A stretch of 63,658 nucleotides of DNA, the filler included, from Collodictyon triciliatum (taxonomy: Eukaryota): the NCBI GenBank assembly GCA_043381765.1. It is 11 parts of 11 records of this genome, joined end to end, with 100 filler letters (N's around TTAATTAATTAA, not from the genome) between each part and the next. Parts side by side here need not be neighbours in the genome. Positions count along the whole stretch, not along the records: positions 5,901 to 11,695 come from JBHJMP010004936.1; 10 more parts are not named here. The stretch is one strand, 5' to 3'. Both the position numbers and the translations under genes were made by a program. A model generated the notes under the pieces. That model was not told the origin of the DNA. It did no database searches and worked only from the letters and a program-made list of their open reading frames with translations. Positions 1-63,658 of the stretch are shown in pieces. Position 1 is the first letter of the stretch. Each line of letters begins with the position of its first letter.

Positions 1-43
1 TCTTTTCTTTTTCTTTTTCTTTTTCTTTTTCTTTTTCTTTTCA

Positions 44-116
<73 letters not shown>

Positions 117-212
117 TTTTCCCTTTTCCTTTTCCTTTTTTTTCCCCCCTTTTTTTTAGTACTGATTGTGAAGAAATACATAGACACGCTTAATTTTCAA
201 GTGCGCTCGTAA

Positions 213-3200
213 TCAAATAGAAACGGTCTCATGTACACTGATAGAACACGCAGGAGCCCCTTTAATCATCGTCCAGAAGTCCGTATGACGATTGCTTGAA
301 AGCGATATTTGATTGAGATGGCTTTGGTGCCTCGTGGGGTGGGAATGGGGACAGTAACAGGTCGTCACCAATTGCTTGAGTAGCTGCGGCCTTGTTGGCT
401 GGAATATGTCGGGATTCGTTTGCGGAGCTCCCTTGTTTGGCATCCGAACCGAATCCTGCATCGGTCGTAGCTGCATTGGATACTTTTGTGTGCTGCTCAT
501 CTTGGATGAAAAGCCCAAAAGGATCGGAATTGGGGTCTGCAACGGCGATGGGTGCGGCTGTTGGCAATGATATGGGGGATGCATGCCTATTTGTTAAATG
601 ACCATCGCAATCATAATGGAAATCATGGTATTTTTATTATTATTATTTTTTTTAAAAAAAAAAAGTGTGTCACATTTAAAGGCATTTTTAATTATAACTT
701 TTCGTTACCCAGCTTTTTGTGAAGAAAAAGAAAGGGATACCAACATGAATAAGAAGAAAGAAAAAGAAACAAGGCATGATATGTGATGTAAACACAACCG
801 CCATAATTACCCCGTGTTAAGCGAAGTCAAACTCGAAGGACTCTGCACTGGGATAGGCTGGAGGGGCGTAGCAAGCATGTCATGCCACGGAGCACGAACA
901 GTTGAATCAGCAGATAAGGGGTGGTACGTGCTTTCTTTTTGAGGATTTCTTTCTCCTGAGAAGCTTTTCGATAGAGGTGCCGGTGGTGTATCAAAGAGTA
1001 ACTCTTCCAGGGATATTACGTGAGTTTGTCTGTTTGGAGCTTGCTTTAGCGTCCCACTTGTATCTCCGATGATACTCGACGTGGATGTAATTGATGACCT
1101 TCTTGTATGAGATTGACGCGGTGTTTCTATAATTTCTTCAATGTCTGCATGAAACGAGGGCCGAACCTGACAAAGATTCATTATCAAAGACACATTAAAA
1201 TGTGTTAATAATAAAGTCTCGCGTCTAGAATTTTTATTAAGTGTATTACCCCAAAAAAGAAATCGTATTTTTCGATCATGGATTTCACAATAAGGGCAGC
1301 TACAAAGGCGAATGTTTAAGAAATCTAACAGCATTTCAATATCACAAATAAATGATGTGATAGATAGCAAAAAATGGAAAAGGTGACAATATCAAAAAGA
1401 AACTTGTTCCATGTGCTTCATACGACTCTTCCTTGGGCTTCACATATTGAGTTATTTGGATAGTTATTTTACAAAATAGTGCTTGTTAACCTTACTAAAG
1501 AAATATATATAATAAACTGATTTGAATGATGAAAACTACATTTTCACTCTTGACTAGATTTGGGCCAATAACTATTCCCAGATTTTCTGAAGCTAGTAGC
1601 CATGGTTAATAATTGGTTTAATTTAATTATGAAAAAAAATGTATTCTTCCGATGAAAATTCTTTTTTCATTCTTTTTGTCAACATTTACATGTTGTAGAC
1701 TTTTGGTCACGGCTCTAAAGACACTCAATCTATGAGGGAATATAAAACCTTACTCATTTTATTTCTTGCTGAGTGCTCCTTTACTTCCTTCAACAGGTTC
1801 TGCAAATGGATTAATCAGTGAATATTGTTTTCGAGTAAAGCACTCAATGACAACTTATTGCATGTAATTTTGATATTGAAATGTGGTATAGAACAACAAT
1901 ACCATCAAGTAGGATAACAACGTCCAGTTTTGTTTCGGTAACTGATAATTTTAGTCATATTAAATAAATCTTCATTTTAATAAATTAAACCGTCATAATT
2001 TTATTCATTACCGATTCGATTATTTTCTTCAATTCAGTGTCAAAAGACTGCTCGCTTGCTAGAGGCCCCACGTGTATATATAAATCAGAGAAATACTTTT
2101 TAGATTGTCTCGATTTATAAATATGTGTTGGAATAAGTGCTACTTTCAAAGAAAAATCATACTATTCAACCCCGTCATGATTTTTGCATAGTTTTTCGAC
2201 GGTATCAATGAATCTGGTAATTCTCGAAGGTACATCTATAACAAAGCATACATTAGCATATGCATATCTATTTTGGGGTATTTCAATGTCTACTTTAAGC
2301 AAGCCTGCGGCAACATGAGGGTCTCCAACGTCAGTCCAAACTGGTGGATTTCCTGGATAACATTGTTTTGTGAGACTTTGTCTAAAAATCCTTCCTTCCC
2401 TTGAATCGAATAAATGAAAAAAATTGAGACTTTGAACTGAGAAGTTAAAAATATTTCATAAAGTGGAAAAAAATATACGTAATAAAGATAAAATATAACA
2501 TTAAAGTATCAGAAAACCCAAGATTTTGCATAACCTCTATCGTAATCTGCTTTGATTTTTTCTAGTCTAGATGCCATTCCAGATAGTCTGAATATCCCCT
2601 CTTCATCTAGGGCTGCAGGATATCATATTACTCCATGAGAACTGAACGTAGGAATACAGCCAATATAAAATGGGTGTACAGTTCTTCAATAAATAGCTGA
2701 CCGCTATGCCGAATATACAAGGATATATCCTCCACAACCTTTGGTACTTGCTCTCGTGTTCTCCGTTCCCTCTAATAAAATTTTAGATACTTATATCTAT
2801 ATAAATAGTATAACGGACAGTGAGCCTTCATTGATTTTAAATAGTAAAACCTTTAACACTCTTTCTATTTGCGCACCAAAAACTCGTGTAGCCTAAATGA
2901 ATATGTTCATATTTTAGGTAACAGACAAAAAGGAGGATGTGAGTCGAGGATGAATACGAAAGAATATATGTTCAGAAAAAATTACGTCAGTTCCTGTTCC
3001 CTTGCTACGTATCTTTTCAATTCGCTCTTCTTCCCTGTCTGCTTTCTCTTTGTTAAGGTGGATTTTTTGCTAAAAGGGACGAATGGAAAAATAGGGTAGA
3101 AGAGAGAATTTTAGAAATTGCTAAAAATAGACATAATAATACTCTAGAATGTAGTCAATAAATAAGGTAATTTCACCTCATCGAGTTTTCTCTCCAGCTT

Positions 3201-5370
3201 GGTAATTCATAGGTTGGGTTTGAAGTGCAATATTTAAATGAGAATGAAAATGAGAATGAAAATGAAACGCATGGTATACTGTGGCGAGCACATGAACTGG
3301 AGAATATTGTCAAACCTCGGTTCGGATTGGTTCAATCTCCTTGATTAATTTTTTTTTGGAATTTTATCAATCATAAATTCACCCATCGAAAAAAATAATT
3401 TTTAGGGTAGCATTTTTTTTCTTTTCATTTGACTGAAAGAAATTTCAAGATAATATTAAATTTTACTTTTAGTATATCCAAACAAGACGCATGGTAGTTT
3501 GATACAGATTTCATAAGTTGACACATAGATGAGAGAGTCTCGACTTCAATATACATCGAAAGTAGGTTTAAAAAGCGCACATGCTCTTAAATTCAACATG
3601 TTTATTTCGTCCTTGTAATTCAAGTATTGCAAGAGCAAAGATGTGTTTGATGTACAAATGTATAAACCTTCTGTCCTTTGATAAATATCCATTAGCATAT
3701 ATCGCGTCTCTTCTTCGATATCTGCGAAACTATCCGCCACTGCATGTTCATTATCTAGCATCTTCACAAAAATCATGGAAGATGTTTTAAAAAAAATTAA
3801 AAATACGATCATCAGCCAAAATATCGGAATGAGCGATAAAGAAAAAAAGACTATAGGTCACCCAATACTCCTTACCTCCTTTGAAAATGCCTCTGTTTTG
3901 CGCTTAGACTTTGACTTTTCCGCATCATGCATCTGCTTCGCTTTATCATAGTCGTTCTTCTTGGCCACCTAAAATTTGAATAGTGAAGTGGCTGAAGATG
4001 AATCATTCCGTCGATATACATTTTTTTTCCTTTATTCGATTCAAAGTTCCGTCGATATACATTTGAATTGGATAATAGAGAAAGTGTATAAGTACATCGA
4101 GTTTTGGTTGTTGTTTTTTTCTCACACACCCAAAGTACAAAAAAAAATCATCCGCTGATATTATGAGAAAATACCATCGCATTTCTAATATCACATTTGC
4201 AGAAAGATTTCATAGGAGCGACAAAATTTTTTGTGTACCCTTCAAGCTTGCATGATTCAAACATGATATTGAAAGGAACTTAATTTCGGTTTTAAAATAT
4301 GGACATACATGTATCAATACGAACTAGGTAGCTACTTTGTGTAAGGGGTATATTAGTCGTTAAGATTATAATTATACGAGTAGAGTGCGTGCATCCTCTA
4401 TTCTGGATAATGTCTCCCCAAACTTTATTATGGTATCAGCTTCGAGATGTTTCAGAAGTCAAATGTAAAGATTGTTTGGCCATTAGTATTGCTTTAATTT
4501 TTGTAAGATAAAAAATACATAGAAGTGTACGTAAATTTCATACATGCAACCCAATAAATCATTATCAATTATAGATAGAAAATATTACACATATTTGGGT
4601 ATTGCTCATAATACATCTTGGCAAAATCGGCAGTGCACTCTGAAAACTCCTTCACATGACGTGAATAATCTGAAGTAAAAGAAAAATACGGTTTGCATCA
4701 TAAAACCTGTACCAAAAGTACATTGAAAAATCAAAGTTGCAAATAAATAATTTGATAATAAAATTGTATTACCTGAACCGGACGCAATCATTGTACTCAT
4801 ACTATGATATAGTGTTTTTATATTTGCTTTGGACATCTCTGCTCTCTGTAGCAAATATTTTTGTGAGATAATAGGTTTCAAAAAATGTTTCCAGAAAAAC
4901 TATGAAATAAAGAAAATGACTCATGACTGGTTTTTCAAGGTGTTACTTCTTTATAAAAGAAAAATATAAAAATTGGTGATATTCAGCGTGAAGGTTTAAT
5001 CTGGATATGAATAATAATGAAAATATGGAAGGATGGCTCATATGAATCATCCCACTAGAGAAGAACGCTTTTCTTTGGGGTTCTTTTTCAGGGTGTTTAC
5101 ATTGTATAAATCAGATATTTCTTTTGGCTCGGAACCCAGTGATACGTCGGCTCTGGTATTGCCGTCACGATTACGGCCAGTCGCATTCCCGGCTCGCTTG
5201 TTTCCTAGATAGGAAAAAAACATGAGCTAATTGGTTTGTTATCTTGCTCGATGAAAGATAGAATCAGTACGGGAGTAGGAAAATGAGGCTATGTGTATTC
5301 TTTGAGGCAACTTTGGTGCGCGAAACAAAGCAGTTGGTAATCTTTTGAGTTGCATGCGCGAATCTCTCAT
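213..5370 (-). CDS. Multi-exon RhoGAP with probable N-terminal BAR domain (3' end may run off the window)
   Basis: Spliced exons read VPKVVEDISLYIRHS / ALDEEGIFRLSGMASRLEKIKADYD / DPHVAAGLLK (RhoGAP with arginine finger, ~2300-2770). Upstream exons such as FVAPMKSFCKCDI and KKNDYDKAKQMHDAEK resemble BAR helices. Low-complexity S/P-rich C-terminal exons. Start is approximate. Confidence 0.8.
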
Positions 5371-5629
5371 CAGTTATGTTCTTCTTTATTTTTTTTCCTT
5401 TTTTTCTTGTATGCATCCACAAGAAAGCTTTTTCTTTAAAAAAAAAAAAATAATAAGGGAAAAACTCTTCTCTGGGGTGCTTTGTGTTTGGAGTTATATG
5501 ATCAATTTTTGGACGTGTATGAGAATATATATTTACCTTTTTCACCCGCTAGATCTTTGGCATGGTCCTTAGCATTGCGGTATTTGTCACGCAGCCAACT
5601 CATTATCCGCCTCTTAGTCTAAAAAAATA

Positions 5630-5790
5630 TGTTTTTATGGGGTTTTTGTTGGGGTTTTTGTTGGGGTTTTTGTTGGGGTTTTTGTTGGGGTTTTTGTTGG
5701 GGTTTTTGTTGGGGTTTTTGTTGGGGTTTTTATGGGGTTTTTATGGGGTTTTTATGGGGTTTTTATGGGGTTTTTATGGGGTTTTTTTTA
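5630..5790 (+). repeat. G-rich tandem repeat (GGGGTTTTTGTT)n then (GGGGTTTTTAT)n
   Basis: Directly visible next to the contig end. Confidence 0.9.
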
Positions 5791-5800
5791 TATATTCTGC

Positions 5801-5900
5801 NNNNNNNNNNNNNNNNNNNNNNNNNNNNNNNNNNNNNNNNNNNNTTAATTAATTAANNNNNNNNNNNNNNNNNNNNNNNNNNNNNNNNNNNNNNNNNNNN
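5801..5900. other. Artificial contig linker N-TTAATTAATTAA-N (also at 11740, 17641, 23530, 29422, 35310, 44667, 50553, 56434, 62358)
   Basis: Identical 12-mer with stops in all six frames inside N runs. Genes are cut at these points and do not continue on the other side. Confidence 0.97.
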
Positions 5901-5979
<79 letters not shown>

Positions 5980-6880
5980 AAAAGGGAGTCGGGTTCAAGC
6001 CGTCAACCCACGGGTAGCAAGACAGGTATGAATTTAGTGTTCAGTATTAGTTGTACTGATTCGTTCATCCGTTTCTTTTTCTTTCCCTTTTCTTTTTCTT
6101 TTTCTTTTTCTTTTTCTTTTTCTTTTTCTTTTTCTCTTTCCATTCTCTTCGGTCTCATTCAGCCTGTAAATGAATAAACTTCATTACAAAGGTTGTGACG
6201 AACTTGGTTTTATCGCTTTCAAGTCACAACACTTTTTATACAACGAAAGTGTACCCATATATAATAATTTATTGCACAGACAACCATCGAATTAAATCTG
6301 GATTGATGAAAGCAGGAGCTTTGATGAATCCAACAAACTACCTGAATAATATAGCAGTACGATTAGTATATATATATATAATAAGGTCAAAATACTTTAT
6401 AATATCATTCTATTCTTGTAATCAATTTATGTTTTATTTTTTATTTATGTAATATAGTAAATCAAATTCAAAATTACAAACAAGCCCTTACCTTGGCTCA
6501 GACAGAACCCACCCTGTAAACCTGCCACCAAACATGCATTTCAAAAAAGCATACTATCCACACTTGCGGCGGCAATCATGTTGTTTGGGGCCGATATGTT
6601 GACTTTCAGTCGCAATGGTTATATGGCCGTCCTTTCGAACTCGCCGAATCGGCTCTCAGCGTTTTGTCCAAAAATCACTTGCAAAAAAAAAAAAACTTTG
6701 TGTGTTCCTTTGCCACAATGCGCACATTTTGAGAGTCTCGGTAGATGCTTAATTTTACATAAATTGATTATATGCAGTTTTTTCTTATCTATTCATTAAA
6801 TCGACTGATTGAATAAAGTTTTACTAAAATCGAAAACTCGGTAGTTTTCCAAAGGAAAAAATTAAAACAAAGACTTTCAG

Positions 6881-8828
6881 ATGAAGAAAAGAAAATGTCT
6901 TGAGTTTGACAATATAAAGTTTGTAAAACCACACTATCGAAATCTGAAAACATTTCTAAAGTCGATTGTAAAGAATGCGGATGACTATGACGAAATCAAC
7001 GATACGGTTCTATTGCGTCATAATTTGGTTACCGACACTTATCTGTTTGTAAGGTGTTACATATTGAAAGCACAACAGCTCACAACAATCGATGAAAAGT
7101 TTTTTTTTTTTTTTTTTACGCTTTAAAGGCAGTCATAATAGTTTCACAAGATAGAACCGCAATTAAAAAAAAAAACCAGATATGAGAGATGCCATGATGA
7201 CTTTTTATCTCTATGATTTTCGATTCCTTTTGTCCCAAGAAGAACGTTTTCCATTGGTTGGACTGTCTCATGTATTGCCGTACTTGGCGAAGCAAATGTT
7301 AACAGCCTATCATAATAACATTAAGGAGCATTTTGTAAAGAGGCTACTGCGCTTTATTAATCAAACAGTTCCTAAAGATGAGGATATGATGGAAGCTATT
7401 TAAAAGGCAGAGTTACGAAAGTTAAAAAAGAAGTCATCTTCAAGAATCTCGAAATACCGGAACAATATAAAGGATGGGCTAAAATGCATTTGCATGAAAT
7501 CATTCCCAAGGTTATTGTAAATGGTATCGAATGTGACGTCAAAGTCAATCCGAGTAAGTACATTCCATGTCTGATTTACGTGAATATCATTTTTGAGGAC
7601 ATCGGGACCCAAACTGTTTCGACCAATCCTCATAATGACTACCAATATACCATGCTATATTACTCTAGATACTGCATGTTTGATATATATTAGTATCAAC
7701 TGAAAAACATCATTACTGAAGAATATATCAAGACGCAAAGAGACCCTATGGATGAGTTCTTTGAAATGAAAAGGAGGGTCTTTAATCAAACAGACCACAA
7801 TTTTAAATACATAATACAAACAGACGGCTTGGCGGTGTCATTATTGTTTGAAAAGAATTGTTTTTCAAATTCAAAATCCAAATATAATTAAAAAAAAACC
7901 CAAGAATATGTTTATATAGGTGAACTTTCCGAAGAGCATTTATCTTTATTAGCGAAAAAAAATAAATAATTAGTTGGAGTGGACGCAAGCAAGTTTAATT
8001 TGGTTTACATGGCGGCTGAGACAGGTAAGAAATTACGTTACACGGCACACCAAACAAGACACGATGGCAAATCTCTTAAAAATCACAAAATACTCTTGCA
8101 CGAGAAAAGAAGAGTACAATGCTTCAGAGACATGCATGACAACAGGTTTATAAAGTGTTGTTTCTTTTGGTCACATGACTTTTGAAGAGAATCAGCGGTT
8201 TGAGACATCAAGAGCATCTTTAATCGATTTAGAGACAGAACTGAGTAATATAATTCGTGCACAGTCGATTATGAAAAAATTCAAAAACATGTATATATGA
8301 AATCAAGATACCAGACAGAATTTTCCAGATTTTATGAACACGTAACTTTTCGAAAGGTGATATGGAGACAGTATGTTAATACAAAAAGAAGTGAACCGTT
8401 GTTTATGGACCGATTCGAAAAAACATTTGGCAAGGATGTTGTACTGGCGTATGGAGACTGGAGCAGAAAATGTCCGATGAACCATTTTATGCCAACAATT
8501 GGAAGAGGATTACGAAAAATACTATCCAAACGTTTTGAACAAGTTTGTGTAGATAAATTAAAAACCTCCAAGATATGATGCAACTGCGAAAAAGAACTGG
8601 AATGCATGAAATTGAAAGGGAATTCGAAAAAAGGTGTATAGATGTCTCATATGTAAAGAATGCAATCACTCAGAAAGCATGCAAAGTGTATTCTTGACAA
8701 GGGACTTTAACAGCGCTAATAATATACTCAAGAAAGCTCTTTTAATCCTTCAAAATATGCATACACCTTTTTCTAAAAAACAGGCTGTTGGGTCTTTTTT
8801 GGCAGCCTACACTACACAATCTTTGTGA
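6881..8828 (+). pseudogene. Fanzor1 (TnpB-related RuvC RNA-guided endonuclease), frameshifted
   Basis: Joined frames give LKTFLKSIVKN..INDTV, YHNNIKEHFVKRLLRFIN, IQTDGLAVSLLF, RuvC-I VGVDASK (D codon 7982-7984), KTFGKDVVLAYGDWS, RuvC-II VDKLKTSK (consensus VDExxTS, E->K), Zn finger I*CNC..LICKEC and RuvC-III TRDFNSANNI. No introns evident; several stops and frameshifts. Confidence 0.88.
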
Positions 8829-8850
8829 AAAAAGTGGCGAGACCTCGGAT
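8775..8850 (+). ncRNA. Candidate Fanzor omegaRNA scaffold
   Basis: Stem AGGCTGTT(8782-8789)/GGCAGCCT(8801-8808). Second stem CACAA/TTGTG with outer CACT/AGTG (8810-8836). Loop GGTCT (8791-8795) is complementary to AGACC (8840-8844), a possible pseudoknot. Position at the ORF 3' end fits omegaRNA. Confidence 0.45.
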
Positions 8851-9388
8851 ACTAATGGACGAAGTTTACCTATCGAAAGATTGCTATGCTCCTTCCAGTA
8901 TACTATATTATAATATGATAATAAAAATTACTGAAAACTACTTTGTGTGCTGATATATTTGCAAGAAGGCTTACACGCTATCTGTAAGTGCAATTCGCAT
9001 AATGCCACTCTTTATTATCTTCATCATTGATGACATGTGAGGCTTATGTCCCTACACTAGTCATAGCTACCGAACAAAACGTATATTGAATTCTGACTAT
9101 AATAATATCAAACAATAAAAAAACACACAACGAAAACAGGAAACAGAAAAAAAGAAGAAAACAGAAAACAGAAAACAGAAAACAGAAAACAGAAAACAGA
9201 AAACAGAAAACAGAAAACAGAAAACAGAAAACAGAAAAAAGAAAACAGAAAAAAAGAAAACAGAAAAAACTCACTAAAAATACAAGATGATACTAATATA
9301 TGCTTAGTATTAAGCATATGTTAGTGTCATAAGACAAATAAACAAAGAAAAAGCAACACAAAACAAAACTTAAAATTGCACACAACTT

Positions 9389-9469
9389 CACCATCCTGCA
9401 CAAAATTGAAAGGAAGAATAAAAAAAAAAAAAAAAAAAGGAAAAAAAAAAAAAAAAAAAAAAAAAAAAA
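9389..9469 (+). mobile_element. Short poly(A)-tailed retroposon copy A (5'-truncated)
   Basis: CACCATCCTGCACAAAATTGAAAGGAAGAATA(n) shared with copies at 17514, 52802 and 53051. Confidence 0.7.
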
Positions 9470-9617
9470 CGACTGGGCGTAAATCATGATCGAAAATTCG
9501 TGCCCACTGAAACAACGCTCGGGCCGCAGACAGACTCACTTGATTCCCAACGATCGCGCACTTCACTAACTTCTTCCTAAACAACCAAACGAAGCTGTCT
9601 TCTGAAAGAGCGGCAAT

Positions 9618-11510
9618 ATGTCCTTCGTCAGGTCCACGCGCCTTGGCACCTTCCGACAGCAGGGAAAGGTACTTGCTCGAGAGCACTTTCGCTTATTTTG
9701 CTCATTTCTCTCTGTGCTCGGCCTTCGCTTCAGCTCTAAATACGGACTGGACATGAATATCTAGGTTCTCTGTGGTTACTTGATCAAGCAGACACCACTG
9801 TTGTCTAAAAGGCGTTGGTGTGTGTTAAAGGGAAAGGTTCTCTACATATTCAAGTCTCATCAGGTTTGCAGTCATATATGTTTCAAGAAATCATACATTA
9901 ACGTTCGATTCAGAATTATACAAGCTTGCTATCACCCTACACTTAATCTGTGATAAACATATCAATCGAAGTAAAATGCAAAACAAAGGAGAAGATTCCC
10001 ATGGAATCGATTGATGTATCATTGTCCTCTTATGAGTCCTTGGAACAGCAAACCGGCAAGTTTATATTTTCCCTCAAACTGCAGAGCGAGTCGTGGAAGC
10101 CCAACCTTTTCCAAGTACCTTGTTGACTAACTAACCATGTTTAAATATCTAATACGACTTAGACGAGCATAATCAATTGTTTTCTCCAACATTATTTACC
10201 TGATTCCTTGACTCACCATTTACTTGAGTTCCTTCCTTTTTTTTCTTTCTCTCCTTTTTTCTTTTTATGACAGATTGATTTTCAGGAGACCTTTCAGATG
10301 TGGACAGAGGCCCTAGGGCATCTTGCAAAACCAGCGCCGCCAAAAAAGTCGCTGTCAAGCGATGCTGGCTTCTGGGGATTTCGCTCATCCGCTCCAACAT
10401 TCACCTTTCTTACCCCAGATTCTGTGGATAATTATCAAGAAGAAAGATGGGATATATCATGCCTTATGGAAACATCAAGCAAACAAGGCGGGCTAATAGC
10501 AGCTGTAAGATACTTTGTGTGTTCACTTTTTACTTTATTTCATACCCTATCTTTCATATCTTTCACTCCTTTCACTATTTTTCTTTTGTATTACGCGCTG
10601 TGGATAGTCGATTTACATACACCTCCTTACTCGATGCACTTTTTTCGAAAAGGGGAACAGCATCGTCAAACACTGGAAGATGAGATGGATTACTGTAAAT
10701 GGTCTTTGGATTTTGCAGATGAAACACAAGAAAGTATTCAATTAATCAATTTTGAATATTTTTTTCACCACGGAATATAATAATGACCAAATGAGCTACA
10801 TGCCATATTTGAATATCTGGAATAGCCGTAACATTTTTCACTTTTTCTTTTAGAGCGACTTCATCTCAGTGGCAGTACCATTAGAACTTGCCAATAAGGA
10901 CGATATTGAAATACTTAGTGATATCGATGCTTCTGCATTGCAGCTTCCTCTTTCTTTGCCCCAAGGAGCAGGAGAGAGTTCCACCTCGACTGTTATTCTA
11001 AGATCCATCAAATTGTTCTGGTTCTCGGTCAAGTCGATTATTATAGGGCGCAGCTTCTTCTTCGGGGCGCTTTCTGCTACAGACCGCAGTGATTGGACGT
11101 CTTTCTTGAAGGATTTGGTCAGTCAGAGTCCGATGGAACTCGCTGGAGACTTTGAGATTCAAAGTATGCAAACGGTTGAATGCAAACCAGACTTACACGA
11201 TGAGACTCTTCCAGAAAACATCAGCCCCGAGTCAAAAGCAAGAATGGGTCCTGGCACTGCCCGTGAATCTCGGAAATGTTCAAAGACAGGGAGAATTAAA
11301 ATCAAACCTCTCTACAGATATTCGACAATGTCATCTGCAAGTTCGTACGATAGCTACGCCGATGAGAACGTAGCATCACCTCCTGCCATGGTCAGCTTTG
11401 ATTCGCTTGAAACGATTGAAGAGTCCCAGGATACCTCAGATCAGAATCGGCAGTCACAAAGATTTTCATTTGGACACAACATATCGGTATGCTTTTTGAA
11501 TCCAATAATG

Positions 11511-11541
<31 letters not shown>

Positions 11542-11659
11542 CGTACCGTGCTTCCTATTAGCTAAGTGACATAGATATTCATGAAAAAATTGGTCGAGGT
11601 GCTTCTGGGAAGGTTTATTCTGGAAACTACAAAGGCCAAACTGTCGCAGTCAAGAAATT
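9618..11659 (+). CDS. PH-domain tyrosine-kinase-like protein kinase, 5' part (cut by contig end)
   Basis: Exons VLCGYLIKQTPLLSKRRWCVLKGKVLYIFK..WTEAL (PH), a second PH-like end FFFGALSATDRSDWTSFL, then kinase subdomains I-II IHEKIGRGASGKVYSGNYKGQTVAVKKL. Confidence 0.85.
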
Positions 11660-11795
11660 GTAAAACCTGATAATTTTTCAGCTCTATCTCACTGTNNNNN
11701 NNNNNNNNNNNNNNNNNNNNNNNNNNNNNNNNNNNNNNNTTAATTAATTAANNNNNNNNNNNNNNNNNNNNNNNNNNNNNNNNNNNNNNNNNNNN

Positions 11796-14700
11796 CTGAG
11801 ACTGAGACTGAGACTGAGACTGAGACTGAGACTGAGACTGAGACTGAGACTGAGACTGAGACTGAGACTGAGACTGAGACTGGGACTGAGACTGGGATTG
11901 AGACTGAGACTGGGATTGGGATTGGGATAGGGATTGGGATTGGGATTGAGATTGGGATTGGGATTGGGATTGAGGTGACACTGCGATTGCAACTGGAGGT
12001 ATGAATAGATATCCCGTAGTTGTATTTATACATCTTGAACAGCAGCCTTGTGCAATAAAAACTATACTATATAAAATTTCGAACCCTTTAATAGCTGCTC
12101 CATCTTTTACTGAAATATTGACGATGAATTCCGTCATTTTATCTGGTTGAATATACCCTATCCATGAATGAGAAGAGCATTCATCGATAAGAAGGCAATA
12201 TAATAAAAATGTAAAGTTTCCTCCAACACTTCCCTTGTTATGAATAGCCACTTTTATTGTTGTGATGTTTGTTATGTAATAATTGGGGCCTGTTGGTGGG
12301 GCGATTGAATATTGTGTGTCAAAAATTTTGGGCTCTATAATCTCAATTTTATACGATAAAATATCGTTGTGATTTAAAGAGGGTCCGTCGTATTTTATCA
12401 AACAACCATCGGTAAGATTTACAATTTTGTAGAGAAGGTTTGATTTATTAACCAGAGTTTCACTTACAATATCAATATTCTTGATTTCATAATATACGGT
12501 AATATTTGCAAAATCTATTCCTGAAAAAGAATTCAAGAATTCGTAATTAAATTCTGATACAGAATTACCCGGTATATCTCTGTCATCAAATGCGTAGCAT
12601 ATTGAATCCTCTCGCAACAAACAAATGCAAACACCTTCATTTTCATTTAAAATCCATTTAGGTCGATTTAAGATTTTTAATTGATTAGGAATAGACTAAT
12701 AAGAATACATTACTGTTTTGTTATGTTATGCTATTTATTTAAATCTAATAAAGTGAATAACATATCGCGTTACATTATTTATTAAAACTGACCTACTAGT
12801 GCGGATGATAAACCATTGTTTTTCAATTTGAAAAGGAACCTTATTGTTTCAAATTCAGCAGAAAAAAGAAATGACCATGTTTCAGGTGAATCGATGGTAA
12901 CATTTTTTATATCAATTTGCTGAATGGGCAATTCATATTGAACATCAAATTCATATGTATCTGGCAAGTAATCTTGGTATAAAAATTGAATGTGGTCTTT
13001 TTCTTCTCCACCTCCATCAAATAAAGTTAATTCCTAAAACATACGGTGACTCAGAAATCGATATGTACATCTATGACTTAAAAGTGTACAAACCGGGTAT
13101 ATCGTAGACATTGTATCAAAAAATCCTGAAAAATTAACTATTGATGCATTTTCTTTTCTATTAATCCAGTAAATCAGCCCCTTGTCGATACAGGAGCCTG
13201 GAATAGAAAGATTGCTCAGAACTTTAGGACGTTTCTAATAAAAAAATATAAATTTACCATATATTTGATCACAAAAATTGTCTTGATTCGTAAAGCTGTC
13301 GATCCCTGTACCAAGTTTCGAGCATCCATCTCCAACATTTTTCTTTGGAACAAGTAACCAGTATTCTGGAAGATTTTTTCCAGATGCATTAAGGGCAGGA
13401 ATTACGATGTAGAAATCCCGTATTATGTTTCCTATAGGAATGCTGTATTTTAAAACAATATGAAGATTTTATACTCATAAAAATCTATCATACTCTGTGT
13501 TGACCCAACTTTCTGGACTTTGAAATAATTTCTGTCCAGTGCATTCATTGCAACTGAGTGACTATATATTTGGATTGGCAATTTGTTGGCCTCAATCTTG
13601 ATTTCAAAATCACGATTCGATTCTTGATGAAGAATGTGCATATCATGTATTTGATATATTCTATTTATTCGATCGTCTACATGCCTGATATACATATCGA
13701 TAGCATATATTTCTTTTAGATTTTCGAAATATCTAATAACATGTGAAGCAGAGTTATTAGTCACATTAATTATTCTTATATATTTATCTTATACCAAGCA
13801 TGAATCACGGTACTGCAGTCCTGACAAAACGAGTTTCTTCTTGAACCTTTGGGACATGCTCTCCCAAATGCGCTGGGTATGTCGATTTTTGACCATTGAT
13901 GGCCGATACCATCGACATGGGAGAAGAAAAACAAAGTAGAGTCTATATTAGCGAACAGTATGATACAATTAGAGACAATTGATTGTATTTCGATGTGAAA
14001 TTTTAAAATTGTTAAAAAAATTCAAATAATCTAACTTGATTCGCCTTGTATCAAAAAAGAAGTGAAGTCATATGAACCGATAAATCCACTTGATGTCTCT
14101 ATATCAAGCACATCAACTCTATTCTCTCCCTAAATGGTTTATATAGTTGATTTTAGATGCAAATTACGAGTGTGAAAATTCTAATTTATTCTTTTTAATA
14201 TACAAAAAAAAAAAAAAAAACCATCGGTATACCTTGTACGGAACAAATCCTCCGTCGCCGTTATCCACACAAAATAAATTTTGGTAGTTTATCAAGTATG
14301 ACGATTCCAAAAACATTTGTACAAATTCCCTATACAATTTTTTTTACAAGAGTAAATAAACTCCATTTGATTAAAATAATGTAATTTGAGCTTAATCTTG
14401 TGCAATTAATATACCTCTCTATGAAATTGTAAAACGGTTGCTGGAAAATAAACTGAGATATCGTTTCCCTGTTACTTTCAGATAATTCATAGGTAGGTTG
14501 CACAATAAACTTTGGCGTAAGCTCGATTTTTTCGATCCTTTTCAATTTTTTCCACGAAAGCTGATACAAATTAGTTACGAAAGTACAATTTTACACCATT
14601 ATCAATTTTTTTTTTTTTTTATTAAAACCTTGATAGGAGATACAAATCGACTTATACTATTTGAAGCGCTGATAGAGGAAATATGAACGGTTTTGTTCAT

Positions 14701-15996
14701 TTTATTTGACCGAACCTATATAATATACTTAGCTACAACTTGTTCATTAAAACAAAATTGAGATCAATTTGATTTGTTTTTTATTTTTACTTTTATAATT
14801 AGCGTGATCGTTCCATTTTCTTTATCAATTTTAGACAGTTTTGTTGTTATTTCATCAATGTGAGGGACTTGATTGACATTCTTTGATGCCCATAAAGAAA
14901 GGTCAACCATCCTCGAATCTTGGGGATAGCAAAGACTTTCAACTTGATTTCTCTGAGGAATTTCTCCAATAAAGCCATCAGTCCAATAGTAATTTTTTGT
15001 ATTATACTAGGATATAATTATTAGCATGCTTTAGTCCATTTTATTAATCCTTTAACAAATATTTACAAATGCCGTGATATTTTGAAAAGAAAACATAGCA
15101 AAATATTCATATACATCCATGAGCTCAATCCTATAACTATTTGGATCCCCGACAGTACCGGTAGGATAAGCAAATCTCTTTGACATAATTAGATTAAATA
15201 AGCTCGATTTCGGTAAGTCAACGAATGAAACTTTCACATGAGTGTCATTATTGGATAAAGCGGTAATCGGCTTGAAGCGTGCTCCATTATTAACTTGTTC
15301 AAGATACTATGAAGTATATTCGAATTTGGAGGTTATACCAGAACCCTTCTGCGACAGCAAATCAAGAAGCTATCACTTTAATTTTATTCTCAGAGTTTTG
15401 AATTTTAATTCTTACCACAGCAGCATAATTATTTTCCCATGATACATTTAAGTCATCCAGTAAATTGGCAGATCTTGAAAAAAAAATCATCGAGTTTGGG
15501 TCACTAACCAATCTTTCATTGGTAATTTTTCAGTTTAATTTAATACCCAGCAATTCTAACAATCATCATTATTTTTATCGTAATTGTTATTATTATCATT
15601 TTTATTCACGACAGACTTAGCTGTTGGCGCCCGTGCCAACAATTATTACTATTCTTTATTATTATTATTATTATCATCATCATCATTTTTTATTGTTGTC
15701 ATTGAATCTTAAAGTGGTGTAAGTGGAGCGTGATTTGATGATACAACAAAAATGTAATATATTTATACTCACAGAACATCCGAGCCAAAGTTGATGTCAA
15801 ACGATGCCCCTGATGCTTTAATCGATGCTTGATTATGAGGAACTATATCGACTCGACCGCATCCATACCCAACAGTACTGGCAGCTCCAACATCAGATAA
15901 AAGTTCACCGAGAGCCATGTGAGCGATGGATACGATACATATCCACGCTAGGGAAAATCCTTTGCGACTTTCCGCAGTTCGCTTATTGCAATTCAT
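11796..15996 (-). CDS. HAP2: HAP2/GCS1-like gamete fusogen (class II fusexin), divergent; 3' end missing
   Basis: Exons at ~13150-13430 read YWLLVPKKNVGDGCSKLGTGIDSFTNQDNFCDQIYG|SCIDKGL, matching the HAP2-GCS1 domain pattern WxL..DGxxCxKIGxxxxxFxxQxxxC..GSCL. Domain III-like IKVAIHNKGSVGGNFTFLLYC. Signal-peptide-like first exon (FSLAWICIVSIAHMALG-ELLS). Confidence 0.75.
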
Positions 15997-16561
15997 TCCC
16001 AAAGTCCTCAGGTATGTCTTCTTTTCTCCAAATTTTGAGTATTAAGGGCTGTTCTTCCCTCTATATTATAATATAAAGTCAAAATATTAGTTTTTTTTCT
16101 CCAGGTGCAAATATACCAGAGGTTACATTCAAGTTATTCATCTGCCAGTAATGATGCATAGAGGTGTTATCATTATTTCTAAAGAGGGGGCACTTGATAA
16201 TGTAGAACCTTGCAAAACACAATCAGCCATTTACAAAATATCACATATTTTTATGATACAGTTGAATTAATTCATGATAGCATTGATTGAAATGTTGCTA
16301 TCAGCATGTTTATATACACGCGTCACAACTAATGTAACCGAATACTTATATTAACCCACATGTAGAATAACAGCATACTTTTTTCGCTTCCTTCCTTTAA
16401 GCGACGCTTGTTCTCTCAAAACTTTCGGATATCTCTTACTCGTTTCACAAGTTATATCCGCTGACTAATTATGGAGTTTATCTTCTTTGACTAGCATTAG
16501 CAACAATTCATTTTGCATAAGAAATAAAAAAATGATGCACTTTTCCGCGGCGAGGGTCTTT

Positions 16562-17420
16562 TTATTGTTCGTCATTGACGAAGAGATCCTTTAGGTAGAA
16601 CGGACGCCTTACGGCATTGGTAAAACCTTCTTGGAAACGGTAGTAGATTGACGGCCTCCTAATATATATTTAAAAAAAACTTTGTCCTGGTAAAGTGTTC
16701 TCCACTTTCTTCTATGTATTCTATCTTTTATAAGTTTTAAGGATATAGTGAGACTAGAATATAATATGAACCCATAGTCCATATGATTGGTTGAAGTTCT
16801 GGCTTTGTCTGGAGACGGGGTTTTGTGTTCGACCATTCTGCCAAAAAAATCTCTGGAGATGGCCTGGGCAGGATATTTCATAAACGCATAATTTAAGAGA
16901 CATATCTAGTATATGCATAGTAACCAAGATAAACAAGCCCCAACGTTAATTTAGCTTCATGGTTATACCTTTTCCGGGGTAGATGCCCTGCCAGTAGATT
17001 TTAGAGAGGTAGCCGGAGAATGCTCGGCTTGTTTTCTTGTGCAAAGTTGATTCAAATCAGTCAAATAGTACTTTCAAAAAAAAACCGTTTCATGAAGTAT
17101 AATATTTTCGTACGAGGCCTTGTCTGGTAATCCGATAGTGATATTAGCATCAGGAAGCCTTTTATCGTTATATCCAAGGGCGTGCATACGCTCAATCTTT
17201 TATTAATTTTTCCCTCATTAATCCTCACCAGAAGCAATATACAATAAGATGATTTTATGGTGTCAATTTTTTTTCATTTTTTGAAATCAGTCGTGAACAA
17301 TTATGAAATTGAATTCAATACCCGGTGTTGAATCATATTCTTCTGGTTATTTGTCATTTGTTTGTGGTACTGGCCAAATTTTACTCCAGAGTATGTCGTC
17401 AAAAGATCAAGCTGTCTACA
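16562..17420 (-). CDS. CTF18: CTF18 (RFC-like clamp loader large subunit), 3' exons only
   Basis: Characteristic C-terminal motifs RDFFGR and IYYRFQEGFTNAVRRPFYLKDL; stop at 16562-16564. Confidence 0.88.
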
Positions 17421-17513
17421 ATATAAAATCCATTCAAGTTTTTCAAAAGAATCAAAGGACCGGGATGACCAGAGCAACGACAAAGAGAGAGAAAAGAAAA
17501 GAGAAAAGAGAAC

Positions 17514-17585
17514 AATGGATAGCGAACCAAAGCCAACATCTCAACCACCCTGCACAAAATTGAAAGGAAGAATAAAAAAAAAAAA
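17514..17585 (+). mobile_element. Short poly(A)-tailed retroposon copy B with 10-bp TSD
   Basis: ATGGATAGCGAACC..CCTGCACAAAATTGAAAGGAAGAATA(n), flanked by AAAAGAGAAC at 17504-17513 and 17582-17591. Confidence 0.8.
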
Positions 17586-17901
17586 GAGAACTTTCANNNN
17601 NNNNNNNNNNNNNNNNNNNNNNNNNNNNNNNNNNNNNNNNTTAATTAATTAANNNNNNNNNNNNNNNNNNNNNNNNNNNNNNNNNNNNNNNNNNNNAAAA
17701 AAAACATAACAAAAAAAAAAAACAAAAAAAACATAACAAAAAAACATAACAAAAAAAACATAACAAAAAAAACATAACAAGAAAACATAACCAAAAAAAC
17801 ATAACCAAAAAAACATAACCAAAAAAACATAACCAAAAAAACATAACCAAAAAAACATAACCAAAAAAACATAACCAAAAACAAAAACAAAAAGCAAAAT
17901 A

Positions 17902-20447
17902 TCATCTTATTTCGCATAATTGCCAAAGCTGTAAGTATCTTTAGAGAAAATAATCGACTGCACTCACCGTACGAAAGGCTTGAAATGCCGAAATGAAGTC
18001 CGTTTCCATGACTCTGGTGAATCTACTCTCAAGATGCTCCCTGTGAATCATTAAGAATTGGTATTGATGTCGGTGAAATATTCGTTATTCATTTAAAGTT
18101 AGAAAAATGTTGAAGCCAAAACAAGAGGCAAATAAAACGATGATAAAGTACAACACTGTTTCATGGACATAAAACTACTTCATTAAGTCAATTCTGGTAT
18201 TTCTTGCCAGGCGAGGATTCTGGATAGTCACATTCACCTCAGAAGATCTGTAATAGCTTAGATTGTCGGTGTTTGCACTTCCTGTTGAATCAATCTTTCA
18301 ATTAAAAAGAAAAAAAAAGACAGGTGTATCAGGAATCGAAAAGAGTCCTACTCAAACCATGAAATAAATGCATGGTAAGGTGAAAGGCAATCATTACCAA
18401 TTTCAATGTATTCATCATCAACTATGCATAATTTTGAGTGGACATACACAGGTTTTACTGTGGGAAAGTGTTGGAAATATCTTAGGCGACAAAAGAGCTT
18501 CGAGATAGATGTAATCAAATACAATATTATCTTTTTTTTTTTTTTTGAGAAACATAATCCTAACGTTTTTTTGAGACAGATTCTTGTCTTATAAGAAAAT
18601 ATATCCCCACGCGGTCGGGAGCTGTCTCGTAGATCAGGGATAAATCACTGTTAACTAGATTATGAGAATAAAACATAATATTTAAAAATAGAAATGAAAA
18701 ATCGTTTTGAGGAAATTCTTCGAATCTACAAAGACTGAATGGAAGCGCATATCTCTGTCACATTACTGTGGTCTTGAGACTGGTCAAATAGATCTCCAAC
18801 TATTCCGCTATAAGAAAACCCAAAATCAACATTTCATTAGCATAAAACAGTTCTTGAAAGAGACTAAACCTCTAATACTACATGTGTAACTACGCGACTC
18901 AATTTCATTTGGAATATCAAGACTGTACCATACTATGGAAAAGTTATAATTAAAGGATGTGAATTTACCTCGGTAAATCAGTTTTCAAGGGTGCTATGAC
19001 TATGACATGTAGTTGCGGATTCGATACCAAAGCTTCGCACATCGTTTGTGCCAGGGTGAAATTTTGAAAAGGATACTGGTGTTCAAAATACAAATACCTC
19101 CTACAAGTTGTGAATAGTGAATAGCGAATAATAGACAATCGATAAGTTAAAAAAAAATAAAATTTATATAAAAATAACTTGGCTTGTTGGATCATTCTGA
19201 CATGTGCATCCAAGAGCATGTGCCTATATGTTGTGATGATCATTCCCTTTCTTCTTCTTTTTTTTTTTTTTTAAAAAAAGCATCTCATGAATATATACTA
19301 TTGTAATGGTTATCTTTGTCATCATTTTACCCATCCATAATACCAGGCCAGCACCGATGAAATCGAACGTGGCTATTCGGTATCGAATATCCTGAATAAG
19401 GAAATACATATCCTAACGATTTTTTCTCACAAGGAGCCTATTCCCGTGAAGTATGTAATCAGTGGCAAATTCCTCTACTCTTTATCCTTGCTTTAGTTAT
19501 TTAAATTTTTTTTTTTTTTGGTTAGAAGTTGAATTAACCACACGTGAAAAAGTAACCTTATCAATTTTCATTCGGACAGTCTTTTTGCGCGTCTCCAAAA
19601 TGTTACTACTGAAAGCGTGCGACCATCTTTGTTCCACATGAAGCCTCACTTGCTGGCAGGTAGGCCCTTTTATCATGACCTAAAAAATCGAAATCAGATA
19701 TGTATAAGCTGATTCAAATATTCGATAAATAATAGTAAGAATTTATCATAATGCAATCCAGAGATAAATATTAAATACTTATTTTTAAAAGAAAAATAGG
19801 AATACCTGACTGTCGTGCCAAAGAAATCTTATTTGTTTCAGAAGTGGTTGTACGTTCCAATCGTTATTTGCGCTTCTCTTTTTCCTATGGCGGCGATTTT
19901 GAGAATAATCAAATAAAATAAGAGTACAGAAACAAAAAGAACAAAAGAATCTGAAATCTGTGCTATTTTTTTTGTTGATATTTTGTATAGACGCCAAAGG
20001 AAAAAGGTTAAATGCATATTGTACCCTGTTAGAGAAAACCCAGCATATATAGGAGGGGGAGGATTATGATCTGTGCTATCATAGCGACCTCGAGCTATAT
20101 CGAATCCCTTAATTGCATGGGTTTGTTAGGAAAAGAACATAATCGAAAATTGGAGTCGATGAAACCCCATGACATATATAATGATATGGAATATCACTTA
20201 CACCTAAGAAACATATCGAATGTTTTTGACACTCTCCATCAATCAATAATATTTTTTCATGGTGACAGGATATGATGCCACTTGGATTTCCCACTACAAT
20301 ATAACATAGTTGCGAATGATTGGTTCAAATAATCAAACACCACAACTTTCCCATAAATAATTAAAGTCCTAAACCTATGACTATTACAATCTGAGAGTCA
20401 TGCTCCTCATCTCCGATAGGGCATGCATACGGAGAACTTTGGTCAGG

Positions 20448-20523
<76 letters not shown>

Positions 20524-23357
20524 TAAATGAAACAGAGTCTGATTAGGCATGAAACATGCATGCTATGCCTTCTAATAGCTTCAAGCAAATGCGGAGTATA
20601 TGAAACGAGATGGACACATTTTTCTGAATTACTTGTACAATCATTTCTAAGATTTTAAAAAATTTGCATCTCATTGGTATAAATGTTCATACTGGTAAGC
20701 TTACAATAAACCCAACAGAGTGAAAGACACGAACTGTTAACCCTGCACTTCTACAGCGTATTTCGAATTTCTCCACTTCTCTTTCGATTGTAACTTCACC
20801 CAGGTATAAAAGACGATTCAAGTAAGAAAGCCATTCGTGCCTCCACACTAGGATTCTAATCCGACAGCCAGATAAAGCTTTATGTAGCAGAACATCCTGA
20901 GGAGAATATGATAAAATTTTGTGTTCAGAGCAAGAAACACGAATAAAAAAAACCAGAATAAAAAAAACCAGAATAAAAAAACCAGAATAAAAAAAACCAG
21001 AATAAAAAAAACCAGAATAAAAAAAACCAGAATAAAAAAAACCAGAATAAAAAAACCAGAATAAATATATGAACTTACTTGAAGGCTAACCCATTTTGGG
21101 TTGATTAGACTCAATTGGTTTCTATATACTTCCGGGACGTGATTGGTTGGTACAAGGCCAAAAGACAGTGATAATTCCCACCCAACGATAGATATAGAAT
21201 GTTGTGAGCCCATCATGGCCTTTTTATGCATGATTATAAAGGTCAAAGATGAGTGAGATGAAATACCGAAATATTGTCATATCTTCCTCTTGAATCAATT
21301 TCAATTACTTAAAGATGCTGAGATGTATGCACAAAATACCTCAAAATATCGCTTGAATGTAATTTCACCATCAATTAAAATTTCACACTCGTTTGAGTAG
21401 GTTATGGCATTAAGATTTTGCTGGTCAAGAACCTTATGAAAACATAGATATTATGGATGTAATTTTAAAATAGTCACTTTAAAATGAATTATTCAAACAT
21501 ACAGACCGAAATAGCTCGTCATACATAGCATTCCTCCTAGGACCACAAATTGTTATATTGCCCCCTTAAAAAGAAAATAAATCATATATACCATATATTC
21601 TCCTTGAATCATGAACGATTGTTGCACGCTTGACGATGCAGATATGACCTTATCCCATTGAGAAGGTGGAAGGAGGCTAGGGGTATTAACAGTACTCTCC
21701 AGATGATACTTTGGCTTTCGATTTCTCCTGTATATGCTGAAATGGATATCGTAGGAGGCACCAAGGTTGGTCGTCAAGATGGCTCTCTTTTCTGTGAACG
21801 TCTCAGATGACTGGAAAACCGACTCCAGTCCCCAAATCCCAGCAATTTTGGCTCCGTCTATGGAATTTTGGTTATTCCGATATTGATTATTTTATAGGAG
21901 ATCCTGAGTAAATTGTTTGAGGATATTACAATTTTGAAGAACAAACGAGCGTACTTTCTTTGGGTGAGTTACTCGTCATGATTTCGCTATCTGGAACGAA
22001 AACAATACTCCCGAGTTTATGCTCAGATATTTTGCTTTTGACATAAAACGTCACCACAAAATTCCCCACCGAGTTAAAAATGACTTTATTGATTTAAGGA
22101 AGACATCATAGAACTAGATATGCAAACAAATGACTGTTGTAAACGATTTTTTTTTTTTTTGAGTAGGATACGATGTTGTGTCGAACGCAGGGATGAGGAA
22201 TCATGATTTCTAGTTATTAGAGATAAAATTTTCGTTTTAAAAATATTTTAGCGAATCTCAACCGCTGATGATAAATGTTACAATCCTCAAATATTAATAA
22301 AAGAAACGAGCTGTGATTAATAACACACTTCATGTTTCCGAGATGATAGCGACTGGTCAATGAGGGTGTTATGGAATGTGGGCTGTGGTTAAATTCTACT
22401 TCTGCGTATACTCTGTCGAAACTAACACTGAATTGCCGAATACAGGATATACTGTTCAATGAGAATGTGAAGGATTCCAGGACAGGTTGAACTGAATAGG
22501 ATAGAATGTAACTCTCTGTTTGTCCGCGCGTATGAAAAGTTATATCCTTTTTTTTCACGAATGCAGTGATAATTAGTCATGAGATATTAGAATAAGGACA
22601 GAAAAAATCTTTGAATTGGTAGGTTGAGAATTATTGAAACCTTGAACTCATGAATAGAATGACCAGCATGATCGTTTTCCTGTGATTTGCTGGTTTTTTT
22701 AGAGTCTTTCAAAGTAAATGAAATAAGGAATGGAAAGAGAAAAAGGGATACAAATGTTTCACTAGGCAGTATTTAAGTTAAAAAAAAAATGCAAGATACA
22801 CAACGCACTCGTGAGATGGACTTTGGAATCAGAAAATCAACCAGGGTATGAATGCCTATTTGTTCGAACAATCTAATGGATTGAATTTATGCTCGTGTCA
22901 TTATGTGATATATGTGTTATATACACTCTATGTAATGAAAATGATATAGTAGGTAAAGTTTATGACTGTCGCAAAGAAGTTGGATTTATTTTTCGAAAAA
23001 AAGAATACATGTACGCATTATAAAGATACTATTACCAATAAAATCATATCAATAATAATGTTTAATTGCGAAATAAACCTAGGTCCATAATACAGTTTAA
23101 GGGTGACAGGTGAGGATATGATATGAACCAAGGAACGCAAGGGCTGCTTTGACTCTCGCGATGTGTTTCCAACAAGAAACTTGCTGCATTTTTGTTCACC
23201 GAATGTCAATATTTTGCATTATTAGTAAAACGAGCACCTTGAAACTTTCTTACCGTGGGGCTTGGCCTTCACTAGAGATGATAAGAAAAACGTTACGACC
23301 GGGCTCGCCCTCTTGTGATCCTTCCCGTACTAATCGATGCACCTGGAGGCGGTACAT
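17902..23357 (-). CDS. Phospholipase D (two HKD motifs), multi-exon
   Basis: SCHHEKILLID (~20240-20270), GFDIARGRYD, WHDSQ, YLYFEHQY, VYVHSKLCIVDDEYIEIG (~18400-18450) and EHL in a late exon. Ends are approximate. Confidence 0.9.
20449..20522. repeat. (TG)n microsatellite in a PLD intron
   Basis: Directly visible. Confidence 0.95.
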
Positions 23358-24518
23358 GCTGTATCCTTATGCAGGACCGTGGGGCGCTTTGAGTATCTTT
23401 CGGAGGACAAAGACAAAGACAAAGACAAAGACAAAGACAAAGACAAAGACAAAGACAAAGACAAAGACAAAGACAAAGACAAAAANNNNNNNNNNNNNNN
23501 NNNNNNNNNNNNNNNNNNNNNNNNNNNNNTTAATTAATTAANNNNNNNNNNNNNNNNNNNNNNNNNNNNNNNNNNNNNNNNNNNNTTTTATGTGTTTTAT
23601 GTTTTTTATGGTTTTTATGGTTTTTATGGTTTTTATGGTTTTTATGGTTTTTATGGTTTTTATGGTTTTTATGGTTTTATGGTTTTATGGTTTTATGGTT
23701 TTATGGTTTTATGGTTTTATGGTTTTATGGTTTTTTGTTTTGGTTTTGGTTTTGGTTTTGGTTTTGGTTTTGGTTTTGGTTTTGGTTTTGGTTTTGGTTT
23801 TGGTTTTTTCTTTATGGTTTTTTAAGAGTATCCGGCCAACCTGCATCGCTGGGTGTAGATGTTTTGAAGAAAGCCCAGAAATCAACCCAGACGAAAACCA
23901 AACGAAGGGAGCAGGAGCCACAGCATTTCAAAATATTGTGCGCTCAAAGCCACCCATTTACATGCTCAGGAGTACGTTTCCATAAATCACGCCGGGTGTA
24001 AGGGCCACACAACTCTTAGACCATCAACCAACACATTCGTGTACACCCCAATCAAAGAGAACTAGTTTGGGTGTATATTTGTTCATCCAATACAAAGATA
24101 AACAAAATCGAAATTGTAAAGCTTGATGTCGGGCCATATAATTTTAATTTCTAGTATAAAACTTGTTATAATTTCTGCACTGACAATTGTACACCGCATA
24201 TGCTGATTTAGAACAGAAATATATTATCCAGTTTTGTATTGTCGACATTCTCCACATCAAGCCGCCTGCTCGGTGGCATTTGCTGCGGTTGAATTTGATG
24301 AAGGCTGATTCTCTCGCTTGAGAACCATAAGACCCTTACGCTCCCTCCTGACCGCTCGACGGTATCGACACCACTGACATCCACGCAGAAAACTCTGTAT
24401 CTCCACACGGTAAGAGCGCGAATCCTTCCACAACCTTCACAGAATCTCTCCCGCCTTGCCACACGCGAGTGGCTTCGCAATCGAAACCAAATCCAACATC
24501 ACATTCACTGATCCAGAC

Positions 24519-25603
24519 ATGGCTCGCCAACTCGAATACCGCGGAACCCTCAAAGCCCACTCCGGATGGGTCACCTCGCTCGCCACCAGCGCCGAAGCCC
24601 CCAACCTCCTCCTCTCCGGCTCCCGCGGTTTGCACCCCACCCTTCGACACGCACAGACAGACAAAGAAAGAAATTAGTGGCCACTTGCCTTCCTGCAAAT
24701 CTCAACGCAGCACCTCCTCTCTGCCTCTCTACCTCTCTACCAAACACAGACAAGACCCTCATCGTCTGGGAACTGACCAACTCGCGCACGGAGGAGAGCT
24801 TCGGCTTCCCCAAGCGCTCGCTGCGCGGCCACAGCCACTTTGTGCAGGACGTCGTGATCTCGTCGGACGGACAGTTCGGCCTCTCCGGCTCGTGGGACGG
24901 CACGCTGCGCCTGTGGGACCTGCAGACGGGCAAGACCGTGCGCCAGTTCATAGAGCACTCCAAGGACGTGCTCTCTGTGGCGTTCTCTGCGGACAATCGC
25001 CAGATCGTCTCGGCCTCGCGCGACCGCACGGTGAAGCTGTGGAACACGCTGGGCGAGTGCAAGTACACCATCACCGACAAGGGCCACACCGACTGGGTCT
25101 CGTGCGTCCGCTTCTCGCCGGCCGTGGCCAACCCGTTCATCGTCTCGGCCGGGTGGGACAAGTCCGTCAAGGTCTGGAACCTCGCCGACTGCAAGCTGCG
25201 CAACGAGCTCGTCGGCCACACCGGCTACGTCAACACCGTCACCGTCTCGCCCGACGGCTCGCTCTGCGCGTCCGGCGGCAAAGAAGGCACCATCATGCTG
25301 TGGGACCTCAACGAGGGCAAGCACCTCTACTCCCTCGAGGCCAGCGACATCATCCACTCCCTCGCCTTCAGCCCCTCCCGCTACTGGCTCTGCGCCGCCA
25401 CCCAGGCCAACGTCCGCATCTGGGACCTCGAGGCCAAGGAGGTTGTTGAAATCCTCGACATCGAGTTCAACACCGTCAGCGACCGCTCAGCCAAGCGCGC
25501 CCAGAAGCCCTACCCCGTCTCCATCGCCTGGAGCCACGACGGAAACACCCTCTTTGTCGGATACACCGATGGCAACATCCGCGTCTGGTCCGTCAGCAAT
25601 TAA
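24519..25603 (+). CDS. RACK1: RACK1 / guanine nucleotide-binding protein beta-like (WD40 x7); intron 24628-24749
   Basis: [99 protein letters not shown] intron restores the frame. Strong GC3 bias. Confidence 0.98.
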
Positions 25604-25755
25604 GCTGCCTCTCTTGGATAAACCAGCCCGTTGCCTTCTGCTTCTGTTTCTGCTTCTCTTGAAAATCCCCAACCCAAGACACTTCCTGGTGGGTCTGTGG
25701 GATGAAGAATCTTTGTTTATTGTTCTGTGTACACGGCGCCATTCTTCGCTGCTGC

Positions 25756-29143
<3,388 letters not shown>

Positions 29144-29477
29144 CTATGGAAAATAAGATGCGAGTTATCATATCACTGGGTGTGAGTTCAGGAGGCTCGC
29201 TATGCAGTTTGTATGTTCAAATTTTTCTTCTCTTTTATGTCGTTGTCTTATTTTTACTTAAATTGCATTGATAGGTGTTTCTTTTTTCTTTTTTCTTTTT
29301 TCTTTTTTCTTTTTTCTTTTTTCTTTTTTCTTTTTTCTTTTTTCTTTTTTCTTTTTTCTTTTTTCTTTTTTCTTTTTNNNNNNNNNNNNNNNNNNNNNNN
29401 NNNNNNNNNNNNNNNNNNNNNTTAATTAATTAANNNNNNNNNNNNNNNNNNNNNNNNNNNNNNNNNNNNNNNNNNNN

Positions 29478-29508
29478 AAAAAACCATTAATACATCCCCA
29501 CTTTTTTG

Positions 29509-29541
<33 letters not shown>

Positions 29542-30563
29542 TCTTGCGGGTCTATCTTGTGAAACTATTCCGACTGTCTTTAAAGCGTACAAAAAATATA
29601 TATTTTTTTTCTTCATCGATTGTTGATAGTTGTGATTTCAATATGTAACATCTTGCAAACAGACAAGTGTCGGTAACCTAATTGTGACACAATAAAACCG
29701 TATCGTTGATTTTGTCATAGTCATCCGGATTCTTTACAGTCGACTCTAGAGATGTTCTCATTTCGATGGTCTGGTTTTACAGACTTTAGATTCTCAAACT
29801 CAAGACGTTTTCTATTCTTCATCTGAAAGCCTTTGTTTTACTTTTTCCTTTAGAAAGCCACCGATTTTTCAATTTTATTAAAACTTTAGTCAATCAGTCA
29901 ATCAATTAATAAAAACAACTGCATAAAATCAATTCAGCTATAATTAAGCATCTACCGAGACTCAAAATGTGCACATTGTGGCAAACAGACACACAAAGTT
30001 TTTTTATAACTGATTTGAGACAAAACGCTGGAGCCGATTCGGCGAGTTTGAAAGGACGGCCGTATATCAATTGCGACTGAAAGTCAACATATCGGCCCCA
30101 AACAAAATGGTCACCGCCGCAAGCGTGGATAGTATGCTTTTTTGAAATGCGTGTTTGGTGGCAGGTTTATAGGCTGGGTTCTGTGTGAGCCCAAGGAGCG
30201 GCTTGTTTGTAATTTTTGAATTTCAATGATAATATTGTATAATGGATAATAAAATATGAATTTATAATAGGAATAGAATGATATTATAAAGTATTTTCAA
30301 CCTTATTCTATACTAATTATACTATTACATTTTTCAGGTTCTTTCTTGGATTCATCAAAGCTCCTGCTTATGCCAACTCGGGTTTTTTTCCCTTTATTTT
30401 GTCAATCCAGATTTAATTCGATGGTTTGTCTGTGCACTAAATTGCTATATATGGGTACACTTTCGTTGTATAAAAAGTGTTGTGCCTTGACAGGGATTAA
30501 AGCGAGTTCGTCACAAACTTTGTAATGTAGTTTATCCGTTTACAGGCCGGATGAGACCGAAGA
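29478..30563 (-). mobile_element. Fanzor1 element copy 2 (left arm plus ORF 5' end; truncated at contig start)
   Basis: Reverse complement aligns with 6146-~7200. ATG at 29822 gives MKNRKRLEFENLKSVKPDHR..LRTSLESTVKNPDDYDKINDTV, with its own 2-nt deletion and a TAG stop. Confidence 0.88.
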
Positions 30564-30952
30564 AAGGAAAGAAAAATGAAAAAAAAAGAAGGAAAGATGA
30601 ACAAACGAAACGAAAAGAAAGGAAAGAAAAATGAAAAGAAAAAACAAACCTTTAGTTTTATAATTCCCCCGGTTTGGGGCGTCACAAAATTGGTTTGAAA
30701 GCAAGCAACTTCAATTGGCTTTGGGGGTAGCAAGCAGAGTCCGTGCTGGGCACACACAGTTAGAAACATGCATGACGAAAAGGGTGTTTAAGCATAGAAT
30801 ATATGCTTCAAAACGTGTCTTGTGATCGTGAGCAAAGGTTGTGCTCTGGTGCTCTGGTGCTTTTTTCTTCATTTATTTGTACCTACTTTTCTCTTTCTCG
30901 TTTCCCTCGAGTCCATTGTCTGTCACATTGATGGAATGATCCATTTTAAAGA

Positions 30953-33900
30953 ATGCCTGGTACCGAAGGCGTCCCGCTTTTGCACCGCCCTCCAATAACA
31001 AGAAAGATACGCGTGAGTAATTTGATCCTTCCCTCCAATATAATACAAGAATTAGGATATCCTTTTTTTTTATTTGCTTGAATATTCTTTCTGCCCCTCA
31101 AGATCCTCCCGAGAAAAAAAAAACATTATCAGATTAGAACATTCCAATAGTCTTTTGTAAGCAGTACAAACGATTATACTTGCTTTACTAGGCTTGCTTT
31201 TTTCTTGTTCCGTTCTTTTGTTTTTGTCTTTGTTTTTGTCTTTGTTTTTGTTTTTGTTTTTGTTTTTGTTTTGTTTTTGTTTTGTTTGCTTCTTGCTTCT
31301 TGCTTCTCTTTGCGACCTTTGCATATGTGTATATCTATGCGATCTTTACTCATGGTTCAGTGCCGTGTATAATACCAGTTTTTGCGCGATCAAGGCACAT
31401 AATTCTTGTGTGCAACAAAATAGATTGCCTATGCGTGTGGTGGCTTTGGAATCTTCCTGTACAACACGATCAAAGGGATCTTCTTTCTTGTGTTTCTGTG
31501 AGTGTTTTCGGTTATTGCGATCGCGCTTTCATAGCCAGTCCAGGAATAACCCATTATTCGTGGGTATCTCACTGGGCTCATTTTCCGATTGCATAGATGA
31601 CTTTGCTGTCCTTTGATCCACGTATCTATTTATTCAATTATTCATTCATGGTCGACACACTACCTATGATTTCAGGGCGGATGTTGCCAAGGTTGATCCT
31701 GTTGCCTCTGGCTTCATCCTTTTGTTTGGGAAGTGCATCGACGCGCTGACAGATCCTTTTGTTGGCCAGTTGAGTGACCGAACAGTGTCACGCTGGGGCC
31801 GACGTCGCCCGTGGATTATATTTGGCTCGATTCCTTTTGGTCAGTCTTCCTTTAATTAATAGCCATTCATCACACCCTTACATCTTAACCCTCCGCCGTA
31901 ACTTTCTAGTATGATAAAAAAAATTATGAGCTGATCTTGCTATTTCCCCCCCTCTCCATCTATAATTTATTGAATTATTTATTTTAAACGCAGGATTCTT
32001 TTACTTTCTGTTGTGGGTTGTTCCTTCGGATGATCCTGGAGTCAATATAGCTTACTACTTTGTCATCAGCATCATCCTGGACGCCCTTGGAACCGTTGTC
32101 TATGTCCCATACTCGTCCCTTTTGACAGATCTTGCAGATTCATATGACGAACGCACAGCGCTCACTGGGCTGCGTCAAGTTGACTTTTAATCATTATGAA
32201 ATAATAAATTGAAAATTTAAAACTGTATTATAAACATAGTTGCTTTCTTATGTATATTCTGGATAATATAATCATAGGTCTTTGGACTTCTTGGAACCAT
32301 CTTTGGCACTCTTGGACATGCTGCAATTCTGCTGGCAACTAGCAGTGGCGATACTTTGGAGGTGACTAGAGAATTGTTGTTAATATATATTGTGATATTG
32401 TGGTTCTTGTAAGATATTTTAAATATTAAGAAAAACCCCAAAGGAAGTAGAGAGAGTAGTCCGAACATTACAATTTTCCACCCGCATCGAAAACTTTCTC
32501 ACCAAATTAAATTTACAGCATACAAAAGAAGGATACCTCATTAGCGGTGTAATTTTTGGAATTTTGATCGTTATTCCCCTGCTAATTGTTGGGTTTTTCG
32601 TTGAGGAACGTCCTATGGAGCCTGATTCTATTAACGAGGTAGTAAACATTCGCTTAATACATCATGACAGAGTCTTTTACAGTCGTGAACAATGCAAAAC
32701 AATAATAATGATAATAATAACAATAACAATAACAATCAACGCGCAGCCATTCATGGATACTAATCGCATATATACAATTGTATAGAGTAAAGAGTCTCTG
32801 TCCGAATTTGCATCTCGCTTCATCTCAGAAGTAAAGTATCTGTTAAAAAACAGGGCTTATGTCATTCTCGTCGGAGTTTACCTATTTTCTTTCATGGTAA
32901 ATCAGTTCTTCCAGGTTTGTCGATTCGACAGTAACTTTAATATCATCAACATACCGGACAATTGCTGTTTTCTTTCTTAAGGGAGATATAACGTTCCGAT
33001 GTAAAATATTTTCAAATACTTTACCTTTCTAGGGTTCTTTTCTGTTATGGATCGAAAATGTACTTGAAGAGGAAAAAGGCGCGATTATTCTATTGCTGGT
33101 TGCGACTGTATGTTCTGTCGTCATCATTATAAGTGCCGCCAAAATGTCCCAAAAGTAAGTACTTTCTTCATTTTCGACAATTGATTGGTAGTTGATTCTT
33201 TTTTTTTTTATGATAATGATTGTGACTATGATAATTACAATTATTCAATTCTTTCTTTTTTCTTTAATTCTAAATTGTCAATTGTTACTGCCTCACAGGT
33301 ATGGTAAAAAGACTGCATATTTTTTCTTTTCTGGTGTCGCTTTGCCTGTTATGATGTGTACTCTGCTTGTCAAGAAAGGCCAACTCGGTGTCGTCTTGGT
33401 TATGATTCCACTCATCACCTTTAACAGTGCAACTTCCCTTCTGTTGCCATTGGCCATGGTAATTGCAATTGATTGACCTTAATGTTCAATTTTGCGTTCG
33501 TAGAAGCGTCATTTTTGAGACTCTTTTATATATATTTCAAGTTCCACTGAGGATTGCCTTACTTATAATCAGAAAATTTTCTCTATATTTTCAAGATAAA
33601 AAGGTGGAGTATCTTTGAATTATCAACTAATTTATGTAACCATTATAACCTACGATATAATTACGTGCTCGAAGCTCCCTGATGTTATTGATAAGGATGA
33701 GCTCGATTCACACGTTCGCCGTGAAGGTTCTTTCTTCTCGTTCTTTTTGATGGCCCAGAAGGTTGCCCAGGCTTTGGCTTTAGCAATTATCAACTTCTCA
33801 ATTGGCGCAGCAGGGTTAATACAAAAATTTAATAATAAAAAATCGCCCATATCTAGCGGAAGGTTTCAGATTCATACAGCGCCCAAATCATCATAACGGC

Positions 33901-34338
33901 ATATTTGAATTTTTAGGTACAAACAACCAGAGGATGATGATGAAGACGTTGATCAACCTGATGCTGTAAAGACCACCTTGCGCTTACTCGTTGGTCCGAT
34001 TCCATGCTTCTGTGGATTAATGGCATTGTCTTTGGTCCGCTTGTACCCCATCACAAAGCAGGTATGTACTTTCGCCCTATATTTTCCTTTGCGACAAAAA
34101 AATCATCGCCAGTTTATGGCCATCATGCTGTTATCTCACATCTTTCAATGTATAAAGGATGAATATATTGTAAATCCTTATGGTGTTAAAAGAATAATTG
34201 TAATTGTACATGCATTCAAACATTTTCATCATCTATGGCTCGCATGTTCGATAAATAATATTAAACTGGTGAACTCACTAGGTGGCCGAGGATGTTAAAG
34301 TCCAACTTGCTCAACGCCAGGAGTTAGCCCAGCACTAA
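30953..34338 (+). CDS. MFS_2 / GPH-family (MelB/MFSD2-like) transporter, multi-exon
   Basis: IAYACGGFG, GKCIDALTDPFVGQLSDRTVSRWGRRRPWIIFGSIP, YVPYSSLLTDLADSYDERTALTGLR, MLPDVIDKDELDSHVRREGSFFS, YPITK. Confidence 0.93.
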
Positions 34339-34955
34339 GGCACCTCATCGTTATGATGCATATGTGGTAAATACCCTCACGTACTGGTCCAGATCGATAC
34401 TTGCCACGAAACGCCGTGGGTCATCCTCTCGTGTGTCTTTCGATTGCGTGTGCCATGGGATGAACTATGGGCAAAAGTCTCATTTGCAATAAATTGCATC
34501 ATACCAATTTCAAAGTCATAACATAATATCGTTTCATGTGATGAAATTCTAGACAGACCAACCGAGACAATTCATATCTCTAGTTTTTTCTTCTTTGTGG
34601 TCTGTTAACAACTCTGCCTTGGCTCGGTACGGTCTCTTCTAAGACTAAAACCTGCCCAGTGCGAGATTCGCTTTGGTGGAAAACAATCATCACACAACCA
34701 CACATGCGTAGACTTTGTATCTCCTCGTAGAACTATTGCGAGATTCACCAGATAATTCGTGTTTGAGCGTGCCCATCTAATAGCTTAGGATGTTTGCTGG
34801 TCGCGATGATAGTCTATCGGGTTGCGAAGTTTATTATCTTCATATTCATTTTATTCAATTGGCTCCTAATCCAGGTGTTGGATTAGTACATATATGGACA
34901 ACTGCTTCCTATCCGATGAAGAGGGGTAGTTCCGGAGTGGAGAGTAAGAACCCAA

Positions 34956-35069
34956 TCATTCCGCCCCGTTCTGCCTGGCTAGGATGAATTCTTTCTCGCA
35001 CTTCAGAATCCAAGGATGCTTCAGAATGTTGTCAAGGGACAAACGTCGCTCCGGTTCAATAACCAACAA
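34956..35069 (-). CDS. Last exon of a Ser/Thr protein kinase (Aurora/CAMK-like subdomain XI)
   Basis: LLVIEPERRLSLDNILKHPWILK..* after an AG acceptor; the rest lies beyond the contig end. Confidence 0.75.
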   Translation of the reverse strand: MLVIEPERRLSLDNILKHPWILKCEKEFILARQNGAE

Positions 35070-35156
35070 CTAAAAGGGGACACATGACATTAGATAACGA
35101 CAAAGGTTGGCAGGACTTACGATAAATGTCTCTTGGATGAGTAGATAAGAGCTGCG

Positions 35157-35265
35157 TATGTATGTATGTATGTATGTATGTATGTATGTATGTATGTATG
35201 TATGTATGTATGTATGTATGTATGTATGTATGTATGTATGTATGTATGTATGTATGTATGTATGT
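35157..35265. repeat. (TATG)n microsatellite; similar simple repeats border nearly every contig end
   Basis: Directly visible. Confidence 0.95.
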
Positions 35266-35430
35266 NNNNNNNNNNNNNNNNNNNNNNNNNNNNNNNNNNN
35301 NNNNNNNNNTTAATTAATTAANNNNNNNNNNNNNNNNNNNNNNNNNNNNNNNNNNNNNNNNNNNNTTATCATTATCATTATCATTATCATTATCATTATC
35401 ATTATCATTATCATTATCATTATCATTATC

Positions 35431-35463
<33 letters not shown>

Positions 35464-35889
35464 TATCATGATTACTGTTCTTGCTATTGATTCAATGCGC
35501 ATTATTTTCATGTCTTTTTTTTTTCAAACGCAATAAAACTCCTATTCGAATGCTCTCAAATGATGATTCTTATGACAATACCACTTTTTTCTTTAAATAA
35601 AAATTTTTCCACACATATTTTCCTCGTCCATCATAAAATACTACTTTTTTTGAATTCACTGTAAAGGCTTTATGGAGAAACCTCGTCTTTGGATATATGA
35701 TCTGCTCCTTGTTGTGCACAACAGAAACCATTTTTGCGGTTATTTGGAGTGATGTTTGTTCCATTTTCATCGTAATTCTTTTTCTTTTAGGCATGATACA
35801 CTAAAGCCCGTTAATACTGAATCCATTCATCCATCTGATTCATAAGCAATACATAAAAATCTAAACAGCGACAATTTAAATTCCGTATC

Positions 35890-37143
35890 TTATTTGCAGG
35901 CTGATTATGTGTTATTTACACAATGCGTCCCAATATTTTGGCTCATCTTTGGGATGTCATTGATGAAGTGTGTATTATTGAGCCGGAAGCTATGGGGATA
36001 TTTCCTAGTAGCTGATTTTGTGAGCTTTTTGATAATACGTCATTTTCTGACTGCTAAATCTCCACTGACAGGTTATTCAACAAAACGAAGCAAAATATAC
36101 ATGACAGACCGAATATTAGAATGATATTTACTACAAAAGGGAAAGAAACTATACGAATGTGGAATTCGCACACTCATAATTTTTCTCTTTCTATTAGGGG
36201 TGTACTTGGGACTTGTTCTCATGGCATTTCTTGTTCACTTCTTACTGCCCAGCATAGCCGGGATAATCTCTTCCCTGTTCAGCTTATCTACTGCTATTCT
36301 GGTCGGCTTCACATGCTTCGAGCAAGTTAATCAAAGAAGTGGCAGGGGAACCCATTTTGTAAGAATTTCAATTAGCCCATAAAGATGACACCGTGTAACA
36401 TACCAAATCAGTTTGCAAATCATTAATCGAATAACTTGGTGAGAAAAGGAGGACGCTGTATATATCATGACATCAACGCTGTTTTTTTCGTCATGTTCAT
36501 GGTTTTTCTTTGACCAATTGAGCTCTATTCGTAAAAAGGTCATCTTTCTATATTACGTTTAACAAATTTTCCTTCAAGGATGCTATCACAAGTGTGCCAT
36601 TCTTCAACTAAAAAAGTGCTCTTTTGGAATGCATGTATTCATGCATAACCCTTATTGATACAAGTATAATATTTACGACAGGGGTTTCGTGTTTTCAAAT
36701 TTGTTCGAAAGCCTTCTGCTGCGTCATTTCAATCCGCAAGTGACAATATCCAATCAACATCATCTGTTCCGACGTCAATATGGAGTGCAGACGAGATATT
36801 GAGCAATACAGTAAGTATATTGGTATCCCTCAAAAGCACAGTCTGGTTCCAAGCTCAAACACTCATTCTTTGGCACATGTATCTCTACGAGTGCGCATCT
36901 AATCCGCATTTCGATTCCTCAATTATAAAGGTTGCTGTTCTACTAGAAGATAATAACATTCGTATGGGAAGAGTATGTCGCATCCAAAAGAATGAAGCAG
37001 ACGTCCAGTGGTTTGAGCACATAGACGAGCAAATATACATCCTCACGCAGTCTCAGAGTCTTGTTTCGTTTCAAAGGATATTCTGTGTTGTTCAAATGAA
37101 ACACTACCAAGAAGAGCGCTGGGTTCTAAATCCCCATGAGTAA
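35890..37143 (+). pseudogene. Intronless decayed coding relic, possibly a DNA transposon
   Basis: Long protein-like frames broken by isolated stops (FCELFDNTSFSDC*ISTD..SLSIRGVLGTCSH..RDNLFPVQLI; ..GRVCRIQKNEADVQWFE..IFCVVQM..WVLNP*), with no host-style introns evident. Confidence 0.3.
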
Positions 37144-37502
37144 CAGGAAAAAGCATGTAAAAAAAAAAAGAAAGAACATTAACGATATAATCTTATCTTC
37201 TTTAGCCCTTTTACTTACTAATTGTATAAACATTTCATTTTGTGATTGCCTTTTTTTTTTTTTTTAACCATACCCATCATTTTGTATTACTATTACTTTT
37301 TTCCAAACTTTTTTTTTGTCTCTTTCTTAACACGCAAGTTTATGGCATGAAATCAATCCACCAGGAAAATAAAGGGATGGTTCATTTGTTATCACTCCTC
37401 AACTGTATCTTTTCCAGTCGTCCTCGACCCTTTCTTTGACTGGTTGTTGGATTTGCTGTTCTTTTTTTCTTTTTCCGCGGATTCTCTCGCCCTTCTTTAA
37501 AA

Positions 37503-38675
37503 CTACTGGAGATGGTCAATCAGGGCCTTGATGAAGAGAAGTTCGTCCTGCGCTTTCTGAAAGACTTCCTATATTGTGGACAAAATGCAGAATAGAGTGC
37601 ATGCAAAATGAGATATTATATTTGGTGACATACTTAAAGTAAGATTCATGTTTCATAATTCGAAGAAGAAAAAAAAGAGATAACCGGAATGAGAAAGAAA
37701 CGGGGGAAGAGAAGAGACAGGGAGAAAGAGAGAAATGATATAATAGTCAAAAGACGAAATAAAAATCAGCTGGGGCGTGCGTGGTATTCGTAGGGCGTGT
37801 AGAGCATACTTGAGGATCGACCGCAGGGCACCGAAGTACATTGGGAGATATAACCAGGGCGAGATTGCGCGTGTCCATTTTTGTGTATTTTTCATACTGC
37901 GATAGATTGATATATCAATCGACATATATCATCAGTAAAGGGGGTCTCCCTCGTCGCAAACAGAACGGTGTTATTACATGATATGATACCCGGTGAGAAT
38001 GAAATATTCAAAGTGATAATTTTTGGTCGAATCAAACGAAAGTACTTTTGCCAATTCCTGAAGGAAGCGAACGATGTATACCAAAACAGACTGGTGGCTA
38101 ACTGGGAGCTGACCAAGCAGCTATTTTTTTTAAATAAAAATATCTTTAACAAAATCACTGTGAATAGAGCATGTAATCAGACAGCCAGAAGAAATTCAAT
38201 ACGGGGGTAATTAAACAAACAATCATACCTGAATACACTTTGCTGGGTCACGGCAAGCACGAGTACATTGGTCACTAAAGTAAGTGCATTGTAAGATATA
38301 CGTATTGAGCAGTCCAAAAAAAAAAAAAAAAAAAAAAAAAGGAAAAGGAATATAAATAGGTTAGGAAAGCAATAGTTATTGAATAGGTGAACCGTACTAC
38401 AACTCTGGGATGACAACCGGTATAATCAGGTCACGGAGCCATTGTTTCAATAAGATGGCAAACACATGAGGGTCCTACGCAATGATTTATATAAGGAAAA
38501 GACCACATTAAAAGCACATGACCAGAAAAGTATGAAAATCATGATTAATTAAACATTGTATTAGGAAAATAGTTATTTCTGAGTCGACACCTTCATATTT
38601 GCATAGTTGAAGATACCACAGATAATATCACTTTTGGATTGGTCTATCAGTTCTGTGTTTGCAGCAATACTGGGC

Positions 38676-38707
<32 letters not shown>

Positions 38708-38835
38708 AAAAAATAAAAAAAATTGAAAAAAAAAAAANNNNNNNNNNNNNNNNNNNNNNNNNNNNNNNNNNNNNNNNNNNNNNNNNNNNNNNNNNNNNNN
38801 NNNNNNNNNNNNNNNNNNNNNNNNNNNNNNNNNNN

Positions 38836-38932
<97 letters not shown>

Positions 38933-41900
38933 GATGGAGGTATAGAGAGATAATTGAACTTAAATAAAAATTTGAATGCAAACCGGAAAATTCCCTCAGT
39001 TTCAAATCCTTTTCATATAGAAAAAACCAAGTCGTTATTTGGTTAGTGTATCCCATGATTATATGCGAGGTAATCATATATACATATTGGATAAGGTTAT
39101 TATACTTACCTTTATTTTGACGAATTCCTTCTATCAACTTCACCAAGAACTTGGGCACTGAGGTGATTTGCTTAGGGTCGAGGCCGTCATTGACCAATAA
39201 TTCATCTATGGTGCAGTTGAATGGATTGGGTTTCCAGGGAAGTTCCTGTGAAGAAATTACAAAATTGATGACAGCTTGGATTATCATTCAAGCGGTTGGT
39301 GTATAGAAAAACAAAATATCGTGGTAAAATTAAAGAAAATAAAGAAAAATTGGATAGGAAAATACAGGACAGAGCCGGACTTCCTCCAGTGATATGGTGC
39401 GCTTTTCATTCTTTTCTTGCTTACCAAGTCGAGTACGCGAGTATCTGGTGCAATTATTATGGTAAAGATTATGCTTCACAATTTGTATTTTGGTCTATCT
39501 GTGTCTGGTACTATAGTACCTCTAATTGGTAAGAAAAAAAACACAAAGATTTTGTGGGAAAGATTAATTAAACCAATACTTTGCGAAAGCAGCTATGGAT
39601 TCTTCTGAAACAGTGGAATATGTATCAAAAACTGTTTGTAGGTGAGATTCCAGGTCTCTTGTAGCAGGGAAAGCAAATAAGCACAAAGCCATCAGACCCC
39701 AGTATCGAACACAACTTTCTCTATTTGCAGTTTTGAGTTATTCTCATTTATTCTTTGTACAAGTATCCAATTTGGGATTACTACAGGTATGATAATTCTG
39801 GTTCATATACGTATAAATATATTTTTTTTTAAAAAAAAAGAAGAAACATACACGCTCGGATTCTCAGTAATTTGTTTGCAGAGCTGAAGAAAAATTTCGT
39901 CTCTGCTTTCTGGAGTTGTACATCCTATGTTCACCACCTCAAGGCCCGCCCTAAGAAAAATACGGACCGTTTATTATCAAAAAAACAAAAACAAAAACAA
40001 AAACAAAAACAAAAACAAAAACAAAAACAAAAACAAAAACAAAAACAAAAACAAAAACAAAAAAACAAAAAAAACAAAACAGAGTTCCAATCAACAAATT
40101 AAGTGCCTCTGCATATTACATACATACAACATAAGTCATTGTATATTGATGTTATATACAATTATTCACTACCGTTCCATATTTAGACCTTTCATATCTC
40201 CTGAAAACACAAGGAGAGCTAAATAGGAAAACAATCCCATGAGGGGAAGATTCATGTCTTACTGTAGCATAGTAGAATGAGCTATATATTCTCATGTGGT
40301 ACATACATTTGGATATTTTTGGCGCTAGGCGTTCGTTCTGTTTTGTAGATTTCAGCAATGATGCATTCAAGGGTTCCTGTTTACAAAAACATATAGTTTT
40401 TTAAAGAAAAAAAAAACAAACTATAGGGCGATGTAAAAATCTTTGTGAAAGAAAAGAACTGTATTTCCTTTCTTTTTTTTTTTCGATTAAAAATAAAGAA
40501 ATATAAAATTGATCATTCATGAATTAGATGATTGGAAACCTTGCTATGTGTCATGTACTGGCGAAGAGGAACATTTCTCCTGAAAACGCCTTTCTTATGG
40601 TTCTAGATTGCGAGTTAATATCTTACTTAGGTCTTGAAGATTAGAATATATATAAGATAAGAATTCGTAATTTAACGAATCAATACCGAAAAATGCTTTC
40701 GGACAAACTCAGTTTCTTGGAATTTGTTGATGTCGATGATGAGTGCCATAGGTAAACTTCTGGGCCTGAAATATACAGGGAAATGAATGTTATAAGACAA
40801 ATAGTTTCCCTCTATATTGCTTTGTTTANNNNNNNNNNNNNNNNNNNNNNNNNNNNNNNNNNNNNNNNNNNNNNNNNNNNNNNNNNNNNNNNNNNNNNNN
40901 NNNNNNNNNNNNNNNNNNNNNNNNNNNNNNNNNNNNNNNNNNNNNNNNNNNNNNNNNNNNNNNNNNNNNNNNNNNNNNNNNNNNNNNNNNNNNNNNNNNN
41001 NNNNNNNNNNNNNNNNNNNNNNNNNNNNNNNNNNNNNNNNNNNNNNNNNNNNNNNNNNNNNNNNNNNNNNNNNNNNNNNNNNNNNNNNNNNNNNNNNNNN
41101 NNNNNNNNNNNNNNNNNNNNNNNNNNNNNNNNNNNNNNNNNNNNNNNNNNNNNNNNNNNNNNNNNNNNNNNNNNNNNNNNNNNNNNNNNNNNNNNNNNNN
41201 NNNNNNNNNNNNNNNNNNNNNNNNNNNNNNNNNNNNNNNNNNNNNNNNNNNNNNNNNNNNNNNNNNNNNNNNNNNNNNNNNNNNNNNNNNNNNNNNNNNN
41301 NNNNNNNNNNNNNNNNNNNNNNNNNNNNNNNNNCGAAGCGGCCTCTTTTGTTCGAGAGGTTTCTTTGGTGGTGGTATCTTGACTATGTTCATCCTCGTCT
41401 CCATTCCCATCTTCGTCCTCTCCATACGAGACCAACGAGCCAGAGGATTTTACAGTCGTCTGGAAATTTCTTTGTAATTTAGACGTAATACCGTACATGG
41501 TTTGATAAAAAAAATAAAGAAAAAGAGAAAAAGTGAAGGGGATCTTTCCTTTATTTCAAACTTTGGACTAATATTTATCATGAGGGACTAAAGAGAAGGA
41601 AAAAAAGGAGACCTACCTTACTGGTTGGAACTTGTTTATTGTCACCCGATTTTTTTGAATCTGAAGTTTGTAACTTTGTAGAAGGAGTGGATGATTGTAC
41701 TCCTTTTTTTGCTTCTATGAAACTTGCTAATGCCTATAAGTATGATAATCGTTAAGATTCAGTATAAATACGACACCCATTACTAAACCAGACTCAGAGA
41801 CATCCATAGCCCGAAAAGGCCATATGTATGGTCAATTTTTAATTAATATAAGGAATTATTCAAAAATATTGCATTGCATTATATTATATTGTAATGGATA

Positions 41901-42535
41901 AAAGAACAAGAGTTCATATATCAGAATGACCATCAAAAAGTCACCACATGTGTCAGAATATTTTAACGAGACTGCATGAGTATTATGAAGCCCCCCCATT
42001 TAACAACCATTCACCTGCTTATGTGACGCCTTTGCAGCATGGGTCACCCAGGATGTATGATTTTTAACTTGTACACTACAAACAACGCACATGTAATGTC
42101 CCATCGCATTCTTCCTGTTTTGGTGGAAGGAAATGTAAGAAAAAGCTCGTGCATGAACCTCCTCTGCACGAATAAATACGCCAGATGTTAGGACTTTTAC
42201 TAATAACAAGAAGAGGAAAACTGCCAGGAAACTCAGTCCTATGCTTACATAAGCCCCGAGTGCTCATATTTTGTCAAGTGTATCAACCATGTGAATAACG
42301 CCAGAATTTGACACGGCTTTCATTCACTTTACTAAAGTCTCATCGCATGCTCAGATTAAAGATTTTCTGAAATGCATCAAATGTATAAGCAGGCTCGAGA
42401 ATAAACCAAGTTGAAGAGGCGGACATACTTCAAAAGAGGATTGGACTCGAGTTGAGGATCCGCTAGCTGCTCTGCTTTCTGTCTAAGCATGGCGCGCATG
42501 TCTGGCCGGGGGGTGATTTTCTGTTGAGACGCCAT
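37503..42535 (-). CDS. MyTH4 + RhoGAP protein (ARHGAP39-like architecture)
   Basis: MyTH4: EPLNASLLK, PESRDEIFLQLCKQITENPS, YWGLMALCLFAFP. RhoGAP: VPKFLVKLIEGI, GFETEGIFR, LLKQWLRDL, KMDTRNLALVISPNVLR. Spans two internal N gaps; assignment of the 5' exons is tentative. Confidence 0.88.
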
Positions 42536-44722
42536 CTCTCTCGCTCCCTGCCAAGTGATTGTGTAAGTTTTGTAAGCACATAGGCTCGTATGCTGTTGAT
42601 GCAGTGGGCCGGGCGAAAGCCGCTCTGATGCCTCCAAAGCAGCCCGAAGCCAATCAAAAAGCATGTTCGTTAATGTGGAAAATAAATATATTTATATTAT
42701 TTATACATATTATCTATAATAAAATTTTAATATATGTCATTATATGTGGAAGTAATATAATATATTTACTTAACCAGTTTGACACGTATAGTGGTTTGTA
42801 TCTGTCGAGGTGCCCGATAGTGAAGCAGAGCTATGATAGCGACCGAGCCAAGTTGGATATATTATGTTTCGGGCCAGTTGTGGGAGTACATATACACTCT
42901 GCTTTGCAATTATGGGTGTGCGGATGGAGAAATTTGCTTTATATACACCCATTTGCGGGGCGCAGCAGCTTATAAGGGCAGGCCATCGCGAGGTCAAGAA
43001 GGAATCCATATATTAACGGGAAAGAGCCCAAAGAAATGAATATTCCACATTTGGGCCGGAAAACACACAAATTGAAGCGCAGCCGAACAGAATCCAACCC
43101 GCCGCACAAACCAGAGCCTCCGGCCAATAAATACGATTCGAGTCTGTCCACGGCCAAGATCCGCAATATATACGCAGGCGCTGTGCAAGCATCGGTTCTT
43201 CATTCCCGTTTGTCTGGCCTCCGCCTTCCTCGAGGCTCGACAGCAAATACCCCATATATATATGTGTGTGTTTTTATCTTAATCATTAGAATTTACCTTG
43301 TTTTATCGCTCTCATAGTGAAGCGGCTGGGGCTTTATGTAGAAACCACGGCCAATACCGCGCGGGATATAAGGTCCGGTTTGGCCGTGTGGCCAAGAATC
43401 CGGGGGCTTTGCACGGACCTTGTGGACAGTGGAATAAAGGCTCACAGTCACACTGAATTGTTGGGAGGCCCGATCTTTGGAGACCTGTGTGGGTTGGGGA
43501 GTGCTGGAGCGAATGAATCTCGCCTTTGCTGTGTGAGCAGGCCTTCTTGCGCGTGTGCGGCGGTATATGCTCACCTGCTTGCTTCTTGTAAAGGACTCCT
43601 GGATGGCCCAGCTTGGCACGCGCTTCGACAGGCTGCTCACGCTCCTGGACAGTGAGTCTGCCAAACAACTACGAAACCTTCTTTTTATTTTTATTTTTTT
43701 TATTATTATTATTATTTTTATGGTTTCTATACGTATATTTCGTCGTACACGAGGCAAATCTCCCTTGAGTTGTTACGAAGCGAGCGGCTTCGCTGATTCC
43801 TGTGCTTCTCGCACCAACCCTCGAAGTAGCTTGTTGCCTTCGCGATCGAAAAAAACAAACAAACAAAAAGGCAAGGATCAGTAAGGTCATTTCGAGAGAA
43901 AAGCACCACATAAACTAGAAGGGCAAAATAAGAAGCTGCCTCGCTTAGCTTCGCCGAGTCACAAGCCTTCTCTTTTTTCTTTCTTTCGCTGAGGCGACCT
44001 TCCTCTTCCTTCTGCCTTTGCGTGCAAGTTCTGTCCCGCTTTGCGTCAGCTTGTCTGGCAGCACGTCCCGCTCCACCGCTCTCTGCCCGCAGCGAATCTT
44101 TCGACTGGTCAGCTGCGTCTGACTCCCCCAACCAACCATCGTAGCCGGCAGTTCGCTCGCCACACGCAAAGCAGCTGCCAGCCAAATCGGCGAAATCCAG
44201 CGACAACACCCACACTTTCTTCATACGCTCTTGGCTCGGGTAAGGAAGGCTTGCGAGTGTCTTATCAAAGATACATTTATGTATTTTTTTTATTCTTGTG
44301 CCAATTCAACAATTCTGATTCGCAAAGCCGCGCTCTGATGTGTCTCTCCGCATAACGTGCGTATACGCGCCCACGCACGCAGGTTCAGCCGTTTCTTCGA
44401 AGCAAAAGCTGGGACACACGCATTGCAGCCGGATATGCCATCGAAGCAATAACCAAGAATGTGCCCTTGTGGGACCCTAGTCGTGTTGCGCTCCAAAGTA
44501 ATTAATCTTTTGTGGAATCATATCATATCATATCATATCATATCATATCATATCATATCATATCATATCATATCATATCATATCATATCATATCATATCA
44601 TATCATATCATATCATATCATANNNNNNNNNNNNNNNNNNNNNNNNNNNNNNNNNNNNNNNNNNNNTTAATTAATTAANNNNNNNNNNNNNNNNNNNNNN
44701 NNNNNNNNNNNNNNNNNNNNNN

Positions 44723-44886
44723 ACGAAGAAATTACCGATCGCGTCCAACCGCTCCCATCCCTCGTGAGCTTTCTTTTTTGTCCCAGACATCGATACAATC
44801 AAAAGCAAAGCACAGATGATTGCGGCCATGCAAAGCCATTTCACATTTTCTTTTTTCAAGACATAGGCGAACTTCATTCTCTTCAT
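44723..44886 (-). CDS. Possible 5' end of a type II membrane protein, running off the contig
   Basis: MKRMKFAYVLKKENVKWLCMAAIICALLLIVSMSG: basic N-terminus plus a hydrophobic anchor. Confidence 0.35.
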
Positions 44887-45447
44887 TCTCTTCTGCTTTG
44901 CTTATGCTTTTTGTGTTGCTTTGTGTCTTGCGTTCTTGTGCGGCGCTATGTAACTCTATACTTATTCATACCATATATGTTAAAAATTCTGCTCCATCTT
45001 ACTAAGGCATTTTCTTTGAAATTGCGTTTTGTATGCTTGTGCGCTGTCAGTTGAGAAAATAGCGCGTACTCTGATCGCAGAAGTTGTTTTTTTTTATGCC
45101 ACAAAGACACCAGCTGCCAGCGAGAATGAGGCGGAGCTAACCTAACAACTACGATTTTCATCTAGCACCTTTTATTCTTGTTTCTTTTTTTGCATTTATT
45201 TTTTACATTTCTTCATTTCTCGATTGTTTTCTTTTATTTTTGGCTCGTTGTTGCTTGTATTTTTTTTTTATTTCTTGATCGTTTTATGATTATTTTTTTT
45301 ATTTTTTCATTATCATTGCGTTCTGCCTTTTCAACATATTACAGACGGTATACTTCGAGGAAGGGGGATAAGGGATGAATATGCTCTATTCCGTTGAAAA
45401 CAAAAATTAATGTTTTTTTTTCTCAGGGACAGTACACCACGAGAAAA

Positions 45448-48400
45448 ATGAACAAAGTGCAAGAATTTGCGGCGAATGACCCCAAGAGCCCGAAAGGTTC
45501 TTCAATCGACTCCCCAACGATCCGATATCCATCCTCCCAAATCAAAAACGGGAGGATGGTGATGAAAGTTCGGCAAGTCAACTTAGCCTCGACTGAGATC
45601 AATCCCAGTAATACCCTGAATGAAGAAGTATTTGACACCATCGCTATCGATCGCGGTTTCGAACCACATGATGAAGATTTCACTCGAATTTTCTCAGACG
45701 TCTTGAATACTGTGCAATACCCAGAGATGGAGAGATTGGCGGGGATTCGGATAAATCCGATAACGCTTGTGTGAGTTTTTTTTTTTTTTTTGCTTCAAGG
45801 CATAGATATTGAGACCATCGTACACCTTTAATTACTTGCATGGAAAACACCCCTGAAGTATTATATAATTTTCACTTCTTGAATTATTAGATTCAACTAT
45901 GAGGATTTGGAGAAAGATTATATGGATACCGTGTTCCGAGAGATGAAACCTGTGCTTCGGAATGCATTATATACTGCACTTGTGACTGATTCGCTTTTTG
46001 TGGCTTTTAATTTTATTGCTGGGTATGTGGCTCTTGAATATACTTATTAACCGATTATATGAACTATATTTATGATAGTAATATTTTATCTCGCTTCATT
46101 TGATAGATAAATCGGCAGGGGGATATAACGTGATAATCAATATATTAGGCAAATAACCGAGGCAGTTGTAACAAGCATATATCTTGTTTTCCTGGCTCTT
46201 CTACTGATGGGTCTATTGCAAGTTAAAAACACGTCAGATCTTATCAGATTTTTTTCATTGGATACTTTCAGTTTTAAATTATAATGGAGGTGTATTCTAT
46301 TGAATTATTACAAAAATAGGTACAAGTACTTATGGGCGATTGCTTATACATCAAGTTTCGGAATTTTTATACTTGTATATAAGTCTTCCGGCAATATTTC
46401 AATGTCTGAATACCTCATTCTTTGTCTCTACGTAAGTTTAATGATTAAATCATAGACTAATCATCTCTGAATATGCAGTCCTGAATGTGATTATCATTTG
46501 GCCCAAATATTATTTTCATTTAATTCATCAATTACAGTTATTCCATTCATTAATCCGATACCGTCTGGAGATAAGTGCGAGGTATACTGTTTTCTTGGTG
46601 TCGATTGGATTATGGGCTTTAAAAACATATTCTACATGGATTCAATGGGGAAGAATTGCGAATTTTCTAATAGGATTCACTATAAATATTGTTATAAATG
46701 AATATCTAATTGAAAGGATTCACAGGATGTGAGCATCTTTCTTTTTTTTTTTCTAATTGTATGAGTCAAGAAACGATTTTCCGCATTTCATGAGATATAA
46801 GCTTTCAATAAATCATCTATCAATATTGGTGATAAGATACGCAAAATAATGAATAATATCATTTTACTTTCTTCATCAGAAATTTTATCAGAACAAAGAA
46901 AATATCCTTATGCCGAGACATTCACGAGCATGAAAAGGCAAAGACAAAAGAAATTCTCTATAACCTATATCCAAGGTTAGATTAATTGAATGTTTCGCCC
47001 ATTTATTTTATGAGTATAATAATTTTTTTTCGTTAAACCCTGTGGCTTCATAAAAATGTACTTGCTCGACCTCCTAGGGATACAGCTAGGAAACTTGAAT
47101 CAAATCCGAATCTGAAATCTGTATGGTATAGCCCCAAGATTTCTGTATTCATCTCTGTGTCCATCGAGAAATTGTTATATGAAGGAAATCCCCGAGGAAT
47201 GAAAAAGGAGGATATTTTTGCGTAACCTTTATTAGATTAAAATTTGCTTTTAACGTACATGTATATATATATATTGCTTTTTCAAGCAAAACTTTGACTG
47301 CCTTTAAAAAAATATTCAAACAGGCTGATATCCTCAATATTTTCAAGGTAATTTGTTTTGATGCCACTTTCACCCGTGATTATACCTTTTAACGCGATAT
47401 TACTAAATTACAGAAACAATATTGATGTGTTGAAGCAGATAGGTATTAAGATTTCATAAATATATTATCACATGCCTTTTTTTTTTTGGTTTTTTTGGTT
47501 TTTTTGGTTTTTTTGGTTTTTTTGGTTTTTTTGGTTTTTTTGGTTTTTTTGGTTTTTTTGGTTTTTTTGGTTTTATGTTAATGATGTTTTTTATTTCTCA
47601 ATAATCCGAGAAGGGAGCACCTGCATGGTAAGAATCGCTTCGTTCTTACAAAATATATTACAATACTTAGCTGTGAAAACCAAGTCATTTTAATTCTTTT
47701 TTTCTCTCTATTATAGGCTGTGTGTGGCCTATTTGGGTGTGTAGATGAGCCTAACAGGGAAGCATTCAAGGCAATTACCCAACTTCGAGACCAAATTGTC
47801 TCTGGAACAGGCATCAACACAAATTTAGATTCGGATGTACGTACGATGAAATTGAACATAACACATCACGGTGTAATAATCCTATTAATATACCCACCAG
47901 TATATAGTGGTGACCTCGAATAAATTTTCACAGATTCAAATCATTGTGACTTGTGGGAAAGGATTTGGTGGGATATATCAAGGGCGCAGAAACTTGGAGA
48001 CATATGGAGATGGTTTTCTTGTTTTCTTGTTTTTATTTTAAAAAATAGTTTTTTTTTTGTTGTGCACAAAGTCGGTATTATTCATAATTGTATTGAGAAA
48101 GTATTTTCTGTTTCATTTAGTGTTTGTGATTTACGTAATGTTTGGAAAACTCTTATTGAAATCTCTGTTCATAATAAATCCTAGGAATTCTTAGTTTAAT
48201 CGATGGTTTTCTGGAAATTGATACAACCGGTCTTTTCTTATCGCAGAGCTTTTTGCATTTATCGGTAAATGTGTCAATTACTTTAGTTTTATTGTAAATT
48301 TTTCTTAATAAGCTGCATCTTAGTCTGAAATATCATTACCGGTAGAATATCCAAGAAACAGATAGCCTAAAAAAAATCGGAGACACCTGGTTCAAAGTTT

Positions 48401-50303
48401 CGTTTGAAGCTATTCAACCCATCACAGACACTATGAGGTTGTCGATACAGGGTTTATGCATGGTGCCTAATGACGATGGTTTGCCGAATTCCAGATTACA
48501 GCACTCTTATGTTGAGGACGAAGATGTTAGGGTGTGTATATATTGTCTTCCTTCCTCTTATGTTCACAACAAAATCATCATTTGATAAGCACTATTTTAT
48601 TGTATTTTATTTGTCGAAATATTCTTTGAGTAAATATATCATTTTATGAACTCTATGACCCCATGTAATTCAATATGAAGGAGCCAAAAAAACCTGCGAC
48701 AGATGATAAAGATTCGAGTTTTGTTGGCGTTATTCGTAATAGGAGAAAAAGAGCACTACCATTAAAGTTAATTTAATTTCACGCCAAAAATTTTACAATA
48801 TTACAATTTTGTAATAAAGAATTCCTTAGGGTGCACTCCTTCATTTCCTTATTCAATACGACCTCATTTACTATCGTCATTGGTTCATTCTTGTACGATA
48901 TCCTTAAAGATGATAATTACGGATATTATGCTTTGATTTGGTACTTTGTACTTCGCTGTGCATTACTATGGGTTTTCGTGTCTGGGACGTGCATGAGTCT
49001 CTTTATGGGTGTATATGAAACTACATTCGAAGCCCGATATCTCCAACAAATCCATCGTTTCCCACAAATAGCTTCAATTATTTATATTGCAATAACAACA
49101 GTTGTTGCAATTATGTTCTATCCTTTTCTTTTCCAATCAAGGGATGATAATGCTATATCCATCCTACTATTCGAAGGGTTTGCCTCACTTGCATTTTTTG
49201 CAATATGTCCTTCAGTCCGATACATACAACTTTCTCGCTTTTCTATCATATAGTGTATTGTTTGGTCAGTCATTTACTTCTACTATGGTCCGTCTCTGAG
49301 GTTTTAATTCCTTCTCAAAAAATTAAGATATTAACCACGAAGGGATATTGATATGTAAAGGGAAAATAGTTAGAGAACCCTTATCCTCCACAAAAAATAA
49401 CATCCTTGTAAAAATAATAAAAGTGTGATATTGCTTATAATTAGGATTTACAACTTTGCGCAGCGTTTGCTAATAGTATTCACAAAATGTGTAATGTTAA
49501 TATTGCCAGTAATTTTGGGATGCAAGAAAAAGGAAGAAGCTCTTGAAGAGTCCCGAAAGAAAAGAGCCCAACAAAAACAGGTATAAAATCTATGAAAGAA
49601 TTTGATAAGTTTATAATTATAGTAGTGGGAAAATACATCTTTAGATTTATTTGGGGACACGTTCGCTAACATATTTAATTTTTATAGGAAACAAGCAAGA
49701 TTGACGACCAAAGAAAAAGAATTGAAAGTGTTATTTTATCAGTTCTCCCTCACAAAGTTTATTCCTTGTTGCGATCTGGAGATATACAAGAGATATTGGA
49801 TGTTGAATGCTGCTCCGTTTTGGTCCTAAAATTATATCCCCGGGGAATGAAGTCCTCAGATTTTGAAAGCGTGGAGCACTTTAAATTTTTACAAGGTTTT
49901 AATCCTGATGACATGATTTTTTTATGTCAGACTATACAAATGAATTAAACTTCCTCTAATGCAGAAAAAAGCCTAATTCTTAGATTTACTGAGTGTTAAA
50001 CAAATGCGCTCGCATGGTATTTTAATCATACAATTTTACTATCAAATAAATTTTCGTTTTTTTTTTTAAGAAACGTCCACATTTCTGGAAAGAGTAGCCT
50101 CGATTCACAAAGTCGATTTGGTGAAAAGCATTGGATATCTCTCGATTGTATGTCAACCCTTTATTTTTCGATTACTTATGATTAAATACATATGATATAC
50201 TATAATGGAGACCTCGTACAACCCTCCTATTTGCAGTTTGCATCTGGGTACCACGGAATCGAGCTGAATCATACCGAGTCTCTCTTGCGGTTTGCTATAT
50301 CGG
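45448..50303 (+). CDS. Polytopic membrane class III nucleotide cyclase-like protein (TM-cyclase-TM-cyclase), degenerate; 3' end missing
   Basis: TM-rich exons, then ILYNLYPRDTARKL, DVLKQIGSTCMAVCGL and FKVIVTCGKGFGGIYQGRRNLETYG. A second TM cluster is followed by VDLVKSIGYLSIFASG..HTESLLRFAIS. Confidence 0.75.
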
Positions 50304-50608
50304 TATGATGCTCGGAAAATGTAAAACTAAGTCTTCCTTTCTTTTTCTTTTTCCTTTTTGCTTTTGAATTTTTATTCGTTTTCTATTCGTTTTCTATTCG
50401 TTTTCTATTCGTTTTCTATTCGTTTTCTATTCGTTTTCTATTCGTTTTCTATTCGTTTTCTATTCGTTTTCTATTCGTTTTCTATTCGTTTTTTATTCGA
50501 TTTTTATTNNNNNNNNNNNNNNNNNNNNNNNNNNNNNNNNNNNNNNNNNNNNTTAATTAATTAANNNNNNNNNNNNNNNNNNNNNNNNNNNNNNNNNNNN
50601 NNNNNNNN

Positions 50609-53600
50609 TTTTTTTTTTTTCTTTTTCTTTTTCCGACGGAAAAGGGACTAATATGGTCGAGTATGTTTCCCTCTCGATGAAGGTTCTCTTTGTCTCCCGC
50701 ATTGGCCTGAGTGAAGGTGACTTGGACAAGTACATAAAAGATGCGATTGGGACAGGATTCGAGCTTGCTGAATGGTTTGCTTTCTCTTTAATTTTAATGG
50801 AATAAATAGGTTTAGCCTTTTCTTTTCTTATTCTTATTCTTTAATTTATCTTTTATCCGTTCAAATAGGAAATCCTTTTTCTTTACCCTTATCGAGTCAC
50901 TTTTAGTCCGTAATGGAAGGTTGGTTTTATTTTTTTCCTTTATTCGATTCAAAGTGTATGGTTGGTTTTATTTTTAAATTATTTGGTTCTTTAATCGGTG
51001 CACTTTCGGTATAATTTTATTTTGGATTTAAAGCTAATTATTGCTTATCATAGATACATGTACTTCCACCAGCTGCTGTTGTTGACCACCGAAAAGTTCT
51101 ATTTCTCTGAAGTGAAAGAGATGGAAAAAACCCACGAAAAATACGGAAAATGGTTGTTTGGTCAGTATTCTGAGGCTGCTGACGTGGATGAGGAGCTTGC
51201 TGCTGAGATATGCTACCAGCTTCTGCAGGGCAGTTCGTTTGACTTGCTTGTGGAATACATGAAGCAAAAACATGTAGTTTTTTATTTTTATTTTAAATTT
51301 TATTCGATTATTCTATACATAATGAAACGATTTTCACTTATTATTTTGAATATTTCATAGGTTATCAGCATCATGCTCGGTGGTCGTTATCGCTACGAGT
51401 TCTTTACGTGCTGGAGAGCAATCAACGCAAGTGGAGCGGCGAACTACAAAGATGCTTATGGAAGCTTGGCTAAGGTATTTTATTATTTAGTTTTATTTTT
51501 TTGAAGGTTACTACTCACAAAATGTAATTTTCAATCACCATTTAATTTTTAATTTAATTATTTTTCAGTCTTTGGATAATGTGGGAGACCTGCTTGTCGA
51601 TTTTTTCGTGGAGTCTTTTGAGAACTCGTTTTTGTTGTCTGTTCTGAATGTGCGTCTTGGAAAGCATCAGACAGAAGGTATGCAATTTATTATCTCTTTT
51701 GAATGATTTATCTCATTAAGACAAGTTTATATGTAGATATGTTGAATAATCTATTAATTTATAGGTTCGAAGGCTGCTGATTACCTGAATCTTGGTCGTG
51801 TCTACAAGAACCTCCAAAAGTATAAAAAATATATATAAAAAACATTAATGATTGTAATTAAGACATGACATGATGTTTATAATGCAAACTTTTCTAAAAT
51901 AAAATTAAACAGCTGGGCTGAGTCCATGGTCTACTACAAGAAATGTCTCAATTCAGTCGAAATTAATGAAGATGATTCCTTGCGTATTGCCACCATTCAT
52001 GAAGAGATGGGAATCATCTACCAGCAACAGGATAAGTAAGGCTCGTCAGCTATTTCAATTTTAGAATGAATTATGAATAATGTTTAAAAAAATAGTGTTT
52101 TGATTTGTTTATAAAATAGAATTGATCAGGCTCTCGATGAATACAAGAAATCCCTGGAATTGAGAGTCAAACAACTAGGCGAGAACGATTTGCAAGTGGC
52201 CCAATCACATGACCGCTTCGGAGACATATATGTGAAGCAGTCAAAGTAATATTTAATCATATGTTTTCGTTAACATTCCGCTTATATTTCTGTAAATATA
52301 AGTTTGTTGATCAATATTTATGATAGGAATGAGGAAGCTCTGGCTGAATACACAAAGGCCATGGAAATTCGCCGAAAAAAAGTAGGAAACGAGCATCCTC
52401 TTGTCGCAACATCGTACCAGAACTATGGCCATGTCTCTCTGGCTGGGAAAAAGTAGCATAGTCATTCGATTTAAGCTGATTTTAAATATGGTTATAATTT
52501 TTGAGAAATATTAATATGATTGAATCATCAAGATATGAAGAATCTGTTGAAAACTACGAAAAAGCGAAATCTACCCTTGAAAAATTGCTGGGGGCTAAGC
52601 ATGCGTCTGTTGCCTCGACAATCCAGTTTATTGCGAGTGTTCATCTTGCCAGTGGAAAGTTTGGATTTCTATATTACAGATATTTTCATACAATAATTTT
52701 GTGTTTCTTTCAATTTTTTCAAGATGAATGTGGCTTCATATCTTTCATTTGCATCCTATTTAGGGTTAATTTTTTACATAATGTAATTTTAACTAATTTT
52801 TTATGGCTAGCGAACCTAAGCCAACATCTCCACCATCCTGCACAAAATTGAAAGAAGAATAAAAAAAATTAAACTAATTAGATAAATATCAAATAACCAT
52901 CGTCTTATATAGGAAAACTGAGGCCGTGTCCTCATTAAAACAATCGCTGGATATTTTCATGTCTGCCCTGGGTGAAAATCATCCGAATGTTGTGGCCTGC
53001 TTTGAGATGATTGGAGACATCAGCCATGATTTGAAGGAGTATCTCTTTTTTTTTCTTTTTTTTTTTATTCTTCCTTTCAACTTTTGTGCAGGACCGAGGG
53101 AAGGAGTATCTCTTTTTATAAATTATTTTTGTATTTTTTAATTGAAAAGAATAATTTACTTAATCATATTATCTTAGCTTTAAGGGTGCTCTGGACGCCT
53201 ATACGAAGACGCTGGATATTCGCATGAGAACACTGGGCGAAAATCATGCTGATTATGCGACTTCCCTTGAGAATGTTGGCAGAACAAACTGTGAGCTTAA
53301 AAGGCAAATTGCTCTATTATATTAAAAATCGAATATTTTGATTAACACTTGTAAAAAAAAAACAATAAATATTGAATAATCAATAATGTGCATGCATTTA
53401 GATTGGACCAAGTAGTTGAATACTTCCAAAAGGCAGCTGCTATCAGAAAGGAAACAAATACCACCATATCACTGAAAGACGGTTCACAATGTACAAGAAT
53501 TGCGCAAATTATGGGAGACAAGGAAGAGCATGAAGCCGTCATCCAGCTTTACAAAAAAGCTGCTGTCAGACATGCTGAAAAGTCCTCCTTTGAAAACTGG

Positions 53601-56065
53601 GACTGCTGGGTGGCTTGTGAGACTGCACACCAATACTGCAAGGACAATAAGCTGCATGAAAGTGGCGTGGCGTTCTGGGCTGAGATGAGAGACCGATTCG
53701 CTGATAAACTCGGATGGATTCACGAGAGGACAAGGCTGGCAAATGTTTTCCTGTTGGATTCCAGCAAACATGTCGAGGATTTCAACATCAATATGAAGGG
53801 CTTTAGCTTTTCGGATATTGATAATGCGGATGCCCTGGAGAATGTTGGCCGAACAAACTTTGAGCTTAAAAGGTAATTTCTCTATTTGTTAAAAATTTTA
53901 ATATTTGGTTAAGTTTTTGCAAAAGTACTCAAATATTAACTAATATACATGTATTTAGATTGGACCAAGTCGATGAATACTTCCAGAAGACAGCTGCAAT
54001 CAGAAAGGAGACAAATACAATCATGTCACTGAAAGATACTCATCAAATTGACAACATTATCCGCTTCATGAAAGACAAGAAGGAGCATGAAATTATCATT
54101 CAGGTTTACAAAACGCTGATTCATTTATTCAGCAAGCTTTACTCCATGGATTATCTTGGAATATGGAACAGCTGTGAGGAAATCGACAAGATTTACAAGG
54201 AAATGATGCAGCATAATGAAGCAGTGGTATTCTGGGCTGAGATGAGAGACAGATTCGCTGATAAACTGGGATGGATTCACCCCAGAACGTTAAACTCGTG
54301 CGAATACTTGTCCGTCCATTCAAAGGAAATTGGAATCAACAAAGAGCCTGTCGAGTTTACAAGAGTCAATAGATTCATCTGTGAAACTCTTGATGATGCA
54401 AAACTAGATGAAGAATGGAATCGTGAGCAAATCATTGCGTCATTATTCAGAATTGTCTACATGTCAACGACTGATGAGAGCAAATCAAAGGCTGCATCTG
54501 ATGCAATCACACTTTTGAATTTCATGAATTTTTCGTTTGGTGGAATGGATTTATCAAAAATCAAAATTCCACATGCAAATCTCAGTAACTCAATCCTTGA
54601 TGGTACAAACTTCACTGGTGCCAACTTGGATGGTGTTGATTTCACAAATTCGATGCTTGGTGACTGTGTTTTTGATAATGCGAATATGAGTAATGAGAAA
54701 TTTGGAATTCTGAATGATAAACTAGAAGGCCATACAAGAGCTGTCTATAGTGTTAACATTATTCAAGGACCGAATGGTGAAAAGTGGTTGGCTTCTGGAA
54801 GTTGGGATAAAACAGTACGTATTTGGGATGTAGCCACAGGAAACCAAATCAAAACATTAAGAGGTCATACAGATGGTGTCAACAGCGTTTGCAGTATTCA
54901 AGGACCAAATGGTGAAAATTGGTTGGCTTCTGGAAGCGATGATAAAACAATACGTATTTGGGATATAGCCACAGGAAACCAAATCAAAACATTAGAAGGT
55001 CATATAAATTGGGTCATGAGTGTTTGCAGTCTTCAAGGGCCGAATGGTGAAAGTTGGTTGGCTTCCGGAAGTCGGGATAATACAATACGTATTTGGAATA
55101 TAGCCACAGGAAACGAAATCAAAATATTGGAAGGCCATACAAGCGAAGTCAAAAGTGTCTGCAGTATTCAAGGGATGAATGATGAAAATTGGTTGGCTTC
55201 TGGAAGCTATGATAATAGAATACTTATTTGGGATATAGCCACAGGAAACAAAATCAAAAGACTGGAAGGCCATACAAGCGAAGTCAAGAGTGTCTGCAGT
55301 ATTCAAGGGCTGAATGGTGAAAAGTGGCTGGCTTCTGGAAGTTTTGACAAAACAATACGTATTTGGGATATAGCCACAGGAAACCAAATCAAAATATTAG
55401 AAGGTCATACAAATCAGGTCAAGAGTGTTTGCAATATTCAAGGGCCGAATGGTGAAAACTGGCTGGCTTCTGGAAGTGAAGATGAGACAATAGGTATTTG
55501 GGATGTAGCCACAGGAAACCAAATCAAAACATTAGAAGGTCATACAAATCATATCAACAGTGTTTGCAATATTCAAGGGCCGAATGGTGAAAAATGGTTG
55601 GCTTCTGGAAGTCGTGATAATACAATACGTATTTGGGATGTAGCGATAGGAAACCAAATACACAGTCTGCAAAACTCAGAAGTGACCTTCACCCAAGGAA
55701 AATACTTCGTCAAGAAAGAAAAGCCAGACGAAAATATTGCAGTATTCAATAGAACAAGTGACGCGATGAACACGATTGATACCAACAGAATCCAAGATGC
55801 AAAGACAGTCCAGATTATCGGCCCAAGAAAGCTGCAAGGTGGAAACATCCAAATCAGAAATGTAACAGGATTGAGTCAATTTAACAAATCTCTTCTACTT
55901 TCTATCGGTGCTGCTTCCTTTGATGCGAACTTTGTTGCCTATTGTGAGCAGTATAAATTCACCAACTTCCAGGCTCAAATCGTGGCTGAGTGCTATGAGA
56001 ATGGATGGGGTGTTGATAAAGACCCTGGAAAAGGAGTAGAGTGGAGACAGAAAGCCACAGATTAA
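50609..56065 (+). CDS. NLR/STAND-like protein, 3' part: post-NTPase helical region, TPRs, pentapeptide repeats, 7 WD40, Sel1-like repeat
   Basis: SRIGLSEGDL..YFHQLL..EICYQL (NPHP3/TEP1-like region), kinesin-light-chain-type TPRs (LGENHPNVVACF), AASDAITLLN..IPHANLS..FTGANL, seven 45-aa GH..WD repeats and CYENGWGVDKD. The NTPase domain itself is not in the window. Confidence 0.85.
52802..52868 (+). mobile_element. Short poly(A)-tailed retroposon copy C (intronic)
   Basis: ATGGCTAGCGAACCTAAGCCAACATCTCCACCATCCTGCACAAAATTGAAAGAAGAATA(n); AACTAATT at 52791 and 52872 may be a TSD. Confidence 0.75.
53051..53099 (-). mobile_element. Short poly(A)-tailed retroposon copy D with ~18-bp TSD
   Basis: Reverse complement CCTGCACAAAAGTTGAAAGGAAGAATA(n), flanked by GAAGGAGTATCTCTTTTT at 53033-53050 and 53100-53117. 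Confidence 0.85.
54722..55666 (+). repeat. Seven highly similar 135-nt WD40-coding tandem repeats
   Basis: GGYCATA motif recurs every 135 nt (54728, 54863, ...), with high nucleotide similarity between units. Confidence 0.95.
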
Positions 56066-56685
56066 CAAGGTAAGTAGTGTTATACATTCATATTAATATA
56101 TGTTCGTTAACTATTCATTTTAGATTGAGAGATTCTCTGGGTTTTTCTTCAAGCTGGCTCCGCTTTTTTCCCGGATGCTCCATGAAAATAGAATAAAACC
56201 TTAAAAATGAGAGCAAAGCTGGTCGATGTTTGTTGCAAAACCTTTTTCTTTCTTTCTTTCTTTTTTTCTTTTTTCTTTTTTCTTTTTTCTTTCTTTCTTT
56301 TTTTCTTTTTTTCTTTTTTTCTTTTTTTCTTTTTTTCTTTTTTTCTTTTTTTCTTTTTTTCTTTTTTTCTTTTTTTCTTTTTTTCTTTTNNNNNNNNNNN
56401 NNNNNNNNNNNNNNNNNNNNNNNNNNNNNNNNNTTAATTAATTAANNNNNNNNNNNNNNNNNNNNNNNNNNNNNNNNNNNNNNNNNNNNTTGTTTTTGTT
56501 TTTGTTTTTGTTTTTGTTTTTGTTTTTGTTTTTGTTTTTGTTTTTTGTTTTTGTTTTTGTTTTTGTTTTTGTTTTTGTTTTTGTTTTTGTTTTTGTGGCC
56601 AGATGAAACAAACAATATACACAGAAAACCACAAATTGCAGTTACTATGTTTCTTAATTCTCATAATTCACACCGTGATGGAAAT

Positions 56686-56758
56686 GCCTTCTTAGCACAG
56701 TTGGTAGTGCGTCAGTCTTGTAAACTGAAGGTCCGTGGTTCGATTCCGCGAGGAGGCA
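56686..56758 (+). tRNA. tRNA-Thr (anticodon UGU)
   Basis: Cloverleaf: acceptor GCCTTCT/AGGAGGC, D arm TAGCACAGTTGGTAGTGC, anticodon arm TCAGT-CTTGTAA-ACTGA, T loop GGTTCGATTCC; T7 Pol III terminator at 56763-56769. Confidence 0.97.
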
Positions 56759-57266
56759 TCACTTTTTTTGCCTTAGGTGCTTTGCGATGCACTCACTTTT
56801 TCGCTTCTTTCGCAGACCGGATGCACGGAGTTAGTTTTCGCAGGCACAGATGTTTTGCTTGGGACTTGGACAGGGCTGCGTCGGGATGCTTGGCCGCACA
56901 GTGTTTGGGCTGCGACGGGTACGTGGCTGATTCCGCACGGCTCCGCCTTTTTGATTGACTTCTTTTGTCTGAATGACGTGTTTGGCTCTGTCGCTTTTCT
57001 CTGGGCGCTTTGAAGTGACACTCACACTTTGCAGTCTCTTTGTACACGCAGGAGTTTGGGTTCTGAAGGTTTGAGCTATTCCCCTTGGATATTGTTTCAT
57101 TTTATTATTGATAATGTAATTGCGTGTTGTTATAATCCATTACCCTTTGTACATAGTTCTTGTTCTTGTTTTTGTTTTTGTTTTTTTGTTTATTTTTTTT
57201 TTTCTCATCTTCGCCATCCTGTATGACTTTTGTCGGTGTGACGTTTAAAAAAAAAAAAACTGCCAG

Positions 57267-59835
57267 ATATCCTGGCAAGGATCTGTCTCACAAATCCGAA
57301 CCGCGTTTCTTTAGGTGCCCGCTTTATCAGAGTTGCCCCACTTCGAGGCATGAGTGGTCTTTCATCAAGCGAACCCAATGGACAGAAAAAGCCGCTTGTG
57401 TATGTAGGGATGAGTGGAGGTGTCGACTCTAGCGTTGCTGCCTTACTCATGGTGAAGAAAGGGTGAGTCTTCCGCTTTCATTTCCCAACATCTGAAAGAC
57501 GTAAAGCCAGCGTCCTCTTCTGTCGCTTGCTTACGGTCTAACCTCTTTTTTTTTCTTCTATTTTGTGATGGGTGCAAAAAAAGGAAAGTCTGCAACCAAG
57601 ATATTTTGACTCGCTTTTGAATAGCTTTTTTTTTTTTGTGTGTGTGTGTGTATGCTTTCATTTCTCGAGGATAGTTTTCATGTTGAGGGTGTATATATGA
57701 AAAACTGGGACTCGAGCGATGAGGTTGGGGAACAGACATGTCCTATTGACCAGGTTCGTACAAACCAGTGATGCACTTTATCCATCTGTCGGGTATATCT
57801 TATTTTGAAGGAGCCTCGTTTCCTCTTATGCCAGCAAACACCTCTGTAAAGCTGATGGACTTGCTGAATGTGCATCCCACAAAACCAAACTAAATATGTA
57901 AATGCAATCTTTACTCACAATTTCCTGAAGGATTTAATGGATGTGAAGGCTGTATGCGACAAAATTGGCATAAAGTATCACATGGTATGAACTAATGTTG
58001 TTTGCTGTATGAACTTGTTAAAATACTGTTTGTCCTCAGCAGCTTTTTCGTCGAATGCCATTCATTCTGACAAGTTTGGGATTTAGGTTGACTTTGTGAA
58101 AGATTACTGGAATGATGTATTTGACAGGCTGCTTCGCGACTATGCCAAAGGGATTACACCCAACCCCGATGTTTTCTGCAACTCACGAATAAAGTTCAAC
58201 AAGTTTCTTCAGTATGCCCTCAACAAAGGCGCGGACTACATAGCCACAGGTTTGGAGGAGAGGGAACAATAAACCTGAATCCGAAATCATCAAATCTTTT
58301 ATGTTTAATGTTTGCTTTCTTTGCGCTTTCTCCAAATGATGACACTTACTAACCAAGGTTTGTTTTTTAGGGCACTACGCCCAAATTGGGTTAGATACAA
58401 ATGGTGAACCAGAACTCATCAAAGCCAATGATATTACAAAGGATCAAAGCTATTTCCTTTCACGAGTTCCAAACTCCGCACTCAAGTAGGTCTTTTTTTA
58501 AGAAAAAAAAACACTATTTTATTATGTAATTTTGTATTTCGGTATTAAAAAAAATAAAGAGTAAGAAAAGAATCTGAACCCAGAAAGATCATTTCGTAAA
58601 CTAAACCCAATTATAAGGCTTACTTGAAAAAAAAAATTCAGAAAGTCCATTTTTCCAGTCGGTCACCTTTTAAAATCTGAAGTTAAGAGAATTGCTGAAG
58701 AACACGGGCTTCATAATGCTTTTAGGAGAGAAAGCATGGGAATATGCTTCGTTGGAAAGAAGAAAAAGTTTTCAGATTTTTTAGGTGATGATTTAAGATC
58801 TTCTGTGTGTTAGACNNNNNNNNNNNNNNNNNNNNNNNNNNNNNNNNNNNNNNNNNNNNNNNNNNNNNNNNNNNNNNNNNNNNNNNNNNNNNNNNNNNNN
58901 NNNNNNNNNNNNNNNNNNNNNNNNNNNNNNNNNNNNNNNNNNNNNNNNNNNNNNNNNNNNNNNNNNNNNNNNNNNNNNNNNNNNNNNNNNNNNNNNNNNN
59001 NNNNNNNNNNNNNNNNNNNNNNNNNNNNNNNNNNNNNNNNNNNNNNNNNNNNNNNNNNNNNNNNNNNNNNNNNNNNNNNNNNNNNNNNNNNNNNNNNNNN
59101 NNNNNNNNNNNNNNNNNNNNNNNNNNNNNNNNNNNNNNNNNNNNNNNNNNNNNNNNNNNNNNNNNNNNNNNNNNNNNNNNNNNNNNNNNNNNNNNNNNNN
59201 NNNNNNNNNNNNNNNNNNNNNNNNNNNNNNNNNNNNNNNNNNNNNNNNNNNNNNNNNNNNNNNNNNNNNNNNNNNNNNNNNNNNNNNNNNNNNNNNNNNN
59301 NNNNNNNNNNNNNNNNNNNNNNNNNNNNNNNNNNNNNNNNNNNNNNNNNNNNNNNNNNNNNNNNGCCCGCAGTGTTTTCTGGATTTCCGGTTCACAACCA
59401 AAACAGCTTGCGCAGGTGATGACAATCTATCGGACAAAGCCTCCTACAACCATTCCCTCTCTCATAACCCCTGTTCGGGTGAACTAGAATAGGCTACATG
59501 GTCGCTTGCAGTCATCCTCAAATGAACTTCCAAGCACAAACAACTGACAATCTTTGACACGACGCACAACACAGACAGGAGAACTCGTTTGTGAATATCA
59601 AACACGTTACCACCAAGCCATGGGCACCTGCCTGCTCCGCTACGAGGACGATGACAGAATTGCATCCACGCACACCGTATCAGTCCGCTTCCATGCTCCA
59701 CAACGGGCAGTCACACCGGGACAAATAATTGTGTTTTATCGCGATAGAGTGTGTCTGGGAAGCGCCATCATATCTAAAGCCGGGCCGTCCTACCATGACC
59801 AACATCTCACTTTGCCAGCCGATTTCATCAGGTGA
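57267..59835 (+). CDS. TRMU: Mitochondrial tRNA 2-thiouridylase MnmA/TRMU
   Basis: [73 protein letters not shown]. Arg-rich upstream segment resembles a transit peptide; start uncertain. Confidence 0.95.
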
Positions 59836-60517
59836 GCCCGCAGCAACAAAATAAAACTTGGACGGTTCTTCAACGATTCGGCATTGCCAGGGCAGAGCGT
59901 GTTCTCGCATATAATACAGAGGGTCTGTGACTGTGACAGCCTACCATCTAATCAACACTCAGCATTCGCTTCCTGTGTGTGATTTTATTGTATAATTTTT
60001 TTTTTTTTTTTTTTTTGTGCATTCGCCTCACTCGACTCCGCAACCAACGGCGTCAGATTTCGCCTGCTTGCCGTGATTATGCCAGCCATCGCGTGCATCC
60101 ACCCTCGAGGCTCCAAACATGCCTTTATATGGGCATCTTCACTTCCAACGGCTGCGCGTGCAATCTCTTTTTTGAAAGGCGCGATGCCTAATTCCCAGCG
60201 GTTTTGACAACGAATCGGTCGGGTTGGCTGCTGCGTTGCGTGCAGTAATCAACAAACCACACAATAACATCAGTCTCTGTGACAATCAATACCAAACTGC
60301 TCATCGCCCAGCATCGCACCCAAGACCATGAAGAACTACTCGCTTCCACTGACTCTCAAAAAAGAAAAAAAAGAAAGGAATGGGGTTCCTTTCACTTGCT
60401 CGTCTGAGTCTCGGCCTTGATGTGTTCCCACCCCCGTCACTCACAAACAGGCTCTCTGGTAGGCAAGCAACCCACACCTGGGACCTACGATCAATCCGCA
60501 GTAAAAGATACCAAGGC

Positions 60518-62168
60518 ATGGAAACTGCTGGGAGCTCTATTGTTGAAGAGAAGGTGACTTCTCGACTGAACTTGCCACTACTAAGCTGAATCCTATCCGC
60601 CCTGTCTTGAAAAGCTGCCTATTATTCAGTACCGAGTGTGCTTGCGTTGTAATGACTCTGTTCCTCACACAGGCCATCGTTGAATGGATGAATCTGCGCC
60701 TGGCTAAGACTGGCTTGGTGGTTCAGAACGCACGGGGTGATCTGACGGACGGCTTCGTCGTGGCGAAATTGATTGAAGCGTGCACCAAAGATGTGGTCCA
60801 AGGAATCCACACACGACCTGACAGGTGACACTCGAACGTCAGATTTGAAAGTGCGCATGAGCCCCTGATGAGGCTCTATCCCCTCCTCGCATTCCATGCT
60901 TTGATAATTGTTCTGTTTTATTTTATATTTTTTGATTTTATATTTTTTGATTTTATATTTTTTGATTTTATATTTTTTGATTTTATATTTTTTGATTTTA
61001 TATTTTTTGATTTTATATTTTTTGATTTTATATTTTTTGATTTTATATTTTTTGATTTTATATTTTTTGATTTTATATTTTTTGATTTTATATTTTTGTT
61101 TGTTTTTCTCCAGCCATGCCTCATTAAAAGAGAAAATGTGTACACTTGATTAGGTCACATCCCTTGTCAAGCCAAGAGGAGGTAGGGCAGAACCAGGCGC
61201 TGATAAAAGCGTGGGCACTCGATAGGCTCTTTCCCGAGAAAGAGAGAAGCTTAAATATACTTACAAATGCCTGCTTTGATGGTCTGGGCAATCTTTATTC
61301 ATAATCGTGTCTTACATCAGTTAAAAAGGGTTCGCCTCATTAATTGCTCAACATCACTTTTTTTAAAATTTTCAATCAGATGTTATCCAAATTGTTCTCG
61401 TCCAACTTTTCATACTTGAAGACCTCACATCGCTGCCTCATAGAGAGTTGAAGATCATTTTTCCTGGGGATGATAGGTTATTCTTTGAATGCTACTTATG
61501 TGATGTCCATATGTAACGCCCTCATGATGGCTCTAATATATGCAAAATATTTTTTCTATGACAGATTTTCAAACATTCTCTCAGTATACGACAAAGTTGT
61601 GGGCGTATTAGTAAAAGCAGGACTTGGTAACAGCGCAGTATTTGTGAGGGCAAATCTTAGGATGGGAGACACGCATGTCGCATTTGGAACGTTAGTATTT
61701 TGTGTTATCTGCCACTTTGATATCATGCGTTTCTTTCTTGATTTAATTCACACTGAGAAACCCAACTTGGAAAAACATGTTACGTTTGTAACATTGGAAT
61801 CACAATTAGTCCGTGCAACGCCCTGCCTATATACCACTCTTCATGCTAAAAACTGGGAGAAATTGTTGGATATGAAGACACAGAAAATATCGACGTGTTT
61901 GAAAAAATTGGAGATGTCAACTGCGCTGATGGATTGTATGCAAATGATGTCACAGATAACTATAATGATATATACATATATTAGATGTACCCAAATCATT
62001 TATTTTATCCTAATTGAATTGTACATCTTTCGTTTCTCATAGCTTGGAAGAGGCATTCAATCAATATTTGAAAGTGTACGAGCTTCGCAAGAAAGTGCAT
62101 GGTGATTCTCATCCCTACACAGCTTGCATCCTAGAGAAAATAAGTTGTGCTCTTATCGAATTGGGAAG
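60518..62168 (+). CDS. Calponin-homology domain + TPR protein, 5' part
   Basis: AIVEWMNLRLAKTGLVVQNARGDLTDGFVVAKLIE (CH), then LEEAFNQYLKVYELRKKVHGDSHPYTACILEKI (TPR). Confidence 0.7.
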
Positions 62169-62654
62169 GTTCTTTTTTTTCTTTTTTCTTTTTTCTTTTT
62201 CTTTTTTCTTTTTCTTTTTTCTTTTTTCTTTTTTCTTTTTTCTTTTTTCTTTTTCTTTTTTCTTTTTCTTTTTTCTTTTTCTTTTTTCTTTTTTCTTTTT
62301 CTTTTTTCTTTTTNNNNNNNNNNNNNNNNNNNNNNNNNNNNNNNNNNNNNNNNNNNNTTAATTAATTAANNNNNNNNNNNNNNNNNNNNNNNNNNNNNNN
62401 NNNNNNNNNNNNNTTATTATTTGTATTATTATTTGTATTATTATTTGTATTATTATTTGTATTATTATTTGTATTATTATTTGTATTATTATTTGTATTA
62501 TTATTTGTATTAGTATTTGTATTATTATTTGTATTATTATTTGTATTATTATTTGTATTATTATTTGTATTAGTATTTGTATTAGTATTTGTATTAGTAT
62601 TTGTATTAGTATTTGTATTAGTATTTGTATTTGTATTAGTATTAGTATGCAGCA

Positions 62655-63658
62655 GGGTGAAACTATAAAAACTGATTCATCTCATCAACTGCAGTTCGAG
62701 ATAAGTACTGAAAAACCGAAAAAAAAACGGGTCACGAGGTCAAATTCCTTCTTCTATCAGCATCACTCATCCACGGAAGTCAATGCAGCTGTCTTGTCCT
62801 TGATGTGCAATTACCTCTTCAGATTAAAGTAGGCTATCGACGATTCTTTTGATGAAATATTTCATTCAATTAAATGCACCTTATATATGAAAAAAATCTT
62901 CTTTTTTTTTTTTAGCACCGATGAACTTCGCGACGGCTATCACAGAGAGCTATGTGTTTGTTTCAACGAATCTCATAGTTTTTCCAAGGAAGTGCTAACC
63001 CAAAATGCCGAGCACTTGCTTGAAAATTTTGACCTTCCCATCGGAACAGCAAAGAATATTGCCCTCACTGAGAATCTCTTCATGATGGTTCACTCACTTT
63101 CGAACAAAATACCTCTAATTGTAAGTGCAATATCGAAAAAAAAAACAAACACAGCCTCTATGCAACCTATATTTTTCACTTTGACAAATTGCGTGCCCTT
63201 GGCCACGAAATCATATTTCAAATCTGACAATATAAAATGACTATTAGATTGTCGGTGACCCTGGCTGCTCTAAATCATTTGGGCTTCATATTCTGAAGAG
63301 AAATTTGGTTCCAGAAAATAAAAGAAATTTCCCGCATCTGTCAAAATTGAGCTCCATGATTTTTCTCACACATCAATGCTCACCAGAATCAACAGCAGAA
63401 GGTCTGGATTTTAGATATTTGTAAAATAAAAAATCCTTTGGAATATATATGCATTATTCACAAGATAAAAATATTTAGGTATTATTGAAGTCCATGAGAG
63501 AGCTTCTCAGCAGAAGAAGGAAGATACCTCCGTGGTTCCGGTTGTAGTTCTTGATGAGGTAGAATTGTTGATAGATAGTGAATTTGGGACGCTGTTGACC
63601 ACCCCTTCTAAAAAATTATTGGATACTTAAATTTCTCATTTTTTCATTAAATAGATTG
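62655..63658 (+). CDS. RNF213/mysterin-like AAA+ ATPase fragment
   Basis: AKNIALTENLFMMVHSLSNKIPLI|IVGDPGCSK (Walker A), HQCSPESTAE|GIIEVHERA..VVPVVVLDE (Walker B), which follows the RNF213 AAA module pattern. Confidence 0.82.

Follow-up and report, generated by a model that had tools for sequence, protein, structure and literature searches.

Among the compact genome editors under development are the Fanzor1 nucleases, eukaryotic counterparts of TnpB and Cas12. Thousands of Fanzors are known, including non-autonomous and decayed families (PMC10530073, PMC3627910), and 3655 of them are listed in a published catalogue (PMC10530073/PMC10432273). One known carrier is SPu-1 of Spizellomyces punctatus, a Tc1/mariner-like element that encodes SpuFz1 (PDB 8GKH, 9CEU-9CEZ). 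Its reported length is about 2.1 kb; it has inverted repeats of 30-33 bp and a TA duplication, and a scaffold of 75 nt follows the stop codon (PMC10432273). PpFz1 of Parasitella parasitica (PDB 9CF0-9CF3) is a larger protein, with about 720 modelled residues. For GtFz1 of Guillardia theta (PDB 9CER-9CET), the omegaRNA was described as overlapping the 17 C-terminal codons of the gene (PMC10432273). Bao and Jurka (2013) reported two further groups of non-autonomous elements with Fanzor1 as their only gene: (i) CRe-1/2/3 of Chlamydomonas, which are Helitron2-borne; and (ii) CMe-1A of Cyanidioschyzon, an old family. Their account mentions terminal hairpins, internal deletions and 5' ends that are frequently truncated or variable, and gives an identity of about 80% between CMe-1A copies and their consensus (PMC3627910).

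The locus described here was found in a stretch of 63,658 nucleotides (the window) from the Collodictyon triciliatum assembly GCA_043381765.1, in which 11 parts of 11 records are joined end to end with 100 filler letters between neighbouring parts; it lies on JBHJMP010004936.1 (positions 5,901 to 11,695 of the window). The region is very probably the decayed remnant of a DNA transposon copy, non-autonomous and with a Fanzor1 RNA-guided endonuclease as its sole gene (Table 1). Its traits resemble those described for SPu-1, namely an intronless ORF of about 630-650 aa, presence in multiple copies, no transposase of its own in the published description and an omegaRNA expected at the 3' end (PMC10432273).

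Table 1. Location of the features discussed in the text, counted along the window
Feature	Position	Strand	Remarks
Motif CAAGCC...CACGGGTAGCAAGA	5996-6025	+	In other copies directly 5' of position 6280
5' non-coding part of the repeat	6060-6880	+	Common to the second copy; starts in a T/C-rich microsatellite
Two hairpins in the 5' part	6189-6235, 6229-6253	+	Fold prediction
Fanzor1 pseudogene	6881-8828	+	Frameshift-aware alignment to the intact protein P0002
TDG motif (QTDGLAVSLLF)	7820-7828	+	Kept; T312 in all 60 homologues, D313 and G314 in 90% or more of them
RuvC-I, LVGVDASK	7970-7993	+	Catalytic Asp codon GAC 7982-7984 kept
YGDWS, canonical RuvC-II position	8450-8464	+	Kept; without Glu
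VDKLKTSK with the alternative RuvC-II position	8549-8572	+	Lys codon AAA 8555-8557
C4 zinc finger	8576-8663	+	Knuckle one 8576-8587; knuckle two, C-K-E-C, 8652-8663
RuvC-III, RDFNSANNI	8700-8726	+	Catalytic Asp 8703-8705 kept
Candidate omegaRNA scaffold, three predicted stem-loops	8782-8853 (8782-8808, 8815-8827, 8833-8853)	+	Overlaps the last 15 codons and the stop codon
Second copy, partial and decayed	29479-30648	-	Other scaffold, cut by the scaffold end

The pseudogene and its place among the Fanzors

Frameshift-aware alignment to an intact public protein of 648 aa (P0002), which served as reference, merges the ORF fragments from 6881 to 8843 into a single continuous reading of 642 aligned codons, of which 362 (56.4%) are identical. 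Six residues of P0002 have no codon in the pseudogene and the pseudogene carries eight extra codons; none of these gaps is intron-sized, and the reading is thus intronless. The merged reading is far beyond chance: when 5.8 billion database sequences were searched with the read-through translation, P0002 matched at E = 2e-100. The product starts with a basic N-terminus (MKKRK) and the natural stop codon is TGA at 8826-8828.

The reading is interrupted by eight frameshifts (near 7098, 7166, 7402, 7601, 7753, 8114, 8251 and 8627) and by five internal stops (TGA 7701, TAA 7889, TAA 7967, TAA 8151 and TGA 8576). The bases missing at 7749 (+1), 8104 (+2) and 8249 (+1) exist in part of the public contigs, and three of the frameshifts are therefore private to the window copy. 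The host DNA is AT-rich, and two of the frameshifts, which lie in long homopolymers (T18 near 7098 and A11 near 7166), could be assembly errors. An alternative genetic code was considered for the stops and rejected, since they face unlike residues in P0002 (Cys, Glu and gap columns), the eight frameshifts would remain, and a 731-aa host ORF is open in the standard code.

The sequence motifs allow the state of the catalytic site to be read residue by residue. The TDG motif, reported as characteristic of the Fanzor1 WED domain (PMC10711439), is kept. At RuvC-I, where D364 and P365 (P0002 numbering) are invariant in all 60 homologues, the window copy retains the Asp of the DPG motif and has Ala-Ser in place of Pro-Gly. 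The canonical RuvC-II position carries no Glu, as in all Fanzors treated in PMC10530073. The alternative glutamate, which directly precedes T-S-K and the zinc finger, is E555 in P0002 and likewise invariant in 60 of 60 homologues; it is replaced by Lys in the window copy, which is why this copy is classed among dead relics and not among functional Fanzor1s. D604, N606 and N610 at RuvC-III are invariant among the homologues. The catalytic triad D364/E555/D604, common to all 60, reads D, K, D in the window. An active Fanzor1 has a C4 zinc finger between RuvC-II and RuvC-III; here a TGA (8576-8578) replaces the first Cys of knuckle one, the remaining three Cys are present, and the frameshift near 8627 falls between the two knuckles and leaves the second intact. 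With eight frameshifts, five stops, Lys for the catalytic Glu and a stop for a zinc-binding Cys, the window copy cannot work: it is a dead Fanzor1 relic.

As to family, the read-through translation with stops written as X (P0001) was searched against solved structures. The broken gene itself found PpFz1 as its best match (9cf0, 1.9e-7), with SpuFz1 at 5.5e-7 (8gkh), and the significant matches were all Fanzor1. The profile of an alignment of 60 homologues (A1) matched PpFz1 at 8e-101 and GtFz1 at 1e-73; its match to SpuFz1 (7e-100) takes in the full profile (positions 6-603 of 615). After the Fanzor1s came LaTranC (5e-4), and this search of solved proteins returned no Fanzor2 or TnpB at E <= 0.01. 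GtFz1 was also the best single-sequence match of P0002 (2e-28).

The fold points to the same group. P0002, at 56% identity to the window copy, was modelled with AF2 (pLDDT 87.2). The model has the Fanzor1 fold, including the enlarged REC and WED domains, and matches SpuFz1 at TM 0.72/0.77 (Foldseek), as well as PpFz1 and GtFz1. In contrast, TM values were 0.22/0.28 for the Fanzor2 protein ApmFz2 (9b0l), 0.20/0.33 for ISDra2 TnpB (8h1j) and about 0.2-0.3 for Cas12f. Together, sequence comparison and the model of this relative support descent of the pseudogene from Fanzor1.

Pfam, in a set searched without PF26935, gave no match for the seven separate ORF pieces or for the read-through translation. 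The ORF pieces are too short or too diverged for Pfam, and PF26935 is the precomputed family listed for the relatives. The Cas12f1-like_TNB domain (PF07282) was sub-threshold in the relatives, at 21-24 bits against a cut-off of 26.3. Membership in TnpB (IS200/IS605, IS607) was considered and rejected on this sub-threshold TNB domain and on the absence of TnpA or any other transposase from the flanks. TnpB and Fanzor2 share with the window family the order RuvC-I, zinc finger, RuvC-III, and an alternative RuvC-II glutamate has been reported for Fanzor2 and a subset of TnpBs (PMC10530073, PMC10711439). The window family differs from both in its length of about 650 aa, the Fanzor1-type additions in REC and WED, the TDG motif and the lack of TnpA.

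A preliminary description, made from the sequence of the window before these comparisons, had joined the fragments at 6881-8828 into one intronless protein, named its motifs and assigned it to Fanzor1. The protein holds over the 642 codons alignable to P0002, every motif lies where it was placed, and the assignment agrees with sequence (P0001 and the A1 profile) and with fold (the P0002 model). The same description had judged the copy dead, and the stops, the frameshifts and the Glu-to-Lys change at the alternative RuvC-II position, as seen in the alignment and against the 60 homologues, confirm it. Its proposal of a possibly uncharacterised family stands in part. In the Foldseek alignments, identity to the closest Fanzor1s that have been solved or assayed is about 18-20% (18-20% between P0002 and PpFz1 or GtFz1, about 20% for SpuFz1); however, the kind is already known, as 1361 representative proteins match at E <= 1e-3 and intact relatives are public.

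Copies, limits and carrier of the repeat

The second copy in the window comprises the 5' region and the first ~108 codons, which are spread over three frames with one in-frame stop. The two copies are 81.5% identical over 1131 nt, with 81.0% in the non-coding part (6146-6880) and 84.9% in the coding part, and are thus of an age similar to that of the CMe-1A copies (PMC3627910). Contigs at least 80% alike to the element were also found in four public runs, where they number 164, 500, 24 and 487 and are spread over all identity classes. They span the element from 6146 to about 8881. A search of sequencing runs gave only small shares of words (0.05-0.09) and listed no RNA run. The second copy on another scaffold and the many diverged contigs in four runs identify the region as a mobile repeat. 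A metagenome scan with a 109-aa piece gave one locus, a 21-residue match at a contig end that does not help to define the ends of the element.

Homology between the window copies begins at about 6060-6072, within the T/C-rich tract, and the left limit of 6146 given in the preliminary description was therefore not confirmed, while its right limit of about 8850 is compatible with the contig cover, which reaches about 8881. One contig diverges after 8854 and another covers up to 8881; contig depth drops in 8819-8917 and is nil after 8918, and is not usable for fixing the right end. The motif at 5996-6025, which other copies carry directly 5' of position 6280, suggests an element that extends further to the left, with an insertion or variable segment at about 6026-6279. 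Among the public contigs, loose ends occur before 6280 and also before 6191/6192, the latter next to unrelated flanks, and the 5' region shows internal deletions. A GC-richer 5' block (6465-6665) was considered as a structured RNA and rejected (z = +0.47). A 112-aa ORF at 6461-6799 had no Pfam match, and the second copy has no ORF of at least 110 aa at the corresponding place.

No transposase was detected among the four ORFs of at least 110 aa or the 38 ORFs of at least 45 aa in 5976-6880 and 8850-11695 of the 5.8-kb scaffold, where the one notable flank match was a PH-domain exon. For this scaffold, the earlier remark that the element shows no transposase is thus accurate. The best inverted match between 5976-6300 and 8790-8960 measures 24 nt (6230-6253 with 8813-8836); four of 200 shuffles reached its score, and the left arm does not coincide with the left limit of the repeat. 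Compared to SPu-1, the window element is longer (at least 2.8 kb) and has some 800 nt or more of upstream sequence, and no convincing inverted repeats were found between these two end regions.

That no convincing TIR was found bears on the class of the carrier, which might tentatively be a Helitron2-type rolling-circle element, comparable to the Chlamydomonas CRe-1/2/3, instead of a TIR element like SPu-1; we regard this as possible, if on balance unlikely. Hairpins were predicted near both ends of the repeat, on the right at 8782-8808 and on the left at 6189-6235, where the segment 6188-6258 gave z = -2.16, the left limits differ among copies, the 5' region has undergone internal deletions and T-rich sequence lies to the left of both window copies, which are traits reported for CRe-1/2/3 and Helitron2 (PMC3627910). 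The likeness to CRe-1/2/3 and CMe-1A is one of described traits. However, no RepHel gene was seen in the 64 kb of genome examined, the only inverted 8-mer spotted between the ends does not exceed chance, and the T/C tract may have nothing to do with the element, since microsatellites are common at scaffold ends throughout the assembly. In Helitron2-type elements the 5' terminal hairpin is accompanied by an asymmetric terminal inverted repeat, and on the 3' side a repeat precedes a hairpin that lies 20-30 bp from the end.

The 3' end and a candidate omegaRNA

Under the favoured reading, a decayed transposon copy with a Fanzor1 gene, the working of an intact member can be outlined by analogy with the Fanzor1 literature. 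An omegaRNA would be made from the element's 3' end, overlapping the end of the ORF and extending a few bases into the flank. Bound to a protein of roughly 650 aa, its flank-derived guide would, together with a short adjacent motif, direct DNA cutting. The RuvC site would consist of the Asp of RuvC-I, the alternative Glu just 5' of the zinc finger and the Asp of RuvC-III. Cutting would presumably aid persistence or homing of the element, which a transposase supplied in trans would mobilise. The window copy is decaying neutrally.

As the repeat seems to stop within some tens of bases of the stop codon, any scaffold must overlap the ORF. The candidate omegaRNA of Table 1, proposed from the single 3' end examined, has a predicted overlap of 15 codons, close to the 17 described for GtFz1 (PMC10432273). 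Of its three stems only the first (8782-8808) stands out, being stronger than 200 of 200 shuffles on the + strand (z = -2.97); the weaker value on the - strand (z = -1.23) is due to five of its pairs being G-U. Rfam returned no family on 5976-9130 at permissive thresholds. At the gathering score, a tRNA was the sole Rfam match in the whole window.

The strength of the first stem raises the question whether the 3' end has outlived the gene as a 'ghost' guide locus, making an omegaRNA that programs intact Fanzor1 paralogues elsewhere in the genome. Such ghost loci with active omegaRNAs have a precedent in SpuFz1 (PMC10432273), and the three consecutive predicted stems resemble the three-stem Fanzor1 reRNAs described in PMC10711439. 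In addition, the peptide KKQAVG, encoded on the 5' arm of the first stem, is kept between the window copy and P0002, in a low-confidence part of the model. We nevertheless consider a live guide locus improbable: the 83-nt 3' segment is no better folded than shuffles (z = -0.93, 35/200), nor is the 241-nt segment as a whole, there is no Rfam match for this single 3' end, and the remainder of the copy is in neutral decay. Equally doubtful is a joint reading in which a very abundant, partly intact freshwater Fanzor1 family would combine a Helitron2-like, hairpin-ended carrier, an omegaRNA scaffold contained almost wholly in the last 15 codons and ghost guides from decayed copies.

Origin of the scaffold in a giant virus or a contaminant, and not in host nuclear DNA, is very unlikely. 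Although Fanzors have been reported from large DNA viruses (PMC3627910, PMC10530073) and several relatives lie on long contigs from metagenomes whose origin is unknown, split ORFs and the PH-domain exon occur in the right flank, base composition and microsatellite ends match those of other scaffolds, the second copy sits on another such scaffold, and an IMG/VR scan with P0002, of a kind that finds close relatives only, gave no relative. That the gene is intact in the organism, its breaks being errors made in sequencing or in assembling a highly fragmented draft, is hardly credible, because the five stops, the Glu-to-Lys and the Cys-to-stop changes are substitutions and not length errors, six of the eight frameshifts lie outside long homopolymers, the independent second copy is broken too and the copies are 15-19% apart in coding and non-coding parts, as expected of old dead repeats, even though the window strings together scaffolds of about 5.8 kb that break at microsatellites, two frameshifts fall within long homopolymers and some related contigs hold the missing letters at three frameshift sites.

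Meaning for the Fanzor1 family

The dead Fanzor1 copy of C. triciliatum is a sound annotation and a real but ordinary addition to a well-catalogued family, and comes as no surprise. The copy is inert, but the subfamily to which it points shares about 20% identity with the solved Fanzor1s, includes public relatives that are intact (P0002, the A1 set) and occurs in many copies in freshwater samples. New Fanzor1 subfamilies add possible TAMs and omegaRNA designs. The locus also touches on an open biological question, namely how Fanzor1 elements without a transposase move and how they benefit from the nuclease. Given the full genome that is needed for this purpose, a family that combines terminal hairpins and a sharp 3' end with 5' ends that vary would make a useful case.

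Identity of the encoded protein

When the DNA was aligned by a frameshift-aware dynamic program to P0002 (648 aa), the nearest intact protein among those retrieved, a reading was obtained that starts with the ATG at 6881 and ends with the TGA at 8826-8828, in which 362 of 642 aligned codons (56.4%) are identical to P0002. Because just six residues lack a codon and eight codons are extra, the gene has no intron; the preliminary description had joined the fragments at 6881-8828 into one intronless protein, which this alignment bears out, and its motifs were all found at the positions claimed.

Neither the ORF pieces nor the read-through translation (stops as X) matched Pfam in a release lacking PF26935; PF26935.1, a precomputed family that may be a newer Fanzor-specific model, was assigned to the relatives. 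Against solved proteins, the read-through translation gave only two significant matches, both Fanzor1: PpFz1 of Parasitella (1.9e-7) and SpuFz1 of Spizellomyces (5.5e-7), aligned around RuvC-I and from YGDWS to the zinc finger. With the same query, 18 proteins were found in a 5.8-billion-protein collection, P0002 being the best (2e-100); matches among 50%-identity representatives numbered 1361 at E <= 1e-3, 548 at <= 1e-10 and 30 at <= 1e-30. A profile of 60 mostly full-length homologues (A1) matched PpFz1 (8e-101), SpuFz1 (7e-100, positions 6-603 of 615) and GtFz1 (1e-73), followed by LaTranC (5e-4), and no TnpB or Fanzor2 among the solved chains at 0.01. In this alignment D364, E555 and D604 (P0002 numbering) are invariant, as are T312, P365, G521, S559, N606 and N610, spanning RuvC-I (DPG), the alternative RuvC-II Glu before T-S-K, RuvC-III (RDxN), the G of YGDWS, and TDG. 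The AlphaFold2 model of P0002 (pLDDT 87.2, pTM 0.85) superposes on SpuFz1 with TM 0.72/0.77 and on PpFz1 and GtFz1 with 0.66-0.70, while Fanzor2 (0.22/0.28), TnpB (0.20/0.33) and Cas12 variants score far lower. On the basis of these protein matches, the profile, the invariant residues and the fold, the window gene is a Fanzor1 by descent, as had been proposed. Its subfamily is distant from the solved Fanzor1s (18-20% identity in Foldseek alignments), yet is well represented among intact public sequences.

Motifs of the window copy, and genes elsewhere in the window
Feature	Position	Strand	State
TDG motif	7820-7828	+	kept
RuvC-I Asp	7982-7984	+	kept
YGDWS	8450-8464	+	kept
Alternative RuvC-II Glu to Lys (AAA)	8555-8557	+	Glu invariant in A1
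First zinc-binding Cys to TGA	8576-8578	+	
RDFNSANNI (RuvC-III)	8700-8726	+	kept
363-aa ORF	24512-25603	+	
166-aa ORF	53376-53876	+	
731-aa ORF	53870-56065	+	
tRNA-Thr (anticodon TGT)	56685-56760	+	

Lesions and relatives of the window copy

The reading is interrupted by eight frame changes (near 7098, 7166, 7402, 7601, 7753, 8114, 8251 and 8627) and five internal stops (TGA 7701, TAA 7889, TAA 7967, TAA 8151 and TGA 8576), and the Pro-Gly following the RuvC-I Asp is replaced by Ala-Ser. Two of the frame changes, those near 7098 and 7166, fall within homopolymers (T18 and A11) and may reflect length errors; the remaining six lie outside long homopolymers. It follows from the eight frameshifts and five stops that no nuclease is made from this copy, in agreement with the earlier view of a dead copy with an E-to-K change at RuvC-II. 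An altered genetic code was ruled out as the cause of the stops, which align to unlike residues or gap columns; the frameshifts would persist regardless, and the 731-aa WD40 host ORF is open in the standard code.

A second, partial copy (29479-30648, - strand), cut off by a scaffold end, shares 81.5% identity over 1131 nt with 6072-7162; its first ~108 codons are spread over three frames and include one in-frame stop. The two copies are similarly conserved in non-coding (81.0%, 767 columns) and coding sequence (84.9%, 284 columns), which fits neutral decay.

Contigs from four public sequencing runs whose word shares were small, two of these runs labelled as freshwater or lake-water metagenomes, were matched to 6146-9090 at a likeness of >= 80%, yielding 164, 500, 24 and 487 short contigs that cover this stretch from its first base, 6146, to about 8881. 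All identity classes are present (in run X2, 53 contigs at >= 99%, 111 at 95-99%, 177 at 90-95% and 159 at < 90%). Contig depth does not equal copy number, but there are nevertheless many diverged versions. Some contigs carry letters absent from the window copy at three of its frameshift sites, 7749 (+G), 8104 (+AA) and 8249 (+C), and 3-base omissions take out the region of two in-frame TAA codons. Since some contigs lack these lesions, several are confined to the window copy or the sub-lineage to which it belongs, and relatives with less damage exist.

Element limits, carrier and candidate omegaRNA

The left limit previously placed at 6146 did not hold, as homology between the two copies starts at ~6060-6072, within a T/C-rich microsatellite. 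In five contigs (four from X2, one from run X6) a conserved sequence directly before 6280 resembles window 5996-6025, for which reason the element may extend further left and 6026-6279 may be variable or inserted. Other contigs depart before 6191/6192, where their flanks are unrelated; to the right, one contig extends to 8881 and one departs after 8854. The best inverted match of the end regions comprises 24 nt (6230-6253 with 8813-8836), a score reached by 4 of 200 shuffles, and hairpins are found at 6189-6235 and 6229-6253 (z = -2.16 for 6188-6258) and at 8782-8808. The element is bracketed by (TTTTC)n (6079-6140) and (GAAAACA)n (9130-9270), roughly complementary over 55 nt (73%). The second copy also has the left tract; because the right one lies ~250 nt past the last contig-covered base (8881) in a microsatellite-rich genome, this symmetry is probably coincidental.

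Variable 5' limits among contigs, internal deletions in the 5' region, terminal hairpins and T-rich left flanks resemble the Helitron2-borne CRe-1/2/3 Fanzor1 families (PMC3627910). A Helitron2-type carrier is nevertheless only a hypothesis, and a rather unlikely one. No transposase domain was detected on the scaffold among four ORFs of >= 110 aa and 38 of >= 45 aa (5976-6880, 8850-11695), as had been noted before for the element; Fanzor1 elements without a transposase (SPu-1, the SfAV element, CMe-1A) are known (PMC10432273, PMC3627910, PMC10711439). In the right flank (8850-11695) the ORFs are short and split, and only one of them gave a notable match, to a PH domain (E = 1.8e-4); this region probably belongs to an intron-containing host gene beside the insertion.

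In known Fanzor1 systems the omegaRNA derives from the 3' end, comprising in SpuFz1 a 75-nt scaffold past the stop codon plus a 14-15-nt guide and overlapping 17 codons in GtFz1 (PMC10432273); Yoon et al. report a three-stem shape (PMC10711439). The predicted fold of 8776-8858 likewise has three stems (8782-8808, 8815-8827 and 8833-8853), of which the first is stronger on the + strand than 200 of 200 shuffles (z = -2.97) and, owing to five G-U pairs, much weaker on the - strand (z = -1.23). The whole 83-nt and 241-nt 3' segments are no better than shuffles (z = -0.93 and -1.61), and Rfam gave no match for the region. We infer that these stems represent a candidate omegaRNA. A residual role of the window copy as a guide-only ('ghost') locus is conceivable but unsupported, and seems unlikely.

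Genomic setting and meaning

The window is a chain of ~5.8-kb scaffolds (one of 9.3 kb) linked by N44-TTAATTAATTAA-N44 spacers at 5801-5900, 11696-11795, 17597-17696 and eight more sites, about every 5.9 kb; adjoining pieces are therefore not genomic neighbours, and the true context of the Fanzor1 copy is 5.8 kb only (5901-11695). Microsatellites form the start or end of most scaffolds, in line with short-read assembly breaking at simple repeats. The intronless 363-aa ORF, which we take to be RACK1-like, consists of WD40 repeats (WD40 E = 3e-53). G+C is locally high around this ORF, and its scaffold, at 45% GC, exceeds most others (33-38%), although the T-rich microsatellite ends are the same. 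The 731-aa ORF has at least seven WD40 repeats, and the 166-aa ORF directly upstream is similar to its N-terminus, a pairing that suggests, from sequence, a tandem duplication or paralogue fragment. The tRNA-Thr, on which ARAGORN and Rfam agree (68.9 bits), is the sole Rfam gathering-score match within the whole window.

The window copy is what neutral decay has left of a multi-copy element that lacks a transposase and formerly coded for a Fanzor1; the copy has no protein function of its own. Judging from published work, intact members would produce an omegaRNA-guided RuvC nuclease cutting DNA beside a TAM, which would probably aid persistence or copying of the element, and a transposase would act on it in trans. 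Fanzor1 itself dates in the literature from 2013, a 2023 catalogue lists 3655 Fanzors in five clades (PMC10530073), and families that are old, decayed or non-autonomous are already on record (PMC10530073, PMC3627910). The annotation as Fanzor1 is correct, and the window copy is one more member of a kind already described.
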